From: an uncultured delta proteobacterium
Lineage (GTDB): Bacteria > Desulfobacterota > Binatia > UBA9968
DNA: 64,000 nucleotides
Reading direction: 5' to 3'
Assembly (NCBI GenBank): GCA_963760795.1
Contig: CAVXEP010000012.1
Coordinates: forward strand, 96,001-160,000
Part shown: piece by piece, positions 1-64,000 of the stretch
Position numbering within the stretch: the first letter of the stretch is position 1
How the letters are laid out: each line of letters starts with the position of its first letter
The notes under the pieces: model-generated
Told to the model about the DNA's origin: nothing
Databases searched by the model: none
The model's input: the letters and a program-made list of their open reading frames with translations, nothing else
Made by a program: the position numbers and the translations under genes

Positions 1-2
1 CT

Positions 3-1244
3 CTGGCTTTCACTTCTGATGTCCTGGCAGGATTACAGCATGTTTATAGCAAGCGGTCGCTGCTCAACATTGCCGCGGTCAACATGAGTCTCGGCGGACA
101 AACCTCAGCAACTCCCTGCAACACCGACCCACGAGCAAGTATCATAAGGTCACTTAAAACCGCCAATATCGCCACCGCCGTAGCATCGGGAAATGACGGT
201 TTAGGAAACGGTATTTCAGCTCCTGCTTGTGTGCCCGATGCAGTCAGTGTGGGCTCTACTGGAGACGGTTCCGGCGGATCAACCACGGATGAGGTTTCAT
301 CATTCACGAATAGTGCAACTTTTCTAACGCTGTTGGCTCCGGGGGCAGTGATTAACTCGTCGATTCCCGGCGGCGGCTTCGCGCAATTCCAAGGAACCTC
401 CATGGCCACGCCGCATGTCTCTGGAGCCTTTGCGATTCTCAAGCAAGCAGCGCCAAATGCCACATTCAGCCAGATGCTGGCGGCGTTACAGACTTCCGGT
501 CAACCAGTTTTCGACCCGCTAAACGGCCTTACCAAGCCGCGCATAAAAATCCTCGATGCCTTGGCCCAGCTACCTGCGGTGCAATTTAGCGCGCCAACTT
601 ATACGGTCGACGAAAGCAGCGCCAGAGCAACTATAACGGTAAATCGAACCGGCGTTACGGTTGGCACTTTGTCTGCGAATTATGCGGTCAGCGCTGGCAC
701 CGCGACTTCAGGATCGGACTTCACGGCAAGGACCGGGAAGCTAAGCTTCACAGCCGGCCAGAGCAGCAAAACTTTCACCGTTTCAATTAAGAGAGACACC
801 CTCAATGAAGCCAATGAAACGATCAATCTGACCTTGAGCGATCCCGTCGGCGGACTGTTGGGGAGCCAGAACACAGCCACCTTGACCGTGAACGACAACG
901 ATGCCGCGGGCGTGATTCAGTTTAGCGCAGCCAGTTACACGGTCGGCGAAGCCGCCAGAAGAGCGACCATTACGGTTACCCGCACCGGCGGTACCGCCAG
1001 CGGTGTCGGCGTAACCTATGCGACTAGCGACGGCACAGCGACGGCGGGAGCGGATTATACCGCAACTTCAGGAATCCTCACCTTTGCCGCAAATCAAACC
1101 AGCAAGACCTTTACGATACCGGTTACTAACGACACCACCGTCGAGGGTAATGAAACAATAAATCTGACGCTATCCAATCCTACCGGCGGCGCAGCGCTCG
1201 GTGCGCAAAATACCGCGGAAGTCACGATCAGCGATAACGATTAG
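3..1244 (+). CDS. S8 subtilisin-like serine protease with two C-terminal Calx-beta domains (5'-partial)
   Basis: NMSLGG, ASGNDG and catalytic GTSMATPHV motifs; two repeats of FSA.TYTV.E...ATITV.RTG...NETINLTLS.P; the frame is open to the window edge. Confidence 0.9.
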   Translation: MAFTSDVLAGLQHVYSKRSLLNIAAVNMSLGGQTSATPCNTDPRASIIRSLKTANIATAVASGNDGLGNGISAPACVPDAVSVGSTGDGSGGSTTDEVSSFTNSATFLTLLAPGAVINSSIPGGGFAQFQGTSMATPHVSGAFAILKQAAPNATFSQMLAALQTSGQPVFDPLNGLTKPRIKILDALAQLPAVQFSAPTYTVDESSARATITVNRTGVTVGTLSANYAVSAGTATSGSDFTARTGKLSFTAGQSSKTFTVSIKRDTLNEANETINLTLSDPVGGLLGSQNTATLTVNDNDAAGVIQFSAASYTVGEAARRATITVTRTGGTASGVGVTYATSDGTATAGADYTATSGILTFAANQTSKTFTIPVTNDTTVEGNETINLTLSNPTGGAALGAQNTAEVTISDND

Positions 1245-1316
1245 TCGAATACTATTGAAACGTATTGTCGTCACCGCGTGGGTCCCTCGCTGAAACGTCA
1301 CGGTTAACCTAAATCG

Positions 1317-1352
1317 ACTGCTCCCGGAGTGCTTAAGATCACCCGGAGCAGT
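1317..1352. terminator. GC-rich hairpin after the protease gene
   Basis: actgctcc...ggagcagt inverted repeat; no strong U-tract. Confidence 0.35.
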
Positions 1353-1434
1353 ACGCTCCCATTGACTCAGGTCGATTTTTCATTCTTAATTGCCTGCGTT
1401 AAAGTTTTGAGTCTCCTTTAAAGGAATTAATCAA

Positions 1435-2458
1435 GTGTTCAAACTCGTCGGCAACTCACTCGGTCAACTGCTCCTGGTTATGACAGCGCTGGCGTCGGTC
1501 CAGGCCGCCGCGCCATTCTACGAAGGCAAGACTATAAGATTAATCGTCGGCTTCTCCGCCGGCGGCGGCTTCGACACATACTCGCGCTTGATCGCGCGCC
1601 ACTTGGGCCGTCATATTCCGGGGAACCCGGCCATCGTCGTCGAGAACATGACCGGCGCCGCCAGTCTGCTCGCCGCCAATCATGTATATAAGGTGGCCAA
1701 GCCCGACGGCCTGACGATCTTCAATTTCCACGGCAACCAGGTGATCAATCAAGTCATCGGCAAGCCGGGCATCGAATTCGACGCGCGCAGGTTCGAGTAC
1801 ATCGGCATCCCGACCCAGGACAACGTCGCCTGCGGTTTTACCAAGGCAAGTGGCATCACCACTTTTGACTGCGTTGCGCAATTCGAAAGCGCCGGTGAAA
1901 ATCGGCGGTGTCGCGCCGGGCGATACGACGTATAACACCGCCAAACTCCTCCTCGCCGCGCTAAAACTGCCGCTACAACTGGTGGCCGGTTACAAAGGCA
2001 CGGCGGAGGTTCGCCTCGCCGCCGAAGCCGGCGAAATCGCCGGCGGTTGCTGGCAATGGGAATCGATTAAATCAATTTGGCGCCAAGGCCTCGACTCCGG
2101 CAACGTCTTTATCGTCCTGCAGGTCAATGCCAAGCCGCACCCGGAGTTGGCCAAAGTTCCTAACGCCGTCGACTTCGCGGCCGATGATAACGCCAAGCAA
2201 ATCCTGAAATTCGGCGGCCACGATCCGTCGGCGATCACTCGCCCCTACGCGGTGGCGCCGGGGACACCCAAGGACCGCGTGCAACTACTGCGCAAGGCGT
2301 TCAGCGAGACGCTCAAGGATCCCGAGTTCATCGCCGACGCCAAACGTTCACGCCTTGACACCGACCCGCTGACCGGCGAGGAGATTGAAAAAATCGTGCT
2401 GCAGCTCTTTAAGATAGAGCCAGGGATGGTAAGCCAGTTAAAAGAGATACTGAAATAA
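1435..2458 (+). CDS. Bug/TctC tripartite tricarboxylate transporter substrate-binding protein (frameshift near 1865)
   Basis: ORFs 1435-1935 and 1850-2458 join: GFSAGGGFDTYSR...KPDGLT, then GYKGTAEVRLA...PGTPKDRV. Confidence 0.85.
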
Positions 2459-2499
2459 CCGATCGCCGCCATCGACTAACCACGTTACAAGGAGCCTCC

Positions 2500-3516
2500 A
2501 TGAAACCACGGTCTGCCATTTGGTTGCTGCTCATTTTGTTGGCTTTGAGTTTCGACGCTTTTGCCCAGGATAATTTTTATCGCGGCAAGACCGTGCGGAT
2601 CATCGTCGGCGCCACCGCCGGCGGCGGCTACGACACCTACGCCCGCACCATCGCCCGTCATATGGGCAAGCATGTCGCCGGCAACCCGACCTTCATCGTC
2701 GACAACATGCCCGGCGCGGGATTCCTTATCTCGGCCAACTACATGTACAAGATCGCCAAGCCCGACGGCCTGACCATCGGCCACTTCATCGGTGGTCTTT
2801 TCTTGCAGCAGCTGCTCGGTAAACCAGGCGTCGAATTCGACGCGCGCAAGTTTGAATACATCGGCGTGCCGGCGCAGGACAACTACATGCTCGGCGTGCA
2901 CAAGAGCACTGGCATCACCAGCATCGAACAATGGTTGTCTTCGAAAGCCATGGTTAAATTCGGCGGTGTCGGCGCCGGCTCAGCCACCGACGATATCCCA
3001 AAAGTGCTCGGTCCGGCCATCGGTTTGCCCTTTCAGTTGGTCTCCGGTTACAAAGGCACCGCAGACGTGCGGCTCGCCTTTAATAGCGGCGAGATTAACG
3101 GCATCTGCAATTCTTGGGAGTCGTTCAAAGCCACCTGGAGCAAAGAGCTGGCGGCGGGCGAAGTGGTTATCGTCTTGCAAAACATCGCCAAGCCCCATGC
3201 CGATCAGCCTAAACTGCCGCTGGCGATCAACTTTGCCAAGACTGAGGAAGGTCAGAAGCTGATCAAAGCTTTGGTCCATAGCGTCGGCCCGACGGCGCGC
3301 CCCTTCATGCTGCCGCCGGCAACGCCCAAGGACCGCGTCCAGCTCCTGCGCAAAGCGTATATGGACACGATGAAAGATCCGGAGTTCCTCGCCGACGCCA
3401 CCAAAGCCCGCTTGGACGTGAACCCCCTCGACGGCGCCGAGTTGGAAAAAAACGTCCGAGAAGTTTTCAACCTAGACAAGACGCTGATTCCGCGCGCGAA
3501 AGAAATCCTCAAATAG
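2500..3516 (+). CDS. Bug/TctC family substrate-binding protein
   Basis: Signal peptide; GATAGGGYDTYAR, NMPGAG, KPDGLTIG; tandem paralog of the upstream gene. Confidence 0.9.
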   Translation: MKPRSAIWLLLILLALSFDAFAQDNFYRGKTVRIIVGATAGGGYDTYARTIARHMGKHVAGNPTFIVDNMPGAGFLISANYMYKIAKPDGLTIGHFIGGLFLQQLLGKPGVEFDARKFEYIGVPAQDNYMLGVHKSTGITSIEQWLSSKAMVKFGGVGAGSATDDIPKVLGPAIGLPFQLVSGYKGTADVRLAFNSGEINGICNSWESFKATWSKELAAGEVVIVLQNIAKPHADQPKLPLAINFAKTEEGQKLIKALVHSVGPTARPFMLPPATPKDRVQLLRKAYMDTMKDPEFLADATKARLDVNPLDGAELEKNVREVFNLDKTLIPRAKEILK

Positions 3517-3532
3517 CGCGAAACGCGCTGAA

Positions 3533-3612
3533 GTGATGGAGTATTGGAATGGTGGAGTGATGGGCTCTGGACCGGACCACCCCTCCGATACTCCACTACT
3601 CCATCACTCCAA
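3533..3612. repeat. Intergenic inverted repeat built of 8-mer units (TGGAGTRW / complement)
   Basis: gtgatggagtattggaatggtggagtgatgg ... ccgatactccactactccatcactcca between convergent genes. Confidence 0.75.
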
Positions 3613-3623
3613 TTCGCCCACCT

Positions 3624-4052
3624 TCAGAAGCCGCAATCCTTCGGCGTCACATCGATGGTCGCGAAATGCTGCTTGTCCTTGTCGAAATACGAGTAACGTA
3701 GAGTTACGCCTTTCTTGAGAAAATCGTCGCGCGTCTCGGGCCGGCTGCACGCGCTTTGCACTAGCCGGTCTCGCGCACCGGCGGCGAATCGTTGATGGTC
3801 AAGGTTTTTTACCGCATAGTTCACTAAACGATAGTTATAAATCAGCATCCCTTCATGGCCTGAGGATGGCATTAGCTCGGTCTCCTTATCGATCATCAGC
3901 GGTATGCCGCGATTGATCTCCGCGGCGATGCGGCTCAAATACTCCTGCGAGCGCGGGTCGTCCGGCTTACGTGGGAAATATGCCGGCACCAGCCACCAGA
4001 GCAAGTACGCCGCTATCACACCAACTGCGATCCAAGAAATGTTTCTGATCAT
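3624..4052 (-). CDS. Membrane-anchored protein resembling the PA3611/AspS pilotin-like family
   Basis: N-terminal TM helix; IN..P..ID.ET, Y.Y.L, C..P.....L..G..L.YSY.D, C-terminal TPKDC pattern. Confidence 0.55.
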   Translation of the reverse strand: MIRNISWIAVGVIAAYLLWWLVPAYFPRKPDDPRSQEYLSRIAAEINRGIPLMIDKETELMPSSGHEGMLIYNYRLVNYAVKNLDHQRFAAGARDRLVQSACSRPETRDDFLKKGVTLRYSYFDKDKQHFATIDVTPKDCGF

Positions 4053-5635
4053 CGTTTGAACTCAACTAAATGCCACGGCATACGCCCGTTACCTTCGCTG
4101 GCGATTATCCAAGTCCGCGACAACATCGGTAGTCTGACGAAATCGCGCTCCCTGACCAAGAGAAAGCCAGATTGGCCCGTCTTTAGCAATTTTTCCAATA
4201 CTGCCGGTGAACTTACAACCGGTATGACTTCGCGCTCGGCATAATAATTAAAATCATGCATGGTGTCGGCATAGATATACAACGGCACGGTCACTGGCAC
4301 GAATCTTTTGATCTCCAAGGCGAACGGTCGCGGCGATTTAAAATTTTCCAAATAGGGGAATATCCAAAGCGCCGCCGCGAAAATCGACAGAGTCATCAAA
4401 GCGACGATCGCCGCCATCGCCCTACGCAACTCGCGTAGCAGCAAGTATGCGGCAACGAGCGCGCCGCCGATCGTCAACACCAGAGTCGCCGGCAACAGCG
4501 GCAGCAGAGCATCGGGTCGCAGCCACCATGCCGCCGCTGGAACAAGGAGAGCGCCGAGCGCAAGCAGTGTGAAGCAACCCGCCATGAACCAGCGAAGATA
4601 CCCGCCTAGCGCGTCGCGCTCATGTCCGAGAGAGTCCCAATAGCAAGCGACCATTAACGCCGCCGTCGGCAGCAACGGCAGCAAATAAAGCTCGCGCTTG
4701 GTGGCGGCGATGGTAAAAAATAACAAGATTGTCAGAAACCAGCAGAGGCAAAGTTGACTGGAGACATCCTGCAAGGCTGGGCGATAAGGCCAGCGCGCGA
4801 TCAGTGCGGGGATGGCGAAGACCGTCCACGGCAAAAAATCGGCGGGTAGCGTCGTCAGATAATAATAGACCGGCTGCCGATGGCCGGCACCGGCGGTGTA
4901 ACGCTGCACATGATGGATGTAAATAAACTCGCTGAGCCAACGCCCGTCGGTTGCTTGCTGAACTAGATAAAACCACGGCACGGTGACCAGCAGGAAAATG
5001 GGAATACCCAAATGAAGCTTAGCTGCCGCGATCATGCGCCAATCGCGTCGCACCAGCATGAAGGCGCCGAATACCAAGCCAGGCAACACTACGCCGATCA
5101 ACCCCTTGGTCAGTACCGCCAGTCCCATGAAAGCGTAGGCAAAAAGAATCCCATAACCGCGATCTTTGCCGAGAAAAGTTCGTGCGGCGAAATAAATCGA
5201 CAACAGTAACCAGCAACAAAAAACCATGTCGACATGGGCCCAGCGCGCTTCCCAAATGACGCGCATCGATGTCGCCAAGACCGTCGCCGCGACAACGCCG
5301 ATGCGCGGGCTGAAAAAATCGCGGCCGAAGAAGTAAGTCGATAAAATTAATCCGACGCCGCCGAGCGCGGCGGGAAACCGCACCGTCCACTCGGACACGC
5401 TGCCGCAAAGGTTCGACGCGATCAGCGCCAGCCAGAAAAACAAAATCGGCTTATCGGTGTAAATGCCTCCGTTGACGGTGGGAACAATCCACTCGCCCTT
5501 GGCAAACATCACCCGAACGATCTCGGCGTAGCGCGGCTCCACCGGCGCCCAGAAATCACGCGAGCCGAGAGCGAAGAAAAATAACAGAGAACTTAAAATA
5601 ACGAGAATCAGCGGAAAGTGGTTTTGGCGAATCAA
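4049..5635 (-). CDS. ArnT-like family 39 glycosyltransferase
   Basis: EPRYAEIVR.M, DKPILFFW, LTKGLIG, K.ELYLLP motifs; polytopic membrane protein. Confidence 0.9.
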   Translation of the reverse strand: MIRQNHFPLILVILSSLLFFFALGSRDFWAPVEPRYAEIVRVMFAKGEWIVPTVNGGIYTDKPILFFWLALIASNLCGSVSEWTVRFPAALGGVGLILSTYFFGRDFFSPRIGVVAATVLATSMRVIWEARWAHVDMVFCCWLLLSIYFAARTFLGKDRGYGILFAYAFMGLAVLTKGLIGVVLPGLVFGAFMLVRRDWRMIAAAKLHLGIPIFLLVTVPWFYLVQQATDGRWLSEFIYIHHVQRYTAGAGHRQPVYYYLTTLPADFLPWTVFAIPALIARWPYRPALQDVSSQLCLCWFLTILLFFTIAATKRELYLLPLLPTAALMVACYWDSLGHERDALGGYLRWFMAGCFTLLALGALLVPAAAWWLRPDALLPLLPATLVLTIGGALVAAYLLLRELRRAMAAIVALMTLSIFAAALWIFPYLENFKSPRPFALEIKRFVPVTVPLYIYADTMHDFNYYAEREVIPVVSSPAVLEKLLKTGQSGFLLVRERDFVRLPMLSRTWIIASEGNGRMPWHLVEFKR

Positions 5636-5750
5636 TTGAACGGGTCAGCCGACGACGAGATAATTCAGCACTAACAGTCGCCAGGTTTTTTTTCCAGTGG
5701 CGCGGGCAGGGCAAACTAACGAAGCCTGCCGAGGGAGCTGTGATTGAGCC

Positions 5751-5783
5751 AAAAAAAGGGGAGCAGCCCATCGGCTGCTCCCC
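5751..5783 (-). terminator. Intrinsic terminator of the porin gene
   Basis: Minus strand ggggagcagcc-gatg-ggctgctcccc followed by T7. Confidence 0.9.
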
Positions 5784-5809
5784 GTCCGCCCTAAGTGGAG
5801 GCATTCAAC

Positions 5810-7048
5810 TTAGAACGTGTAAAGCAATTGCACACCGATCGTCGTCTGATTGCTTTCGGCGCTGTTTTTGCCTTTCTGGTAAACTGGGTGGTTGGCCCAA
5901 TCCTGACGCACCTCGGCGCGACCGATCAGCATCTTGGTAAACTTATAGCTGCCGGTCAAAGTCAGTTCGCCGAGTGTGACATTATGTTGGGGAGTAGTGG
6001 CCGATAAGCCGGCAGTTCGCGCAGCTTCATTATCGAAGAAAACCTCGCCACGCAGAGCCGTGGTGAAACGGTCGGTCCAGCTCCACGATGCGATAGCAGC
6101 AAGAGCGTGCCAGTAAACATTTTCCGAATTGCTCGTCGGCGTGGCCACTTCAGATTCCCTGCCGAACGTATATTCGAACAAAATTGTCAACGGATCCGTC
6201 GGTTTGATCGTCGCCACACTGCTCCAGGTCATCCTTAGGCGTCCGGTGTTATGCCTTTGTTCGGGACCAATTAGGAGATTGCTCGCCAAGCCAAAGGCAT
6301 CGCTCGGGGTCAAGTTCACGCCAACAATACCGGATGGCGCGCTGTTGTTGTCGTGCGGATTATCCCAACCGGTCACCACGCCTAAAGTGGCCGTGACCGT
6401 TTTGTGAAACGGATAGCTGAACAACGTCCCGAGATGGCGCAGCGGGACACCAAAGTTAAACGCGAAAGAACGAGAAATATTGTCGTTATACGCGCCGGGG
6501 TTGTTAAGAATTTCCGTGCCTAAGAGAGTTGTGAACAAGCCGCCTTTGATACCGATGCCCTCGCCCAAAGGAATGGTGGTTGTAAGATATGCTTCACGCA
6601 GCTCGGCCGACGGTCCGCAGCAAAACCTGGCACCGGTACTGTTCCACTGTGTGGCTTCGTGCAGCAGCTCGCCATATCGACCAAAATCACCGGAAACCCT
6701 GAAACCAACGCCCCAGTCCTTTTCCGGCTTTTCTACTGCGAGATGAAAATTACTAACATTAAACTGATTATTGTCTTTATCGAAATAGCGCCCGGAGATA
6801 TTAGACCCATTACCGGGATGATTCGAGCTCCATATGTAGCCCATATCGATAAATCCGCTGATGCCGATGCCCAAAGCATTTTCCAACCCACTTTTACCGT
6901 TGCCGATGGCGCCATCGAGCTTGCCGACACTGCTATCCAGACTCAACCAGCCTGGGCCGAGCGGCTTATCTTCGGCCGCCATAACGTTTTGCCCCCCAAG
7001 CACGATGACTCCAGCTAAGAGCGCGATTCGAACCATTCCACGTTTCAT
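5810..7048 (-). CDS. Outer-membrane beta-barrel porin (putative porin-2/DUF1597-like)
   Basis: Signal peptide, G.F.TLLG.E, N.SRSFAF motifs, amphipathic strands, C-terminal Phe. Confidence 0.8.
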   Translation of the reverse strand: MKRGMVRIALLAGVIVLGGQNVMAAEDKPLGPGWLSLDSSVGKLDGAIGNGKSGLENALGIGISGFIDMGYIWSSNHPGNGSNISGRYFDKDNNQFNVSNFHLAVEKPEKDWGVGFRVSGDFGRYGELLHEATQWNSTGARFCCGPSAELREAYLTTTIPLGEGIGIKGGLFTTLLGTEILNNPGAYNDNISRSFAFNFGVPLRHLGTLFSYPFHKTVTATLGVVTGWDNPHDNNSAPSGIVGVNLTPSDAFGLASNLLIGPEQRHNTGRLRMTWSSVATIKPTDPLTILFEYTFGRESEVATPTSNSENVYWHALAAIASWSWTDRFTTALRGEVFFDNEAARTAGLSATTPQHNVTLGELTLTGSYKFTKMLIGRAEVRQDWANHPVYQKGKNSAESNQTTIGVQLLYTF

Positions 7049-7167
7049 TACCCAATCCTCCTCGAAAATCGATTTCGCTAATTTATAGCAAATTCTTCAC
7101 TAAACCCAAACGAACTAGTTCACAAAGTACAAACAAATTTCACCAGTATTTAATTGCGTAAATTCGC

Positions 7168-7183
7168 AGCAAAACGAATGCCA
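7168..7183 (-). promoter_or_regulatory. sigma54 -24/-12 promoter of the porin gene
   Basis: Minus strand TGGCAT-TCGTT-TTGCT; NtrC-like TGC-N11-GCA at 7286-7302. Confidence 0.8.
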
Positions 7184-7462
7184 TGGGATATTCCATCCAC
7201 TTGTAGTTGGATCTTTCATTTCACGCAGATTTCTCAACTGATGGAGAGCGCCACGTACGAATAATTGCCTAGTTATTGACACTGCTGCTGAAAATTTATG
7301 CAATCACGGCTGCAAAAACTACAACCACGCTCTAGACAGGCCACGAAGCAACATGCAGCGGCCCACTGGCCAAGTTAGGATCGCCGATAGAGGGTCAACA
7401 GTTCAGGATCACCCGGTCCGGCGCCGACCAGATAAACCTGCCAATCCCGGTCGCGGTCATCG

Positions 7463-9624
7463 CTAATTGTCCTCCAGGGGGAAATCGCTAACCTTGCGCA
7501 CGCGCACGGCGCACGCTTTGAGCTCAGGCTGGCGCGACACCGGATCGCGCGCCGAGATCGTTAGATTGTTGGCCGCTTTGTAAAAGCCATAATCGCGACC
7601 CCAGTGAAACGGCAAGAAACAGCTGCCGCTGGCAATCTCTTCGGTGACCCGGCATTGGGCGATCACCTTGCCGCGGCGCGAGGTGACTTCGACAAAATCG
7701 GCGTCATGAATATTGTATTGGCGTGCGTCGGCGCGATTGATCTCGAGAATCGGATCAGGCGCGCTTTTGCGCAGCGCGGCATTCTTGCCGGTGCGCGTCA
7801 TAGTATGCCAATGGTACTTTGAACGTCCGGTGTTCAGCACCAACGGATAGTCGGCGTCAACCGGCTCAATCGGCCCGGCGTGCAAGACGGGAATGAAGTT
7901 GGCCCTGCCATCGCTCGACGGGAATTTCCCGTCGGCATACAACCGCGTAGAATCTCCGCGGTTATTTTTTGGACAGGGCCACTGCAACGGGCCGAGCTTT
8001 CAGCTTGCGATAATTCATGCCCGAGCAATCGCAAGCCGTATGTTTTGTCAGCGCGGCATATTCCGCGAAGATTTCCTGCGACGAGGCGTAAGTGAAATCG
8101 GCGCCGAAGCCCAACGCCGCGGCGAAACGCGCGATGATCTGCCAGTCTGGCAGGGCTTCACCGGGCGGGTCGACAAGCTTCGGCATGTAGGTGACACGGC
8201 GCTCGGAATTGGTCATGACGCCTTCTTTTTCGCTCCACTGGGCCGCCGGCAGAAGTACGTGAGCCAAGCGACTCGTGGCGGTCGGATTATACGCGTCCTG
8301 GACGATCACCAACTCGGCTTGGCGCAGCGCTTTTTCGATCACATCGAGATCTGGCGCCGACGCCGCCGGATTGGTGCACAGAATCCAGATCGCTTTCAGC
8401 TTGCCTTGGGCCAGCGCTTCGAACTGCTCCAGGGCAGGCAATCCAGCCTTAGCCGCGATAGAACCGAATGGCCGACGCCAAAATTTTTCCACTTCACTGC
8501 GCTGCGCGTCGTTCTCGACATCGCGATAGCCGGGCAACATATGCGCCAAGCCGCCGACTTCTCTGCCGCCCATGGCGTTGGGCTGTCCAGTGAGCGAGAA
8601 CGGACCGCAGCCGGGCTTACCGATCTTGCCGGTGGCCAGATGCAAATTGTGAATCGCGTTGTTCTTGTGCACACCGACACTGCTTTGGTTGACACCCATG
8701 CTCCAGAGCGAAAGCGCCTTGGCCGACTTGCCAAAGATCAGCGCCGCCTCGACGATCAGACACTCCGGGACGCCGCAGATGGCTTCGACGGCTTTCGGTG
8801 AATAGTCCCTGATGAAGTCCAAAAGCTTGGCGAAACCGTTGGTGTGCCCGGTAATAAACTCACGGTCAAGCAAATTTTCGTCAAGCAAAACATAGAGCAT
8901 GGCGTTGAGCAGCGCGATATCGGTACCTGGACGGATCGGCAAGTGCAGATCGGCGAAGTCAGCGGTCTCGGTGCGCCGCGGATCGACGCAGATGATCGTC
9001 ACTTGGTCCGGCGCGCTCAGCTTGCGCTGTTTGATACGTTTAAAAATCACCGGATGGCAATCCGCGGTGTTGGTGCCGATCAGGAAAATACAATTGGCCT
9101 CGTCGATATCGGCGTAGGAGTTGGGCGGGCCATCGGCGCCAAAAGAGCTTTTGTAACCGGCCACCGCCGAAGCCATACAAAGACGGGAATTGGTATCGAA
9201 GTTGTTGGTGCCGATGAAGCCTTTGACGAGCTTGTTAGCGATGTAATACTCTTCCGTAGTCAATTGCCCCGAGCCGTAAAAAGCCACAGCATCCGGACCA
9301 TGCTCGTCGATGATATCGCGAAATCGTTTGGCCAAATAGGTCATTGTCTGATCCCAGGACGCCCGCTTGAACGGACCGTCTTGGCAGGAACGAATCTGCG
9401 GATAGAGCAAGCGGTCCGCTGTGCGCAAGGTCTCCGGCAGGTAGACCGCTTTGAGACAGAGATCGCCGCGGCTCGACGGATGATCGCGGATCGCCTTTGA
9501 TCTTCGCCACCGTGCCGTCGCGAATTCCGGCCAAGAGCCCGCAGCCGACGCCGCAATAGGGGCAGTAACTTTTAACCCAGCGTTCGATGCCGCTACCCGG
9601 CGATTTTTTGTGGTTGCTTTCCAC
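7463..9624 (-). CDS. nasA: Assimilatory nitrate reductase, molybdopterin catalytic subunit (NarB/NasA-like; frameshifts near 9490 and 7975)
   Basis: CPYCGVGC [4Fe-4S] motif, LC.K, NFDTNSRLCMASA, GQPNAMGGREVGG, DPVSRQPELKAC across three ORFs. Confidence 0.9.
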
Positions 9625-9653
9625 GACACCCCGCTCCGCTCATTCTGTTCGGA

Positions 9654-10622
9654 TTACGACAGCGCCTTCGCGGCGGCGCGGCTTAGGCTCGTGACCGCAT
9701 CAACGATCGGCGCTTGCTTGCGGAATTTACCGCGGAAGCGATTGAAACCGGTGTATTTCTCGATTACCAACAGTTCTTCCGCCGTTACTTTTGGGTTATC
9801 GGTTTTTGCCGGTTGGTGGTCCACTCGAGATGCGAACGTACCGTTGGCATGCGCACGCTCCTCGAGAAACCCGAGCAATTGGCTGCGTATTTGATGATAG
9901 CGAGGATCTTCGCCGATACCCAGTCGATCGCGCGGCCGTTCGAATGGCACGCTGACGATCTCGCCGACCGTGGCCGCCGGCCCATTGGTCATCATGACGA
10001 TGCGATCGGCGAGCAAGATCGCTTCGTCGACGTCGTGGGTGACCATGAGAACGGTCTTATTTTCTTGCGCGCACAGCTGCATCAATTGGTCTTGCAGCTC
10101 CATGCGCGTGACCACGTCGAGCAAGCTAAACGGCTCGTCGAGCAACAGCACTTTCGGTTCCAATGCCAAGGCGCGCGCTATGCCGACGCGCTGGCGCATG
10201 CCGGCGGACAGCTCGTCGGGATAGCTGTCGGCGGCGCCATTTAGACCGACGGCGTTAAGAAACTTATCGGCGAGCTCTTTACGCGCTTTATGCGTCTGCC
10301 GATCGCTCACCTGGTCGATCGCCAGCAATATGTTTTCCCGCGCGCTCAGCCATGGCAACAGCGCCGAAGATTGAAACACCACGCCGCGGTCCAAACCGGG
10401 GCCGACCACTTCGCGCCCGGCGATGATGATGCCGCCTCGGGTGGCCTCGTTGAGCCCCATGGCGATCGATAAAACCGTCGATTTGCCGCAGCCCGAATGG
10501 CCGATGATGCAGACAAACTCGCCGTCGCTGACGCGCAAGTTAAAGTCTTTGACGATCACCGCCGGCCCCTGTGCAGTATCGTAGCTCTTGCCAAGTTGGG
10601 TGATTTCAAGTGCTGGAATCAT
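9654..10622 (-). CDS. nrtD: Nitrate ABC transporter ATP-binding protein
   Basis: GHSGCGKST Walker A, LDEPF, MTNGPAATVGEI motif. Confidence 0.85.
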   Translation of the reverse strand: MIPALEITQLGKSYDTAQGPAVIVKDFNLRVSDGEFVCIIGHSGCGKSTVLSIAMGLNEATRGGIIIAGREVVGPGLDRGVVFQSSALLPWLSARENILLAIDQVSDRQTHKARKELADKFLNAVGLNGAADSYPDELSAGMRQRVGIARALALEPKVLLLDEPFSLLDVVTRMELQDQLMQLCAQENKTVLMVTHDVDEAILLADRIVMMTNGPAATVGEIVSVPFERPRDRLGIGEDPRYHQIRSQLLGFLEERAHANGTFASRVDHQPAKTDNPKVTAEELLVIEKYTGFNRFRGKFRKQAPIVDAVTSLSRAAAKALS

Positions 10623-10654
10623 GTAGTTATTTCCCCCTGTCTATCGCTGCCGGC

Positions 10655-11494
10655 CTAATGGGTAATCGCCGCCGCTGGGTCATGAGCGCTCGCCCGGCCA
10701 TGATCGGCCTTGCTCGGAGTGAGGGCTTTGAGGGTTTCGCGCCGGGCTTTTTGACAGCTGGCAAGCCCACTCAACTGCATCCGACCGCGCGGATGGGCCG
10801 CGTCTACTATGATTGCCGGTCCGAGCGTCGCTCCCGGCGCGGCGGTTAGCGTATAGATGGTGTCGGCGAGCAAAATCGCTTCGTCGATATCGTTGGTGAT
10901 CATCACCACGGTCTTGCGGGTTTCGGTCCAGATGCGCGCCAGCTCTTCTTGCAACGTGCCGCGCGTCAGCGCATCGAGCGCGCTGAACGGCTCGTCTAAG
11001 AGCAAGACTCTCGGCTCCATCGCCAAACCGCGCGCCACCGCAACGCGCTGGCGCATGCCGCCGGAAAGCTCCCGCGGCACCTTGTTCATGGCTGCGCCGA
11101 GGTTGACTAAGTTAATATAACTCTCGGTGCGCTGCCGTTTCTCCGCGGACGATAAGTGCGGCGCCACTGCGTCCACCGCCAGGTAAACGTTTTCAAACAC
11201 GCTGAGCCAAGGCAGCAAAGAATAGTTCTGAAATATCACGCCGCGATCCGGTCCCGGTCCGTCGATCGGCCTGCCTTCGAGCAGGATCGATCCTGAGTCG
11301 GCTTCGATGAGGCCGGCGATCAGCGAGATCAACGTGGTCTTGCCCGCACCTGATCGGCCGACGATGCAGACGAACTCATTTTCACGAATCGACAGGTTGA
11401 TGTCGCGCAGCACTTCAACCTTGCCGCTCTGCGACTTCCCCCGGCCATGGCGCGGAAAACTCTTGCTCACGCCTTTGAGTTCGAGGATTGCCAC
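10655..11494 (-). CDS. nrtC: Nitrate ABC transporter ATP-binding protein
   Basis: [39 protein letters not shown]. Confidence 0.85.
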
Positions 11495-11503
11495 GTTGTC
11501 GCC

Positions 11504-12277
11504 TTAAGCCGATTTAAACCGGCGCTCGACCACGCCCATCAGCCGGTCGAGAACGAAGCCGATCAGTCCGATGGCCAGTACGGATAGAAGAATGTGCGAG
11601 TAGACCAAACTGTTATACTCCTGCCAGAGAAAGCCGCCGAGCCCTGGCGAACCGGTGAGCATCTCGGCGGCAACAATCACCAGCCAGGCCATGCCGAGAC
11701 TAAGACGATAGCCGGTGAACATGTAGGGCAGTGTCGCCGGAATCATAATCTTCGTGAGCGTCTTTATCGGCGACAGTTTAAGCACGCGGCCGACGTTTAG
11801 ATACTCCGTGGCGATGCTGCGCACGCCCATCGCCGTGTTGATCACCGTCGGCCACATGGCGCAAATTGCAATGGTAAATAAAGCCGCCGGCTCGGACTGC
11901 TTGAAGATGACCAAGCCCAGCGGCAACCAGGCCAGAGGCGAGATCGGCCGCAGCACTTGAATCACCGGGTCAAAGGCTTGATTGAACTTCGGCGACAGGC
12001 CCAAGAGAAATCCCAGCGGCGTGCCGAGGGCGATCGCCAAGAAAAATCCCTTGGCGACGCGCACCAGGCTCAAAAACGCGAAGCGCAATATCCCCTGATT
12101 CATCTCGCCGTCTTTAAAGAACGGATCGAGAATATACTGTTGGCTTTCCTGCCAAGTTTTGAGAGGCGACGGCAGGTCGGTGGCTATTTTAAGACTGATC
12201 ACCGTCCATATAAACAGCATGAGAGAGATTCCCATTAGCGGCAAAATAAACGCCGCCGCGTCGAAACGTTTTTCCAT
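11504..12277 (-). CDS. nrtB: Nitrate ABC transporter permease
   Basis: LRPISPLAWLP, WLVIVAAEML, GLGGFLWQEYN. Confidence 0.92.
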   Translation of the reverse strand: MEKRFDAAAFILPLMGISLMLFIWTVISLKIATDLPSPLKTWQESQQYILDPFFKDGEMNQGILRFAFLSLVRVAKGFFLAIALGTPLGFLLGLSPKFNQAFDPVIQVLRPISPLAWLPLGLVIFKQSEPAALFTIAICAMWPTVINTAMGVRSIATEYLNVGRVLKLSPIKTLTKIMIPATLPYMFTGYRLSLGMAWLVIVAAEMLTGSPGLGGFLWQEYNSLVYSHILLSVLAIGLIGFVLDRLMGVVERRFKSA

Positions 12278-12292
12278 GGCGTCTACTACCCT

Positions 12293-13562
12293 CTAAGCCA
12301 GATTGCTGACGGTAAATTTTTTCACATACTCTTCGGGCTTCGCCGGATCGAACTCGACCTTGTCGAAGAGGGTTTCTTTCTTCATGTCTTCCTTGGGTAC
12401 GGCTGACGCTCATCTCTTTGGCAACTTCGCGATAGATGTCCGGGCGCATCACCTTATTGACGATGCCGGTGTAATCCGGCGCGCCCTTGACCATGCCCCA
12501 GCGGCGGAATTGCGAGACCCACCACACGCCGTGGGACTTCCATGGGAAGTTGGTATTGCGGTCGAAGAAGGTCATGTAGTTGGGATCTTTCTCCTTGCGT
12601 CCGTCGCCGTAATCGTAGTCGCCGAGCATGCGGCCGAGAATGACTTCTTTCTGCGTGTTGATGTACTGCGGCTTCGACACCACTTCGGCCATGTGCGGGC
12701 GGTTCTCCAACTTGTCGATATACTGGCTCGACTCGGTGACCGCCCGCAGAATCGCTTTGACAGTCTTGGGATTTTTCTCGGCGAACTCTTCGGTGAAGGC
12801 CAGAACTTTTTCCGGATGATCTTTCCAAATTTGTTGCGTCGTCACCGCGGTGTAACCAATACCGTCGGCGATGGCTCGGGCGTTCCACGGCTCGCCGACG
12901 CAAAAGCCGTCCATCTTGTCGACTTTCATATTCGCCACCATCTGCGGCGGCGGTATCGTGATCAGCGTCACGTCTTTGTCGGGATTGATGCCGCCGGCGG
13001 CGAGCCAGTAGCGCGTCCACATGGCGTGGGTGCCGGGAGGAAAAGTCATCGCAAAGGTCATCGGCTTGCCGGCCTTTTTGGCTTCGTCGACAATCGGCTT
13101 CAACTGTTGCGGCGTGCGCACGCCCTTGGCCTTCAAATCGTTCTCCAAGGTGATCGCTTGGCCGTTGCGGTTGAGCACCAACGGAATGATCATCGGCTTC
13201 ACCGGCGAGCCGAGCAGCCCCATGGTCGATGAAAACGGCATGCCGAACAGCATATGCGTCGCTTGATTTTCGCCGAGCATCATCTTGTCACGGATCGCCG
13301 CCCATGAAGCTTCCTTGGAGATCGTCGACTCGATGCCGTATTTTTTGAACAGACCAAGCTCATGGGCCATCACGATCGACGAGCAATCGGTCAATGCGAT
13401 AATGCCCAAACGAATCTTGGTCGTCTCCGGCGCATCGGCGGCATAGACACCGCCAACCCAGCCGGTCGGCAGCTGGCTCAACAACATTCCCAATGAACTC
13501 GCGCCGGCCACTTTGAGAAAATCGCGCCGGCTCGGTTTTTGAACTCTCTTCATCTCGATCAC
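12293..13562 (-). CDS. nrtA: NrtA/CmpA nitrate-binding protein, Tat-exported (frameshift near 12405)
   Basis: SRRDFLK Tat motif, IALTDC, TFPPGTH, PPPQMVANM, CVGEPWN; the true C-terminus (FDPAKPEEYV...NLA*) is in another frame. Confidence 0.92.
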
Positions 13563-15412
13563 TCCTCCACTGTGTAGCTCTCGCCCTGTCGCGCGAGTTT
13601 GAAAATTTTGGCTTTGAGCTTGGCGTCGGTTGTGCAGGCGCCGGTAGTTAAGTCGAATTTGTAGCCATGCAGCGGACAGACGACGCAGCCGTCCTCGACC
13701 CAGCCGGCCGACAACTGGCCGCCTTCATGGGGGCAAGTATTTTGCATTGCGAAGAGCTTGCCTTCATGTTTGAACACGGCGATCTCTTGATTGTTGAGTC
13801 GCAGTAGTTTCGCCGCGCCCTCTTTGATCTCGTCGGCGCGAATGACCGGCTTGGCCGGTTCGGCCTTAGCTTCAGGCTTTATGCCAAGCGCCGGCGCTTG
13901 GGGGATTTTTCTCAGTTGCTGGCGCATCGCTTTGAAAGCGCCATGCTTGACCAAGCCGGCGACCGCCTCCGCCAGGTCTTCGCAGGGAACGTCTTCTAAA
14001 AGCTTAATCGGAAAATTCGCTTCGCAACCGGCCGCGCCGCCGGCGAAGACATCGACCGCTTCGACCACTTCGCCGTTGAGTTTGATATTCTTGCCGAGCA
14101 GTCCGATGTCGGCGATGGTGTGATTGCCACAGCTCGCCGGACAACCAGACCAATGCATGCGCAGCGGCTGCGTCTTACCCAATTTTGTTTCCAGCAAGCG
14201 CGCGGTCTTGAGCGCCCAGCCTTTGGTGTCGATCAAAGCGAAGTGACAGAAATCCATGCCCGTGCAGCTCACCAGACCGCGCATGACTTCGGAGGGATCG
14301 TAGCGTAGCTCCCGGAGCACAGGCTCGTCGGTAAGCGCGCCGATCTTCGCGTCGGGAACATCGGAGATAATCACGTTCTGCCCGACCGTCAGACGCAACT
14401 GGCCGCTGCCATAGTTTTCGGCCAAGTCAGCCACCTGCTGCATCTGTTCCGAAGTCATGCGCCCAACAGGCACGGCTAAACCGACATAGTTCAGCCCCGC
14501 CTGTTGCTGGCGAAACACGCCGACATGATCGGTGTGTTTCGGCGTGCGTTGATCTTTTCCCGCCGAGGCAAGCGGGCGATCGACGCGACGTTCCAATTCC
14601 ATGCGAAATTTTGCCACGCCCCATTCTTCGATCAGAAATGCCAAGCGCGCCTTGGTGCGCAGCTCGCGCGCGCCATGGTCGCGGAAGATCATGACGATAT
14701 GCGAGCAGACCGCCGCCGCTTCATCGGGTGTAACGAATAAATCCAACGGCGACGCCATGCGAAAACCGCCGGAACCGAGCTTGCCGCCGGCGGCGACGTT
14801 GAAGCCCGTCACCGGCGCGCCGTCAATTTCTTTCAACGCCGGCGTCAAAGCCAAATCCTGCGCTTCGGCGTGGGTGCAGGCTTCTTTGCAAGCAGTAATG
14901 GTTACGTTGAATTTGCGCGGCAAATCCGTGAATGCCCGGTTGCCGATAAACAAGTCGGTGAACTGGCGCGCCACTGGCGAAGCATCGAACAGCTCGTTGG
15001 GAGTCAGACCGGCAACCGGGCAGCCGATGACGCCGCGGATGTTGTCCATGCCGGTTTGCAGCGAAATCAAATCCACCGCGCGGAGCCTCTGCCAGATCTC
15101 CGGCACGTCGTTGATTCTGAATTCGCGCAACTGCATCTGCTGGCGCGTGGTGATATCGGCGAAGCCTTTGCCGAAGTCGCGGCTGATTTCACCGATGGTG
15201 CGCAGCTGCGGCGCGCTCATGAAGCCGTTGGCGAATCGCAGCCGCATCATGAAGCGGCCCGGCGTTTGACGCCGAAAGAAAATCCCGGCCCATTTTAAAC
15301 GCTCCTTGTCACCGTCGGTGATGCTTTCCCAACCTTCAGCAGCGTAGCGCGGAATGTCATCGAGAATATCTAGGCCGGCTTTCTCCTTCTTATACTCTTC
15401 AATCTTGTTCAT
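13559..15412 (-). CDS. nirA: Ferredoxin-nitrite reductase with a C-terminal Rieske domain
   Basis: TTRQQMQ, LPRKFN, CTGMDFC and SGCPASC siroheme/[4Fe-4S] ligands; C-terminal CPH...CPLH. Confidence 0.9.
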   Translation of the reverse strand: MNKIEEYKKEKAGLDILDDIPRYAAEGWESITDGDKERLKWAGIFFRRQTPGRFMMRLRFANGFMSAPQLRTIGEISRDFGKGFADITTRQQMQLREFRINDVPEIWQRLRAVDLISLQTGMDNIRGVIGCPVAGLTPNELFDASPVARQFTDLFIGNRAFTDLPRKFNVTITACKEACTHAEAQDLALTPALKEIDGAPVTGFNVAAGGKLGSGGFRMASPLDLFVTPDEAAAVCSHIVMIFRDHGARELRTKARLAFLIEEWGVAKFRMELERRVDRPLASAGKDQRTPKHTDHVGVFRQQQAGLNYVGLAVPVGRMTSEQMQQVADLAENYGSGQLRLTVGQNVIISDVPDAKIGALTDEPVLRELRYDPSEVMRGLVSCTGMDFCHFALIDTKGWALKTARLLETKLGKTQPLRMHWSGCPASCGNHTIADIGLLGKNIKLNGEVVEAVDVFAGGAAGCEANFPIKLLEDVPCEDLAEAVAGLVKHGAFKAMRQQLRKIPQAPALGIKPEAKAEPAKPVIRADEIKEGAAKLLRLNNQEIAVFKHEGKLFAMQNTCPHEGGQLSAGWVEDGCVVCPLHGYKFDLTTGACTTDAKLKAKIFKLARQGESYTVEE

Positions 15413-15430
15413 CGCTCGCGATGCTCTATA

Positions 15431-15446
15431 CGCAACGCTTATGCCG
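15431..15446 (-). promoter_or_regulatory. sigma54 promoter of the nirA-nrtABCD-nasA operon
   Basis: Minus strand CGGCAT-AAGCG-TTGCG; NtrC-like CGC-N11-GCA at 15531-15547. Confidence 0.75.
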
Positions 15447-15676
15447 CCATGTGGATCGGCAAGAATAGAATGAATTCAGCAATTTCGACGCTCGGCTCGA
15501 AAGCGGCTTGCCCACGGTTTATTCGCGTCCCGCCCACAATTTAGGCAAACGCTCCCGGAGCGCCCCGTGTAATCAGCGCTTGCCAACCAAGCGCTTGATG
15601 CCAACATTCCGAGCCAGCTAGTCCATCCGTCTGGTTGACGCCGGCCTGAACGACAGATGGCCTGGCGATTGTCCGG

Positions 15677-16225
15677 TTATCTCGCCGCCGGCAACAGATC
15701 GAAAGTCAACAAACCATTTTTTGGCTCCGGACGGTCGCCGGCCGCCGGTGGATCCAACAAAACAGGACATGACAGCCGTCCGGCGATGGTGACAAGTTTT
15801 AGCGTGATTAGATCGGGAAACAGCCGCCTCCGGCGGAGTTTGAGAACTAGCAGATCGACTTCCTCATCGCGCATGAAGTTGGCTATTTCTCTGGTTAACT
15901 TGCCGAGTCTGACCACCTTCTTAACCCTGTCCTGACTCAGCGGCTCGGCCTCACGCTCGACAAAGTTCCACAGATCGAGCGCCCGCTCGCGCATCACAAG
16001 GTCCAGCGGGATGGTTGCCAAGCCGTCTAAGGGAAACCGCCAACCGTCCACCGGCACGATCGAAGACAGCAGCCTATCGCTCTCGACTTTTTCATCGATG
16101 ACATGCAACGCGATCAGCTGCGCTCCGGTTTCTCGCGCTATTGAGGCAGCATCGCGCAAGGCTTGGCCGGACTCGGGAGAAAAATCGATCGGGACTAAAA
16201 TCTTTGTTACTTTGTGCATGTTCAT
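15677..16225 (-). CDS. Universal stress protein
   Basis: KILVPIDFS.ES..AL..A, L.ALHV, VDLLV, LSCPVL. Confidence 0.85.
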   Translation of the reverse strand: MNMHKVTKILVPIDFSPESGQALRDAASIARETGAQLIALHVIDEKVESDRLLSSIVPVDGWRFPLDGLATIPLDLVMRERALDLWNFVEREAEPLSQDRVKKVVRLGKLTREIANFMRDEEVDLLVLKLRRRRLFPDLITLKLVTIAGRLSCPVLLDPPAAGDRPEPKNGLLTFDLLPAAR

Positions 16226-16275
16226 CTCCTTGACCCAAATAGGGTTAATAACGGGGTGGATAGTTAGAACCATGG

Positions 16276-17277
16276 CTATTTTTTGTATAGGCCGTCGATA
16301 TAACCGCTGCTGTCGATCTCCTTCAGCAAACCGAGATTGACGAATGTATCGGCCCTGGAGCCTTTGGCTTTGGCGTTTCGGAGCGCCAAATCGGCGATCT
16401 GAAATTCCAGGCCCTTGAGAGTCGGATAAGGTTTCTTCTCAGTCAGTTTCTTGTAGGCCGAATAAGTTTCGTCGAGAATTTCGTTATCCTTGATCCTTAA
16501 CCGTTTGGCCAATATCTCTTTGGTTTTTTTCTCATCGGTCATCCAGACATGAATGCCGGCGATGAACGCCTTGAGAAACCGGCGTGCCGTATCCGGTCTG
16601 GTCGCAAGCATGCGCTCCGTGGTAGCCAAGGCTTCATGCTGATAATGCAAGCCGAGATCCGCCATGTCCGCGAGAATTCGATATCCCAATTTCTTGGCGG
16701 TGAGATCGAAGGGGGGCGAGATCACCGTCGCTTGCACCGTACCGCCGGTGAGCGCCGCGAAACGAGCGCCCTGATCGCCCAACTGGACTAAGGTAATGTC
16801 TTTGCCTGGAAACAAGCCATTCTGTTCAAAGGCATAACGTAACGCGAGATCTGAAGTGGTGCCGAACCGGCTGACTGCCGCCTTGGCGCCCTTCAAGTCC
16901 TCGAACCGGCGGACGGCTTTGTCGGCGACGATGCTGTAAGGCACCGTATTCATGTAGCCTGCGATGATGGTGATGTCCGAACCGGCAACCCGCGCGGCAA
17001 TGACCTCCGATCCCGAAGACACGATGAATTGCACGCCGCCGGCAAGCAGAGATTGCACTCCCTGCGTGCCGCCCTGAAAGAAAACTAAATCCACATCCAG
17101 GCCAAATTTCTCGTACAGGCCGGTGTCTTTCGGAATGAACGCATGCGCCAGCGCGCCGCTTAACCCGGCAACACCGACGTGCAGTTTTTCCAATTTTTGC
17201 TGTGCGGCACCGTCCTTAGCGAAAGCCAAGATCGCGCACACTAGCGTTGTATAAAGTATTGTTAGTTTCATCGCCAT
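16276..17277 (-). CDS. NMT1/THI5/SsuA-like ABC substrate-binding protein
   Basis: Signal peptide; DLKG.K.AVSRFGT.SD, PYPTLKG. Confidence 0.85.
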   Translation of the reverse strand: MAMKLTILYTTLVCAILAFAKDGAAQQKLEKLHVGVAGLSGALAHAFIPKDTGLYEKFGLDVDLVFFQGGTQGVQSLLAGGVQFIVSSGSEVIAARVAGSDITIIAGYMNTVPYSIVADKAVRRFEDLKGAKAAVSRFGTTSDLALRYAFEQNGLFPGKDITLVQLGDQGARFAALTGGTVQATVISPPFDLTAKKLGYRILADMADLGLHYQHEALATTERMLATRPDTARRFLKAFIAGIHVWMTDEKKTKEILAKRLRIKDNEILDETYSAYKKLTEKKPYPTLKGLEFQIADLALRNAKAKGSRADTFVNLGLLKEIDSSGYIDGLYKK

Positions 17278-17326
17278 CCTTTCTACTGCTCATTGGTTTC
17301 GCGGCGCTCGCCCGTTATCGGCTAAT

Positions 17327-18346
17327 TCAGTTGGGCTTTATGCCTTGCGCCGCGTAGACACTGTCGATGAAACCGCTGTCTTCAAGCTTGCGCATGATGC
17401 GGCCATCGATAATGGTAGCGACCTTAAGCTCGCCGATTTTCGGCGTGCGCAGTTTCATCAGGCGCTGCGCATTGCGCAGTCCATCGACCGAGGGAAAGGG
17501 TTTCTTCTCGACGCCGCGCAACAAGTCGTCATAACCTTCCTCGGCGGAGATCTGATCGGTCTTGAGTCGGCGCATGATGGTCTTGACTGCGGCGGGGCGG
17601 TTCTTGGGCGCGAACGTAAAGGCCATGCTTTCGATCATGGCACGGAGAAAGTTCTCGGCGATCTCCGGTTTTTGTTGTAACAGCGCGCTCGACACCATTA
17701 CCGACTGATTGATCATCGGCTGCTTGAGGTCGCTGTACTCGCCGAGGATCGTCAACCCCTTCTGGCGCAGCCGGCGGCTGAAGACGCCGTCGAGCACCGT
17801 GGCATCCACGGTGCCGTTCTCCACCGCTTGGCTTTGCACGGTTTGATCGCCCACCGCCAGCAGGGTGATGTGATCACGCTGCGGGTCTAAACCAAGGTGT
17901 TCCAACCACAGCAGCGCGCCCATCCACGAGCCGCCGCCGATGCTGGTGACGCCGACTCTTTTGCCGCGCAGATCTTCAGCGCGTTTGATATTCGGCCGGG
18001 TCACGAAATCATAGGAGTTGCGGCCGGAGAAGCTGCCGATGACTTTGACATCATAGCCGCTGCTCACCGCCGCTAACGCGGCGCTGCCGCCGCCACTGCC
18101 AACGTGAATATCTCCCGAACCCAATCCGGTCACCAGCATCGTCGCACTGCGCAGAAACACCGCCTGCGGCTCCATGCCATACTTGACAAAATAGCCCTGC
18201 TCCTCGGCCAGCCAGAGCGGCGCCATACGCGAGTTCATGGCGGCATAACCGACAACGAATTTTGCCGCTGCCTGGGCGAGAGTGGCCAGCCAGCTCAGCG
18301 CCAACAGCAGCGCAACAACCGATGCGATAATCTTTGCCATTTTCAT
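17327..18346 (-). CDS. NMT1/THI5/SsuA-like ABC substrate-binding protein
   Basis: APLWLAEEQGYF.KYG, DLRGKRVGVTSIGG, PFPSVDG. Confidence 0.85.
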   Translation of the reverse strand: MKMAKIIASVVALLLALSWLATLAQAAAKFVVGYAAMNSRMAPLWLAEEQGYFVKYGMEPQAVFLRSATMLVTGLGSGDIHVGSGGGSAALAAVSSGYDVKVIGSFSGRNSYDFVTRPNIKRAEDLRGKRVGVTSIGGGSWMGALLWLEHLGLDPQRDHITLLAVGDQTVQSQAVENGTVDATVLDGVFSRRLRQKGLTILGEYSDLKQPMINQSVMVSSALLQQKPEIAENFLRAMIESMAFTFAPKNRPAAVKTIMRRLKTDQISAEEGYDDLLRGVEKKPFPSVDGLRNAQRLMKLRTPKIGELKVATIIDGRIMRKLEDSGFIDSVYAAQGIKPN

Positions 18347-18366
18347 ATCGAGTCCTCCGCCAAATA

Positions 18367-19407
18367 TCAGTTGCCGATCAAGAGCTTTACTTTTTCCACA
18401 ATCGCGGGCGGCGTCGCCATCACTTCTTTGGCGAGCGCCTCCAACTCTTCGCCACTGGCCGGATCCATGTCGAGACGGCGTTTCTCCGCTTCAGCCAGCA
18501 GCGCCGGATCGTTGACCGCTTTGTTAAAGGCCTCGCGCAGGATCTTGATCTTGTCCGGCGCCACACCGGGCGGCGCCACCAGTGGACGGCCAAACTCATC
18601 GGAAGCAACCACGACCTTGACCAATTGCTGTACCCCCACCGGGGTCTTGTGCTTGTCCATTAGTTCATTGAAAGTCGGCACCTCTTTCAGCCGCCCGTCG
18701 CGCTTGCTGCCGGTTTGATAGAGCACGCGCACGAAATTTTTCTTGCGCCAGGTGATAAACGGCTCGCGGGCAAAGTAAGTGGAGATTGTAAACGCCCGGC
18801 ACTGCACCTCGCCTCGTTCGACTGCCAAATCGATGTCCGAACCGGCGACGTAGCCTGAGACGATGGTGAATTTAGCGCCGATGGCGTCCTCGATGAGCTT
18901 GGGCATGTAGAATGCCGCGGAGGTGACGCCGGTGGCGCCGCACTTCGGTGGCGCAGCCGCGCCGCGCACATCTTCGATGGTCTTGATGCCGGCGTCGTTG
19001 CGGATGTACATCAACGTATTCGACGAAGCCATGCTGCCGATCCAGAGAAACCGGCTCCAGTCGAATTTGACCTCTGGCCGCTTGGCGAGCTGTTCGAAGT
19101 AAAGCGCCGGGTAGATCGCGCCGAGCGTGAGCCCGTCCGGCTTGGCGAGATTGTAGACCTGATTGGTCGCAATCAGCCCTGCGGCACCGGCGACGTTCTG
19201 AATAATAATGTTTGGATTGCCAGGTATATATTTCGGCAAGTATTCCGCCAGCAGTCGGGGATAGAGATCGTAAACATCGCCGGCTTTGGTAGCGACCACG
19301 AGCGTCACTGTCTTGCCCTGGTAAAACGGCGTCTGGGCATAGATCGCCGTACTGCTCACCAGACAACCGATAACGACGATGAGCTGTGCGCGCCTTAAGT
19401 GTGCCAT
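18367..19407 (-). CDS. Bug/TctC family substrate-binding protein
   Basis: FYQGKTV, IPGNP, KPDGLTLG, GRP..APPGV. Confidence 0.88.
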   Translation of the reverse strand: MAHLRRAQLIVVIGCLVSSTAIYAQTPFYQGKTVTLVVATKAGDVYDLYPRLLAEYLPKYIPGNPNIIIQNVAGAAGLIATNQVYNLAKPDGLTLGAIYPALYFEQLAKRPEVKFDWSRFLWIGSMASSNTLMYIRNDAGIKTIEDVRGAAAPPKCGATGVTSAAFYMPKLIEDAIGAKFTIVSGYVAGSDIDLAVERGEVQCRAFTISTYFAREPFITWRKKNFVRVLYQTGSKRDGRLKEVPTFNELMDKHKTPVGVQQLVKVVVASDEFGRPLVAPPGVAPDKIKILREAFNKAVNDPALLAEAEKRRLDMDPASGEELEALAKEVMATPPAIVEKVKLLIGN

Positions 19408-19529
19408 GAAGTTTCTTTCTCCTTTGCTGGTTCGATCGAAATCACCGAGTTTTATTTAAGGAATCCGCTTCAGCTTCGCTGCCATAGAATGAGCCTTTCC
19501 CTTGCCGATTTGGCGCGCCGCCCTTGCGG

Positions 19530-20375
19530 TCATCGTCGCGGCACCGAGCGAGTCAGCGAGCGATCGAAAACACCCGGGTTAAAGTCTTCCGTTTCCAAGC
19601 TCACATCGAAGACGATCGCCCGCTGTCCCTGAAGAATCATCAGTTCGCCGCGTGGACTGGCGAGAAAATTGAAGCCGCCGTAGGAAACCAATCCATCCGG
19701 CATGCTCACGCCGAAACCTTCGGGATGGGGCGGCAGGACTTGCAGCGGCCGGCCGTTGAAAAAGCCAAGTACGTTGCGCTGCTTTTTCCAGCGCATAACC
19801 CCATCATCGTCCGTCGCGCGGTCGCCCGCGCCAGGCTCGAGATGTTCCGCGGTATGGTAGAGGGCGACGAGCTTAGGCTCACGCAGGAGCGCGACCGGCA
19901 ATTGCGCGGAAGAGAGTGTGCTGTACTTAGCAGCCCAGACATCGGCTGGCACCGCCAGATGGGCATGATCGGCATCGAGCGGGAATAGGTAGCGCGCGGC
20001 GCCGATGTCGAGCATGTCCTTCAGATGGCGCATGACTTCGTTGACAAACTGGCAAGGCACCCGCACTGGTACCCCGCGATAGGTCGCGGCAAAATCAGCT
20101 TTGCCGGTCATACAGCTAAAAGCTGGCAATGGGTTGCGCATCCGGCCGCCATAGTTCTCTTGATATTGATAGGCGGCGCCGATCTCGGCCGCGGAAAAAT
20201 ACCAGGGATCGCGGGAAGACTGGGCGGCCGCACTCGTCACGCCAAGGACCACGGCCGTGCCGGCGCAGCTGAGCAACCTGCCCCAAGACTTAGCCGCGTT
20301 TGTCATCCCAGTTTTGTGCTGCTGGGTCTTGCTGGGCGGGTTTGGGAATTGACTGGAAACTTTATCTTTGTTCAT
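19530..20375 (-). CDS. Hypothetical exported protein
   Basis: 281-aa ORF with a signal-like segment (GVTSAAA), DADHAH and YHTAEH motifs; preceded by an ANTAR leader. Confidence 0.65.
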   Translation of the reverse strand: MNKDKVSSQFPNPPSKTQQHKTGMTNAAKSWGRLLSCAGTAVVLGVTSAAAQSSRDPWYFSAAEIGAAYQYQENYGGRMRNPLPAFSCMTGKADFAATYRGVPVRVPCQFVNEVMRHLKDMLDIGAARYLFPLDADHAHLAVPADVWAAKYSTLSSAQLPVALLREPKLVALYHTAEHLEPGAGDRATDDDGVMRWKKQRNVLGFFNGRPLQVLPPHPEGFGVSMPDGLVSYGGFNFLASPRGELMILQGQRAIVFDVSLETEDFNPGVFDRSLTRSVPRR

Positions 20376-20404
20376 GGCTTCACGTCGCTAACCGTTGGTT
20401 GCAA

Positions 20405-20471
20405 ACAAAAATGGCGCTTAACCCCGTATGAGGAATCAGGCGCCATTGCCATAGTCGCGGGCGTCAGCGTC
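20405..20471 (-). promoter_or_regulatory. ANTAR-type leader: hairpin overlapping an intrinsic terminator
   Basis: Minus strand GGC-AATGGC-GCC hexaloop hairpin whose 3' part forms the 5' arm of aatggcgc...gcgccatt-tttgttt; degenerate first hairpin gac-GCTGAC-gcc. Confidence 0.7.
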
Positions 20472-20552
20472 GAAACCCGGACCGTTCTTCTCGCGCCTGC
20501 GGCGCCTCGGCGCCGCAGGCGAAAATATGTTTACCAACCTTTTCTTAGTTGC

Positions 20553-21323
20553 TTACAACACCGTCCCTGCCATTGCGTCGGAATACTCATGCGCATTCTG
20601 ATAAAAGATATCGACCTTCTCGTTGTTCTTTGTTTCCAGCAACAGTTGCGCGTTGGCGACCGCGCGATCAATGTCTTCGATCGGCGTCGCCGAAACTCGC
20701 CCATGACCGGGGTAGAGCGCCTTCAGAGTGAAACTGCGCAGCCGCGCCAGCGAGTCGAGGTAGTCGCCGATACTACCGCTCTCAGCGATGTAGGAGAGCG
20801 TGCCGCCGGCGAAAACGCTGTCCGCCGAAAACAGTAAACCGCAGCTGGATTCGATGATCGAAATGCAGCCGGAAGTGTGGCCCGGCGTGTGAAAGACGCG
20901 CAGCGTATAGTTGCCCAAATCGATGCGCGTCATATTTTCCAGCCACAGATGCACCCGCATCGGCGGTTCGTTGAGGTCGTTGCCCTTGTACATGGTCACG
21001 TAGTAGTCGCCGGTGGTCATCTTCGACGCGGCTAAACGATAGGCTGCGATCATCGCGGTTTCCTGAAAATAACGATTGGCGCCAATATGATCGCAATGCT
21101 CGTGCGAGTTGATGACCAGGTTGACGTCGCGCACCTTCATGCCGATATGGCGCAAGCCGCGCTCCAGCACCGGAAAGTTTTGATCCGAACCGGTGTCAAT
21201 CATAACGTTCATGTAATCGCCCTTGATCACGTAACTATGACTGCTGCCCTTGCGGCCGCGAATCTGAAAAATCCCCGGGTTCAGTTCGTTCACCGCGTCA
21301 TAGATCTGCGCCATTGCTTTCAA
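20553..21323 (-). CDS. MBL-fold metallo-hydrolase
   Basis: IDTG, HEHCDH, HTPGHT, FSAD, PGHG. Confidence 0.92.
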   Translation of the reverse strand: MKAMAQIYDAVNELNPGIFQIRGRKGSSHSYVIKGDYMNVMIDTGSDQNFPVLERGLRHIGMKVRDVNLVINSHEHCDHIGANRYFQETAMIAAYRLAASKMTTGDYYVTMYKGNDLNEPPMRVHLWLENMTRIDLGNYTLRVFHTPGHTSGCISIIESSCGLLFSADSVFAGGTLSYIAESGSIGDYLDSLARLRSFTLKALYPGHGRVSATPIEDIDRAVANAQLLLETKNNEKVDIFYQNAHEYSDAMAGTVL

Positions 21324-21673
21324 TGCCTTCCTGCCATCATGGCTGCTTCGAGATCATCGAAGATTTCAAACCGTTCGGCGAAACGATCGTCGTGAAAATA
21401 TCCCTTCAGTTCCGGATTGAGATGGCACAGCCTTAGCACCCCGACACGTTGATCGACTTCGCGTTTGAACGATATCAGCACGCCCACTTCCCACACGCCG
21501 AACTGCTCGAGTTGCTTTAGGTTGACGATGACTCGAATTCCCTGGCGCGTGAGCCAGCGTCGAAACAAATATCGCACCCGCAGCGGTTCATTGTTTTCAG
21601 CTTTTCCCGACGGCGTCACGATCACCCAACCAGAAACTTCGGTAAGGCGATATTGCACCGGTGTTAATTCCAT
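21320..21673 (-). CDS. STAS-domain protein (anti-sigma antagonist-like)
   Basis: RVIVNLKQL, G.LRLC.LNP, FEIFDDLEAA pattern; start reassigned to ATG 21673. Confidence 0.75.
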   Translation of the reverse strand: MELTPVQYRLTEVSGWVIVTPSGKAENNEPLRVRYLFRRWLTRQGIRVIVNLKQLEQFGVWEVGVLISFKREVDQRVGVLRLCHLNPELKGYFHDDRFAERFEIFDDLEAAMMAGRH

Positions 21674-21858
21674 AGCGGCCAGTCTTTCCGCCGGCGCCGG
21701 CTGGCGCGAACGATGTAGGCCGGCGCAAGCTCGAAACAGCGCGCCATCTCCAGCACCGGCAATGGCGGGATATCTTTGTCCGCCAGGTCGCCAAAGACAT
21801 CGGCGAGAAAAATAATGTTGTCGAAGATCTTCTCGGTTGCCGACTTCTTCGTGTTCAT
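21664..21858 (-). CDS. Small hypothetical protein (64 aa)
   Basis: GGAGG SD before ATG 21858; first gene after the ANTAR leader; overlaps the STAS start. Confidence 0.6.
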   Translation of the reverse strand: MNTKKSATEKIFDNIIFLADVFGDLADKDIPPLPVLEMARCFELAPAYIVRASRRRRKDWPLWN

Positions 21859-21871
21859 TTTCTTGCCCTCC

Positions 21872-21936
21872 AAAAAAAAGGCGCTCCACCGGATCACCGG
21901 TGAGCGCCATTGCTCAACCCAGGGCAACATCGCCCT
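21872..21936 (-). promoter_or_regulatory. Dual-hairpin ANTAR target with overlapping intrinsic terminator
   Basis: Minus strand AGGGC-GATGTT-GCCCT, then TGAGC-AATGGC-GCTCA, then ggcgctcaccgg-tgat-ccggtggagcgcc-T8. Confidence 0.88.
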
Positions 21937-21950
21937 CGCTTACTTAACAA

Positions 21951-21966
21951 CGCAACGGCTGTGCCA
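21951..21966 (-). promoter_or_regulatory. sigma54 promoter
   Basis: Minus strand TGGCAC-AGCCG-TTGCG; NtrC-like TGC-N11-GCA at 22050-22066. Confidence 0.85.
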
Positions 21967-22190
21967 CTTGCCAGCAAGCGGAAAGGATAGCGATATCATG
22001 ACGTTTTAATATTCTGTTAATATTGACCGCCTGTTCAATAGACACGAGCTGCCTAAACTACCAGCAACCGGTAGCCATGAAGCTGCAAAAGATATTTCAC
22101 CACGGAGGAACAACCACCGGAGATCGGTCAAGATTAGACAGCGGGCTAAAACATTACGTTTTCGCGATGAATTCCGATAGGTTCTAGATC

Positions 22191-22778
22191 TTAAGGATTG
22201 CTCTCGGTGAGCAGTCCGCCGGCAAGTAAGATCGCCTGGGCGATGTCCGACATCGGCTTGCGCATGTTCATGCTGGCCTTTTTCATCAGTGAATAGGCAC
22301 GTTCTTCAGACAGATGGCGCTGCTCCATCAACAAGCCTTTGGCACGCTCAATTAACTTCCGTTCTTCGAGATTTAACTTGAGCGTGGAAACTTCTTCACG
22401 CAGGGAGGTAAATTCATGAAAGCGGCTGACGGCGAGCTCGATCGCCGGCGCGAGCTCCTCGACGCGCAGGGGTTTGACCAGATAACTCATCACGCCGGCA
22501 TTAGTCGCGCGCGCCACGGTCGAAGGATCGGCATGACTTGTAATCAGCACGATCGGCAGCGGACTGGTCTTCATGATCTCGTGCGCTGCTTCAATACCAT
22601 CGAGATCCGCCAACCCGACGGCCATAACGAGAACTTCAGCGCCGGAAGCCTGCGATAGCGCCAACGCGACCTTCCCACTCGCCCCCTCGGCAGCGATTAG
22701 ATAACCGCTGCAACGCAAACTTTCGACCAGTTGGCGGCGCGATGGGTCGTGATCGTCGATAACCAGGACCTTCTTCAT
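22191..22778 (-). CDS. ANTAR-domain antiterminator with a (pseudo)receiver domain, NasT/AmiR-like
   Basis: REC fold plus [15 protein letters not shown]...AY..M...SM ANTAR motif. Confidence 0.92.
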
Positions 22779-23521
22779 AGTGAAATCATCCCGCCGTCCG
22801 CTTTGCGGCTTTTCGAGCGAGCGATGCGCCGGAGAAACTCGGAGAGGAATCGCTCGCCGTAGTACTTGAGCGCCGGCGCATGGTTTTGCGTATCGGCCAT
22901 GATCTTGTCCGGCTGGACGTAGGGGGACAGCGCCAGGTCTTTGGAGCGCTCATCGAGCCAGCGTTCGATCATGCGCGGAGTCACCTCGAGATGAAATTGC
23001 AAGCCGTAAATAGTCTTGCCAAGGCGAAATGCCTGGGTGCGATAGTGCTGCGACGACGCCAGCAAAATCGCCCCAGCTGGCAGCTCGAAGCCGTCGCCAT
23101 GCCACTGGAACACCGTCGCATTCTCCGGCAGATAGCCGAGTAAGGAATCGACTTGGCCATGGGGTGTGATCGAAATCGGACTCCAGCCGATCTCTTTAAC
23201 CGCACCGTGAAACACCGCAGCGCCGAGCGTCGTGGCAATCAACTGCGCGCCCAAACAAATTCCAAGAACCGGCACCGCTTCATCGATGGCGGCGCGAATG
23301 ATGCGCTTTTCCCAGCGTAGAATCGGAAAGCCGGTTTCGTCGTCGACGTTCATCGGCCCGCCGAGAATGATCAGCGCTTTGACCTGTTCCCAGTTCTCCT
23401 CAGGCATTTCACCGTGGAATAAGCGGACCACACGATAGGCGGCGTGCTGTTTTTCAAGAACTTCGGCGAAGAATCCCAAATCTTCGAATGGGTCATGCTG
23501 AAAGACAACGACCTCACTCAT
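22775..23521 (-). CDS. Type 1 glutamine amidotransferase
   Basis: [26 protein letters not shown]; has its own ATG at 23521. Confidence 0.9.
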
Positions 23522-23546
23522 GGGTCCCCCAAAAGTTAGTCCATCA

Positions 23547-23592
23547 AAAGCACAGTGGACTGAGCGGATTTCGTCCCTCAGTCCACTGTGCC
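23547..23592 (-). terminator. Hairpin/terminator after glnA
   Basis: gcacagtggactgag...ctcagtccactgtgc followed by tttt. Confidence 0.75.
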
Positions 23593-23601
23593 CAACTATT
23601 T

Positions 23602-25018
23602 TTAGATATCGAAATAGAGAGCGAACTCCCAAGGATGGGGTCTTAAGCCGGATGGCGTCGACCTCATGCTTTCTCTTGTACTCCAACCAGGTCTCGATAA
23701 CATCCTTGGTGAAGACATCGCCCTTGAGGAGGAAATCATGATCCTTCTCCAAGGCATCGAGCGCCTGGTCAAGCGACCCTGGCATCGACTTCACCTTGGC
23801 GGCCTCTTCGGGTTCTAATTCGTACAAGTTCTTGTCGATCGGTTTGGGCGGCTCGGTCTTGTTTCTAATCCCGTCCAACCCCGCCATCAGCATCGCCGGA
23901 AAGGCGAGATACGGATTGGCGCTCGGGTCAGGGGTGCGAAACTCCAGCCGCTTGGCCTTCTCACTGGTCGAGTACATGGGAATCCGCACACAGGCGCTGC
24001 GGTTTCGCGCCGAGTAGACTAAATTGATCGGCGCTTCGTAGCCGGGAACCAGTCTGCGGTAGGAGTTGGTCGTCGGCGCGATGAAGGCGCACAGCGCGTG
24101 GGCGTGCTTGAGCAGGCCGCCGATGTAATGTCGGGCGGTCTCGCTGATCAGCCCGTAGCCCTTCTTGTCGTAGAAAATATTCTTCCCAGACTTCCACAAG
24201 CTCTGGTGGCAGTGCATGCCGGAACCGTTGTCCTGAAACAGCGGCTTGGGCATACAGGTGACCACTTTGCCGCGCTGGCGGGCGGTATTCTTAACCACAT
24301 ACTTGTACAGCAGCACCTTGTCGGCCATCTTGGTCATGGTGTCAAAGCGCATATCGATCTCGGTCTGGCCGCCGGTGGCGACTTCGTGGTGATGGACTTC
24401 GATCTTGATGCCGCATTTCTCTAAGTTGAGCACCATCTGGGAGCGCAGGTCTTGATACTGATCCATCGGCGGCACCGGGAAGTAACCTTCTTTGTAACGA
24501 ATCTTGTTGCCCAGATTGGGGCCGTCGCCGTTGCCCGAGTTCCAGAACCCTTCGCTGGAGTCGATGTGATAGTAGCCTTCGTGGTGGTTCTGGTCGAAGC
24601 GGATGCTGTCGAAGATAAAAAACTCGATCTCGGGACCCCAGTAGCTGATGTCGGCCAAGCCGGTGGACTTTAAATACTTCTCGGCTTTCTGAGTGATATA
24701 GCGGGGATCGCGGGAATAGGGCTGGCGGGTGATCGCATCCAACACGTTACAGACAAAGCTCACGGTGGGGTGTTCGGAGAACGGATCCATCATGGCGGTG
24801 TCGGGATCGGGCAACAGGATCATGTCCGATTCGTTGATGCTCTGAAAACCGCGGATGCTTGAGCCGTCAAAGCCCAACCCTTGTTCGAACTTGTCGGCGT
24901 CGAAATCTGTTGCGGGGATCGAAAAATGCTGCCACAGCCCGGGCACGTCGATAAACTTGAAATCGACGATCTCTACTTTGTTCTTCTTCGCCATCTCTAG
25001 GACGTCTTTTACGGACAT
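23602..25018 (-). CDS. glnA: Glutamine synthetase type I (1-nt insertion near 23643)
   Basis: [35 protein letters not shown], adenylylation-site NLY; removing one base restores [15 protein letters not shown]. Confidence 0.95.
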
Positions 25019-25149
25019 CTATGTGCTGCTCCTTTTTTTGGCTAACAATAATCGAGATTCTTGGTTTCACCGAGATCTGACCGGGAAGGCACTCCTATGC
25101 TTGCCAGCCCCCTCCCGGTCAGGTCTCTCTAAGCGCACGAAATTCAGCT

Positions 25150-26760
25150 CTAAGACTTGCCGCGTTCAGTGGCAAAGACCGGTGCGGACTGAGTAGCATG
25201 CTCGACCACTGAGCCACTGCCACCCGCCACTGAGGAGCGATACATGCTCGAAGTCGTCGCGACGAAATCCGGGTAAGCGACACTGCCGTGCTCGCCAATG
25301 TCCAAGCCTTCGATCTCTTCTTCGGCCGACACGCGGATACCCATAAATCCGTCGATGACCTTCCAGAAGATCCATGACAAAATGAACACGACGATACCAA
25401 CGCTCACTATGCCGATAGCTTGCTTGGTCAAAAGCCCTGTTCCGCCACCGAAAAAGAGCCCATTGCCCGTCGTGTTGGGTGAGAAATGATCTTGAGCAAA
25501 CAACCCGACGCAAAGTGTGCCGAACACACCGCATACCAAATGTACCGACGTCGCACCCACTGGATCGTCGATCTTGATCTTGTCGAAGAACAAAACCGCT
25601 AGGACTACCAACACTCCTGCGACCACCCCGATAATTAGTGAGCTTGGAATGCTGACGAACGCGCAAGCCGCAGTGATCGCTACCAATCCCGCTAAAGCGC
25701 CATTCAACATCATCGAGAGATCCGGTTTACCGAGCAACAGCCATGCCGTAATGGACGAGGAGATCGCCGCTGCCGCTGCCGCCGTGTTCGTCGACACCGC
25801 GATTCGGCCGATGGCTCCAGCATCCGCCGCCATCGTACTGCCGGGATTGAATCCAAACCAGCCAAACCACAGCACAAAGACGCCCAGCGTCGCCGAGGTC
25901 ATACTGTGGCCGGGAATCGGCAGAGCTTTTCCGTCTTTGCTGTATTTCCCGATACGCGGGCCGAGAACGATGATACCGGCCAAGGCGGCCCAACCACCGA
26001 CAGAATGAACAACCGTGGAGCCGGCGAAATCCCACACACCCAACTTCGCCAACCAGCCACCGCCCCAGATCCAGTGACCCGTAATCGGATAAATGATCGC
26101 AACCATCAGAAACGTAAAAATATAGAAGGCACCGAATTTAATCCGCTCGGCGACCGCGCCGGAAACGATCGTCGCCGCCGTTCCAGCGAACACTAATTGA
26201 AAAAACACTTTGGTCCACAACGGAACACCGGTCCAATTAATAGCAGAATAGACTCCCTTGTAAGCATCCCCCGTCGCCGGACTGTTATCGGCGCCGCTGG
26301 CAAACCACAATCCCTGCGTGCCAATAAACGGGTTGCCGTCACCGAACATCAAACCCCAGCCTAGGGCCAAGAATGCAATCGACGACGCCGCGAACACAAT
26401 GAAGTTTTTGGCGAGAATCGTCGACGTGTTCTTAGCGCGGCATAGACCTGACTCGACCGTGGCAAAGCCAAGGTTCATGAAGAACACCAGCATGCCCGCA
26501 ATCAGGGTCCACATAGTGTCCATGGCGACTTTGGCGCCGCCGATCTGCTCCAGCATGCCCTGCGTGAATTGTGCCGGCGCCGCAGCCGGGTCTTCTTTCT
26601 TCGGGGCCGCGTCAGCAGCAGCCGGCGTCGCGGCCGGTGCTTCGATTTTGGCTGGCTCAGGCGCAGGAGCATCCTGCGCGAACGACAGGCCGGTCACCAA
26701 TAACGTCCCTAGCGCTAGCGCGCCAGTCAATTTTCGTATGTTTATTTCGCCGATTTTCAT
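25150..26760 (-). CDS. amtB: Ammonium transporter
   Basis: DFAGSTVVHSVGGW, WFGWFGFN.GS, IDDPVGA..VH. Confidence 0.97.
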   Translation of the reverse strand: MKIGEINIRKLTGALALGTLLVTGLSFAQDAPAPEPAKIEAPAATPAAADAAPKKEDPAAAPAQFTQGMLEQIGGAKVAMDTMWTLIAGMLVFFMNLGFATVESGLCRAKNTSTILAKNFIVFAASSIAFLALGWGLMFGDGNPFIGTQGLWFASGADNSPATGDAYKGVYSAINWTGVPLWTKVFFQLVFAGTAATIVSGAVAERIKFGAFYIFTFLMVAIIYPITGHWIWGGGWLAKLGVWDFAGSTVVHSVGGWAALAGIIVLGPRIGKYSKDGKALPIPGHSMTSATLGVFVLWFGWFGFNPGSTMAADAGAIGRIAVSTNTAAAAAAISSSITAWLLLGKPDLSMMLNGALAGLVAITAACAFVSIPSSLIIGVVAGVLVVLAVLFFDKIKIDDPVGATSVHLVCGVFGTLCVGLFAQDHFSPNTTGNGLFFGGGTGLLTKQAIGIVSVGIVVFILSWIFWKVIDGFMGIRVSAEEEIEGLDIGEHGSVAYPDFVATTSSMYRSSVAGGSGSVVEHATQSAPVFATERGKS

Positions 26761-26804
26761 TTTCTCCTCCTGCTTAAATTCCTTGCTTAAGAATTCACCC
26801 CTAG

Positions 26805-27356
<552 letters not shown>

Positions 27357-27848
27357 CTATGCAGGTTGAAACTGCGTAAGACGTCCGTTCAAGCAGCGCA
27401 GCAATTTTTCAGCGCGGACATCGCCGCGCCCACTCACAGTAAAGTTTACCAGAAGCGCTTTGCCTCTTCGCAAGTGAAATGGCGCACGCGGACCGCGGCG
27501 ATGCTCGATCACATCACCGCACCACGAACGACGAATCGCCAGTCACTGGCGGGTCAGTCCAAATCGTTCGCTATAACTGCTCGAAAGTTACAGAGGAAGT
27601 TGGCGAGGCGGAGAACGGATCGTGCAGCGCAGCCAGTCGACTCTCGCGTGCCGGTCGATAATCCCCCGTCTATCCAAGACCTGGGGAACCGAAGCGAGGA
27701 CAACAATGCCGAGAAGAAAGCTATGCAGCGTTAGCGCGAAGAGTTGAACGATCGCCCGGTACTGCGAAGAAAACAACATCGAGTGAGTCTTAAGCCTTGC
27801 CATTCCTGTGGCAACGCAACCGTAAGCCGAGACTTGTCTGGAGAATAA

Positions 27849-28275
27849 ATGGCGAAGGCGAAGAACCGACGAGCAACGCGAAGAAAAAGCCGATTGATCA
27901 GTACGCCCACAAGGGCCGGCAGCGAGTTGATAATCCACCGGTGGGTTTGGTTACGTCGGCGACGGATAATGAGAGCGGCAAGTAGATTTGCACCTACAAT
28001 CCGCATCTCGATCCGCAGTTAGTCTAGGCCGGTACGGCTGACCGGCCGTCATTAGTCCGCGTACCGAGAAAAAGGCTGCATCTGAGAAGCTATTGCCTGC
28101 GCACCCAAATGATAAACAGCACTGCGGCAGCCAAGGCCGAGATCGACGAAGAGCTGATCGAAGCCTATCGCGGCACAGTGTCGCTGCCCTTTCGAGCCGG
28201 GCAAGCACCAGCGTGTCGCGGTGAAGATCGTCGATGACCGCGGCATCGAGAGTCTGAAGAATCATCGAGCGTTGA
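27849..28275 (+). pseudogene. Type III R-M methyltransferase (mod) remnant: N- and C-terminus only
   Basis: QYAHKG..RVDNPPVGLVT...YNPHLDPQL joined almost directly to KAEIDEELIEAYRGTVSLPFEPG...AVKIVDDRGIES; in-frame stops; core deleted. Confidence 0.75.
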
Positions 28276-28276
28276 A

Positions 28277-29707
28277 TGACGGGGCAAGACCACCATCGAC
28301 CACCTGATCATCAACTCGCCGTACGAAGAGCCGTCAGCAGCTACTGGAGCTACGATCGCGAGAGCGCGGACCTTTCGACTTGAACGAAGGCACGGCGGCC
28401 GGCAGGGTATGTCATCGCGTCGCAAAGCTCCAAGGCTTTCGACGACCCGGGCATCTTCGTTGAGATCCCGCTGGTCAACCAGATTCGCCCGCGGGTGAAG
28501 GCCTGGCGCGAGGCGGGCTATCCGGGGGTGACCGGCATCACCAAGCGCCTGCTCGAGCACTGGAACAATCCCGAAGAGTCGCGAACATCGCCGATTCTTC
28601 TTCTGCCAGCTGGAAGCCATCGAGACGCTGATCTGGCTGACTGAGGCGCCGGCGGCCGAGAAAGTCGGCATCGACATTCCGTCCGACGGCGGCGCGTTCA
28701 CGCGGCTCTGCGCCAAGATGGCGACCGGTTCCGGCAAGACCATCGTCATGGCGATGCTGATCGCCTGGCAGGTGCTCAACAAGGTCACCTATCCGCAGGA
28801 CGCGCGATTCTCGAAGCATGTTTTCGTCGTCGCGCCGGGCTGACGGTGAAGAGCCGGCTTGCAGGTGCTGAGCCGGCAGGCACAGGCAACTACTACGACG
28901 AATTCAACATCGTTCCGGCGGCGCTGCTGGACAAGCTCCGGCAGGGCAAGGTGCTGGTCCGCAACTGGCACACGCTCAACTGGGAGACGGACGATCAGAT
29001 CGCCAAGAAGAAGAGCGTCGACAAGCGCGGCGCGAAGAGCGACGAAGCCTATGTGCGTGAGGTGCTGGGCGAGCTGGCGAGCGCGCGCAACATCGTCGTC
29101 ATCAACGACGAAGCGCACCACGCCTGGCGGATACCGGCGGAGTCGAAGGTCAAAGGCGTCAAGAAGGAAGACATCGAGGAAGCGACCAAATGGGTCGGCG
29201 GCCTGGACCGCATCCACCAGGCGCGCGGCATCCTCACCTGCTACGACTTCTCGGCGACGCCCTTCGCGCCGTCGGGCAAGAAAAGCTCCGAGGAAGCGCT
29301 GTTCGACTGGATCGTCAGCGACTTCGGTCTGAACGACGCGATCGAATCCGGGTCTGGTCAAGACGCCGCGCGTCGTGGTGCGCGACGACGGCGTGCCGGA
29401 CGCGAAGACCTACAAGTCGAAGCTCTACCACATCTACGACGACGACGTCAAAGACGACCTCAATCGCAAGGCGGAAGCAGCACGAGCCGCTGCCGGACCT
29501 CGTGACCAACGGCTACTACCTGCTCGGCAAGGACTGGCTGGAAACGGCGAAAGCATGGAAGGCAGCAGGGCTTCGAACGCCGCCGGTGATGATCACGGTT
29601 GCCAACCGCACCGAGACGGCGGCGCGGGTCAAGTACGCCTTCGACCACAAGAAGATTCGCATCGACGAACTGTGCGACCCGGAGCGAACGCTGCACATCG
29701 ACTCCAA
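28277..29707 (+). pseudogene. Type III restriction helicase (res) N-terminal part, truncated and frameshifted
   Basis: IINSPYEEP, FFCQLEAIET, KMATGSGKT Walker A, INDEAHH, DFSATPF; breaks off at LHIDSK. Confidence 0.85.
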
Positions 29708-29727
29708 ACCGCTATTGGGGAGAGGAA

Positions 29728-29825
29728 ATGGCCAAGGCAAAGAAGCCGACGAGCAAAGCGAAGAAAAAGCTCATCGAGCAGTACGCGCACAAGGGCAAGC
29801 GGCGGGCGAATCATCCGAACGTGCA
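29728..29825 (+). pseudogene. Second mod 5' fragment (diverged repeat of 27849-27940)
   Basis: MAKAKKPTSKAKKKLIEQYAHKGKRRANHP with SD; similar to the 27849 copy. Confidence 0.7.
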
Positions 29826-29944
29826 CCTACACGACCTTGAATTCCGGGTGATCTTCCCGCATCAATAATAATGACACGCACATAACGTTAACACCAAAGC
29901 GAAATCTTCCGGAACATCCGGCAAGAACTCAAACTGGATTTCGA

Positions 29945-30432
29945 CGAAGGTCAAACCGCTGGAGTTGGATGCGCTCAAGACGCCGACGCTTGGCCGAAGT
30001 CGCGCCGATCGTCGAGGCAAGCCGGACGTCACGAAACTTTCCGAGATCGATCTCGAAGAGCTTGGCAAGAAATTTCGCTGGCAAAAGATCGCCTTCGAGA
30101 CAGCGCAGCGGCATCTTCGATCAGATGAAGCCGAGCTGGAAGGGCAACAAAGAATATCTGCTGGCGCAGCTCATTCGGCGTGATGGAAGAGTTTGTCGCG
30201 ATCCGGCAAGATTCAAATCGACTCGCCGCTCTTCAATCAGGACGACGTTCGGCGCCGGCTAGTGGTAACGCTCAATATGAGCAAAGTTGTTCAGCATATG
30301 TGGGAGAGCATCATCACGGAGAACACGAGTCTCTGGTTCCAGTCTTCGACACGGAAAGACCGATCGTTTCGACCGGCGACATGCGGACCTGGTACACAGG
30401 CAAGCCGTGCGAGTTCACCAAGCGATCGCATA
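29945..30432 (+). pseudogene. Internal res fragment
   Basis: EIDLEELGKKFR.QKI.FE, WKGNKEYLLAQLI, LNMSKVVQH, STGDMRTWYTGKPC...RSHI. Confidence 0.7.
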
Positions 30433-30504
30433 TAACTAGAGAGCCGCTCCTTATTTACGAAAAAATCGCAGACCCGCCCTACAACACCGGTAACGAGAAT
30501 TGGA

Positions 30505-30670
30505 TTGGCGGAGGACTATGGCCGCTCGAGATCGGAAATCGAAGAGGCGATCCGCTGCGAGCTCTGGCTCGATGCCGCTTAACCCTCCAGTAGTTTTTTT
30601 CATCGACCGTTCCCTCGGCAAGAAAATCATCGCGGAGCGACTTCGCCAAGCCGGCGTCGTCGTTGATTGA
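30505..30670 (+). pseudogene. DUF433 antitoxin C-terminus overlapping a PIN (VapC45-like) toxin N-terminus, both fragments
   Basis: LAEDYGRSRSEIEEAIRCELWLDAA* overlapping MPLNPPVVFFIDRSLGKKIIAERLRQAG*. Confidence 0.65.
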
Positions 30671-30739
30671 AACGGACTCTTAAATTATAGCTGATCATGC
30701 TTACCTTAATTATGAGGTTCGGCTAAGCCGTGCTAATGT

Positions 30740-31639
30740 TTGACCGTGATAACAACGAAAGAAGATCGCAGTCGCTGGGGTTGGCGCCAGCGCCTAAAGA
30801 ATGACGCGCTATACGGCTTGATGCGGCTGGGATTTGCCGCCGCCCGAGTATTGCCGCTGCGCGGTTTTCTGCGCCTGGTCGGTTATCTGGCACCGCATAT
30901 TTTTGTCAGCGCGGCGCGGCGCGCGCGCACACAGATAACCGCGGTTTTACCCGAGCTCGACGCGGTGATAATCACCCGGCGCATGTTCCTTCATTTCGCC
31001 GAATCGCTCTGGGAGTTATCCCGCCTACACCGCTCAATGCCCAAACTAGATGACGAGGCGCGGCGAGTGCTCGATGATACGCTGGCGGAAGGAAAAGGCG
31101 CGGTGATGATTTCCGGACATATCGGCAATTGGGAACTCTTTGGCCAAGCCATCGCCGCGGCCGGCTATCCGATCGCAACCATCGCCAAGCCGTCTTACGA
31201 TCCCCGCGTAACCCGCTGGCTGCAAAAGTGGCGAACCGAGCATGGGTTGCGCATCGTCTGGCGCGACGAGACAAACGCGGGTAAAAGCATCTTGAGCGTT
31301 TTACGGCGCAACGGCTTGATGGCCTTCTTGATCGACCAGAACACCAGAACCGCAGGAGATTATTTGCCGTTCTTCGGACGTCCGGCTTTCACGCCGACGA
31401 CCCCGGCAGCGATCGCGCTGCGCACGGGAGCCCCAGTGATTTTCTGCTGGCATCATCGCCGCCAGAAACTGCACAAACTGAGTTTCAACCGCGTCTACTA
31501 TACGCCGACCGGCGATTCTAAAATCGATATCCCGGCATTGACGGCGCTGTTCAACGATCGCCTGGAATCCGCCATTCGCACGGTGCCTGAGCAGTGGGTC
31601 TGGCTTCATTCGAGGTGGGGAAAGGTTCCTCTCAGATAA
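30740..31639 (+). CDS. Lipid A late acyltransferase (LpxL/HtrB family)
   Basis: GHIGNWE, LIDQ, PFFGRPA, PEQWVWLH.RW. Confidence 0.9.
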   Translation: MTVITTKEDRSRWGWRQRLKNDALYGLMRLGFAAARVLPLRGFLRLVGYLAPHIFVSAARRARTQITAVLPELDAVIITRRMFLHFAESLWELSRLHRSMPKLDDEARRVLDDTLAEGKGAVMISGHIGNWELFGQAIAAAGYPIATIAKPSYDPRVTRWLQKWRTEHGLRIVWRDETNAGKSILSVLRRNGLMAFLIDQNTRTAGDYLPFFGRPAFTPTTPAAIALRTGAPVIFCWHHRRQKLHKLSFNRVYYTPTGDSKIDIPALTALFNDRLESAIRTVPEQWVWLHSRWGKVPLR

Positions 31640-31757
31640 CCGCCATGAGGGCGTGATGATTCGCGCCCTACAAGCGCCGGCCGCCGGCGATCACGTCGGC
31701 GGCCTGTCGATTCTCATTGCCATTGATTGTATATTGCCGCCTTGCGGAGGTACGGCG

Positions 31758-32243
31758 ATGCGGACAATTTTGAGTTATTGCCAAGGGCTTCCTGAACGGA
31801 CCTTCGGCCCCGGTGAAGTGCTCCTGGTCGAAAAGGAGAAGCGCGGCATTCTCTATATACTCATCGAGGGGGAGATCGAAGTGCTGAAGGGCGATTTTCA
31901 AATAACGACTGCATCCGAGCCTGGCGCGGTCTTTGGTGAGATGTCTATTCTCCTCGATATTCCTCATACCGCTACCGTCAGAACGCTTACGCCATCGCGG
32001 ATGCACGTGGTCGAGCGCGCGGCGGAGTTTCTCCAATCGCACACCGATATCACCTACCAACTCGCCCAACTCCTGGCTCAGAGATTATACAGCGTCACCA
32101 CCTATCTCGTTGACTTAAAGAAACAGTTTGAGGATCGCCAAGACCATCTCGGCATGGTCGATGAGGTGCTGGAGACCCTTGTCAACCAACAAGTCGAAGA
32201 GTGTAGTCCAGGCTCAGACCGCGACCCGAATACGACTATTTGA
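31758..32243 (+). CDS. Stand-alone cyclic nucleotide-binding domain protein
   Basis: LYILIEGEIEV, PGAVFGEMSILL..PHTATV; GGAGG SD before ATG 31758. Confidence 0.88.
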   Translation: MRTILSYCQGLPERTFGPGEVLLVEKEKRGILYILIEGEIEVLKGDFQITTASEPGAVFGEMSILLDIPHTATVRTLTPSRMHVVERAAEFLQSHTDITYQLAQLLAQRLYSVTTYLVDLKKQFEDRQDHLGMVDEVLETLVNQQVEECSPGSDRDPNTTI

Positions 32244-33008
32244 ACCAGCTTGGCAATTCCGTGAGTTCAGCCACGGGGCGATTGAAGGGTTGGTCCAGGT
32301 GGACGACTTCCGCGCCAGCCAGCGAGAACCACAGCGCCATCCGCTCCGTGGTGTCGAAAACGATATGCGTAGGGTCGGGGCCTATCTGTCGTCCAGGATT
32401 AAACACCCAGGTCGAGCCCAACCGGTCCACCCACGACCCGCCTTGACGAAACGGAGACTGGTGGATGTGACCGCTAAGGACGATGTCCGGCTGGTATTGT
32501 TTGATCCAACGCACCAACTCGGCGTCACCGAAATGCTTCTGCCCGCCCCAGCTCGTCGGCGACTCGTCTGGCGGCGCATGATAGACCCAAATCCATTGCT
32601 GCTTCGGCTTTTCGGCATCGCGCGCCAATTGAGCGCCTACGGTCTCCCTCGTCTGCGGACCGTCCCACCACGGGCAGATGGTAATCAAGACACCGTCAAC
32701 GGAAAGACTGTCTCCGTCGGTGGGCGCGCCGAATTGACGAACCTTCGTGATCCACTTCGCCACCTTCTCACCGGCGCGTTGAGCGAATCGAGATCGTGAT
32801 TGCCCGAGCAGACGATCAATTTGGTCCTGCTGTGGAGGCGCTTCAGGTAAGTCAGAATCACAACGATTTGCGCCCGCGCCTCGACCGCCGATGAGATATC
32901 GAGATGGTCGCCCGCGATCACGACGACGTCAAAATCTTTCGAGACGTTGGTTACCCAGTCATATTGTTTGAGAGCGTAGTGCAGATCCGATACGAGGAGA
33001 CATTTCAT
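32236..33008 (-). CDS. Calcineurin-like metallophosphoesterase (frameshift near 32770)
   Basis: SDLH, AGD, SGNHD, YHAPP, SGHIH across two ORFs. Confidence 0.85.
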
Positions 33009-33207
33009 GAACGCCTCCCCCGTGAAATTTTGCTCAGCGTCAAAGTGTCACCACTCCTGCGCGATTCTACGGATGCCTCCGTTGGGATTGACCGCGCATA
33101 TTCCCGGATAATCGAGATCGGCTTTAGCTGGAATCACGCCATCGGCGAGCGCGGCAACATCTTACCGCCGTACTCACGGTGTTTTTAACCGGCCGTTGTG
33201 CCCCGTG

Positions 33208-35080
33208 CTATTCCGCCAGAGAGCGAATTTCCGCATCCGCGCGCCGCAGACGAGCGGAGAGTTCGCGGCAGATATTGAAAATAAGTTTGGTCTCGATCGC
33301 CGGATGGTTGCTCGCGAGCGCCCTGAACTTGGCGATCGGCAGCACGTAACACAGCGCCGGCTCGTCGGCGATCACGTCGGCGGAGCGCTCGCCACCGTCT
33401 AATAAGGCAAGCTCTCCGAAAGCTAGACCCGGCGTGATCGTGCTCACCCGCCGTCGCCGATTACCATCGGTGAGTCGAAGGTAGACGCTAACCGTGCCGG
33501 CAGCGAGGAGAAAAAGGTCGTCAGCACGATCGTTTTCGCGAATGATGGTTTCGCCCTGGGCGTAGTAAACCTCCTCGACGATGGTTTCGAGCAAGGCGGT
33601 TTCTTGAGCGGCGAAACCGGCAAGAATATTCATCGCGCTGAGCGGCACGCGAAGAATTTCGGCCACAGGCCGGGGCTGCTCTTGCGCGAGCAAACGATTT
33701 TCGCACCATTCCAGAGCGGTGTCGGTATCGCCGAAAAAGCTTCTATCGGTCCAGACATAATCAGGACTTCGCTTAAGCGTATCTGCGAAGCGCGGCGCGA
33801 GATGTGCGAAGATGAGCTTCTTGCCTTGGGTCGCCAGCCAGACGTTCAACTGGACCACCAACGTCAAGGCGCATTCATCGATTCCCATCACTCGCTTAAC
33901 GTCGAGGATGAGGTACTCAAGGGTTGCCAATTCCGTGGCGAGCTTGCGAAACACCTGTTCTAAGGCGCCAAAGAAAAGAGTTCCCTGGAGTTCATAGACA
34001 CAAATCCGCCTGACCCTTGCGATCGAGGATCGCCTGCTCGACGCTGCCCCTTTGGCGGATCGAGCGCACGGTGGCGGCCCGATAACTCCGGCGCAGGCAA
34101 ACCCCGGTAGTCGTGCGGGCGCCGAACATGTGCAGCTTGAAGCGCGCTGAAAGCTCTTCGCAAACCTGAATGCCACGGCAACTGTTGCCTTGATCGTCGA
34201 GTAATGGAGAGAATATGCCGATGCCAAACTGGCCGGGAAGAACCGCGATGACGCCGCCGCTCACACCGCTCTTAGCCGGCAAACCGATGCGGTAGGTCCA
34301 TTCGCCGGTATAATCGTACATGCCACAGCTATGCATCACGCTCAAAACGTTCTTGACATAGGCCGATTGCAGCGCCCGTTTGCCGCTCAACGGATTGACG
34401 CCGTCGTTGGCCAGTGTCGCTGCCATCACGGCGAGATCCCGCGCGCTGGCCAAAATCGAGCACTGCTTAAAGTACAAATCGAGATGCTCGTCAACTTGCC
34501 CATCGATCATGCCGGCACTGAGCTCAAGATAGCCGATGGAGCGGTTGCGGTGGCCAGTCTTGGATTCCGAAAGATAGACGTCATGGTCGATCGCTAAGCA
34601 ACGATCGGCCAAGTCGGTAAATTTTTTAAGCACGCGGTCTAGCCGCCGCTCGGCGCTCTCGCCTTTGATCAAAGCGGTGGTGGCGATGGCTCCGGCATTG
34701 ACCATCGGATTGAACGGGCGGTTATTGCGCTCATCGAACACAATGGAATTGAAGGCTTCGCCCGTCGGCTCAACCCCAACCTTGGTCAAAACGTAATCCG
34801 CACCGTGATCTTCCAACGCCAAGCCATAGACAAAGGGCTTCGAGATCGATTGAATCGTGAACGAATGGCAGGCATCACCGACTTGGTAGATTTGCCCGTC
34901 GGCGGTAACCAGCGCGATGCCAAACAGCTTTGGGTTAGCTTTGGCCAATTCGGGGATATAGGTCGCTACTTTACCGCTAAAATTGTCGGCGTATTTCGCA
35001 TGAATTTCTTGCAGTGAAGCGATCAGCGGCGACGGATTGGCGCCGTTGACGCTGAGCATAGTCGCTGAAGCTTGTTGCAT
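33208..35080 (-). CDS. glsA: Glutaminase A with C-terminal STAS and cNMP-binding domains (frameshift near 34010)
   Basis: YIPELA, TIQSISKPF, NPMVNAGA, PAKSGVSGG; then ELQGTLFFG (STAS) and FGELALLDG..RSA (cNMP). Confidence 0.9.
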
Positions 35081-35176
35081 CTGCGGGACGTAAGAATGGT
35101 GTTAACCGGCGACGGTAATTGAATCCGTCAAACCAAAAATTTGAAGCGTTAGCGATTCCACAATCGCAGGGTAGCG

Positions 35177-35192
35177 TGCACTCTCCGTGCCA
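35177..35192 (-). promoter_or_regulatory. Putative sigma54 promoter of glsA
   Basis: Minus strand TGGCAC-GGAGA-GTGCA (GG-N10-GC spacing). Confidence 0.6.
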
Positions 35193-35331
35193 ATATGGGC
35201 TATAACTTAACTCTTACATCAACTCATTAGAATCGCGGGGATTCCTCGAGCTGTTAGCGGCGAGAAGCAACAAAACGAAGGCAAATGATGGTTTCTTGAG
35301 CAGCGCCGTGATGAATTTTTAAGCGTGGAAC

Positions 35332-36139
35332 TCAGAATAACTTGCGATGCTCGCAGCGCCGGTAGCTCGGCGCGCACTTTGGCAAGGTGATCGAAATCGA
35401 TTTCGGCTGTGATCAAACCTGGCCCATCTGGCAACTCAGCGAGAATCGTTCCCCAGGGATCGACGATCATTGAATGGCCGTGGCATTCGAAGCTTTTGGC
35501 GCTTTTGCCGAATTGATCGGCGGCGATTACGTACGCTTGGTTCTCAATGGCGCGGGCGCGCAAGAGAGTCTCCCAGTGCGCTTGACCGGTGAACGCGGTG
35601 AATGCCGAGGGAACAAAGATTACTTGCGCGCCTTGGTCGGCTAATCGACGGTAGAGCTCGGGAAAGCGCAGATCGTAGCAAACCGATAAGCCCAGGGTGC
35701 CAAGCTCGGTCGGCGCGACCACGACATCGCCGCCATGAGCGCGGCTCTCCGACTCGCGCAGCGACACGCCATTGGCCAAGTCGACATCGAAGAGATGAAT
35801 CTTGCGATAGCTTGCGAGTAGATTTCCCGCAGGATCGAAGAGCAGGCTGGTGTTGTAGGCTTTTGGGCTAGCCGGAATTTCTTCGAGGATCGAACCGCCG
35901 AGCAAGTAAATATTCAACTCACGCGCCAGCTCGGCAAGCCGGTTGGAAGTCGGTCCGGGTATCGGTTCGGCGCAGGCTCTTTCTAACTTCTTGTTGCCGC
36001 GCCAGATAAAAACTTCCGGCAGGACCACCAGCCGCGCGCCTTGGTGCGCCGCGTCGCGCAACCAATGTTCAGCCTCGGCCAAATTGGCCGCCTTGTCGTC
36101 GGTGGCCAACATCTGCACCGCAGCAGCAATAAACTTCAT
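35332..36139 (-). CDS. Carbon-nitrogen hydrolase, Nit1/deaminated glutathione amidase-like
   Basis: LPE, YRKIHLFDV, VCYDLRFPE triad; the likely true end HRKLF* at 35332 follows a late indel. Confidence 0.9.
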
Positions 36140-36186
36140 AATTCCGAAACCTTGAACCGTTGAACCCGTGAAACATTGAACGGCTG

Positions 36187-37023
36187 TTATCTATTTAGAA
36201 ACACCGGGCAAGGCGCATTGCGCAGGACATACTCAGTCGTGCTGCCGAGCACCATCTTAATGATCCGCCGGTGGCCGTGGGCGCCGATGAACAGCAGGTC
36301 GTATTTGAGATTGACCAGATACTCGATGATTTTTTGTTCGGGATAGCCGCGCGCGATCTCGTACTTGACGTCGATGGCATAGGAACCGAGATAGGCCTTG
36401 GCCTGTTGCAAGATCGCCTGCGCCGCCTCCTCCTCGCGGGCGATGGTCAGCACGGTAAGCGGCAGTTTGAGCACCGTGCAAAACTCCGCCGCCGATTCCA
36501 TCGCCGAACTCGCCCGCTGGCTGCCATCATAGGCCAACAGCGGGTTGGCGATGGTATTAAAGCGCTCTGTCGAAACAAAGATCGGCCGCGGGCATTTGCG
36601 GATGATCGTTTCGGCGGTCGAGCCGAGCATGCCGGCGGTAAAACCTTCGTTGACGCCGCGATGGCCGATCACCACCAGGTCGGCGACCTTAGCCCGCTCG
36701 CAGATCTCGTTGGCGATCAGTCCGGTGTCGAGAAAGGTGCGCTCGCGGATGTTCTTCGCCGCGCAGATCTCGCGAAAATTTTCCAGGACGAGCTTGCCGC
36801 GCTCATCGAAGATCTCGCGCATCTTGGTCGATAAATCGAGATAGGGTTCGAAGCCGAGGGAACCGGAGACATCGTGAAAAAACGTTCCTTCGAGGGAAAC
36901 CGTGTCGATCACATGCTGGCCCATCAGCATGCCGTCAAAGCCGCGCGCCAGCCAGACCGCGTAATCGAGCGCCGCCTTGGAATGCTCGGAGCCGTCGAGA
37001 GGAATCAAAATGTTTTTGATCAT
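36187..37023 (-). CDS. Tandem-domain universal stress protein
   Basis: ILIPLDGSEHS, DLVVIG..G, LGST.E repeated twice. Confidence 0.92.
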   Translation of the reverse strand: MIKNILIPLDGSEHSKAALDYAVWLARGFDGMLMGQHVIDTVSLEGTFFHDVSGSLGFEPYLDLSTKMREIFDERGKLVLENFREICAAKNIRERTFLDTGLIANEICERAKVADLVVIGHRGVNEGFTAGMLGSTAETIIRKCPRPIFVSTERFNTIANPLLAYDGSQRASSAMESAAEFCTVLKLPLTVLTIAREEEAAQAILQQAKAYLGSYAIDVKYEIARGYPEQKIIEYLVNLKYDLLFIGAHGHRRIIKMVLGSTTEYVLRNAPCPVFLNR

Positions 37024-37199
37024 GCTGCCCTCCGCTACATTTGCTCTGCGTCAATCCAACCGCTGGTCGCCGGCGCGCTCGGTTATGTTTCGCTGGCTGG
37101 AAGCACGATAACAAGGCCGGGGCTATTTTCAAACGGAATCTGCCACAGCAGTTTACAAAAGCCGCCCTTTAGGAGATACTCCGGTCTACGTTCGGAAAG

Positions 37200-37493
37200 T
37201 TGGATCAAATGCAGCGACCGAAGAATCGTCAGGAAGCCCGCCTCCAGGATCTCATCGTCAGCGCCAAACAGCTGAATATTCATGTGCGCATGGAGAAGCT
37301 TTTGCGCGAAGTCGGCTACCGCGCCCATAGCGGGCGCTGCCGGGTCAAGGGACAGGAATTGATCGTCATCGACCGGGATATTGCGCTCGGCGATCAGATC
37401 GAGTTTCTCGCCAACGAATTGGCCGGCCTTCGAGCCGAGACAAAACCGGAACCGCCATCCACTCAGGACCCCGCGCAAGCAAGTTCGAACTAA
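37200..37493 (+). CDS. Conserved hypothetical protein
   Basis: L.I.VR.E...SGRCRVKG..LIVIDR pattern; plausible SD. Confidence 0.55.
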   Translation: MDQMQRPKNRQEARLQDLIVSAKQLNIHVRMEKLLREVGYRAHSGRCRVKGQELIVIDRDIALGDQIEFLANELAGLRAETKPEPPSTQDPAQASSN

Positions 37494-37511
37494 CACTCCC
37501 TGCGGCGAAAT

Positions 37512-38177
37512 TTAGTGAACGCGGATTTTCTTCGCCGCTTCGATGCCGAGAGAAAACTGATCGTCGCCGACTTTCAGCGTCATCATGCCAAGAGATGGGG
37601 CGACATCTATAATATGTACTTTGGCGCCTGGCACCAGTCCGTGATCCTCTAAATACCCCAACAGGCGAACATCCCGTTCGCCGCCCTCGGTAATATAGTC
37701 GAGATCCACTTGTTGGCCGTCCACGGCTTCGCTGAGCGGCACGGTTTTGGGCAGTTTACCGGAACCGGTTCCGGGAATCGGGTTGCCATGCGGGCAGGTC
37801 GTCGGGTTGCTCAACAGCTTTGCTAGACGTTCTTCAACCTCCTGCGAAATCGCGTGCTCCAAACGATGGGCCTCCTGATGCGCCTTGACCCAGTCCAATC
37901 CCAACAAGTCGGTTAGGAAACGCTCGGTCAGAAAGTGGCGGCGAACGATCCTCTCAGCGACTTTTCGTCCATCTTCGGTCAGATGAATCTCCTTGCGGCG
38001 ATTGATCGTGACGTAACCGTCACTAGCCAGACGACGCAACGTCGCGAACATGGTCGACGGCGTCACCCCGGTCTCGGCCGCGATGCGAGCGGCGATCACC
38101 GGTTGAGCCTCCTCGGCTAGCTGGTAAATCGCCTTCAAATAGTCCTCCAAGGCGTGGGTTACTTTATGAGCTTCCAT
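37512..38177 (-). CDS. DtxR/MntR/IdeR family metal-dependent repressor with FeoA-like domain
   Basis: EDYLKAIY, RRH.L.ERFL, EAHRLEH, CPHGNPIP. Confidence 0.93.
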   Translation of the reverse strand: MEAHKVTHALEDYLKAIYQLAEEAQPVIAARIAAETGVTPSTMFATLRRLASDGYVTINRRKEIHLTEDGRKVAERIVRRHFLTERFLTDLLGLDWVKAHQEAHRLEHAISQEVEERLAKLLSNPTTCPHGNPIPGTGSGKLPKTVPLSEAVDGQQVDLDYITEGGERDVRLLGYLEDHGLVPGAKVHIIDVAPSLGMMTLKVGDDQFSLGIEAAKKIRVH

Positions 38178-38419
38178 ATATCAATTGACTACGGATCGCT
38201 TTTCTCACCTCGCTCCGGGCCCGTCGAATCGCACGGCCACGATGAGCACAGGTTTCTGCACAGATGTAGCGCATGCTATTGGAGGAATCGTTCAAGTGCA
38301 AGTTGATTACACGAGAACAGCCGAAACGGTCGCGATGTAACAGCGTCCGGAAATTCACTGCGGAACTCAGAGGTGGAATTTCCCCGGGCTGTTCTGGACC
38401 TCTCTAGCGGTTTCAGGTA

Positions 38420-39493
38420 TTGATTCCTGGCAAAGCACCGATGGTTGTCATAAAAGTCGAAAAAGTCAGCAAGCGATACAACCACACCCCGGCTGTAAAG
38501 CGCTGCGACCTCCAAGTCCATTCAGGTGAGATTCTAGCACTGCTCGGACCGTCGGGATCGGGGAAAACCACCTTGCTCCGGCTGATTGCCGGATTCGAGC
38601 GACCCGATGAAGGGCGGATTCTTATCGGCGAGCGCACCGTCGTCGACGTCGCCGGTTCGATATGGCTCCCCGCCGAAGCGCGCGGCGTCGGGATGGTTTT
38701 TCAGGACTACGCCTTGTTTCCCCATTTGACGGTGACCGAGAATATTCAGTTTGGCCTGCGCGGCATTGCCAACCAAGAGCGCCAAGAGCGCCTTCAAGAG
38801 TTGTTGCGGGCAACCGAGTTGCTGCCGTATGCACAACGATATCCCCATGAATTATCGGGTGGTCAGCAACAGCGGGTTGCTTTGGCGCGCGCCCTAGCAC
38901 CGCGCCCGCCGGTTGTCTTGCTTGACGAAGCCTTCAATGGCCTCGACCCTGAACTCAGGCCGCAAATGCGCAAAGAGGTCGCTAGCATATTGCGCCAGAT
39001 GAAAACGGCCGCGGTGCTGGTCACCCACGACCAGGAAGAAGCTCTCGGAATGGCCGACCAAGTGGCGGTCGTTCGCCAGGGCGAACTGCAGCAAGTCGGC
39101 ACACCGGAAGAGGTCTATTATAATCCTTCGACTATATTTGTTGCCGGATTCGTCGGCCACGCCGACTTTATCGGTGGCGTCGTATCCGGAGCACAGGTTC
39201 AGACCGAATTTGGCAATTTCTCCTGTTCATCGGAGATTCGTCCCGGCCCGGTCAAAGTGATGATCCGCCACGAGGCCGTCAACACCAAAGCCGACGGCAT
39301 TCTCGCCACCGTCGAAGAGCGCGAGTTTCTTGGCGGCGAAATCCTCTACCGGCTGCGTCTCCCCTCGGGCGACGCGGTCCACTTGGAGCAACGCAAACCC
39401 GTCCATTGGCCGGTCGGACACCGAGTGCCAATCGACGTTCATATCCCCACCGCCGTGGTCTTTGCCGATGCCGGCAGTGAACCCATCGAGTAG
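38420..39493 (+). CDS. fbpC: Fe3+ ABC transporter ATP-binding protein
   Basis: GPSGSGKTT, FQDYALFPH, LSGGQQQR, TOBE tail; adjacent to fbpAB. Confidence 0.8.
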   Translation: MIPGKAPMVVIKVEKVSKRYNHTPAVKRCDLQVHSGEILALLGPSGSGKTTLLRLIAGFERPDEGRILIGERTVVDVAGSIWLPAEARGVGMVFQDYALFPHLTVTENIQFGLRGIANQERQERLQELLRATELLPYAQRYPHELSGGQQQRVALARALAPRPPVVLLDEAFNGLDPELRPQMRKEVASILRQMKTAAVLVTHDQEEALGMADQVAVVRQGELQQVGTPEEVYYNPSTIFVAGFVGHADFIGGVVSGAQVQTEFGNFSCSSEIRPGPVKVMIRHEAVNTKADGILATVEEREFLGGEILYRLRLPSGDAVHLEQRKPVHWPVGHRVPIDVHIPTAVVFADAGSEPIE

Positions 39494-39688
39494 TTTCCAC
39501 CTTTTTCCAGAACACGAACGATCGAAAGCCCTTCCGTTTAGTCGGTGTTGGCCAGCACCCGTGGCAATTCCACGACGAGGCTCGCATCGCATCGGCGCAA
39601 AACCAGCCCCGATATTTTGCCGTTTGTTGGCAGTTTGAAACTCCAGAATACGCACTTCCCAGGGGTGCCTTATGGGCAAGGTTGCGGT

Positions 39689-39719
39689 TTGACAAACTAA
39701 TAACATTCGACTATACGAA
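39689..39719 (+). promoter_or_regulatory. sigma70 promoter with overlapping palindrome
   Basis: TTGACA-17bp-TATACG; TTCG-ACTATA-CGAA at 39706-39719. Confidence 0.65.
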
Positions 39720-39795
39720 CAATCAAAGTTTCTCAGGGAACAACTTTTAGAAGTTAAATTTGTCAAATATTGAAACAGCCAAGACGAAGTAAATT

Positions 39796-40875
39796 TTGTC
39801 GGGAGGACATGAGATGAAGCATAGGTATTCGCAATGTTGCTTGTCGGTTTTTGCCTTGATTTTTGGACTCGGGTTAAGCGCGATTTTTAGTGTCACCGTG
39901 ACGGCGCAAGAAAAGGTCATGAACCTCTATACCGCCCGTCATTATTCCACCGATGAAGCTTTCTACACCGGCTTTAGCAAACTCACCGGCATCAAGCTTA
40001 ATCGCATCGAAGGCGGCGAAGACGCGCTTTTCGAACGGATCAAGGCCGAAGGCGCCGCTAGTCCGGCGGATGTCTTCTTGACCGTCGATGTCGCCCGGCT
40101 GTGGCGCGCGGAGCAGGCGGGCATCTTCGCGCCGCTCAAGTCGGAACTGCTGGCTAAGCGCATCCCCGCTCACTTTCGCGATCCCAATGGCAACTGGTTC
40201 GGCTTCTCATCGCGGGTTCGGGTTATCGCCTATGATCGGCGTAAGGTCAGTCCCGGCGATGTCGCGCGCTATGAGCAGTTGGCCGATTCCAAGTGGAAAA
40301 GCGAAATCTGCACCCGCCCGAGCAGCCACCCATATAACCTTTCTTTAACATCCAGCATGATCCTCCACTTGGGCGAGGATAAGGCGCGCGAGTGGGCGCG
40401 CGGCGTGGCAACCAACTTGGCTCGCCCGCCAAGAGGCGGCGACACCGACCAATTGACCGCAGTGGGCGTCGGTGAATGTTCGATCGCGCTGTCAAACCAT
40501 TATTACTATGTCCGGCTTATGCGTTCGACAAAGCCGGAAGATCGCGCGCTGGTGGAAAAAGTCCACATCGTTTGGCCCAATCAGAACGATCGCGGCGCTC
40601 ATGTCAACATTTCCGGCGGCGGCATACTGAAAAACGCCCCCAATCGCGACGCTGCGGCGAAGTTTCTCGAGTATCTCGCCAGCGACACGGCACAAGCTTA
40701 TTTTGCCGATGGCAACAACGAATGGCCCACCGTCAAGGGCGTGAAGCTGGCCAATCCCCAGCTCGAGACTTTCGGCCGGTTTAGGACCGACGCCGTTGCC
40801 ATTGGCAGATTTGGGCAAGACCCAGGCGGCGGCCCAGCGACTGGCCGACCAGGTCGGCTGGAAATGAAGCCTTAA
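39796..40875 (+). CDS. fbpA: Fe3+ ABC substrate-binding protein (FutA/FbpA; probable indel near the 3' end)
   Basis: LYTARHY, SPADV, GGDTDQ, NHYYY, HVNISG, NNEWP. Confidence 0.9.
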   Translation: MSGGHEMKHRYSQCCLSVFALIFGLGLSAIFSVTVTAQEKVMNLYTARHYSTDEAFYTGFSKLTGIKLNRIEGGEDALFERIKAEGAASPADVFLTVDVARLWRAEQAGIFAPLKSELLAKRIPAHFRDPNGNWFGFSSRVRVIAYDRRKVSPGDVARYEQLADSKWKSEICTRPSSHPYNLSLTSSMILHLGEDKAREWARGVATNLARPPRGGDTDQLTAVGVGECSIALSNHYYYVRLMRSTKPEDRALVEKVHIVWPNQNDRGAHVNISGGGILKNAPNRDAAAKFLEYLASDTAQAYFADGNNEWPTVKGVKLANPQLETFGRFRTDAVAIGRFGQDPGGGPATGRPGRLEMKP

Positions 40876-40906
40876 CCTTAGCACCAACTGACTGACAACT
40901 GACACC

Positions 40907-42652
40907 ATGACAACGATTGCCGCTGCTTTGCGCTCGAAGGCCATCAGCGACATCACCGTGCCGCGGATCGGTGCTCTTGGCGTGGTGTCATTGATAACCG
41001 CCGCCCTGGTGGTGGCGCCGATTGCTGCGGTCGTCTGGAACATTTTTCTGCCCAGCGAGGCGACCTGGGAGCACCTGATATCGACTGTCCTGCCCGAGTA
41101 CATCGCCAACACTTTCCTGCTGCTAGTGCTGGTCGCCGCGGGAGTTGTTTGCTGCGGCGTGCTCTCCGCGTGGTTGGTTACCGCCTATGAATTCCCTGGC
41201 CGACGCGTCCTAGAATGGGCGCTGGTGTTGCCAATGGCGATCCCCGCATATGTCATGGCCTATGCTTACACCGATTGGCTCCAGACCTCGGGACCGGTGC
41301 AAAGCATACTGCGCGAATTCACCGGTTGGCGGGTGCGCGAGTACTGGTTTCCGGAAATCCGCTCATTGCCGGGCGCCGCGACCATGCTGTCGCTCGCGCT
41401 CTATCCCTATGTTTACCTGCTGGCGCGCGGCGCCTTCCTTGAACAGTCACGCAGCAGCTATGAGGCCGCCCAACTGGCCGGCTATGGCGCGTGGGGAAGA
41501 TTTTGGCATGTGTCATTGCCTCTGGCGCGCACCGGGATTGTCGCCGGCGTCGCCTTGGCGCTGATGGAGACACTCGCTGATTTCGGCACCGTCTCGTATT
41601 TTGCCGTGAATACTTTTACCGCTGGCATCTACCGCGCCTGGCTCTCCCTTGGCGATTCGGTCGCCGCGGGCCAGCTCGCTACCTGCCTGCTCGTGTTCGT
41701 GCTCGCAATGCTCGCCCTAGAGCGCATGCACCGCGGCGATGCGCGCTATACCAGCAACCGCACACCCATAACCCCGCAACGGCTTGGCGGCGCCAAGGCT
41801 ATGGGCGCATTCGCGCTATGCGCCATACCGATCGCATTCGGTTTCATGGTGCCGGCGGCGATTCTGCTTGAACTGGCCCTGACCGATCCGCAGGTGCAAT
41901 TTGGCGCGCGCATCACCGGACTGATTACCAACACGTTTATTTTAGCTGGCATCGCCGCGATTGCCGCCGTCGTCGTCGCCATGCTGCTGGCTTATGCGGC
42001 AAGGACAGTGAAGAGCCCGCTGGTACAAGCAGCGAATCGCCTGGCTGTGCTCGGCTATGCCCTGCCAGGCGCGGTGATCGCGGTAGGCATTCTTCTACCG
42101 CTGGGCAAGCTCGACAACGCTTTGATCGCCTGGATTTACCAACAGTTTGGCGTGCGCACCGGATTGATTTTAACCGGTTCGGTCACGGCGCTCATCTATG
42201 CCTATCTCGTCAGGTTTCTCGCCGTGGCGTTTCAAACGGCCGAAGCCGGGCTGACACGGGTGACTCCGTCGATGGACGATGCCGCGCGCAGCCTTGGCCT
42301 TTCACCCGGCCGCACCCTGGTGCGGGTGCACATGCCGATCATGCGCAGCAGCATCGCCACCGCAGCGCTGCTCGTATTCGTCGACGTTATGAAAGAATTA
42401 CCGGCGACCTTCGCCATGCGGCCGTTTAATTTCGACACCCTAGCGGTGGAGGCCTACAACTTGGCAAAGGACGAGCGCATCGCCGAAGCCGCCCTGCCGG
42501 CGCTGCTGATGGTCGCCATCGCGCTGTTGCCGCTGATTTTACTGTCGCGCCAGATCGCCAATTCGAGCCAGCGCAACGCATGTGGCTCGCAGTCAGGACT
42601 CTGCTGTCTAGCCGAACCAGGGATCCGAGATGACCACGAGCACTTTACTTGA
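40907..42652 (+). CDS. fbpB: Fe3+ ABC transporter permease
   Basis: PAYVMAYAY, YPYVYLLAR, METLADFG, MKELPAT..MRPFNFDTLA. Confidence 0.92.
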   Translation: MTTIAAALRSKAISDITVPRIGALGVVSLITAALVVAPIAAVVWNIFLPSEATWEHLISTVLPEYIANTFLLLVLVAAGVVCCGVLSAWLVTAYEFPGRRVLEWALVLPMAIPAYVMAYAYTDWLQTSGPVQSILREFTGWRVREYWFPEIRSLPGAATMLSLALYPYVYLLARGAFLEQSRSSYEAAQLAGYGAWGRFWHVSLPLARTGIVAGVALALMETLADFGTVSYFAVNTFTAGIYRAWLSLGDSVAAGQLATCLLVFVLAMLALERMHRGDARYTSNRTPITPQRLGGAKAMGAFALCAIPIAFGFMVPAAILLELALTDPQVQFGARITGLITNTFILAGIAAIAAVVVAMLLAYAARTVKSPLVQAANRLAVLGYALPGAVIAVGILLPLGKLDNALIAWIYQQFGVRTGLILTGSVTALIYAYLVRFLAVAFQTAEAGLTRVTPSMDDAARSLGLSPGRTLVRVHMPIMRSSIATAALLVFVDVMKELPATFAMRPFNFDTLAVEAYNLAKDERIAEAALPALLMVAIALLPLILLSRQIANSSQRNACGSQSGLCCLAEPGIRDDHEHFT

Positions 42653-42732
42653 GCCGGCGCAAACGGCAGGCCGAACCACGATTGGCGGATAGTAACTTTT
42701 TCAGGTCGCTTCCCCTTCCATATACGAACACT

Positions 42733-44711
42733 ATGGGTTCCTCCCCGGCTACGATTCCGCCACAATCGAAAGTTCAGATCGGCTCCTGTTCGCCATTGGA
42801 CTTGTTTTCCTAACCGTCACCGGCGCATTCGCTGCCGGCGATGAAGCCAAGCGTATTTTAGCGCTAATCGATTACATCGGCGGCGACTATCGCAACGCCG
42901 TGCAAGGCGGGAAAGTCGTCAGTGACGCCGAGTACACGGAGATGAGCGAGTTCTCGGCGCGCAGCTTGGAGCTGTTCAGCCAATTGAAATCCGCCGAAGG
43001 CGATAAAGCGGGCATCGAAAAAGATCTGCGAGCGCTGGCAAGCCACATACAGCAGAAAACCGGCGAGGATGCAGTGCCGCAGTTGGCCCAGCAGATCAAG
43101 GACCGCTTGATCAAAACCTATAACATCGTCACCTACCCCAAGGCTCTGCCGAACTACGAGGGCGCGAAACTGATCTACATGCAGAATTGCGCTCAGTGCC
43201 ATGGCGAGAGCGGCAGAGGCGACGGCCCCGGCCGCGAGTCGATGAATCCAAAAACACCGCCGCCGGCCAATTTTACCGACGCAGACTTCATGGCCGGACT
43301 CTCGCCTTTTAAAGTCTATAACACGACCACGTTCGGCATCGACAAAACGGCGATGGCTTCCTTCGCCGCGCTGCCGGACGAGCAACGCTGGCAAGTCGCC
43401 TTCTATGTTATGGCGCTACGTTTTCCCGCTGAAACAGCAGCTGCCGGAGAGTCCTGGCTGAAAGGCAAGTCGCTGCCGGCCACCCTCGCAGGCGTCGCCA
43501 CCTTGGCAACTTCTTCAGACAACGAGCTATCCGATAAAATCAAGACGAGTTTTCCCAACGCGCCGCACAACGACATTCTCGCCTACCTCAGGCGCGGGCT
43601 TCTAGAGAAAAAATCGAGCGATCCATTGTTGATCGCTCGCACCCTGCTCGGCGAAGCCGCTGAGATATACAGCAAAGGCGATAAGGAAAAAGCTTACCAG
43701 AAAGCCATCGAGGCCTACCTTGACGGCTTCGAGATGGCCGAGCCGGCGCTGTTCGCCAAGGATGCGGCCTTGGGAAGATCTCTCGAGGCCCAGTTCACGC
43801 AGTTTCGCAATTCGATCCGGCAGGGAGTTTCCGCCGAGGAGATTCAAAAACAACACGCCGAGATCGAAGCCAAGCTCGACCAGGCGGCACAGATGTTGGC
43901 CAGCAGCGATGATTTCTCCGGTTATTACGCATTCTTGAATTCGGCCCTGATCATTTTACGCGAAGGACTAGAGGCGGCGCTGATTCTCGCCGCGATCATC
44001 GCCATGCTGCGAGTGATGGGCGCGACAAAATCGATTCGTTACATCCATTTCGGCTGGATGCTGGCGGTGGCCGCCGGTTTCCTCACCTGGCTCGCCGCGC
44101 AGACCGTGCTGACTTTCAGCGGCCAGCACCGTGAAAGCATGGAAGGATTCATCTCGATCTTCGCCGCGGCGGCGCTGTTCTATGTCGGCTATTGGCTGCA
44201 CACCCGGACCGAGGCTAAACGGTGGCAGGCGTTTATTCAAGACAAAGTCCAAAACGTACTTTCGCGCAAAAGTATCTTCGGACTGGTCGGCATCTCTTTT
44301 TTCGCTGTGTATCGCGAGGCCTTCGAGGTCGTGCTCTTCTATCAGGCGCTCTGGTTACAGAATGAAAATAGCCACCAAGCCATCCTTGGCGGATTCGCCG
44401 CAGGCGTAGCCGCGCTGCTCGCGGCTACCTTTGCGATCTTCAAGCTCGGCCTGCGCATACCGCTAAAATACTTCTTCGGCGTCACCGGCACACTGCTCTA
44501 CATCATGGCCTTCATCTTCGCCGGCACCGGCATCAATCAATTGCAGGCGGCCGGCTGGGTTCCGGCAACACCGCTCGATTTTCCGCCGGCGGTGCCGCTG
44601 TTGGGCATCTATCCGACCATGGAAACCCTGGCAGCCCAGGGACTATTGGTCTGCATATTTATAGCTACCTCGCTATGGATGGCGCATGAACGAAAAAAGG
44701 CAGTGGCTTAA
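42733..44711 (+). CDS. Cytochrome c / FTR1 iron permease (PbrT-like); 5' end uncertain
   Basis: LIDYIGGDY.NAV, CAQCH heme motif, REGLE and YREAFE FTR1 motifs. Confidence 0.9.
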
Positions 44712-44900
44712 ATGCGTGTTCCAAGGCAAGGCGAACAGGAAACGGCGGAGACGGTGACTCAGGACGGCGATGCGCTTCGTTGCCATTGCGGCAGCTTGGT
44801 CGCCCGGCTGGTGCCGAATGGAGTGGAAATCAAATGCCGCCGCTGCAAACGGCGCGTTGTAATTCCGCTCGGTTTGGGCGCTTTTGAAATCTCAGAATAG
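44712..44900 (+). CDS. Mu Com-like zinc-ribbon microprotein
   Basis: LRCHCGSLVAR...VEIKCRRCKR; ATG immediately follows the FTR1 stop. Confidence 0.75.
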   Translation: MRVPRQGEQETAETVTQDGDALRCHCGSLVARLVPNGVEIKCRRCKRRVVIPLGLGAFEISE

Positions 44901-45006
44901 AGCCAATAATCGAGAAGCCATGGCACTTGATTGAAAGCTAATTAAGTTTTAATGTTCAGTTACTTAAAGAGTAATATTTAGTATCGACTAATAATTTTAC
45001 TTAGAG

Positions 45007-45037
45007 TTGACAAATATTATTGATTTCGATATACGAA
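45007..45037 (+). promoter_or_regulatory. sigma70 promoter of the TonB operon with candidate operator
   Basis: TTGACA-17bp-TATACG; TTCGATATACGAA overlaps the -10; TTAG-TATCGA-CTAA at 44978-44991. Confidence 0.7.
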
Positions 45038-45045
45038 CATAATTA

Positions 45046-45120
45046 GCGGCCAGCGATCTAGAATCCAGAGCCCGGATTTTGCCGAAAAAATATCGGCAAA
45101 ATTACGGGCATTTTTATTGT
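45046..45120 (+). promoter_or_regulatory. Leader attenuator: tandem repeat units overlapping an intrinsic terminator
   Basis: GCGGCCA-GCGATCTA-GAATCCA-GAGCCC, then gcccg..attttgccga-loop-tcggcaaaat..cgggc-ATTTTTATTGTTT, before the first SD. Confidence 0.8.
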
Positions 45121-45138
45121 TTACGGAGGTCAATCTAA

Positions 45139-45351
45139 ATGTACGGCATCAAATCACCCCAGGGCAGATGGTCGGTCTCGCTTTGCAACTGTAGTCAGGA
45201 CACCGCCCACTTTCACTACGGCAGCGTCGTCCTGCACATCGCCCGTGACGACCTGCGCGAGCTTGGTCTCGCCATGCAAAGCGTCGCCGAAGGTAGCGAC
45301 CTAACTGATACGGAAAATCACATCGAGTTAAAGAAAGGTCTGGTCCAATAG
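45139..45351 (+). CDS. Small hypothetical protein with a CxC-x5-HxH motif
   Basis: GGAGG SD; LCNCSQDTAHFHYG; first gene of the operon. Confidence 0.65.
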   Translation: MYGIKSPQGRWSVSLCNCSQDTAHFHYGSVVLHIARDDLRELGLAMQSVAEGSDLTDTENHIELKKGLVQ

Positions 45352-45353
45352 TC

Positions 45354-45963
45354 ATGTCGGCATTTATTGCAATCATCATCAAAGGCGGCATCGTCATGAT
45401 CCCGCTGCTCGCTTGCTCCTTGATCTCACTCGCGCTCACCATCGAACGGTTTGTGTTTTGGGCCAAACTGAAAACCAAAGATGTCCTGGATCAAATCTTG
45501 TCATTGGTCGAAAAGGGCGAATTCGAACAAGCTCTTAAAACTGGGCAAGACCTCCAGCCAGCCAATCGCGCGGGTTTTAGCGGCGGGTATCGCGCACCGC
45601 AATCCCGCGCCGGCGAAGGCAATGGAAGCTCTGGCGCAGGCCGAGATTCCCGTGCTCAAAAGCCGCCTCGGAATTCTCGACACCATCGTGACGCTTGCCC
45701 CTCTGCTCGGATTGCTCGGCACCGTCGTCGGCATGATCGGCTCCTTCGATGTCATGTCGGAAGCGGGCATGGGGCAACCCCACGCCATTACCGGCGGAGT
45801 CGCGGAAGCGCTCATCGCCACTGCCACCGGCTTGTTGATCGCGATCTTGACCCTGGTCTCCTACAACTACTTCACCGCCAAGGTCGAGCGCGAAATGGAC
45901 CGCATGGAGCACTTCAGCTCCTCGCTGGAATTGTTGCTGCATGAACATGCGGGGAAGCATTAA
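45354..45963 (+). CDS. exbB: MotA/TolQ/ExbB proton channel (frameshift near 45545)
   Basis: GGIVMIPLL..S, LAPLLGLLGTV.GMI, GGVAEALIATA.GL. Confidence 0.9.
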
Positions 45964-46376
45964 TGCGCATTCAACGCCGCAGTATCAAGAAAGCGCGCAT
46001 CGAGATCATCCCGATGATCGACACGATCTTTTTTCTACTGGTATTTTTCATGATCTCGACCTTGTCGATGACCCAGTTCAAAGGCATGCCGGTCAATCTG
46101 CCCAAGGCGGCGTCCGGCCAGCAGGCGCCCGCCGAGAGCGCGGCGATCACGATTGATAAAGACGGCCGGTTGTTTCTCAACCAGCAAGCGATCGACAAAG
46201 CGGCTCTCGGTGAAGCTTTGAGCCAGCAACTTGCGAAGAATGCCGAGATGTTGGTCGTCATCAACGCCGACGACGGCGTTCAGCACGGCCAAGTGGTCGA
46301 AGTCATGGACATCGCCCGCGGCGCCAACGTGGCAAAGATGGCCATCGCGGTCAAACCGAAGGAGCAGAAAAAATGA
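45963..46376 (+). CDS. exbD: Biopolymer transport protein ExbD
   Basis: IIPMIDTIFFLLVFFM, VNLPKA, INAD..V.HG.VV.VMD. Confidence 0.92.
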   Translation: MRIQRRSIKKARIEIIPMIDTIFFLLVFFMISTLSMTQFKGMPVNLPKAASGQQAPAESAAITIDKDGRLFLNQQAIDKAALGEALSQQLAKNAEMLVVINADDGVQHGQVVEVMDIARGANVAKMAIAVKPKEQKK

Positions 46377-47203
46377 ACGAGCGCTGGTTGGTATCTTCAT
46401 TCACTGCGTCGTCGTTGATTCATTTGGGAATAATTCCGTTGGCTGCGTTGGTGATGCACGCCAAACCGATTAAACCCGCCATGGTTCCCATTGAGCTGGT
46501 GGATGTGGCGCGCGTCGAGGAACCGAAGAAAGTCGAAGTCCCACCGCCTCCGCCTCCTCCAGCGCCCAAACCCAGGCTGCAAAATATCACCGCGCCGAAG
46601 CTTATATCCAAACCGGATTTCGAAACCAGCCCGCTGCCGCCAACCGGCAACACCAAGGAAGAGATCAAAGAGAAACCGGTCGAACAGCCGCTCGCCTCGC
46701 TGCCGGATAACTCCGGCGCCGCCAAGGCTGGATGGAATGTCGGCGCGCGCGCCGCGGAAGCCGAAGGCAGCGCCGCCGGCGCCGGCAATCTTTTCGGCAA
46801 GGGCGACGTGGGCGTGGTCGGCGGTAGCGGCGTGGCCGGCGGTGGCGGCGGCACAGGCGCGTCGGGATTGGGTCGAGGCGCCAAGGGCGACGGCACCGGC
46901 GGCGGCGCGGGCTCCGGCGAAGCATTATCGGGTCTCGCTCGCCCGCTCGGCGGTTACCAAGTCAAGCCGCGCTATCCCGAGTCCGCCAGAAGAGCGGGTG
47001 TTCAGGGAGTAACAACGTTGCGCGTGCGTGTTTTGGAGAATGGCCGGGTCGGCGAAGTGGTGGTCGAACAGTCAGCCGGCTTCCGGGATCTCGATTTCGC
47101 CGCGATGGACGCGGTCAAAAAATGGCTCTTCGAGCCGGCTCGCCGGGGCAAAGACGCGGTGTCGGTCTGGGTGATGTTACCGGTGAAGTTCGAACTGCAC
47201 TAG
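46373..47203 (+). CDS. tonB: Energy transducer TonB
   Basis: TM SxxxH motif, Pro-rich linker, YPESARR.G.QG, W.FEPA. Confidence 0.92.
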   Translation: MNERWLVSSFTASSLIHLGIIPLAALVMHAKPIKPAMVPIELVDVARVEEPKKVEVPPPPPPPAPKPRLQNITAPKLISKPDFETSPLPPTGNTKEEIKEKPVEQPLASLPDNSGAAKAGWNVGARAAEAEGSAAGAGNLFGKGDVGVVGGSGVAGGGGGTGASGLGRGAKGDGTGGGAGSGEALSGLARPLGGYQVKPRYPESARRAGVQGVTTLRVRVLENGRVGEVVVEQSAGFRDLDFAAMDAVKKWLFEPARRGKDAVSVWVMLPVKFELH

Positions 47204-47211
47204 GAAAGACC

Positions 47212-47403
47212 ATGGGCAAAACGCTTGTGAATTTCGCTATCAAACAAACGGTCACACCGAGTCTGCCGGCCCCTTCCGGCCCAAAGCCGCGCATCGAAAG
47301 CAATCACTTGTTTCAAGGCAACAGCGAGATCGTCATCGTGCACCAAAAGGAGGAATACAACCTGCGCATCACCAGAAACGGCAAGCTAATTTTGACGAAA
47401 TAA
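47212..47403 (+). CDS. hemP: Hemin uptake regulator HemP/HmuP
   Basis: LFQG..EI.I.H..EEY.LRITRNGKLILTK signature. Confidence 0.92.
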   Translation: MGKTLVNFAIKQTVTPSLPAPSGPKPRIESNHLFQGNSEIVIVHQKEEYNLRITRNGKLILTK

Positions 47404-47414
47404 TGTTTATGACG

Positions 47415-47488
47415 AAGCCAGCCATCCTCTCCTCCGGACGTGGAAAGCCAGCCAATCAAGCAACCCAAACACTATGGAGGATGAGATG
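47415..47488 (+). promoter_or_regulatory. HemP-responsive direct repeats with an anti-SD segment
   Basis: AAGCCAGCCA at 47415 and 47445; CATCCTCTCCTCC between them is complementary to GGAGGATGAGATG. Confidence 0.7.
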
Positions 47489-49662
47489 AGTCGGCAACAA
47501 AAGCGTGCGATCGAAAGAAAGAAGGGCAAGACGGCGTTCCAAAAACTCTGTCTTGCCGCGGGCGAAGGAGTTGGCAAGGCGATGGCTTTCAGCTTTGCGT
47601 TGGCAAGCCACGCAGGCGCGGCGGAGCCGAAAAAAGAGGAACCGATCACCCTGCCGCCTGTGGTGGTGCAGGATCAAGGCAGCCCCTACACTGCCGGAAT
47701 CGTCCCTGTCGAGAATACCTGTACCACTGCAGGATATGCCACAGTCGATTACCGTGATACCGCAACGATTAATGCAGGAACGCGGAGCTGCTAGCTTCCA
47801 CGATGCGTTGCGCAGTGTACCCGGTATTAGTTTCCAAGCAGGCGAAGGGCGGCGCTCAGGGCAACAATTTGACGTTGCGAGGCTATAACGCGAGGAACGA
47901 CCTTTTCATTGACGGGGTTCGCGATCAGGGCTCGTATTTTCGCGATATATTCAATCTCGAATCGATTGAGGTTCTAAAAGGACCGTCCTCACCTATACTT
48001 CGGCCGTGGCTCGACCGGTGGCGCGATCAATCAGGTCAGCAAAGTTCCACAGCTTACGCCGAGCTACGGCGGCATGTTTGCTCTGGCGGCAACGGGGTTT
48101 ATTTGCGGGGCACGAGCGATGTCAACCACCCAATAACCCGGTCGCCCACGCGGCTTTCCGCGTCAACTTGATGGCCCACAAGGACGATATTGTCGAGTCG
48201 CGACATTTCAGAGCAGCAACGATTGGGATTTGCGCCGTCGATCTCGTTCGGTCTCGGCACCCCAACCCAGTTAACCTTGAGCTATCTTATTCAAGGCGAA
48301 GACAATATTCCGGATTATGGTTTGCCCTACGTGGAATGGCAACCCGTTCCGCACCGACCGGAACAGCTTCTATGGCTTTGACCAGTGAAGATTACGAAGA
48401 AGACAATGCTGAATCTCGGCACGTCGCGGCTGGATCATCGCTTCAACGATATTTTCAGCTTGCGGAATACCCTACGCTACAGTCATAACGACCGGGAGCA
48501 CGAAACCACAGCGCCACGCGTCAATGTCATCCCCACCCTGTTCACCAGGAATAGACCGGCGCGCGATATTACTGAGGCGCTTCTCAGCAACCAAACGGAT
48601 CTAACCGCCAAGTTCGACACGTGGGGCTTTAAGCATGCATTAGTCTCAGGGCTCGAGTTTTCCCGGGACTGGTTGGATCGAACCAATTGATGCTTTCGTG
48701 GGAGCGCCGCCGGCAAACGCTATCAATCCAAACCCATACGCCAGTACCGCGGGCATGTCACACTCGGCTATCGCAGCGCGCAGACGGCGCCGCCTTCGGA
48801 TTCGGCATCTTCGCCGCAGATCAAATCAAACTGAACGAGTATTTTGAACTCGTCGGCGGCGTCCGTTGGGATTATTTCGACAACGACTTCGAAGGATCAC
48901 GCATAATACCCTGACGCGATAAGCTCGTTCGGACGGGTCGACGGATAAAATGTGGAGTTATCGGGGCGGACTGATCTTTCACCCGACCCCGTCACAGAGC
49001 TACTATTTCTCCTATGCGACCTCGTTCAATCCCTCCGCCGAAGCCATCCCTCAGCCAGCCACCAACGGTACTCCTCCGGAAAAGAATAGAATCTTCGAAA
49101 TCGGCGGAAAAGTGGAATTCTTCAATGGAACCTTAAACCTGCAAGGCGCTGTATTTAGAATCGACAAAACCAATGCCCGTGTAACTGATCCATTAGACCC
49201 AACCGGGACGCTCGTGCTTGACGGTGAGCAACGTGTTCAGGGTGTGGAATTCGGCATCGCTGGCCGCATTCTCCCCAACTTGAATGTGTTCGCTGGATAC
49301 ACTTTTCTCGATTCGAAGTTTCGCAAATCCCCGACCCCAGCCGTCGAGGGCAATCCGATATTAAACGTGCCGAAGCACAGCGCGAACTGTGGGTAACCTA
49401 CGACTTTTTCGAAAAGTGGCAGATCGGCGGGGGGCCGACGTATGTCAGCAGCTCGATCTACAACAATGCCGCGAACGTCACCCGTGTCCCGGTTCATGTT
49501 CTCTGGGACGCGACGGTGGCGTATCAGCTAACCAAGAATTTCCAATTCCGGCTCAATGGTATCAATCTTACCAATGACCATTACTATTCGGCTCTCAGCG
49601 GAGGAAACGTGTTGCCTGGAAATGGGCGCACGTTCATCCTCAGCACGAGCTTCAAGTTCTAA
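47486..49662 (+). CDS. TonB-dependent siderophore receptor (Fiu/PiuA-like), multiple frameshifts
   Basis: [47 protein letters not shown]-terminal F, spread over at least 6 ORF pieces. Confidence 0.85.
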
Positions 49663-49676
49663 GGAGTCCGACAAAA

Positions 49677-50357
49677 ATGATCGTCCAAGTGCCCAATGTC
49701 CTGAACTCCGAACAGCTCGCGCGCTGCCGTGAAGTGATGCAGCGCGCGGGCTGGATCGATGGCCGCGTGACGGCAGGGTATCAATCCGCCGTGGTCAAGG
49801 ACAACCGCCAGCTACCGGAGAATAGCCCGGAGGCGCGGGAGCTCGGCGATATGATCGTGGCAGCCCTGGAGCGCAACCCGCTGTTTATCACGGCGACGTT
49901 GCCGCTCCGGGTCTTCCCGCCTCTATTCAACCGCTACGAAGGCGGCGAATCATTCGGCGCGCATCTGGACAATTCCATCCGGCAGATTCCCGGCACACCG
50001 CTGCGCGTGCGCACGGATATTTCCGCGACGCTGTTTCTCAGCGCGCCGGAAGACTACGACGGCGGCGAGCTGGTCGTCGACGACGTTTACGGCGCCCACG
50101 CGGTGAAGCTTGGCGCCGGCGACATGGTGGTTTATCCGGCGAGCAGCCTGCACCACGTCAAGCCGGTGACGCGGGGAGTTCGTCTCGCGTCGTTTTTCTG
50201 GGTGCAGAGCATGGTGCGCGACGACGGCACTCGAACTCTGCTTTTCGATCTCGATATGGCGATCAACAAAGTCAATCAAGCTCTGCCAAATCACGGCGCC
50301 GTGGTGGAGCTGACCAATTGTTATCACAACTTGCTGCGGCGCTTCGCGGAGGTGTGA
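49677..50357 (+). CDS. piuC: PKHD-type Fe(II)/2OG dioxygenase
   Basis: [40 protein letters not shown]. Confidence 0.93.
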
Positions 50358-50358
50358 C

Positions 50359-50891
50359 ATGAATAGGCGATCAAGAATGATCTCGGCCATCGCCCTCGTG
50401 CTGGTTGCCGGCTGCGCCGCGGCCGCGCCGGTGGATGAATCCGCCGCGCGCGGATCTCCGTCGCCTTCATCGAACCGGAGAAATTCACCGACGCGCGCCG
50501 CGCCGAGCTGGAGCCGACATCGACGGGCATCGTCGGCGAACTGCAAAAATTTATCATCACGACCGGCGCGCGCTACATCCCTGAGAATATGACACTGAAT
50601 ATCCGGATCACTGACATCGACCTCGCCGGCGACTTCGAATTGTTTCGCGGTCCGCAAGCGGACCAAGTGCGCATTGTCAAAGGTCTCTACCCGCCCCACA
50701 TCGTGCTTGAGTTCGAGATCATCGATAGCGCCGCGACGGTGGTCAAATCCGGCAAACGCGACTTGACCGATATCAATTACCAACTCCGCAGCGTTTACCC
50801 GAGAGAAGACTATCTACGCTACGAAAAGGATATCTTGCGCGACTGGCTGCGCGCCGAGCTTGGTGTTCTGAAGGCCGGCAAGACCAACTAG
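50359..50891 (+). CDS. DUF3016-like exported protein (frameshift near 50455)
   Basis: F.EPEKFTD, ITDIDLAGDFE, VRIVK.LYPP.I, LRYEK.IL.DW. Confidence 0.8.
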
Positions 50892-50907
50892 CGCCCGAGG
50901 AGACGGC

Positions 50908-52730
50908 ATGAAGCTGCTGCATAAAATCATTTTTTGGTCCCACCTGCTCGCCGGCGTTATCGGCGGCACCGTCATCTTCATCATGTCGGCGACCGGCGTC
51001 ATCCTGATGTACGAGCGCCAACTGGTCGAATACGCCGAACGACGACGTGCGCGAGGTCGTGCCGCCGGATGCCAATGCGCAGCGCATAAGCCTGGATGAA
51101 CTGGTAGCCAAGGCGCGCGCGCAGAATCCCAAAGCCCAGCCCACAGGCGTGGTCCTGCGCAACGAACCGACCGCATCCGTCGCCGTCGGCTTCGGTCGTG
51201 AAGGCGCAACCTACGTGAATCCATATACCGGGGCGATCCTCGGCTCGGAATCGAAACTGCATGACTGGTTTCACGACGTCGTCGATTGGCACCGCTGGCT
51301 CGGCACGGAGGGCGAAGGCCGTGTCACCGCGCGCGCCATCACCGGTGCTTGCAACCTAGCGTTTTTCTGGCTGGCGCTTACCGGAGTCTATCTCTGGTGG
51401 CCGCGCAGTTGGCACTGGCGGGGATTGAAGCCGAGCCTCCTTTTCAATTTCCACCTCCGCGGCAAAGCGCGCGACTGGAACTGGCACAACGTCATCGGTT
51501 TTTGGTCGTCCGTCGGTGCTCGTCGTTCTCACGCTCACCGCGGCGGTGATGTCTTATCCGTGGGCCAACGATCTGCTCTACACATTGACCGGCAGCGAGC
51601 CGCCGCCAAGAGCGCAAGCCCCCGGCCCTGCGGCTCAAGCGCAGCAGCGGCGCGGCGCGGGCACAGAGACGCGCGAGCGCAAGCCGATGGCAAGCTTCGA
51701 TGCCTTCCTGGCGCGCGCCGATCAGCAAGCTCCCGGTTGGATCATGATGACGATGCGCCTGCCGCCGCGCGGCGATGGACCGGTCACGGTCTTGATTCAA
51801 GAGCCGACAGCGCCGCATATTTTCGCGCGCTCGCAACTGGCGCTCAATCGCTCCAGTGCCGAAGTCATAAAATGGGAGCCCTACGCCGCCGCCAGTCCGG
51901 GACGAAAGCTGCGAGTCTGGGTGCGCGGTCTTCACACTGGCGAGGCTCTCGGTTTCGCCGGCCAGACCGTCGCCGGCCTGGCGTCTCTCGGCGGCTGTTT
52001 CCTGGTTTGGACCGGCCTCGCAATGGCTTGGCGGCGTTTCCGCTACCGTAAACGCGATGCCGAAGACGCAACCACTGTGGAATATGTAACCGCGCCGGTG
52101 CAAGCCAGTCCCGAAGTCGTGCACACCGCGCCGCAGACCAATGAAGCATCAAAGGAGGCAACGAGAATCGACATGGAAGAAACGACCTCTAGCGCAACCA
52201 ACGGCCATGCTCACAACGGCCACGAGGACGCCCGCGCCCAATGGACCGGCGCGCCCGACAACGGCGATTCAGTACTCGTTCTGTACGGCACCGTCACCGG
52301 CAACGCCGAGTTGCTGGCGAATAAGCTGTCGGCGGCGCTACGCCGCGCCGGCGTAGCAGCTCGGGCACGAGACATGGCGCACTGCCAACCCAGCGTGTTG
52401 ACGCAGGCAAATTGCGTACTGGTGGTGATCAGCACCTACGGCGACGGCGAGCCGCCTGACGATGCCGCGTCGTTCTGGAAGGCTGTGGTGCAAGGCAATA
52501 GCCTCGATCTGCGCGGCGTCAAGTTTTCCGTGCTCGCCCTCGGCAACACCACCTACGATCATTTCTGCAAGTGTGGCCGCGACTTCGACGCCGCCCTGGA
52601 GCGCCACGGCGGCATACGAATCCATCCGCGCGTCGATTGCGACGTCGATTACGACACGCCGGCCAAGCATTGGCTCGACGGCGTGCTGGCGCAACTCCTC
52701 GACGACGAACGCAGCGCTCACTCGGCATAA
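50908..52730 (+). CDS. PepSY-associated TM helix protein (PiuB-like) with a C-terminal flavodoxin domain (2 frameshifts)
   Basis: FWSHL.AG, WHRWL, TGVYLWWP, WNWHNVIG, LHTGE; then LYGTVTGNAE, STYGDGEPPD, ALGN..YDHFC. Confidence 0.85.
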
Positions 52731-52747
52731 ACCAAAGGAGAACCCTC

Positions 52748-53428
52748 ATGACCAAGTTGATTTCCCTTTTCACGATGCTTGCGACGCTGTCGTTAATTCC
52801 TTCCGCTCACGCTCATTTCCTTTGGCTCGAACGTGACGGTGACGGCCCGGCGCGCGCCTACTTCGGCGAATGGATCGACGATATCCGCGAAAAAACCGGC
52901 GGGCTGCTCGACCGATTCAAAGCGCCGCGCGTATTTGTCGGCGCGAACAACGAACCGCTCCAGGTTAAACGCAATGAAAATAACCTCGAATTCGCAGCCA
53001 AAGGAGCTGGCGACGTGCGCTTCGTGGACAGCAGCGTGCCAGCGCGCGACGACAACGAAAAAGGCGGAACTACCAAGACAATCTATTACGCCAAGCATGG
53101 GCGTTCGGAAACCGCGGCGAAGCTCGACTTGGAGTTAGTGCCCACAGAAGCCAACGGTAAAACCTTTGTGCTAATTTTGCTCGGTTCACCGCTTCCTAAA
53201 GCCGAAGTCACGATCATCGGCCCGTCCAAGTGGGAAAAGCCGTTAACCACCGATGAACAGGGCCGTGTCACTCTGCCGATGCCCTGGACGGGTCGCTACG
53301 TTTTGGAAGTGACCCACTTCGATGACAAGGCCAGCGGCAGCGGTAGCGAAAAATTCAACCGGACGCGCCATATATCGTCGCTTTCGTTTGTGCAGCAGGA
53401 CGGCATACCCTGGATCGATAAGCGCTAA
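52748..53428 (+). CDS. DUF4198-like periplasmic metal-transport accessory protein
   Basis: Signal peptide AHA followed by HFLWLE; YFGEW, TDEQGRV. Confidence 0.7.
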   Translation: MTKLISLFTMLATLSLIPSAHAHFLWLERDGDGPARAYFGEWIDDIREKTGGLLDRFKAPRVFVGANNEPLQVKRNENNLEFAAKGAGDVRFVDSSVPARDDNEKGGTTKTIYYAKHGRSETAAKLDLELVPTEANGKTFVLILLGSPLPKAEVTIIGPSKWEKPLTTDEQGRVTLPMPWTGRYVLEVTHFDDKASGSGSEKFNRTRHISSLSFVQQDGIPWIDKR

Positions 53429-53639
53429 TCTTTCGCTTGGTGAAACAGTTATGGATAGTTTGATTCAAAAGGCACTAGCTGTTTCTCGGCTCACGGCGCA
53501 ATTTCCGGTTGATACTATTTTCTCCGCTACGGTCTGGTTCGAAGAGATGATGGTAATCTCGCTTGACAATATCGACGTGCAACTAAGTCCGTTTAATTGA
53601 TACGATTAAACGGTTTCCACTCTATCGGAAGGAGCTTGG

Positions 53640-54467
53640 ATGAACCAACCAGAACCCCAAAAAGTCCGTCGAGTTCGCCAGAGGCCGCGCATAGTCGAAG
53701 TCGTGCACGTTGAACGCCTTACACCGCATATGACCCGCGTGGTTTTTGCCGGAGAGGAATTGGAAGGCTTTGCGACCCGAGGCCCGGCGGAGCACTTGAA
53801 AGTAAACTTCCCAGCTCCAGGTGAACCGACGGTGGTGCTCCCGGAATGGGGACCCGAAGGGCCGATCCTTCACGAGGGGCAGCAACGACCTTTGAACCGC
53901 ACCTACACACCGCGACGATGGGACGAGAAAGCGAGGGAATTAACCGTTGATTTCCTACTCCATGGCGAAGGCCCGGGCACCACTTGGGCACAGCAAGCCA
54001 AACCGGGGCAGGTGGTGGCTGTGTCTCATCAGCCAGGAGGCGCGTACAAAGTAGATGCCACAGCGGACTGGTACTTTATCGGCGGCGACGCGGCGGCGCT
54101 GCCTGCGGTGGCGACGCTCCTCGAAGCGCTGCCTCCGACGTGTTTCGCCTATGCGTTCGTTGAGGTGGCGGACGATGCCGAAGAACTGCAGCTGAATTCG
54201 CCGGCACAGTTACAACTAACGTGGCTGCACCACAGCGGGGCGACCCAACCGGTCGGGCGGAGTCTGGAGCAGGCGGTGCGAGAATTTCCATTCCCGGATG
54301 GCAACGGCCGGGTCTGGATCGGCTGCGAAGCCGGCATCATGCGGAACATCCGCCGCCATCTGTTGAACGAGCGTGACATGGACCGGTCTAATATCCACAC
54401 CCAAGGTTACTGGAAGTACGGCGCGGTGAATCACCCCGACAACGACCGAGGAAAGGACTTGGACTAG
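53640..54467 (+). CDS. Siderophore-interacting protein (ViuB/YqjH family)
   Basis: LTPHMTRV, RTYTPR, DFLLHG.GP, GD..ALPA, GYWK. Confidence 0.93.
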   Translation: MNQPEPQKVRRVRQRPRIVEVVHVERLTPHMTRVVFAGEELEGFATRGPAEHLKVNFPAPGEPTVVLPEWGPEGPILHEGQQRPLNRTYTPRRWDEKARELTVDFLLHGEGPGTTWAQQAKPGQVVAVSHQPGGAYKVDATADWYFIGGDAAALPAVATLLEALPPTCFAYAFVEVADDAEELQLNSPAQLQLTWLHHSGATQPVGRSLEQAVREFPFPDGNGRVWIGCEAGIMRNIRRHLLNERDMDRSNIHTQGYWKYGAVNHPDNDRGKDLD

Positions 54468-54612
54468 AGAGTTATTGTCAAGCTAGAGGTTTAGTTGACG
54501 GACTATCGGGACTCGCGCTCTGTACAGCGACCGCCGTCGTCCATTGGCATATCGCCCGGCCTGGGCGAGAACGACCTACAGGAAAAGTAAAGATCAGCTA
54601 AATTTCCCGGAC

Positions 54613-55091
54613 CTAGCTCTTCTTGTATATCTGTTGCGCGAGGTAATTTTGGTATCCGACTTCTTCAATCTCATGCAGCTGGGTTTCGATCCAGTCGACA
54701 TGCGCTTTCTTCATCAACGAGAATATGCTCCAAAAGCTCCCGGCTGGCGTTGTCACTCGCGTCGAAGCAGCTCTTGATGCCGCCTTTTAAAACTGCCAGT
54801 GCGCCCTCTTCCAATCCAAGATCATTTGCCAATTGCTGTTTCACCGATCGCTCCGACGCTGATTTTGTCATAAGCGGTGAGATTGGGAATCCCTTCGAGG
54901 AAAAGAATCCGTTCGATAATTTGATCGGCGTGCTTCATCTCTTCAATGGATTCTTTCCACGCCACCCCTGCCAGCACCTCGTAGCCCCAGTTTTTGCACA
55001 TCTTGGAGTGAATAAAATACTGATTGACGCCGGTAAGCTCTTTGCGCAGCACTTCGTTAAGAACCTTGATGACTTCAGGACTTCCTTTCAT
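54613..55091 (-). CDS. bfr: Bacterioferritin (two frameshifts)
   Basis: MKG, ELT..NQYF.H, ESIEEMKHAD (heme Met), RILFLEG.PN, DWIETQL, NYLAQQ. Confidence 0.92.
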
Positions 55092-55404
55092 ACCTTACCT
55101 CCGTACGGTTTATCTAAGCATGTACTTCGGCAAAGAACAAAGCGGATTATAGACTTTTGCTGAATTTTTCCAGCCGCCGATTCTCATCGGACGTCCTCTC
55201 TGTCATTCTCAATAGGACCATAGTCCACTTTGATCAATTGCCCGTGAACACTTTCGCCATCAGAAAACTAAAGACACCGGTGTTTCCCATAGTTGAAGTT
55301 TTTTGCAGCCCACATTTTCAACAATGACAATTTATCTTTGGTCCAGCCTCGATAAACCAAGCCAATCGGACGCGGCACGCTAAGTGCTTCTTCAGCTAAA
55401 CAAA

Positions 55405-55464
55405 GAGGCCAGCGGTCACGAACCCAGAGCCCAGCGTTTTGCCTTAGCGGCAAAACCCGGGCTC
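55405..55464 (+). promoter_or_regulatory. Second copy of the repeat+hairpin leader, upstream of dpsL
   Basis: GAGGCCA-GCGGTCAC-GAACCCA-GAGCCC (23/28 identical to the 45046 copy) plus GTTTTGCC/GGCAAAAC stem. Confidence 0.75.
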
Positions 55465-55554
55465 TCGGATTTGCTTACGATGAGATGCCAGCGCAAAAGA
55501 ATAATGATATGGTGTTTGTCCATCCGTAAACAAATCAATCAGGAGGAGAATATT

Positions 55555-56055
55555 ATGGGCACTAAAGGAAGAGAAATTGTCGGCATGGACGTAGAACAAC
55601 TGTTGAAGACACTCAACATGGCTTTCGCCGACGAGTGGTTGGCTTATTATCAATACTGGCTCGGCGCCAAAGTCGTGAAGGGGCCGATGAAAGAAGCGGT
55701 GATCGCCGAACTTTTGCAACATGCGGCGGACGAGCTTCGTCATGCCGGCCTGATCGCGGGCAGGATTATTCAGCTCGGCGGCACGCCGGTGGCCGAGCCG
55801 AAAAAATGGTACGACGTGACCAGTTGCGGTTACGACGCGCCCGATGACCCGTTCGTCGAGACTATCCTGAACCAAAACATCAAGGGCGAGCGCTGCGCCA
55901 TCGACTTTTACAAGAAGCTGTTAGAGGCGACGCAGGGCAAAGATCCGGTCACTTACAATATCGTATTGCAGATTCTCCAGGACGAAGTGGCGCACGAGGA
56001 AGACCTCCAATCGCTCGCTGAGGACCTGGACTTCATGTTGAAGAAATCACAATAG
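55555..56055 (+). CDS. Ferritin-like DPSL (Dps-like) protein
   Basis: ADEWLAYYQYW, ELRHA...RIIQLGG.P, two Cys (SC.Y, ERCAI), E..HEED; AGGAGG SD. Confidence 0.88.
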   Translation: MGTKGREIVGMDVEQLLKTLNMAFADEWLAYYQYWLGAKVVKGPMKEAVIAELLQHAADELRHAGLIAGRIIQLGGTPVAEPKKWYDVTSCGYDAPDDPFVETILNQNIKGERCAIDFYKKLLEATQGKDPVTYNIVLQILQDEVAHEEDLQSLAEDLDFMLKKSQ

Positions 56056-56225
56056 CTATTACGCACCGCCGTGCGCGCAGCCTCACTTACGACTTTCGCA
56101 GCGATGGTCCCGCTTACGGCGAAGGCATTGCTATGGTGTCGGGTCTGCCGACAGTACAAGCAGCCTGAAATCTTACGGCTCGGACGAATGGGAGACGGGC
56201 GGCCATTGTATCAGATCCTGAGATC

Positions 56226-56998
56226 TCACATCTTGAACAGGGCTCGGACGTTGCGGGTCGTCACGTCGCCAACGATTTCCAAAGGAGTCGACTTGATCCT
56301 GGCGATCGTCTCCGCTACCAGGCAGACATAGGCCGGCTCATTGCGCTTTGCCGCGGTGGGGAACCGGAGTGAGATAGGGTGAATCGGTTTCGACGGAGCA
56401 TTCTCTCCAGCGGCACTTTGCGCACCACTTCGCGCAGCGGCTCGGCATTTTTAAAAGTAATGATGCCGGTGAAGGAAAGATAAAACCCCAGGTCAAGATA
56501 AGCACAGGCAGCTTGGTAATTACCTGTGAAGCAATGAATCACGCCGCGCAACTCTCCGCCGCCTTCGCTGCGCAGTAATTCGACGGCCTCCTGCGCCGCG
56601 TCGCGCTCATGGACGACGATCGGCAGTTTCGTCTGGCGCGCCATCTGGATGAATTGGCCGAATACGCGCCGTTGCACGTCGTGGGGCGAATGGCTGTAAT
56701 AGTAATCCAAGCCGGTTTCGCCGATGGCGACGACTTTGGGATCTTCGGCGAGTTGTTTTAGAACTGCCAACTCATCGGCGCCGACGTCCTTGGCGTCGTG
56801 GGGATGCATGCCGACAGTGGCGTAGACGTTGGCAAATGAATTAGCCAGCCGCACCGCTTCAGTGTTGCTCGACATATCGCCGGCGCCGCCCACCGCGACA
56901 ATCATCTCGACCCCGGCCGCGTGCGCCCGGGCGATCACGGCTTCCGTCTCGCCGGCGTATTCCTTGCCCTGGATATGGGCGTGGCTGTCGATCAGCAT
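56226..56998 (-). CDS. tatD: TatD family hydrolase (3' frameshifts)
   Basis: IDSHAH, GMHPHD, IGETGLDY, HCFTG, ETDSPYL. Confidence 0.93.
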
Positions 56999-57012
56999 GG
57001 TTTGCGAAGCTG

Positions 57013-58548
57013 CTATTTCTTCTTGGCGTCGGTTTCGATGCGCGGAAACAAGACTTTCGGCGCGTTGATCCGATGTCCGGCCACGAAGCCCTCGCCCCAA
57101 GGTTTGGTCAAAGCAGCGGGCTCAAGCGCCAACAAGGCGCGCAACTCACCCACCGTGTCCGGCAAGAATGGCGCCAACAGCCGCGCCAGAGTACGCACCA
57201 CTTCGAGCAACTGATGCAGCACCGCACCGACGCGCGCTTGCTTGTCGGCATCCTTGATCATCGTGAACGGGGCCATCTGGACGATATAGCGGTTGACGTG
57301 GTCGAGAGCGGCCATGACCGACTCCAAGGCGCGATGGAACTGCAAGTCGTTCATGTAGCCATCGATGTCTTTCTCGGTTTGAGCGAACTTATCGCGCAGC
57401 TCGCGGTCTTCCACCGGCCAATCGGCGCCCAGCGGCTGGACGATACCGGCGAAATATTTTTGTTGCATGGCCAGCGCCCGGCTGACGAAGTTGCCGAGAT
57501 TGTTGGCGAGATCGGTATTATACCGGCTAACCAAACTCTCATGACGGAAGTCGGGATCCTGGCCGAAGACGCTTTCACGCAGCAAGAAATAGCGCAACGC
57601 ATCCATGCCGATCTCGGCTTTCACTTCCAGTGGTGCCACGGTATTGCCCAAGCTCTTCGACATTTTCTGGCCTTCGACGGTCCAAAAACCATGTACGTTC
57701 AGATGCTTGTACAGCGGCAACCCGGCCGCCATCAGCATGGTTGGCCAAAACACGCCGTGGGGTTTGACGATGTCCTTGCCGATAAAATGCTGCGCCGCCG
57801 GCCAGAATTTTTGAAAAGTTTCCTCGCCCTTGAACTTGAGCGCGCTCACATAGTTAAGCAAGGCGTCGAACCAGACGTAGGTAACGTAACGCTCGTCGAA
57901 GGGAATGCCGATCCCCCAACTGAGCCGGCTCTTGGGCCGGGAGATGCACAGGTCGCCGATCGGTTCGCGCAGCATGCCGAGCACTTCGTTGCGATAGCCT
58001 TCGGGGCGGATGAAATCCGGATGACTTTCGATATGCTCGCGCAGCCGGTCCTGATACTTTCCCATGCGGAAAAAATAATTTTCTTCCTCGATGAGCTTCA
58101 GTTCGATGAGATGGTCCGGACATTTGCCGTCGCGCAGCTCCTTTTCGGTGTAAAAGCGCTCGCAACCGACGCAATATAAGCCGCCGTACTTGCCGAAATA
58201 AATATCGCCGGCATCATAGACCCGCTGCAAGACCTCTTGCACAAAGCGCACATGATGCGCGTCGGTGGTACGAATGAAGTGGTCGTAGGTAATGCCGCAA
58301 TCGTCCCAGATACGGCGAAACGCCGCGCTGACGCGGTCGGTAAACTCTTTTTCCGGGAGCTTGGCCTCGGCCGCGACCTGGGCGATCTTGTCGCCATGCT
58401 CGTCGGTGCCGGTAAGATAAAACGTCTCGTCGCCTTTGGCCCGGTAGTAGCGCGCCAAAGTGTCCGTGATGACCATTGTGTACGTGCTGCCCAAGTGGGG
58501 TTCGGCATTCACGTAGAACAATGGCGTAGTGAGATAAACCGCACTCAT
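57013..58548 (-). CDS. metG: Methionine-tRNA ligase
   Basis: YVNAEPHLG, TGTDEHG, YVWFDAL.NY, KMSKS. Confidence 0.97.
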   Translation of the reverse strand: MSAVYLTTPLFYVNAEPHLGSTYTMVITDTLARYYRAKGDETFYLTGTDEHGDKIAQVAAEAKLPEKEFTDRVSAAFRRIWDDCGITYDHFIRTTDAHHVRFVQEVLQRVYDAGDIYFGKYGGLYCVGCERFYTEKELRDGKCPDHLIELKLIEEENYFFRMGKYQDRLREHIESHPDFIRPEGYRNEVLGMLREPIGDLCISRPKSRLSWGIGIPFDERYVTYVWFDALLNYVSALKFKGEETFQKFWPAAQHFIGKDIVKPHGVFWPTMLMAAGLPLYKHLNVHGFWTVEGQKMSKSLGNTVAPLEVKAEIGMDALRYFLLRESVFGQDPDFRHESLVSRYNTDLANNLGNFVSRALAMQQKYFAGIVQPLGADWPVEDRELRDKFAQTEKDIDGYMNDLQFHRALESVMAALDHVNRYIVQMAPFTMIKDADKQARVGAVLHQLLEVVRTLARLLAPFLPDTVGELRALLALEPAALTKPWGEGFVAGHRINAPKVLFPRIETDAKKK

Positions 58549-59536
58549 GACTGTCCCTTCACGACTCCAAACAAGTATTTCTCCAAAACCATGCGGCGAT
58601 TGAGATTGCGTTGGATCGCCGCCGCGGCCCGGCTGCTGGCGGACACAGCCGCGATTCGCTGCTCGCTCTGCGCCGGCGTAGCTTGCTGTTCGATTTGCCC
58701 GAGCATGTCTAAGTTGACCAGCTGGCTGCCATCGCCGGTAACGCCATAAACCAGCAGATCGCGATACCAGCTTTGTGCCCAGGAAAGAAACTTGAGCGCG
58801 TCGTCGCGGTTACCGGCCAACGCTTCGGCAGCCACGACGGCAGACTGATAATCGCCCGCCTTGAGCGCGCCGACCATGCCTGCCCAAACCCGCCGCTTCT
58901 CGACAAACGCTTCTTTGTCGAGACCCATGGCGGCGCCGATGCTGCCCATACTCATGGCGGCGACAAACTCAACATCGTCGCCGGTCATCCTCTGCTTCGT
59001 GCGCAAATACTGAGCGACCTCGCTACGCGCCAGCGGCGCAAAGGAAATCCGCAGACAACGCGAACGCACCGTCGGTAATAGCCCGCCGGCGCTCGCGGCG
59101 ATCAGAATAATCAGCGAGTCTTGCGGCGGTTCTTCGAGGGTCTTTAAGCAGCGCGTTCTGCGATGCCAGGTTCATCAACGTCGCCGGATCGACGATGACG
59201 ATTTTACGCTTACCCGTGAACGATCGATAATTGAGCTCGCGCTCGAACTCGCGCACCTGCTGGATCGAAATCTCCTTTTTGCCGGCCAGCGGCTCGATGA
59301 CGCGCACATCGGGATGATTGCCATCGGCGATTCTCGTACAATTGACACACTCGCCGCAAAAATCGCCGACGCCGGCGCCGCAATGCACCGCTTGCGCCAG
59401 GGCGGTTGCGAGCATGCGCTTGCCGATCCCCTCAGGCCCAACAAACAGATAGGCATGGTGCAACCGTCCGCTGGTCAAGGCCAGGCGCAGGGTCTCCAGT
59501 TGTCGACCGATGGCCGATGATTTCGTTAAAGCCCAT
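58545..59536 (-). CDS. holB: DNA polymerase III delta' subunit (frameshifts)
   Basis: HHAYLF.GPEGIGK, CGEC..C, HPDV, NALLK.LEEP, TVRSRC. Confidence 0.93.
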
Positions 59537-60178
59537 TATTCCAGCGCCTCGTCGATGATTTTGCGAATTGCCAACGAAACCTCGGCCGCTGGCTGTGCCG
59601 CGTCAATCACGCGAAATCGTCCTGGCTCTTGCCGCGCCAGGTCAAGAAACCCGGCGCGGACCTTTTCATGGAACTCCATTTTCTCGCGCTCGAAGCGATC
59701 TTCCTTCGGTGTGTCGACTTGGGACTGCGCCTGGCGGCTCGCGGTGCGGTTCAAGCCAACTTCAATCGGACAATCGAGCAGCAAAGTGAGATCCGGACGC
59801 GTACCGTCGTCAGCGACGCTATTGAACTGGCGCAGCAAGCTTAGGTCCAAACCGCGTCCGTAGCCCTGATAAGCCAGAGTCGAGTCGGTGAAACGGTCGC
59901 ACAGCACGATCTTGCCGGCGGCCACCGCCGGGCAAATTACTTCGCTGACATGCTGCGCCCGGTCCGCCAAGTAAAGAAACAGCTCACTCGAAGGCGCAAT
60001 CGGTTGCCCCGCCGGCTTCCAAGAGCACTCGGCGGAGCATCGCTCCAAGTTCAGTCCCGCCCGGCTCCCGGGTAACCAAACAGGCTTTGCCGTGGGAACT
60101 CAAGTAGCTCTCCAGGGCTTTGATCTGGGTAGTTTTACCGCTGCCGTCGCCGCCTTCGAAGGTGACAAAACGAACCAT
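59536..60178 (-). CDS. tmk: Thymidylate kinase (frameshift near 60020)
   Basis: FEGGDGSGKTTQ, TREPGG, CDRFTDSTLAYQGYGR. Confidence 0.95.
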
Positions 60179-60266
60179 GGACTAGGAGAATGAAGAAAAC
60201 CCAGACAAGATGCAAATCGCGCTCTTGGCTGGGCCGGGAACCGGGGTAAATAACCTGAACTGCGAA

Positions 60267-60656
60267 TTAACTAGCGGCTTTGCCTTCGCCGAGCAGCAAA
60301 TTGATGCCGTTGACCAGCTGTGTGCTGGTGAAGGGTTTGGTGATGTAATAGTCCGCCCCCAACTTGTAGCCACCGAGCACATCTTCGTACTGCACCTTGG
60401 CGGTTAGGAGAATTACGGGAATCGTCGAGGTTTCAGTCTTGCCCTTGAGCCGGGTGAGCACTTCGAGACCGTCCATTTCCGGCATCATGATGTCGAGAAT
60501 GATCAGATCGGCCTTTTGAGTCGGTAGCAGGTTGAGCAACTCGGGGCCGCTGGAGGCACTAAAGACGGTAAAACCCCTGCCCTCCAAAATGGTTTTGACG
60601 ATCGTTATGATATCGGGGTTATCGTCAACCACCATTATGGTCTTTTTGGTATCCAT
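60267..60656 (-). CDS. Single-domain response regulator
   Basis: VVDD, LDIMMPEMDG, LTA, ITKPF. Confidence 0.93.
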   Translation of the reverse strand: MDTKKTIMVVDDNPDIITIVKTILEGRGFTVFSASSGPELLNLLPTQKADLIILDIMMPEMDGLEVLTRLKGKTETSTIPVILLTAKVQYEDVLGGYKLGADYYITKPFTSTQLVNGINLLLGEGKAAS

Positions 60657-60847
60657 GCGCTCTCCCTCTTACACCGCTACCGTAAACTCAGACTTGGTAT
60701 TTTACATGATCAGGCTGGGAATTGTCAGAAAAACTTCTAGCTCCCTGAAAGCTCGTTCCATGGGCCAGTCAATTGCTCCCAAACCATTGTAGAATCGTTA
60801 TTTAGCATCTTGCAGCGGGTAATGTAAATTAAACCTTCGGGGCTTTT

Positions 60848-62008
60848 TCACGGGCTCTCCGAGCGCCAATAATCCTGCTTAATCGAAACCGGCAAGCTGG
60901 CGTGGAGCGCAGCAAACTCGCTGCTAGGAATCAAGCCACTAACGCGGTTTTGCGCCAAGCGACTATAAGACGCCCGGAAACTCCCCTGAATGTCCAGAGC
61001 TAAAGCTCCAAGGCCCGGGGTGCCTGTCTCATTGATCATAACCGATCCAAAAATATTCGTCGTGCTCGACGCTCCAGCCTTCAGACTAACCTCGCTGCCG
61101 GTAACGAGAATCAAGCCTTCCCAGCGCATCGCCGCGCTCAATATCAAATCGGCATTTCTGACGATGAGAATACCGGCGCCTGCGGAATCGCCAGCTAGCA
61201 TCACGGCATCCCCGGCGCCAGAAATTCCTTCGATACAGCGCAGTTGCGGCGTCATTGGCGTTCCCCAAATCTGGTTTGCCAGAGTCAGCGCACCCGTAAC
61301 CGGTATCGACAGCGTTACTGCTCCCGGAGCGGCACAAAGACTGTCGGCCAGTTGACTGAGTGCGGCAGAGCTAAGATGACTACTCGGCGCAGCGGCCGGC
61401 CCGCCCGCAGCGCTTTGCCAGCTACCAGCCGGTAAACTCGCCGTCTGCGCGCCGACCAGATCGCTCAGCGACTGGGAATCGGTTGAAACTGCCAGATGAC
61501 CCGTCGCAGCGCCATTCGGCTGGCCGGTCGCCGGATCATGATCGATGCCGGAAATGGCGATGCCCGAGCCGGCCAAATGAACCGCCTGAATATTGCCGCG
61601 CAGCCCGAGCGCGCCATCGGCAAGGTCATAGATCTTGCTCAATCGGGCTTGCAACATGTGAGAATCACGGCCGAGAATCCCTAAAGATCGCACGACAAAC
61701 TGCGCCGACAGCGGTCCAAGGCTGAGCGCCGATACGAAGGATACTGAGAACCTGCCATTGTTGAAATTTACCGACCGGTCCGCTGGCGCCTGCGAGAGTC
61801 CTGGGGATGACAATAGTTCACTCTTGCCCCATTCGATGCCGGATGCGGCGAGATAAAAAGTCTGTGAGCCAGCGCGCAGATTGGCCGACGTGCGGTGATC
61901 GTTTTGCAGCATTACACGTGCGGCGACGCCGGCGATCGCGAGCGCCGAGAGAATCACCAACGTGCCAGCCAGGACAATACCGCGCTGGTTTTGTATCAAA
62001 TCGCCCAA
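60848..62008 (-). CDS. PilX-like pilus assembly protein (start approximate)
   Basis: NQRGIVL + hydrophobic helix, FYLAASGIEW, GILIV, WEGLILV.G. Confidence 0.75.
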   Translation of the reverse strand: MGDLIQNQRGIVLAGTLVILSALAIAGVAARVMLQNDHRTSANLRAGSQTFYLAASGIEWGKSELLSSPGLSQAPADRSVNFNNGRFSVSFVSALSLGPLSAQFVVRSLGILGRDSHMLQARLSKIYDLADGALGLRGNIQAVHLAGSGIAISGIDHDPATGQPNGAATGHLAVSTDSQSLSDLVGAQTASLPAGSWQSAAGGPAAAPSSHLSSAALSQLADSLCAAPGAVTLSIPVTGALTLANQIWGTPMTPQLRCIEGISGAGDAVMLAGDSAGAGILIVRNADLILSAAMRWEGLILVTGSEVSLKAGASSTTNIFGSVMINETGTPGLGALALDIQGSFRASYSRLAQNRVSGLIPSSEFAALHASLPVSIKQDYWRSESP

Positions 62009-62025
62009 CCTTTCACTGAGACCGT

Positions 62026-62673
62026 CTAATTGCGAAACTCGACGCTGCTCGACAATTGCGAAGTCAGCGTACCGCCGACTCGCGGGTCCGGGTTCGTCAC
62101 CCGAAGCGCGAAGGCAATGCGCACACGGCGAATCGCCGTGCGGTCCGGTGTCGCACCGAGCTGATTGCCGGCGCCATCGTAATAAGTGAACAACGCCCCG
62201 GGATCCGTCACGGCATTGGCCACCAGGCAGTCGCCGTTGCGCCGAATGATCTTCGGACCGGAACAACTGGAAGTCGGACCGGTTAGTTCGTAGCGGAGGT
62301 TTTCTCGCGGTTCAAGATCCGTACAGTTGCCGTTGCCGTTAAGATCCATTTGCACGTGGATGATGGTGGCCGTCGCCCGGTAGACGCGGTTGCACACAGA
62401 GTCGGCATCGCCGTCGGGATCGTCCGCGCCGGCGCTTTCCGCCGGAGCGCTGCCGGTGCCCCAGGAACCGGCGTTTTTCAAGTCGCGAATCATGATGTCC
62501 AACGCTCCGCGGGCATCCTCCATCGTCGTAATCCTGGTCTCAAGCGCGCGCAAATGAAAAGCCTCCGAGCGGAAATAGCCAAATAATCCGGTCATCATCA
62601 CACCGCCCAATCCTAAGGCGATCAATTGTTCGATCAACGTCACGCCGCGTTGGTTACGCATTGGCGCCATCAC
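62026..62673 (-). CDS. PilW-like minor pilin
   Basis: NQRG/VTLIE prepilin cleavage motif; LDIMIRDLKNAG. Confidence 0.85.
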   Translation of the reverse strand: MMAPMRNQRGVTLIEQLIALGLGGVMMTGLFGYFRSEAFHLRALETRITTMEDARGALDIMIRDLKNAGSWGTGSAPAESAGADDPDGDADSVCNRVYRATATIIHVQMDLNGNGNCTDLEPRENLRYELTGPTSSCSGPKIIRRNGDCLVANAVTDPGALFTYYDGAGNQLGATPDRTAIRRVRIAFALRVTNPDPRVGGTLTSQLSSSVEFRN

Positions 62674-63100
62674 GATCCCGCGAACAGCAACGCCGAGAGC
62701 GTCACTTCACCAGATTGGAAATCGCGCCATGTCACCGTGACATCGAGTTGCTTGAGATCGGCTCCTAGCAATGAAGGCTGAACGCGCCAGCAACGATCGA
62801 AACGCCCTCCCGTGCCGCCGCTGGCGGACAGCCCAAGATCCCCAGCGCCGGGACAGCGATTTTCATCGGCGGGATTGCGTCGGGCTTGTAGCTCTTCAAG
62901 TTTATCCTGGGCCAGTTGCAATGCGATAGTCGCGTTGCCGTTGACCGTCTGTTGGCGAAACATCGACGCGCTGTTCAACGAATAACTCATCACGGCGACC
63001 ATACAGAGGGACATGGCCGCTAACAGTTCGTTGAAGGTGAAGCCACGCTGGTCGCGTGTCGAACGCCAAAGCAAAGGGGCCAACTCAGCAATCCTCCGCG
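62670..63100 (-). CDS. PilV-like minor pilin (start approximate)
   Basis: QRG/FTFNE motif; A.QLAQDKLEEL; V.V.W. Confidence 0.8.
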
Positions 63101-63534
63101 CAACTATTTGGCGTGCATGAGCGCACCCGACCGGTGGCGCTGACGACGATTTGCCGGCACGCGCCTTGCCCATCATCGAGTAAACGCAAGCGGTTCGCCG
63201 CCGCCGTGCCGCGCGGCGAGAAGGTCACCGTTCCCGCTTTGGCGATCGTCGTGCCCTCAGCCAACGGCTTGGTAACCATGGCTATGCTATCGCGCTGAAT
63301 CGTGTAGTTCCTCGCACCGGCGGCGTAGACCAACTGAAAACTGACGTTTTCCGCTGCCGCGCGCGACTTGAGGTTGTGCAGCTCGGATTGAACCTGACGA
63401 GCCGAGTTGTTGAGATGGTAGCTCTTTAGGAAGCGGTTCCAGTTGGGCAGCGCAATCGCTGCCATCGCCCCGGTCAAAGCCACTACCACCACCAACTCGA
63501 TTGTCGAGAAGCCGTAAACATCGATGACACGCAT
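63085..63534 (-). CDS. FimT/GspH-like minor pilin
   Basis: G/FSTIEL motif; VTFSPRG; VSATGRVR. Confidence 0.85.
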   Translation of the reverse strand: MRVIDVYGFSTIELVVVVALTGAMAAIALPNWNRFLKSYHLNNSARQVQSELHNLKSRAAAENVSFQLVYAAGARNYTIQRDSIAMVTKPLAEGTTIAKAGTVTFSPRGTAAANRLRLLDDGQGACRQIVVSATGRVRSCTPNSCAEDC

Positions 63535-64000
63535 GGTCCCTCCAAAAGCTGGCGGACCATATGGGTCTCAGATCAATCTGTCAAGACCCCGCCAAATCGC
63601 ATCCAGCAAGACCCTGGTTTCATGAGTTGTTTGGTTTCGCCTTAGCTGCGGCGCAAACTTGCACCCATTTGAAATCAACGGCGTCGCACGCTGTGTTCCC
63701 TAGTAGTGCCAGCGGGATTGCTGGAAGCTCTAATCGGCAAGGCCGCCATCGGCGATATCGAATGGAACCGAGGTGGGCGTCAATTTAAAGGGATCTACTG
63801 GACCGTGCCGATGAAGTACGAGTTGCAAGTGCCAGGCTCGGTCGTACCGATGACTATTCTAGGGAACGCGAATCGCATCGATCAGCGAGTTATGGCGGTC
63901 GTTTGTTCTAACAATTATGCATCGGTCGGTCTTAGATGCAGCTCGCCATCTTTCGAATTCGTATGCGCCTCGTGTGCCGGCGGACGACAATCAACCCCAT

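Follow-up and report, generated by a model that had tools for sequence, protein, structure and literature searches.

A candidate undescribed switch for iron acquisition formed by a chromosomal Com-like zinc-ribbon protein and a conserved RNA leader element

Introduction

The Com protein of bacteriophage Mu is a 62-aa zinc finger with four cysteines that activates the translation of mom; in the passages of PMC6483171 that deal with it, Com binds a short hairpin that adjoins and overlaps the hairpin inhibiting mom translation (PMC6483171). The RNA motif selected by the protein is given there as two GAG(N)2CC words beside a stem of 3-4 bp (PMC6483171). Homologues are also found outside Mu. Chromosomal com-like genes of Pseudomonas precede the genes of a lectin-like bacteriocin (llpA), of tailocin cargo and of levansucrase, and the relevant passage presumes a regulatory role for them that it calls unexplored (PMC6240691). 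The same passage describes neither a conserved RNA element nor a multi-gene regulon (PMC6240691).

Here we describe a Com-like gene from a 64,000-nt stretch of contig CAVXEP010000012.1 (assembly GCA_963760795.1), hereafter the window, and all coordinates are positions within it. Like the com-like genes of Pseudomonas, each of which lies directly upstream of one cargo gene, it is a Com homologue outside a Mu prophage; unlike the family of the window, the Pseudomonas proteins match PF10122, and they accompany bacteriocin and glycosyl hydrolase genes rather than genes of iron uptake (PMC6240691). With Mu Com itself it shares the protein size, the order of the cysteine pairs and a basic stretch after the third cysteine. 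As in Mu, the gene is directly upstream of the presumed RNA target, which would again be a short hairpin with GA-rich flanking words that both abuts and overlaps an inhibitory hairpin, and in predicted folds some GC-rich versions mask the Shine-Dalgarno sequence (SD) and the start codon as the mom hairpin does. Unlike Mu Com, the gene lies beside iron-transport genes and outside a prophage, and its product has a CxC first knuckle and fails PF10122. The RNA element also differs in sequence from that of Mu, where our model of it has no match, and there are several targets per genome instead of the single one of Mu. In contrast to mom, the inhibitory hairpin is here mostly a transcription terminator, so that control would act on transcription and not on translation.

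This last property is reminiscent of antitermination and attenuation proteins. In BglG/LicT with its RAT site, HutP, PyrR and TRAP, a short protein-binding RNA site overlaps a strand of the leader terminator, and protein binding and terminator formation are thereby mutually exclusive. The short element described here likewise overlaps one strand of a leader terminator. The candidate protein, however, is a 30-residue zinc ribbon unrelated to the PRD/CAT, HutP, PyrR or TRAP families, has no known ligand or phosphorylation input, and its element, unlike theirs, is found with SD-masking hairpins as well.

Post-transcriptional iron regulons are known from Fur with RyhB-type small RNAs and from the animal IRP/IRE system. 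As in these, a short element is repeated in the leaders of iron-uptake and iron-storage genes, and the Com-like regulator would be encoded within an iron-uptake operon. The Com-like protein resembles neither the aconitase-type IRPs nor the Hfq-dependent small RNAs, and any sensing of iron by it would be speculative.

Results and Discussion

A small conserved gene behind an iron permease

The gene upstream of the Com-like gene encodes a cytochrome c-FTR1 fusion iron permease (42900-44711, forward strand; Pfam FTR1 9e-26 and Cytochrom_C 8e-11, NCBIfam EfeU/Ftr1). This fusion is the last large gene of an ABC-transporter/FTR1 iron-uptake operon, among whose members are an ATPase (38420-39493), a binding protein (39796-40875) and a permease (40907-42652). 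The 62-aa ORF (44712-44900, forward strand) has its ATG right after the TAA of the permease gene, in the same frame, and its CxC...CxxC cysteines are residues 24, 26, 42 and 45; the initial annotation had described it in just this position. We also considered that the ORF could be a read-through extension of FTR1, given the shared frame, and disfavour this option. The best 150 of the 1113 family members range from 45 to 199 aa and an ATG follows the FTR1 stop at many loci, which makes a separate, coupled gene likelier. Stop and start abut in 14/37 loci, an arrangement from which translational coupling to FTR1 is likely.

Judging by its conservation across sequence collections, the ORF is a real gene. 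The family comprises 1113 cluster representatives (E<=0.001), and 13 of the 62 homologues that we collected carry the JGI label 'phage FluMu protein Com'. The zinc-finger core, with its four cysteines, is invariant in 25 aligned family sequences. FTR1 is directly 5' of the Com-like gene in 20 of 23 loci of relatives and in 37 of 80 loci of other species, the remaining 43 being without it. No phage gene appeared among the neighbours that were scanned, in agreement with the prophage-free setting proposed earlier. Pfam and NCBIfam contained no useful family for the 62-aa protein or for a 70-aa protein encoded further downstream (see below).

Relation to Mu Com

When the family profile was aligned with Mu Com using hhalign, the probability was 92.4% over 30 columns with 37% identity (E 5e-7, a pairwise value that carries no database correction), and the columns spanned both cysteine pairs and the KCxRCKR stretch. 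Among the 38,880 PHROG families the sole match was gpCom (PHROG 13819, E 0.0024), and an ESM-Atlas neighbour cluster bears PF10122 with a score of 0.90. Together with the JGI names, these matches bear out the proposed likeness to Com, and at the level of profile comparison the 62-aa protein is a distant, chromosomal relative of Mu Com, within the Com-like superfamily in the wide sense.

The family model PF10122 (Zn_ribbon_Com, curated cut-off 22.9 bits), which the initial annotation had put forward as a check, does not recognise the family. It did not match the 62-aa protein or any of 25 family members (0/25) at E<=10, and a six-frame search of the organism's own genome returned five weak matches elsewhere and none at the Com-like locus. 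The first zinc knuckle is CxC versus CxxC in Mu Com, and it is there that hhalign introduces a one-residue gap. A tblastn search for the Com gene in 50,697 phage records found none, with chance matches only (E>=3). A sequence search of the PDB gave chance matches to C1 domains (E>=0.077) and no sequence relative with a solved structure. The AlphaFold2 model is weak (mean pLDDT 64) and contains three short strands (residues 29-34, 37-42 and 48-51); compared with the PDB by Foldseek, this weak model had no match at E<=0.001, and zinc-ribbon proteins were among its weak top rows.

A nearly invariant RNA element with a covarying hairpin

The most conserved feature of the leader is an almost invariant block, GGCCAG..CCAGAGCCC, at 45048-45073 of the forward strand. 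Four repeats of 7-8 nt had originally been seen here, a description that we could not maintain: the units differ from one another and together tile this single 26-nt core, which includes a 3-bp hairpin. The accompanying remark that the last unit lies at the 5' base of a terminator was accurate, the 3' end of the core being shared with the hairpin at 45070-45109. Among 28 aligned sequences the core has no gaps and 20 invariant columns, and the word CCAG(A/C)G occurs twice in it, at 45050-45055 and 45065-45070. These two words flank the 3-bp stem; many copies hold GAGAAYCC and GAGCCC, neither of which strictly fits the GAG(N)2CC of Mu.

The small hairpin, P1 (45055-45057 paired with 45063-45065, loop 45058-45062), was predicted by RNAalifold, and the aligned sequences indicate that it covaries. 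Its middle pair is GC in 33, AU in 13, GU in 12 and something else in only one of 59 distinct sequences, and the covariation score exceeded that of 500/500 shuffles and dropped when the partners were slid. The fold of the window leader as a single sequence does not give this 3-bp stem. In some copies single-sequence folding favours an alternative P1 in which GGCC pairs with GGUC, and this was rejected because the GAUC variants, that of the window included, break it while the adopted P1 covaries.

The covariance model built on the element scores the window leader at 63.3 bits and has no match in the com/mom region of Mu (best score 4.9 bits); certain GC-rich variants escape it. Rfam 15 had no match to the leader on its own strand at E<=10, to the entire window at gathering score, or to five diverse loci at E<=1, an outcome in keeping with the novelty claimed at the outset. 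A literature search that reached few subscription journals found no published description of the Com-like protein and RNA element as a pair. The element is uncatalogued and, on comparative grounds, appears to belong to a so far undescribed switch of protein and RNA that serves the acquisition of iron.

The same conservation speaks to the simplest alternative, in which the small conserved gene is followed by nothing more than a usual operon terminator and the flanks are similar through recent common descent. Operon-end terminators are common and many of the compared genomes come from one genus. Yet the 26-nt block is nearly invariant amid a stem, loop and flanks that vary freely, and it is also found in records with proteins merely 50-60% identical and under other phylum labels. 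Add to this the covariation of P1 and the multiple copies per genome in front of different genes, and this alternative appears extremely improbable.

Terminator, promoter and other forms of the leader

The second hairpin, P2 (45070-45109, forward strand), starts inside the core and is followed by a T-rich tail (45111-45118, with TTTTT at 45111-45115). With -26 kcal/mol (z -3.44) it was more stable than all 200 shuffles (0/200 as stable), and the stretch 45070-45118, a G+C-rich hairpin plus a U run, has the predicted make-up of an intrinsic (Rho-independent) terminator. The strong terminator announced in front of the exbBD operon is indeed there as far as the sequence goes. A simple terminator scanner did not list 45070-45109, the stem of which contains a bulge. 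The inner part of P2 shows compensatory changes in relatives while its GCCC/GGGC base is fixed, and the base gives no covariation signal because it never varies.

Upstream of the core, a promoter-like element (45007-45035, forward strand) comprises TTGACA (45007-45012), a conserved, AT-rich spacer of 17 nt and TATACG (45030-45035), and is itself preceded by an AT-rich stretch. The promoter had been part of the original proposal. The perfect TTGACA, the position of TATACG and the conservation of both in relatives with the same exbB-type leader support it; on the other hand, TATACG lacks the canonical last T, and a strict sigma-70 consensus scan of 44600-45400 returned 0 promoter-like sites. The site is missing where the RNA element directly trails the Com-like gene. 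That this candidate promoter is under Fur-type control is a guess.

A conserved promoter-like site and a strong terminator that enclose about 75 nt could also delimit a trans-acting small RNA, either under iron control or originating at the 3' end of the Com-like mRNA. With the Com-like protein for a chaperone, it would base-pair through its conserved single-stranded stretch, and read-through into exbB would be incidental. Many iron-regulated small RNAs have this promoter-to-terminator layout, and elements located directly after the gene would form the 3' end of its mRNA. We regard a small RNA as very unlikely, however, since a same-strand gene with an SD-like site follows 64 of 65 copies, each of the several copies in a genome precedes a different iron gene, and the 22 nt between terminator and ORF70, the gene that follows, are too few for another promoter. 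Furthermore, some versions that lack a T tail are predicted to pair with the SD and the start codon of the gene that follows.

The T-rich tail was recognised in 29 of 44 distinct copies, the screen mis-trimming some of the others. At four loci (L045, L106, L075 and L093) predicted folds have the 3' part of the motif pairing around the SD and AUG, and among the SD-covering folds of GC-rich loci 3/5 were no better than shuffles. Some GC-rich versions look in these models as if the terminator had been swapped for a hairpin covering the ribosome-binding site (RBS), as at Mu mom. A leader that comes in terminator and SD-masking forms is typical of control by a ligand or a protein.

The genes downstream

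The first gene after the leader is ORF70 (45139-45351, forward strand; SD GGAGG at 45125-45129), which encodes a conserved 70-aa protein and sits between the terminator and exbB. It had been overlooked in the initial annotation. Strong matches to it were found in 10 of 61 relatives, all with the Com-like gene and the motif, and it has no Pfam, NCBIfam or PHROG match. The expected exbBD-tonB-hemP-receptor genes do follow on the same strand: exbB (45354-45963), exbD (45963-46376), tonB (46373-47203) and hemP (within 47122-47403), with Pfam matches to ExbD, TonB_C and hemP, and a TonB-dependent receptor (47474-49396). The operon as first described has to be amended, apart from its first gene, in that exbB is frameshifted and the receptor split in this assembly. 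The exbB frame changes near an AAAA run (about 45537-45540) and Pfam MotA_ExbB matches the second frame only; the contigs of relatives have one base fewer at 45533-45539, and in the close relative L004 exbB is a single frame. The receptor occupies at least four frames in this assembly, with the plug and barrel Pfam domains on separate ORFs, and is a single ORF in L029 and L032 (844 and 723 aa).

A second copy of the element (55403-55469, forward strand; 50.9 bits, E 6e-12), likewise absent from the initial annotation, has its core at 55407-55432 followed by a hairpin and a weak T tail, and its fold reaches -33.6 kcal/mol (z -3.9). It lies 86 nt 5' of the gene of a 166-aa ferritin-like protein (55555-56055, forward strand; Pfam Ferritin 9.7e-25), and homologous matches to it were found in three related genomes (G003, G019 and G013). 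Dispersed copies of this kind are always 5' of a same-strand gene (55403 in the window, L062:10152, L054:6668, L092:10976 and others). The 64 genes found 3' of the motif belong to the ORF70 family (21, then exbBD-tonB), porin-like proteins (16), DUF6662 (6), cupredoxins (5), di-haem peroxidases (2), a multicopper oxidase (1) and the ferritin-like protein (1), with 12 of no known family or uncertain. The gap between copy and gene is 12-23 nt for most of the ORF70 family and at most about 100 nt in nearly all others.

Co-occurrence of protein and element

Of 61 related genomes, 22 encode the protein, and 21 of these 22 also have a strong motif (>=49 bits), as against none of the 39 without the protein. 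These counts are not independent since the related genomes are kin, many of one genus. In G027, the one genome with the protein but no strong motif, a degenerate copy sits where the motif would be expected. G007 does not have the protein, and a degenerate motif lies behind its FTR1 gene: here the motif decays upon loss of the Com-like protein. Among the loci of other species, 48/80 have the motif on the same strand within about 450 nt 3' of the gene (E<=0.0041) and a further 7/80 have weak matches at that spot. The 25/80 loci with no motif match beside the gene include five Sorangium genomes, and an alignment of the regions 3' of the Com-like gene in Sorangium and Haliangium gave no shared element. 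Across these genomes the protein and the leader element accompany each other with few exceptions, as a rule side by side, and the pair is found in many soil bacteria. A lack of co-occurrence in other genomes had been named in advance as a refutation, and the main idea of the initial annotation survives these comparative tests, its sequence features being real.

Some loci have 'Chloroflexota'- or 'Verrucomicrobiia'-type titles and duplicate sequences of the window genus (L049 equals L010, and L099 equals L016); record titles were therefore not used for phylum range.

The co-occurrence could also arise if both parts were merely inherited in one iron gene cluster, the element being bound by some other protein, a metal or a small ligand and the Com-like protein acting as an FTR1 accessory, for instance a cytoplasmic metal-handling partner. 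The coupling to FTR1 (abutting in 14/37 loci) is what would be expected of a subunit or partner, FTR1 lies directly upstream in 37/80 loci, synteny common to kin inflates the co-occurrence, and Sorangium has the protein with no recognisable motif. Against this stand the 43/80 loci without FTR1 upstream, many of which still have the motif (e.g., L075, L076, L077, L081, L084 and L093), and the decay of the motif where the protein was lost. The protein moreover resembles an RNA-binding zinc finger, and the element, with its 26 nt and 3-bp stem, would make a small aptamer for a ligand. On balance we consider the accessory role quite unlikely.

Proposed mechanism

The reading that we favour, with a probability of about 0.55, is that the protein is an RNA-binding protein of the Com type, domesticated as the activator of an iron regulon, for which we infer both binding and antitermination. 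It would be made together with the cytochrome c-FTR1 permease, a co-expression that suggests a link to iron status, and would most likely bind GGCCAG, the 3-bp hairpin and CAGAGCCC in the 5' leaders of iron genes. The last bases of the element double as the 5' strand of the inhibitory hairpin (an intrinsic terminator in the window and in most relatives, an RBS-covering hairpin in some GC-rich relatives), and the bound protein would stop those shared bases from pairing. Transcription would then continue into ORF70-exbBD-tonB-hemP-receptor, and likewise into the ferritin-like gene (55555), or else translation would start. An element that overlaps the 5' strand of a terminator has the geometry expected of protein-dependent antitermination, and activation is the presumed direction of control by analogy, since Mu Com activates mom.

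The opposite direction, in which the Com-like protein binds the element yet represses, appears unlikely. By clamping P1 and the P2 base it would make termination or SD masking more efficient, so that fewer transcripts begun in the FTR1 operon or at the leader promoter would read through, with self-feedback where the element precedes a Com-like gene. In G013/L053 the element lies 5' of a second Com-like gene and in L088 5' of the gene itself, which does resemble autoregulation. A P2 base that is invariant on either strand also fits a protein that recognises a duplex, although a 3' strand that has to pair with an invariant 5' strand would stay invariant in any case. A terminator of -26 kcal/mol needs no help, and the one characterised relative, Mu Com, is described in the passages concerned as opening the neighbouring hairpin and activating (PMC6483171).

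A bolder extension of the activator reading, which we hold to be rather improbable, is that the four-cysteine site loads Fe(II) or zinc according to supply, and that the whole is an IRP/IRE-like post-transcriptional regulon that works by antitermination or RBS unmasking on the leaders of iron-uptake, -oxidation and -storage genes and is spread over several soil phyla.

So far Com has counted as a one-gene phage curiosity, and its com-like counterparts on chromosomes are noted as unexplained in the passage already mentioned (PMC6240691). The present comparison ties a large uncharacterised branch of Com (1113 representatives) to one specific RNA element and to iron-acquisition genes that form a coherent set. 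Should the binding prove true, the pair would represent a new class of leader control by a protein, with terminator and SD-masking read-outs, and a further tier of iron control alongside Fur in little-known soil lineages (titles Candidatus Binatia and Myxococcota). With about 30 residues and 26 nt, protein and RNA would also make a compact natural pair and a possible genetic part. The covariance model can already be used to annotate iron-gene leaders in metagenomes.

Public sequencing runs

Public sequencing runs, consulted as contigs, which cannot show transcript ends and speak neither for nor against termination, contained at most 0.25 of the sampled words per run. Four of them yielded only short pieces from relatives, with 44886-44993 uncovered. 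In one contig, from a run guessed to be RNA (possibly DNA), the terminator tail of a relative is joined to the start of ORF70.

Layout of the iron-uptake locus

The finding is set in an iron-uptake gene neighbourhood of the window. An ABC ATPase (38420-39493), a binding protein (39796-40875) and a permease (40907-42652) lie upstream of a cytochrome c-FTR1 fusion (iron permease, 42900-44711), whose TAA directly abuts, in the same frame, the start codon (ATG) of an ORF of 62 aa (44712-44900; cysteines at 24, 26, 42 and 45); the initial annotation had described a 62-aa protein at the FTR1 stop. Downstream come promoter-like hexamers (TTGACA, 45007-45012, and TATACG, 45030-45035, separated by 17 nt and with an AT-rich stretch on their 5' side) and a conserved block (45048-45073). 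The terminator proposed earlier for this leader was recovered by prediction, as a hairpin that we call P2 (45070-45109; -26 kcal/mol, z -3.44) with a TTTTT run on its 3' side (45111-45115). The leader had been placed immediately before exbB, but a Shine-Dalgarno site (SD, 45125-45129) and an overlooked ORF of 70 aa (ORF70, 45139-45351) lie in between. exbB (45354-45963), exbD, tonB, hemP and the TonB-dependent receptor (47474-49396) follow in this order, and a second copy of the RNA element is found at 55403-55469, 86 nt before a ferritin-like gene.

Within the window the reading frame of exbB shifts close to an AAAA run (about 45537-45540), and the receptor is spread over at least four frames. 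In relatives both are single ORFs, and one base is absent from their contigs at 45533-45539. The genome is a 35-contig MAG; the breaks are probably long-read indel errors, possibly decay, and form no part of the finding. Ten bases from the -10/start region of the leader (ATATACGAAC, 45029-45038) are repeated at 42720-42729, about 170 nt 5' of the cytochrome c-FTR1 ORF and preceded by TTTTCA at the correct -35 distance, so that a further promoter of this type may be located there.

A Com-like protein family

The conservation of the 62-aa ORF is that of a real gene. We found 62 homologues, 13 of which carry the JGI name 'phage FluMu protein Com', and the core, including all four cysteines, was invariant in 25 aligned sequences drawn from these and the query. 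At 50% identity, 1113 representatives reached E<=0.001; the best 150 range from 45 to 199 aa. Some have two ribbon stretches, among them the tandem zinc ribbons of P0066, P0071, P0095 and others (103-199 aa, two matched stretches). The Pfam model of Com, PF10122, did not match the protein itself, nor, at E<=10, any of 25 members; when the genome was searched with it in six frames, this locus gave no match. The resemblance to Com suggested by the initial annotation was borne out by other comparisons: the family profile aligned to Mu Com (sequence from the phage record) with 92.4% probability over 30 columns, covering both cysteine pairs and the basic KCxRCKR stretch, with the first knuckle one residue short, and gpCom was the only PHROG match of the protein (E 0.0024). 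PF10122 is also assigned to a neighbouring Atlas cluster. By sequence, then, the protein is Com-like although outside PF10122. Its predicted structure is weak, and a structural search with the model returned nothing significant; no relatives were found among solved structures.

Of 80 loci in other species, taken as the best among 315 confirmed, 37 have FTR1 upstream of the Com-like gene, and in 14 of the 37 the FTR1 stop and the ATG abut in frame, which points to coupled translation. The order is reversed in one genus of the family (L023, G036:C135), where the Com-like gene is 5' of FTR1. Three genomes carry two Com-like genes (L053 in G013, 3704-6600; L043 in G025; L069 in G028), one after FTR1 and the other immediately 5' of the ORF70-exbB leader. 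Two copies look broken, the first of G025 (split match) and the second of G028 (internal TAG). At L053 an additional RNA element 5' of the second gene hints at autoregulation.

A structured RNA element

The leader is present in relatives, where the promoter-like hexamers, the near-invariant block and the SD are retained and the inner terminator stem shows compensatory substitutions. The block had been described as four units of 7-8 nt. Its region is free of gaps in an alignment of 28 copies, for which RNAalifold predicted a 3-bp hairpin (P1) and the base of P2; this alignment and the covariation of P1 argue for one structured element bearing CCAG(A/C)G twice. A covariance model gathered 59 distinct copies, in which the middle pair of P1 was GC in 33, AU in 13, GU in 12 and other in one. 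In total 97.6% of all cells were paired and the covariation score was higher than in any of 500 shuffles, as read from a model-fitted alignment of related sequences with a short P1 and a P2 base without variation; the score fell away when the pairing partners were slid. An Rfam scan returned nothing similar, in line with the expected novelty. At L067:6150-6290, titled Haliangium, two core elements follow the Com-like gene in tandem.

Co-occurrence of protein and element

Among 61 genomes (the window's own and 60 relatives), 22 encode the Com-like protein: 19 of 30 in the genus (own genome apart), with two other genera of the family and none of 24 in two sister families. Strong motifs (49-78 bits) occur in 21 of the 22 genomes with the protein and in none of the 39 without it, counts whose independence is overstated since the genomes are kin. 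In G027, the exception, a remnant of 11.7 bits stands where the motif is expected. There were three weak matches in protein-less genomes, two apparently inside coding sequence and one, in G007, a degenerate copy after FTR1 (35 bits, L130, G007:C9, 1380-1700) with both CCAG words altered; G007, a member of the genus, has no Com-like gene beside FTR1, and at E<=0.001 none elsewhere. The protein, motif and ORF70 counts include one unpublished genome, G004, which also provides a row of alignment A2; its leader is shared by the public record L034. Motif copies number 1-4 per genome.

The association had also been anticipated for other genomes, and 48 of the 80 loci have the motif (E<=0.0041) just 3' of the gene and in its orientation, with weak matches at the same place in seven more. 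When the 26-nt core was used for a fuzzy search, the block also appeared 10-60 nt 3' of the gene in loci without exbB. The covariance model found no motif just downstream in 25 loci; one of these stops at the edge of its contig, in two the motif is about 1 kb farther on, in one it is upstream, and divergent versions are visible by eye in several. Five Sorangium isolates had no recognisable element beside the gene (organism names are record titles, some at odds with the genus grouping used for the genomes). In a less likely rival reading, a different molecule binds the element and the Com-like protein is a partner of FTR1.

Genes following the element

An ORF with an SD-like site follows 64 of 65 copies, by a heuristic with possible mis-calls. 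Twenty-one of the 64 belong to the ORF70 family, followed by exbBD-tonB, and 16 encode secreted proteins of 270-520 aa, weakly porin O/P-like. The others are DUF6662 (6), cupredoxin (5), di-haem peroxidase-like (2), multicopper oxidase (1), ferritin-like (1) and, in 12 cases, uncertain ORFs or small proteins that match no known family (two possibly ORF70-like). These genes and FTR1 are a coherent iron-acquisition set.

Possible mode of action

The 3' end of the block, AGAGCCC, is the 5' strand of the terminator. A reading of the window's hairpin as an ordinary terminator is improbable. In some GC-rich loci, folding instead pairs AGAGCCC with a stretch that surrounds the SD and the start codon (against shuffles, L045 z -2.6 and L077 z -2.4; L075, L093 and L106 no better). 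One recognition element shared by two types of inhibitory hairpin is what we would expect if a binder acting in trans either freed those bases or fixed them. Fixing them would make the protein a repressor; this reading and that of a small RNA acting in trans are less likely rivals. Mu Com is an activator of translation that binds a short hairpin next to, and overlapping, the one in which the mom start is hidden; the RNA motif selected for it is two GAG(N)2CC words next to a 3-4-bp stem (PMC6483171). Given the overlap with the inhibitory hairpins and this layout, we favour a Com-type activator, acting by antitermination in the window and by translational unmasking elsewhere. The protein would be made together with FTR1, bind the element and free the bases of the inhibitory hairpin, permitting readthrough in the window and unmasking the SD and start in other loci, and expression would thereby also reach the TonB system and further iron genes. 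RNA binding, the direction of control and any metal sensing are all presumed.

The RNA layout is similar to that of Mu as described there, whereas the sequence differs and the covariance model had no match in Mu. Chromosomal com-like genes of Pseudomonas precede bacteriocin and other genes, their role being described as unexplored (PMC6240691); those proteins match PF10122, unlike the present family. In the largely open-access literature searched, no Com-like protein tied to iron genes and no such element were described. The system may represent the Com principle in domesticated form, the new parts being the RNA partner, the terminator read-out and a multi-gene iron regulon.

Small proteins next to the element

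ORF70, which has no family in Pfam, NCBIfam or PHROGs, keeps a constant position as the first gene 3' of the element and 5' of exbB. Distant homologues (37-38% identity) occur in five genomes of a sister family that have no Com-like gene; the one at L151:2085-2495 (minus strand) is oriented divergently to a gene for an iron ABC binding protein. A second small-protein family (87-100 aa), without a Pfam match and with a conserved LRWG.G.GWY stretch, is often found directly 3' of the Com-like gene and element (L047:6291-6593, L041:6342-6605, L039:763-1044), and similar ORFs are present at L037, L068, L086 and L095.

Follow-up and report, generated by a model that had tools for sequence, protein, structure and literature searches.

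A siderophore-receptor gene behind three stacked candidate control points in a Binatia-like bacterium

The window analysed here is a 64,000-nt stretch of DNA from an uncultured delta proteobacterium (Binatia; UBA9968), spanning positions 96,001-160,000 of contig CAVXEP010000012.1 in assembly GCA_963760795.1. It carries an iron island in which a siderophore-receptor gene lies behind three stacked control points, namely a metal-repressor site at the promoter, a terminator and a HemP-type translation gate, whose control functions we infer from sequence. In window coordinates, the features are:

37512-38177, minus strand: dtxR, encoding a DtxR/MntR-family repressor with a FeoA-like C-terminal domain (Pfam PF01325, PF02742, PF04023); candidate tier-1 regulator, divergent from the island
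39689-39719, plus strand: promoter for the afuA-afuB-ftr1-com run; a 14-bp palindrome (39706-39719) covers its -10 (profile match; promoter type in relatives)
42900-44711, plus strand: ftr1, a cytochrome c-FTR1 iron permease gene with one indel, true start probably near 42735 (Pfam; comparison with relatives)
44712-44900, plus strand: com, encoding a 62-aa Com-like four-cysteine zinc-ribbon protein, candidate antiterminator
44978-45037, no strand assigned: three 14-bp operator-like palindromes starting at 44978, 45001 and 45024 (23-bp spacing), of which the last two cover the -35 and -10
45007-45035, plus strand: sigma-70-type promoter with a canonical -35, a 17-nt spacer and a non-canonical -10; predicted start at the first leader bases
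45045-45122, plus strand: leader RNA, in which a weak hairpin (45048-45072) shares bases with the 5' foot of an intrinsic terminator (45070-45109), followed by a U-rich tail to 45122
45139-45351, plus strand: gene for a conserved 70-aa protein, function not assigned, first gene 3' of the leader, kept in relatives
45354-47203, plus strand: exbB (one frameshift), exbD and tonB, with overlapping stop and start codons
47212-47403, plus strand: hemP, a hemP/hmuP-family regulator (PF10636, 62 bits against a cut-off of 25)
47415-47480, plus strand: HPRE, with repeats at 47415-47424 and 47445-47454 and a spacer that could base-pair with the SD region; SD at 47476-47480
47486-49662, plus strand: Fiu/PiuA-like TonB-dependent siderophore receptor gene, in frameshifted pieces in the assembly
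49677-53428, plus strand: genes for piuC-like hydroxylase, DUF3016, PepSY-TM/flavodoxin and DUF4198 proteins, the likely remainder of the transcript
55404-55462, plus strand: second leader copy with a poor U-tail and no adjoining com, before a DpsL-like ferritin gene (55555-56055)

The first-pass annotation had described operator-like palindromes, then a terminator-containing leader, then a HemP repeat element before the TonB-dependent receptor, and these elements are present in that order. It had also placed the last two regulators within transcripts controlled by the preceding tier. For hemP this agrees with its position 3' of the leader terminator in a gene run with gaps of 0-8 nt; for com the placement depends on an inferred co-transcription with afuA-afuB-ftr1 from the boxed promoter at 39689, where this gene run starts. 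The ftr1 stop codon abuts the com start, ftr1 lies directly 5' of com in 27 of 30 loci, and com sits 5' of the leader's own promoter. A consensus promoter/terminator scan returned nothing promoter-like ahead of hemP or the receptor gene, but it performed at chance level (5 versus 4.5 promoters) and overlooked both the leader terminator and the 45007 promoter, so its silence there is weak evidence. A repeat finder gave nothing informative, no public sequencing run contained half of the window's words, and the single RNA run, at a share of 0.06, reflected contigs of relatives. The 70-aa protein had no match in Pfam or NCBIfam and belongs to an Atlas cluster of 216 hypothetical proteins. The second leader copy keeps its placement before the ferritin gene in three relatives.

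The receptor best matches TIGR01783 and Fiu, scoring under the cut-off as fragments. Compared with an intact 722-aa relative, it shows 16 non-triplet indels and 0 nonsense substitutions in 715 codons, and its substitutions are in excess at third positions (121, versus 36 at second positions). Private indel events number 14 in the receptor, against 0-2 for the 15 other genes in the comparison. At several of the indel places, the window disagrees with short-read contigs of near relatives. The lack of nonsense substitutions, the third-position excess and the differing contigs disfavour a pseudogene, and the frameshifts are probably consensus errors of the assembly.

To describe the promoter boxes, we built a symmetric profile with 26 training boxes taken from eight relatives, all close kin, with the window's own genome left out. 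In this 6.58-Mb genome the site at 39706 ranks top among single sites, and the best two of four tandem pairs make up the triple at 44978-45037. The profile is partly circular, as training sites were chosen by promoter hexamers that two of the three boxes overlap; its single matches lack specificity (224 in the genome score at least 11 bits), and the plain palindrome pattern by itself occurs at chance level (9 versus 6.25 expected). The triple is present in all six leader promoters of the training relatives. Genome-wide, the non-canonical -10 variant follows only 4 of 2004 canonical -35 hexamers, and two of these four are in the island.

The neighbouring DtxR-family protein possesses HTH, metal/dimerisation and SH3/FeoA-like domains, and its best PDB match is IdeR (E 1.8e-35). 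It scores under both the DtxR and the MntR equivalog cut-offs and has Asp and His at the positions of IdeR Met10 and Cys102, primary-site ligands that the available text of PMC11672702 ties to iron selectivity. It is the likely binder of the 14-bp boxes, a length that suits a single DtxR dimer, since the accessible part of PMC13379313 describes a 14-bp palindrome bound by one such dimer. The boxes might instead be bound by a Fur-family protein or be partly promoter sequence, with the neighbouring DtxR sensing manganese or another metal; the three Fur-family genes of the genome, the Asp/His replacements and the hexamer overlap would all suit this reading. We consider it improbable, given that in 6 of 6 relatives the upstream box forms a palindrome lying clear of the hexamers and that the boxed promoter type adjoins the dtxR start in five. 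A DtxR-type first tier would resemble the Actinobacteria DtxR/IdeR regulons, as covered in the available text of PMC11672702, in its three-domain repressor and palindromic operator-like boxes over iron-uptake promoters. It would differ from them in the Asp/His ligands, in 14-bp boxes 23 bp apart and in a diderm host with TonB systems.

The Com-like protein of the window has no Pfam match but falls in Com-like clusters of the Atlas (0.96) and matches PHROG gpCom at E 0.0014. Among 37 homologues, gpCom is matched by 21, and PF10122 weakly, below the Pfam cut-off, by seven (best E 0.0012). Four cysteines are invariant in 37 of 37 aligned rows, and the protein is predicted as a three-strand model (pLDDT 79) corresponding to a four-cysteine zinc ribbon with predicted zinc binding. 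A fold search of this model against the PDB gave nothing at E <=0.001.

The RNA beside it contains two competing structures. The terminator hairpin at 45070-45109 with its U-rich tail has a z score of -5.8, equalled by 0 of 200 shuffles. The weak hairpin has a symmetric 4x4 loop set between two stems of 3 bp; bare, it reaches about -5 kcal/mol versus about -30 for the terminator fold, and by itself it does not exceed shuffles in stability (z between -1.2 and 0.7 in 5 of 5). At terminator positions that the search pattern left free, pairing holds in 130 and 128 of 133 leaders, where shuffles average 98 and 85. In the weak hairpin, the inner pair is maintained in all 133 (shuffle mean 124; 0 of 2000 shuffles reach 133), as G-C in 106, G-U in 16 and A-U in 11, and never as A-C; the outer stem, fixed by the search pattern and invariant, is uninformative on covariation. 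The weak hairpin and the terminator are mutually exclusive and both stems covary, with counts that overstate the effect because kin are not independent.

In the BglG/LicT-RAT, HutP and ANTAR systems, a protein-stabilised weak hairpin is set against a strong terminator through shared bases. Like the RAT-type antiterminators, this leader has a weak hairpin competing with a strong terminator, both conserved by pairing. Unlike BglG/LicT, HutP and ANTAR, the unrelated Com protein lacks a phosphorylation or ligand domain, so its input appears to be protein amount. The leader box motif is a bipartite, stem-flanking GAG-N-CC, one base shorter than the selected Mu Com motif GAG-N2-CC; in the available text of PMC6483171, the GAG/CC motif bound by Mu-type Com is likewise bipartite and sits in loops on either side of a stem of 3-4 bp. 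As in phage Mu Com-mom (PF10122), to the extent covered there, a small four-cysteine zinc protein (zinc being predicted here) is encoded just 5' of the RNA site, GAG/CC motifs repeat around a short stem, and the relay, as proposed here, is positive. Unlike Com-mom, the pair stands in a chromosomal iron island before iron-uptake genes, not a phage DNA-modification gene, and its site overlaps an intrinsic terminator, not a translation-inhibition stem.

The Com-like protein probably lets RNA polymerase read through the leader terminator. The available text of PMC6483171 presents Mu Com as a translational activator, and the leader could likewise act on translation or RNA stability, or another factor could bind it, with the hairpin as a constitutive attenuator. 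The poor U-tail of the ferritin-gene copy and the ribosome site often found close behind the leader tail are compatible with this. Such action is very doubtful: in 105 of 133 leaders at least six of the 8 nt that follow the stem are T (a count to which the pattern itself contributes), many loci have their start codon another 50-190 nt downstream, and the conserved box coincides with part of the terminator and not with the SD.

Across 101 genomes, the leader box occurs in 34 of 37 that bear Com and in 0 of 64 that do not, a co-occurrence that relatedness also overstates; a reversed-pattern control gave 0 matches. An RNA-only scan placed a com stop codon at most 200 nt upstream for 43 of 112 leaders, and in 45 of 50 genomes chosen for orphan leaders Com is encoded elsewhere. 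The pair is found in Nitrospira, Binatia, Chloroflexota and Myxococcota, and the leader's carriers include a cultured organism, Nitrospira defluvii (L147). Records titled Verrucomicrobiia, Acidiferrales and some Eisenbacteria and Chloroflexota carry leaders identical to window-family loci and are therefore not counted as extra phyla. Leader L165 looks like a chance match, and a phage origin of the exact leader box was rejected, Com being nearby in 0 of 62 box matches in viral contigs. The genes downstream of the leader vary widely; those annotated are mostly for metal uptake (FTR1, imelysin, cupredoxin, TonB systems). In Chloroflexota, the pair lies behind TetR and ahead of acyl-CoA dehydrogenase genes (four upstream genes scanned as TetR-like or adjacent, with Pfam matches in L067, L070 and L074).

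This last arrangement bears on whether Com is itself a sensor, of iron or zinc in the four-cysteine site or of redox state, and thus an independent second input, with HemP adding a heme input. The invariant cysteines and the prevalence of metal uptake downstream would fit, as would heme binding by ChuP, reported in the available text of bioRxiv 10.1101/2022.02.10.479982. We give this reading a low probability: the TetR-associated pair precedes acyl-CoA dehydrogenases, and an iron-loaded antiterminator would presumably be off exactly when uptake is needed.

The third control point involves hemP, a single-copy gene in this genome, whose PF10636 product is encoded 5' of the TonB-dependent receptor gene. 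The two exact 10-nt HPRE repeats at 47415 and 47445 are the sole exact copies in the window and match the HPRE printed in the accessible text of bioRxiv 10.1101/2022.02.10.479982. Exact tandem repeats follow hemP in 15 of 19 loci and variant ones in two; the other two were not parsed. Anti-SD pairing in the window gives z of -2.3 (106 nt), -0.6 (89 nt) and -1.2 (spacer/start-region duplex), and thus falls short of significance when this genome is taken by itself. In 14 of 14 parsed cases the HPRE spacer can pair with the receptor start region (z < -1.64 in 10), through two unrelated spacer types, anti-SD in five and anti-start-codon in nine. Unpairing the HPRE by force must raise accessibility, so the predicted shift from 0.28 to 0.57 is weak support.

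By analogy, a HemP-type translation gate is a known kind of element. In the available text of bioRxiv 10.1101/2022.02.10.479982, Fur, ChuP (HemP/HmuP) and the HPRE control chuR and vbuA in Chromobacterium violaceum, with Fur-chuP-HPRE-receptor on one transcript and an internal promoter given as absent; HmuP-shmR of Ensifer meliloti is a related system there and in the accessible part of PMC11442138. The repressor-HemP-HPRE-receptor part is already published for Chromobacterium. Shared with that system, as far as its text describes it, are a repressor site on the promoter (a candidate one here), hemP upstream of its target on what would be one transcript, tandem repeats within the receptor's leader, the lack of an internal promoter (here by a weak scan) and a siderophore receptor among the targets. 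The island differs in its probably DtxR-type repressor, in hemP as fifth gene behind a terminator gate, in its Binatia-like host and in two alternative anti-start spacers. Rfam gave no match at the leader or HPRE (two chance matches elsewhere in the window), and literature searches on Com, HmuP and Binatota iron regulation, outside subscription papers, turned up no account of leader or stack. Of the three control points, the middle one, Com and its leader, alone looks undescribed.

Conservation of the order in relatives, a check the first-pass annotation had proposed, is seen in 12 of 18 hemP-bearing genomes, all of one family. Because the stack occupies part of one family and hemP is found in 0 of 41 other leader-bearing genomes, it is a lineage-limited stack of separable modules. 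In the 101 relatives, DtxR is counted in 81, Com in 37 and HemP in 18; HemP is absent from 24 of the 37 Com genomes, two genomes have DtxR and HemP without Com, and a 99% complete genus mate (L270) has dtxR-afu-ftr1 without com. On sequence grounds, the arrangement is one repressor and two putative RNA relays, not one co-evolved three-step device. The feed-forward chain proposed earlier thus keeps its topology, with boxes at both the 39689 and 45007 promoters and a feed-forward role of the repressor that depends on com co-transcription, but not its unity, since modules occur apart and the Chloroflexota pair stands behind TetR.

The same separability, the com-less genus mate and the varied genes after the leader would also be expected if there were no meaningful cascade, portable cassettes having accreted, Com and HemP saturating at once and the island behaving as one repressor-controlled unit with lower leak. 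This is unlikely, though a serious contender: 9 of 30 loci, those leading into the exbBD operon, have an extra boxed promoter that separates com from the leader, and both RNA gates are kept at exbBD-type loci with compensatory changes.

One metal-sensing repressor with two downstream RNA relays is the best explanation, one we hold at slightly better than even confidence. With iron present, DtxR dimers on the boxes at 39706 and 44978-45037 would shut both promoters. Under starvation both would fire, but RNAs begun at 45007 would form the strong terminator and end there. Com translated from the afu-ftr1-com transcript would bind the symmetric-loop hairpin at the leader 5' end and keep 45070-45073 from the terminator, allowing read-through into exbBD-tonB-hemP-receptor, as structure and co-occurrence suggest. 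HemP from this transcript would bind the tandem repeats, whereupon the spacer would self-fold instead of covering the ribosome site, and by analogy to HmuP/ChuP the receptor message would be freed or stabilised. Such wiring would amount to a coherent feed-forward loop with a second relay after it, in which inner-membrane iron import comes first and the TonB/receptor machinery later or only under sustained starvation; siderophore uptake may thereby be delayed or thresholded.

More broadly, and tentatively, since we put it somewhat short of even, a zinc ribbon of the phage Com type may have been taken over by bacteria of several phyla as a portable antitermination relay that needs no ligand. Whatever the repressor (DtxR, Fur or TetR), it would convert de-repression into a second wave that comes late and leaks little. 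One Binatia-like family would have linked it in series with HemP, so that a single receptor is gated at three steps (initiation, termination, translation) and each tier produces the RNA-binding relay of the next. If true, this would be a new compact antiterminator class of about 40 core residues and a 30-nt RNA site, absent from Rfam and the literature searched, and all parts are small enough for rebuilding in E. coli. Whether HemP/HmuP acts on DNA or RNA is debated, and the two unrelated HPRE spacers, both predicted to mask the receptor start region or self-fold, offer a testable mechanism. RNA relays would then order iron uptake in time, beyond repressor affinity.

The window covers positions 96001-160000 of one contig in a 6.58-Mb assembly, for which the label of one homologue and the Atlas taxa indicate Candidatus Binatia. 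It contains an iron island that opens with a divergent dtxR, followed by afuC, afuA, afuB, cytochrome c-FTR1, and com, a candidate antiterminator gene encoding 62 aa with four cysteines. A 238-nt gap 3' of com precedes a 70-aa ORF, after which come exbB, exbD, tonB, hemP, a Fiu-like receptor gene, piuC, DUF3016, PepSY/flavodoxin, and DUF4198, and past these the island ends with a siderophore-interacting protein and ferritin-like genes. The first-pass annotation had read this region as a three-tier cascade (repressor, Com/leader, HemP) acting on one receptor. The elements and their order are confirmed, and their interpretation as a cascade is partly supported.

44712-44900, plus strand: com
44978, 45001 and 45024: triple of 14-bp palindromes on the promoter
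45045-45122: leader RNA, a weak hairpin overlapping an intrinsic terminator
45139-45351: 70-aa protein with Cys and His residues, without a family assignment

Because exbB/exbD and exbD/tonB overlap and the gaps around hemP are short (8 nt after tonB, 82 nt before the receptor start), exbB-exbD-tonB-hemP-receptor is likely one transcript. A consensus scan, a weak one, found no promoter-like site before hemP or the receptor, where internal promoters had been named as evidence against a cascade. Contigs of two sequencing runs, X1 and X2, join across 47201-47376 (29-nt side), possibly representing a related genome in which tonB and hemP are joined differently. The 70-aa protein may be an additional component that binds nucleic acid or metal; its gene is often the first past the leader, including in distant loci (L048, L061, L075, L077, L100, and L114).

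The promoter comprises a canonical -35 at 45007 and, 17 nt later, an unusual -10, a variant found behind 4 of 2004 canonical -35 words genome-wide, two of them in the iron island. In relatives, promoters of this type abut the dtxR start codon at 5 loci and lie ahead of ftr1 at 2. All six leader promoters of the training relatives, which are close kin, carry three 14-bp palindromes spaced 23-24 bp apart; the training set was picked by promoter hexamers that two of the three boxes overlap. An operator profile built from 26 such boxes ranks 39706 first in the window's genome, and of the four tandem pairs there the best two belong to the window's triple, but 224 genome sites score ≥11 bits. PMC13379313 describes a 14-bp palindrome as the target of one DtxR dimer. 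Counting against DtxR as the binder are the three Fur-family genes in the genome and the Asp and His of this DtxR at the positions of IdeR's iron-selective Met10 and Cys102. It is from the island's gene content that we infer iron to be the signal sensed at this tier. The afuC gene (38420-39493) lies between dtxR and a boxed promoter at 39689, seemingly outside the boxed transcript, and 42700-42735, before ftr1, appears to be a decayed copy of the boxed promoter, which is kept intact before ftr1 in relatives L035 and L038.

The Com-like protein has no match in Pfam; it matches PHROG gpCom (E 0.0014), as do 21 of 37 homologues, and also Com-named Atlas clusters. Com homologues are present in 37 of 101 genomes (three of these matches are weak or variant), and the exact box, the conserved sequence of the leader's weak hairpin, occurs in 34, every one a com carrier, and in none of the 64 com-less genomes. 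Among 30 loci fetched, ftr1 lies directly upstream of com in 27 and the box ≤400 nt downstream in 28. A scan by RNA pattern only returned at least 122 loci, and titles among the matches listed are mostly Nitrospira and Binatia, together with Chloroflexota, Myxococcota, Methylomirabilota, and Bdellovibrionota. Within those matches, 6 leaders had too little flank and were set aside; of the remaining 112 distinct ones, 43 have a com gene that ends ≤200 nt upstream. Among 50 genomes selected because they carry orphan leaders, 45 encode Com elsewhere; one of the five in which it was not found is likely a chance box match. Viral contigs gave 62 box-only matches, 0 of them with Com.

The box can pair with itself as a weak hairpin, two 3-bp stems separated by a symmetric 4x4 loop, and its 3' strand doubles as the foot of a strong terminator. 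Terminator positions outside the search pattern pair in 130 and 128 of 133 distinct leaders, bearing out the terminator-containing leader proposed earlier. The hairpin's inner pair is pairable in all 133 (G-C 106, G-U 16, A-U 11); its outer stem is set by the search pattern and is thus uninformative, and the shuffle controls ignore kinship. By itself, the hairpin is no more stable than shuffles, which is what one would expect of a structure that needs a protein to keep it folded. The target selected by Mu-type Com, according to PMC6483171, is a bipartite GAG(N)2CC motif placed in loops on either side of a 3-4 bp stem, an architecture shared by the leader box, although the Mu motif is one base longer. 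No counterpart of a Com-dependent terminator gate was found in Rfam or the literature searched. At 55404-56055, a DpsL-like ferritin gene is preceded by another Com-type leader, this one with a poor U-tail, as in relatives L032, L036, and L039; a storage or protection gene may share the uptake regulon. Divergent from the DpsL-like gene lies a frameshifted bacterioferritin-like gene (54594-55091, minus strand).

Genes flanking leader loci were surveyed by scanning 79 chosen proteins of 206 candidates. The orders TetR-com-leader-acyl-CoA dehydrogenase in Chloroflexota and Fur-com-leader in one Myxococcota locus favor reading Com/leader as a relay that acts under a repressor over reading it as an iron sensor. 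At L067, L070, L074, and L085, com-leader precedes acyl-CoA dehydrogenase genes without iron context, with TetR upstream in the three scanned for it. In the Nitrospira loci (L049-L123), what follows the leader is in most cases an HD-domain (HD-GYP-like) gene (HD_5 in 7 proteins), and com lies a few kb upstream in the same orientation. Several leaders per island occur in L036, L044, L088, L278, and L282, with two com genes in the first three; the placement of a com gene downstream of a leader, seen in L036 and L088, would amount to positive feedback.

The hemP product scores 62 bits on PF10636, and the repeats past it, the HPRE, match that of Chromobacterium chuR. For that organism, bioRxiv 10.1101/2022.02.10.479982 reports repression of chuPR by Fur, a joint transcript of chuP and chuR with no promoter before chuR, and activation of a siderophore receptor as a further role of ChuP; a repressor plus HemP/HPRE is an already published design. 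Other groups hold HemP/HmuP to be transcriptional activators (PMC11442138). Of 15 loci submitted for parsing, 14 were parsed, and in these the inter-repeat spacer is of two unrelated types, pairing with the SD region in 5 (the window's type) and with the start codon region in 9, and both types can also form a small hairpin of their own. Against base-shuffled spacers, the duplexes reach z < -1.64 in 10 of 14, whereas the window's own, at z -1.2, does not. The closest relative has a second HPRE-like tandem repeat past DUF4198 (L031:18193-18230) that the window lacks.

The stacked order (com-leader-exbBD-tonB-hemP-HPRE-receptor with divergent dtxR) occurs in 8 of 14 long loci. Three further genomes show variants of this stack, in which the receptor differs, the stack is divided between two contigs, or com lies on a separate contig, for a total, including the window, of 12 of 18 hemP-bearing genomes. 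The other six comprise two cut at a contig edge, one 60% complete, one with hemP elsewhere, and two from another family with DtxR and HemP without Com. hemP turned up in 0 of 41 leader-bearing genomes selected from outside this group. In 9 of 30 com loci, as in the window, a boxed promoter lies between com and leader, implying feed-forward wiring; the other 19 of 28 leader-bearing com loci had no such promoter matched and carry the leader 14-81 nt past com, implying that the steps are chained serially within a single transcript. Network theory would predict a delay from feed-forward wiring.

Compared with an intact 722-aa relative, the receptor gene has 16 non-triplet indels and no nonsense substitution, and differences favor third codon positions; other island genes have 0-2 private indels. 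A similar pile-up affects the receptor gene of another relative's assembly, and short-read contigs of near relatives have bases at several of the gaps. The breaks probably reflect consensus error rather than decay; should they be genuine, the window's strain has lost the output, which stays intact in relatives. This locus adds two proposed RNA relays coupled in series under a single repressor, an arrangement seen in part of one family, together with an HPRE spacer with two-way pairing.

Follow-up and report, generated by a model that had tools for sequence, protein, structure and literature searches.

In bacteria, control of iron uptake is commonly attributed to Fur-type repressors, cascades of ECF sigma factors and small RNAs acting in trans; RyhB and PrrF1/2 are Fur-controlled small RNAs, which act in trans and repress iron-using proteins. 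In the IRE/IRP system of animals, messages for uptake and for storage carry in their untranslated regions a small bulged hairpin, defined by a CAGUGN apical loop and a bulged C and read by a protein reporting iron shortage. The leaders of the RAT/BglG-LicT, ANTAR and LoaP systems carry a short hairpin overlapping an intrinsic terminator, and binding of the protein results in read-through, while Com of phage Mu, a small zinc-finger protein, binds a hairpin of the mom leader and activates expression. All iron riboswitches proposed so far act, to our knowledge, on exporters; the czcD/Sensei type has larger, multi-helix aptamers, which mostly turn on metal exporters at high metal. These czcD (NiCo) and 'Sensei' RNA leaders have been proposed to respond to Fe(II) (accessible part of PMC9389577). 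The HMP-PP (thiS motif) riboswitch is very compact: its tiny aptamer shares bases with an intrinsic terminator and its ligand suppresses termination (accessible part of PMC6478431).

The window investigated here, i.e. the whole stretch of 64,000 nucleotides analysed from a member of the Binatia, contains two copies of a 29-nt core followed by a hairpin, both on the + strand: copy A (motif and terminator, 45045-45119) precedes an ExbB/ExbD/TonB operon and copy B (motif and platform, 55404-55465) precedes dpsL. A sequence-only reading of this DNA had reported 23 of 28 identical positions, and direct reading of 55405-55432 against 45046-45073 returns the same count. The compensatory change it described is likewise present, as one G-C to A-T exchange between the inner stems of copy B (GTTTTGCC/GGCAAAAC) and copy A (ATTTTGCC/GGCAAAAT), and copy B is indeed closed by GAGCCC (55427-55432) and GGGCTC (55459-55464), followed by tcggattt; copy A is closed by GCCCG/CGGGC, followed by ATTTTTATTG. 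The 26-nt pattern GGCCAGCGNTCNNGAANCCAGAGCCC matches twice in the window (mean of 100 shuffles 0.00) and, with up to two mismatches allowed, twice in the whole 6.58-Mb genome. The genome-wide model search suggested by that reading, performed with the covariance model R1, recovers copies A and B at E 1e-12 and 2.5e-11; the next two matches in the genome, at E 0.43 and 0.75, were taken as noise. Both copies fold more stably than all 200 shuffles (z -3.5 and -3.8). Judging from sequence, copies A and B probably belong to a family of cis-acting 5' leader RNAs that has so far gone undescribed, and the element has the appearance of a new RNA switch in the response to iron starvation.

An exact IUPAC pattern scan, which fixed 16 bases, matched at least 122 stretches. 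Among the matches listed, 105 distinct instances lie in the examined loci, 11 of them looking like chance matches in coding sequence, and 87 of the 94 remaining ones possess a compact hairpin beginning at GAGCCC. With R1, matches occurred in 27 of 151 genomes from the class to which the window belongs and in 81 of 121 from the Nitrospirales, the latter with up to six clustered copies, and it found one to two copies in each of five other genomes, four of which hold a single copy before one gene. Presence in Chloroflexota is sporadic (2 of 101 genomes in the class sample, both already known). Looser model matches contain a second core form, CCGGAGCCC. Rfam 15 yielded no match in the whole window at gathering threshold and, at E<=10, a single irrelevant one in 55300-55600, located at the ribosome-binding site (22 bits, cut-off 94); eleven loci from five phyla gave only tRNAs at gathering threshold, and three further loci gave nothing at E<=1. 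No description of the element was found in the literature searched (openly accessible texts, without supplements), nor by term look-up in the texts of PMC11109978 and PMC8632094. The multi-copy state of some genomes might suggest a mobile or repetitive extragenic element (REP/MITE-like) without specific function, and copies scattered irrespective of gene function or orientation are what the sequence-only reading had named as speaking against its own proposal. However, there are two copies in 6.58 Mb here and one in several genomes, they always lie in sense before a gene, none is found within or after genes once chance coding matches are set aside, and the hairpins, where they vary, have covarying and not copied sequences, all of which renders a mobile element extremely improbable.

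The core is a 25-nt 5' hairpin, in which P1 joins GGCC with G(A)GCC; above it follow one G-C pair, a small internal loop with invariant A residues, a P2 of 3-4 bp and a free loop. The 3' strand of P1 (AGAGCCC) doubles as the 5' strand of a much stronger, covarying downstream hairpin. In an alignment of 78 sequences (A2), P2 pair 12-20 appears as GC in 50, AU in 14 and GU in 14 sequences and is never unpaired, the helix pairs 30-70 and 31-69 occur in two and six pair types, respectively, and 91.6% of the cells are paired, compared with 12.8-61.8% when the partners are slid. Since the scan fixed 16 bases, 'invariance' in this alignment is partly by construction. A second, raw count on 70 distinct 25-nt hairpins found P2b paired in 70/70 (six pair types), P2c in 70/70 (four types) and P2a in 67/70; G9-C22 is paired in all 70 as well, once as A-U. 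Across the family, P2 takes the variants GGU/ACC, GAU/AUC, GGC/GCC, GAC/GUC, GAG/CUC and GCA/UGC. A second exchange of G9-C22 (G to A, C to U) was seen by eye in locus L187. P1 is invariant in all sequences compared, and the evidence for its pairing is therefore folding, together with the G9-C22 exchanges next to it (two sequences), and not covariation. The length of P2 ranges from 3-nt loops to an insertion of ~40 nt, its loop varies freely (CACGA, CUAGA, AUUCA, UGUUC), and G-U pairs are confined to the sense strand (14 and 6 of 78). Selection on RNA structure, as claimed earlier from the two copies, is thus seen family-wide in compensatory and wobble changes and in the variable length of P2. 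Covariation from two copies alone is weak evidence; the family-wide counts make the case solid. Reading P2 as a T-loop or tRNA T-arm was dropped because U13-A19 changes to C-G, and a K-turn in the internal loop because there is no tandem G-A.

The same features bear on the possibility of a DNA operator, in which the 26 conserved bases would bind a transcription factor just downstream of the start, the CCAGAG words forming a direct repeat and the hairpins being unrelated. CCAG(A/C)G does occur twice in the core, ~15 bp apart, and the core lies at most ~10 bp from the predicted start sites; but an operator does not account for paired positions changing together (six P2 pairings) or for G-U pairs on the sense strand only, P2 loops of 3 to ~40 nt would move its half-sites apart, and core and downstream hairpin are joined in the same register in every case. 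We therefore consider an operator very unlikely. The likeness to the IRE lies in a small bulged hairpin associated with uptake and storage-type genes; in contrast to the IRE, the loop of the present element varies freely, its conserved bases are situated in the lower stem and internal loop, and its readout would be a terminator or a ribosome-site helix.

The element displays what is expected of riboswitch-like leaders in general, namely a conserved covarying structure in sense orientation within 5' leaders, directly before genes, as well as one sensor joined to different expression platforms. Among the matches listed, 60 of the 87 compact hairpins are terminator-like, with at least five U in the next 8 nt, and seven lie over the Shine-Dalgarno site or start codon (start codon at most 10 nt from the 3' strand, whose purine-rich sequence resembles a Shine-Dalgarno site). 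The U-less platform of the dpsL type is seen in six leaders. In 26 of 40 Nitrospirales matches, the chosen ORF starts no more than 50 nt from the end of the model. Some members are located 110-270 nt from the next ORF, far enough for an independent small RNA to fit in, and the loci could accordingly be read as 'sibling' small RNA genes resembling RyhB or PrrF: an RNA of ~65-75 nt with its own iron-regulated promoter would end at the terminator, its conserved 5' part would be a seed pairing with mRNAs of iron-using proteins, and read-through would be incidental or secondary. Besides these distant members, the promoter-like site of copy A, the 60 terminator-like hairpins among the 87 of the matches listed, the up to six copies per Nitrospirales genome clustered among iron genes and an iron context recalling PrrF1/2 agree with such genes, and Fur-controlled small RNAs share with the element the iron regulon, the short RNA with a terminator and, sometimes, several copies near iron genes. 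The element, however, stands in cis, exists also without a terminator and does not match the Rfam models of these RNAs; in seven instances the 3' strand of the hairpin is the ribosome-binding site and no terminator is present, the U-tract is absent from all six dpsL-type leaders and elsewhere mostly runs right up to the Shine-Dalgarno site, so that a second promoter would not fit in. Furthermore, every copy points in the direction of the next gene, in four of the five other genomes the single copy stands before one gene, and a seed kept across at least four phyla would need equally conserved targets. Small RNA genes thus appear an unlikely explanation.

A cis-acting leader recalls the antitermination systems, whose short conserved hairpin likewise overlaps an intrinsic terminator with its 3' part; unlike these, the element has no ANTAR dual hexaloop, no RAT consensus and no cognate protein gene consistently adjacent to it, and its conservation across phyla is unusually strict. 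With the HMP-PP riboswitch, as far as the accessible part of its description goes, it shares the compact build and a sensor overlapping the terminator, but the HMP-PP aptamer resides almost wholly inside the terminator stem, whereas the present element is a separate 5' hairpin overlapping the terminator by ~7 nt; the gene context there is thiamin and here iron, and ligand binding, known for HMP-PP, is a mere possibility for the element. There is neither sequence or structure likeness nor an Rfam match between the two. The difference from czcD/Sensei is that of a 25-nt hairpin before uptake genes, and the Rfam NiCo model does not match the element.

Copy A represents the terminator form. A sigma-70-like promoter (TTGACA, a 17-nt AT-rich spacer and TATACG; 45007..45035, + strand) precedes its conserved 5' hairpin (45045..45073, P2 GAU/AUC), and this promoter arrangement recurs in 12 of 137 upstream regions, all of the ExbB-operon type. 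The promoter was found by eye; the scanner did not call it because the last -10 base is G. The Fur consensus has 19 bp, and in the 12 promoters the best matches to it reach 10-12 of 19, at least 11 being attained by 8% of random 60-mers of the window. The predicted intrinsic terminator (45070..45119) consists of a GC-rich hairpin (45070-45109) with the U-tract ATTTTTATTG directly after it (45110-45119), and the Shine-Dalgarno sequence GGAGG (45126-45130) lies downstream of the U-tract. It was read by eye and by folding, the terminator scanner not having listed it (loop of 7, long imperfect stem). Contigs of two RNA-type runs (6-7% of words; 90% likeness) do not cover 44800-45180 or 55087-55848 and are uninformative on transcription.

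Copy B is preceded by a different putative promoter. The sigma-54 consensus is GG, 10 bases and GC (TGGCAC-N5-TTGCW), and a -24/-12 element of this type, CGGCAC-N5-GTGCT (GG-N10-GC), is found at 55373..55388 (+ strand), from which a dpsL start at about 55397-55401 is predicted. TGGCAC/CGGCAC-N5-(G/C)TGCT occupies the same place in five of the six dpsL-type leaders, the -12 of the sixth (L033, 19008 copy) reading GGGCT, and rpoN is encoded in the genome (E 1.5e-62). The promoter hence fits the sigma-54 type, its activity being a prediction. Further upstream, a block seen in all six dpsL-type leaders, …TTTTGCAGC.CA.ATTTTCAACAATGACAATTT… (55288..55335, + strand), could serve as the enhancer to which a sigma-54 activator binds. 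Because the conserved -24/-12 element lies 8-20 nt upstream of the motif in all six leaders, the motif falls inside the predicted dpsL transcript, and not outside it, as the earlier proposal would have required for its abandonment.

The conserved, aptamer-like 5' hairpin of copy B (55404..55432, + strand) forms P1 between 55407-55410 and 55427 plus 55429-55431, with A55428 bulged, pairs G55412 with C55425, and forms P2 between 55414-55416 and 55422-55424 around the loop CACGA. The 5' strand of the platform hairpin (55426..55465, + strand) overlaps the 3' strand of P1, and the fold of 55399-55480 has -33.6 kcal/mol. GGGCTC is followed by TCGGATTTGC, and 55466-55474 read CGGATTTGC; copy B therefore lacks the U-tract directly after the stem that marks an intrinsic terminator, and the terminator logic is not simply transferable to it. 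Absence of the U-tract had been noted before, and the U-less form turns out to be kept in all six dpsL-type leaders, the four counted having 3-4 U in the next 8 nt. A second GCCAGCG word (55487..55493, + strand) is present in four of the six, and the dpsL Shine-Dalgarno sequence, AGGAGGAG, lies at 55541..55548 (+ strand). Two candidate structures were rejected: pairing of CCCA with the dpsL start codon, proposed by RNAalifold, has just four invariant pairs, and the GGCC/GGUC 5' mini-hairpin of the minimum-free-energy fold of copy B cannot be formed by copy A (GAUC) and others.

According to Pfam, the genes downstream of the element comprise ExbB/ExbD/TonB, cassettes of ECF sigma, FecR, a TonB-dependent receptor with STN domain and PepSY_TM, in that order, TonB, FTR1, Cupredoxin_1, DUF4198, CCP_MauG-like and porin-like genes, as well as Bfd-like ones (weak matches) and DpsL; they are mostly low-iron genes. 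Not obviously related to iron are DUF6125 followed by acyl-CoA dehydrogenase in Chloroflexota (11 and 3 first ORFs) and HD-GYP followed by AraC in single-copy Nitrospira genomes, and 42 of the 101 downstream ORFs of one set have no family. At one locus (L238), HD-GYP adjoins TonB, a receptor and two ferritin genes. Of the small RNA-level regulon envisaged by the sequence-only reading, the iron-related gene set stands and the smallness does not, the family being far larger and extending over several phyla; taken as a whole, that interpretation is partly supported.

How such a leader could work may be outlined as follows. The transcript would begin a few bases before the 25-nt hairpin, at the predicted start sites, and the platform would be an intrinsic terminator directly before the ribosome-binding site in most members, a helix whose 3' strand is the ribosome-binding site itself in some, and a stable hairpin without U-tract in dpsL leaders. 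RNAfold, applied to the first 30 columns, gives the P1/P2 fold in 39 of 78 sequences with about -3 to -7 kcal/mol, platform hairpins have about -20 to -50 kcal/mol, and in these models the two folds are mutually exclusive. Unaided, the RNA would adopt the strong hairpin and expression would be off; an effector holding the 5' hairpin together would prevent the strong hairpin and turn expression on, the same polarity being predicted for the terminator and the ribosome-site variants. Candidates for this effector are a small molecule or ion, which would make the leader a riboswitch, and a protein that binds RNA (IRP-, RAT- or LoaP-like); in either case the effector most likely reports iron shortage, because the genes presumably controlled are mainly those induced when iron is scarce.

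The opposite polarity has also to be weighed. Here, the 5' hairpin of the same cis leader would form by default during transcription and polymerase would pass; an iron-loaded factor would bind the 5' strand and free AGAGCCC for the terminator, switching uptake genes off in iron-replete cells, and the same event would have another consequence in the dpsL leader, as had been proposed earlier. Uptake genes off and a storage-like gene behaving differently at plentiful iron would fit this scheme, as does the distinct and conserved platform of the dpsL type. However, with the folding energies given above the 5' hairpin should lose unaided, and the conserved bases occupy both paired and loop positions of the hairpin, as for a folded form that is bound, which is why we regard the reversed scheme as improbable. 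For the preferred scheme, in which the effector turns expression on, size speaks about the kind of effector: hardly any known aptamer is as small as a 25-nt hairpin, and this favours a protein over a small molecule. That it is nevertheless a true aptamer, a new and unusually small riboswitch class directly reading a small-molecule or ion signal of iron status, is possible, albeit doubtful. In Nitrospirota and Binatota, the entire regulon of iron acquisition (TonB/ExbBD, FecI-FecR-FecA cassettes, Bfd, FTR1, DpsL) would then be under its control, the CCGGAGCCC 'type 2' core and the dpsL form would represent variants that differ in output or specificity, and bacteria would possess an RNA counterpart to IRE/IRP logic without the protein.

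Whichever effector is involved, a leader that is compact, strictly conserved and located in front of the very genes for uptake, mobilisation and Dps-like proteins would add an undescribed layer of iron control. It occurs in Binatia as well as in two thirds of the Nitrospirales genomes sampled, a group that includes key nitrifiers in soils and treatment plants, and it makes testable the long-standing question whether bacteria detect a shortage of iron through RNA. Being small (~65 nt with the terminator), it would also be convenient as a genetic part. Within the window, the element would explain two intergenic regions and place dpsL and the TonB operon in a single regulatory family.

The operon led by copy A (45139..47203, + strand, assigned with Pfam) begins with a conserved 70-aa ORF (45139-45351), followed by ExbB (45354-45963, in two frames), ExbD (45963-46376) and TonB (46373-47203); a TonB-dependent receptor (in pieces), PiuC-like, DUF3016, PepSY_TM, flavodoxin and siderophore-interacting protein genes continue up to 54467. 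The 70-aa ORF had been likened to Com and the motif named after it. It has no Pfam family at E<=0.01 nor even at E<=5, and it shows one conserved Cys and an H-x-H-Y-G…L-H pattern, whereas the two CxxC pairs expected of a Com-like protein are missing; its Atlas cluster, annotated 'hypothetical protein', has 216 members and is commonest in Binatota. The Com label is consequently dropped, as is a tie of the motif to this ORF, which is absent from most motif copies. The attribution of an iron-storage gene to copy B fared better: dpsL (55555..56055, + strand) encodes a 166-aa ferritin-like, Dps-like protein (Pfam Ferritin, E 1e-24) with a four-helix ferritin-like domain, whose best solved relatives are 2vzb (E 1.2e-42), 8w1d (9e-17) and 2clb (4e-15), the latter two titled 'DPS-like protein', while bacterioferritins follow only at 1e-7 or weaker. 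The divergent bfr of that reading corresponds to a bacterioferritin-like gene on the - strand (54613..55091), which lies in three frames in the assembly; contigs of relatives have one letter fewer in this gene at 54705/54706 and at 54848/54849.

The window holds two plus-strand copies of the element, one (copy A, 45045-45119) before a 70-aa ORF and an ExbB/ExbD/TonB operon, the other (copy B, 55404-55465) before dpsL. Copy A reads AGC-GGCCAGCGATCTAGAATCCAGAGCCC, then GGATTTTGCCGA-AAAAATA-TCGGCAAAATTACGGGC and ATTTTTATTG; copy B reads AGA-GGCCAGCGGTCACGAACCCAGAGCCC, then AGCGTTTTGCC-TTAGC-GGCAAAACCCGGGCTCT. Direct reading bears out the comparison made in the sequence-only reading: 23/28 identity, an inner-stem exchange of A-T to G-C, the closure GAGCCC/GGGCTC in copy B and, in the same copy, tcggattt replacing the U-tract. 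Two matches to the 26-nt core lie in the window (0.00 expected), and the count for the whole 6.58-Mb genome is also two; there, a covariance model (R1), built from 78 sequences gathered by a fixed pattern, recovers the same two sites (E 1e-12 and 2.5e-11) and no further credible one, the next matches having E 0.43 and 0.75. A mobile repeat, the reading that had been named as a danger to the proposal, is contradicted by these two copies and by the low counts elsewhere, as R1 finds one or two sites in each of five other genomes (Nitrospira, Chloroflexota, Myxococcota), and we reject it.

The first 29 columns of the alignment of the 78 sequences are nearly invariant, partly by construction, as the pattern fixed them; columns 12 and 20 covary (G-C 50, A-U 14, G-U 14, A-C 0). 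Among looser R1 matches, U13-A19 is exchanged for C-G, G9 and C22 jointly become A and U in two unrelated sequences, and the inner stem P2 appears as GAC/GUC, GAG/CUC, GCA/UGC, GGUC/GACC or GGAA/UUCC, with loops from 3 nt up to a roughly 40-nt inserted hairpin. Across 70 distinct 25-nt versions, the P2 pairs P2b and P2c are kept in all 70 (six and four pair types, respectively), as is G9-C22, and P2a in 67; shifting the partners by one column as a control gave far less pairing. The outer stem P1 (GGCC with G-GCC, one A bulged) shows zero variation, so that the case for its pairing comes from energy folding (39/78 minimum-free-energy folds) and from its neighbours. In the platform, the downstream hairpin which overlaps the 3' strand of P1, pair 30-70 just above the conserved base is G-C in 52 and A-U in 21 cases, and pair 31-69 takes six pair types. 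One-strand wobble pairs, compensatory exchanges and an expandable P2 together show selection on RNA, and by the same features the reading as a DNA operator is rejected. A second core form, GGCCAGAGGUC-loop-GACCGGAGCCC with a 4-bp P2 and CCGGAGCCC in place of CCCAGAGCCC, is found in Nitrospirales clusters (L232, L234, L235, L236, L237), where ECF sigma factor genes and small Bfd-like ORFs follow it; this could be a variant of different specificity.

Among the 94 non-chance instances, 87 have a compact hairpin starting exactly at GAGCCC, which is followed in 60 of the 87 by at least 5 U within 8 nt, while in seven a start codon lies at most 10 nt downstream and the 3' strand is a purine-rich ribosome-binding site; the dpsL-type hairpins have neither. 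Since AGAGCCC doubles as the P1 3' strand and the platform 5' strand, the two folds are mutually exclusive, and the platform, computed at -20 to -50 kcal/mol against about -3 to -7 for the 5' hairpin, is expected to win unaided. In the absence of an effector, the platform would thus prevail, leading to termination or a buried ribosome-binding site, and an effector stabilising the 5' hairpin would permit read-through or translation. Binding would be expected at P1 and the internal loop, where bases are near-invariant, leaving the apical loop free; so small an element speaks somewhat more for a protein effector than for a small ligand. In design the element resembles protein-dependent antiterminators. 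It also resembles the HMP-PP riboswitch, likewise compact, whose tiny aptamer shares bases with a terminator and whose ligand suppresses termination (PMC6478431). The features of the family make it somewhat probable that the element is a cis-acting leader ON-switch, and we hold with greater confidence that it is a structured cis-regulatory leader RNA; most likely, it is a cis-acting leader switch of a new class. No family in Rfam 15 matches it, and searches of the open literature yielded no description of it, the czcD/NiCo class (PMC9389577) being the sole iron riboswitch met there.

The evidence is comparative throughout, the RNA runs having offered no usable coverage, and related genomes among those counted here are not independent samples. 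When up to 3 mismatches are allowed, 37/101 related genomes and 34/60 genomes from the same family carry the core, in 1-4 copies no more than about 10 kb apart; 3-mismatch matches in coding sequence (L002, L004, L006, L013, L016, L018) were dropped. The exact IUPAC pattern (16 fixed bases) gave at least 122 matching stretches in one-genome-per-species contigs, and the matches listed include Candidatus Binatia/'delta proteobacterium' MAGs, Nitrospira/Nitrospiraceae, Myxococcota, Thermodesulfobacteriota, Bdellovibrionota, Omnitrophota and Chloroflexota (Dehalococcoidia, Anaerolineae, Thermoflexus). Records that carry an ExbB-type leader like copy A, together with the Atlas cluster of the 70-aa ORF, place the window's organism with the Binatia. 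The fetched loci comprise 105 distinct instances, 11 of them apparent chance matches within genes (peptidase, radical-SAM, CheR and others). One of the 78 seed rows (L022) derives from a genome marked as unpublished, and all claims stand without it. R1 has matches in 27/151 genomes sampled from the window's class and in 81/121 from the order to which a Nitrospira genome belongs, there in clusters with up to six copies per genome; in one Chloroflexota class only 2/101 genomes were found, both already known, and presence in this class is sporadic.

By Pfam, first ORFs in Binatia and allies are the 70-aa ORF followed by ExbB-ExbD-TonB, Cupredoxin_1 (4), DUF6662 (8), CCP_MauG-like (3), DUF4198, Porin_O_P-like (3 and look-alikes) and DpsL (6 including the window). 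Those of Nitrospirales are HD-GYP (15/36 in one Pfam set), ECF sigma factors (7, each followed by FecR, an STN-domain receptor and PepSY_TM), TonB (2), STN-receptors (2) and small ORFs with the Bfd cysteine pattern, whose Fer2_BFD matches are weak (E 0.005-1.5, below the Pfam cut-off). In iron clusters of Nitrospirales the leader also precedes small Cys-rich CxxC…CxxC ORFs of 55-63 aa, none with a Pfam family above cut-off (L235:6815-6982; L236:6027-6203; L238:2501-2692). In the L238 cluster, HD-GYP genes lie amid TonB, a receptor and two ferritin genes; an Omnitrophota record has FTR1 and an OprB porin after the element, a Myxococcales record FeoA, and Myxococcota porin-like proteins. Iron shortage induces TonB systems, FecI-type cascades and Bfd, and the Dps-like protein of Sulfolobus reportedly responds to peroxide and to iron depletion by induction. 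'Low-iron genes' is therefore the most fitting label for the set, and a single polarity, with the effector present and the switch ON when iron is short, would fit these genes, dpsL included. Exceptions to the iron theme are, in Chloroflexota, a DUF6125/ATC-hydrolase-like gene with an acyl-CoA dehydrogenase behind it (11 + 3 cases), in Nitrospira genomes with one copy, HD-GYP ahead of an AraC regulator, and the 42/101 first ORFs that have no Pfam family. The Chloroflexota DUF6125 leader is single-copy (L043, L072, L077, L086, L108, L116 and others), with no evident iron link. The earlier proposal of an RNA-level iron regulon is upheld; its association with 'Com' fails, no Com-like protein being tied to the element by Pfam, conserved residues or Atlas cluster, and its different outputs on uptake and storage genes are a hypothesis.

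Copy A lies 5-6 nt behind a promoter-like site, TTGACA-N17-TATACG, and the end of its U-tract is 6 nt from the GGAGG of the conserved 70-aa ORF (45139-45351, plus strand; M.GIKS..GRWSVSLCNCS.DTAHFHYGN.VLHI…KKGLVQ), which has no family in Pfam and 216 members in its Atlas cluster. By Pfam, ExbB, ExbD, TonB and a TonB-dependent receptor follow on the plus strand and, further downstream, a PiuC-like oxygenase, DUF3016, PepSY_TM/flavodoxin and a siderophore-interacting protein. In many Binatia and in one Thermodesulfobacteriota record, too, the ExbB operon opens with this 70-aa ORF. The promoter spacer (45013-45029, AAATAATTAT.ATTT..A) is kept in 12 ExbB-type leaders; it does not exceed background against the E. 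coli Fur consensus and may be recognised by a regulator particular to the lineage. A 603-aa ORF immediately before copy A (42900-44711, plus strand) combines a cytochrome c domain with an FTR1 iron permease and is preceded by an ABC permease (40907-42652).

Copy B sits in a 463-nt gap between a minus-strand bacterioferritin-like gene and a ferritin-like gene, for which the label dpsL is sound because its closest solved relatives are Dps-like proteins (2vzb 1.2e-42, 2clb 4e-15). The dpsL-type comparison comprises six leaders, the window's and five in four related genomes, one adjoining a broken dpsL copy. Each of the six has P2 in its GGTCACGAAC form and a stable hairpin without U-tract; four have a second GCCAGCG about 30 nt downstream. 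A sigma-54-type element, TGGCAC/CGGCAC-N5-(G/C)TGCT, lies 8-20 nt upstream in five of the six, the exception being the 19008 copy in L033 with GGGCT at the -12, and a conserved AT-rich block (…TTTTCAACAATGACAATTT…) stands in all six some 55 nt upstream of that promoter-like element. Sigma-54 is encoded in the genome itself. The motif is thereby predicted to begin the dpsL transcript, at its extreme 5' end and under sigma-54 control, and this answers the concern that it might fall outside that transcript. Lacking a U-tract, the copy B hairpin is unlikely to terminate and may affect translation, stability, or neither; RNAalifold on five dpsL-type leaders gave no convincing alternative fold. In the window, the AT-rich block and then the putative sigma-54-type promoter span 55288-55388. 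Reading frames are broken over two or three frames in the bacterioferritin-like gene (54613-55091, minus strand), ExbB (45354-45963, plus strand) and the TonB-dependent receptor (47474-49396, plus strand). As DNA contigs of relatives have one letter fewer at 54705/54706, at 54848/54849 and at 45534, and extra letters around 48910-48939, we read these breaks as probable single-base assembly errors and not as signs of pseudogenes.
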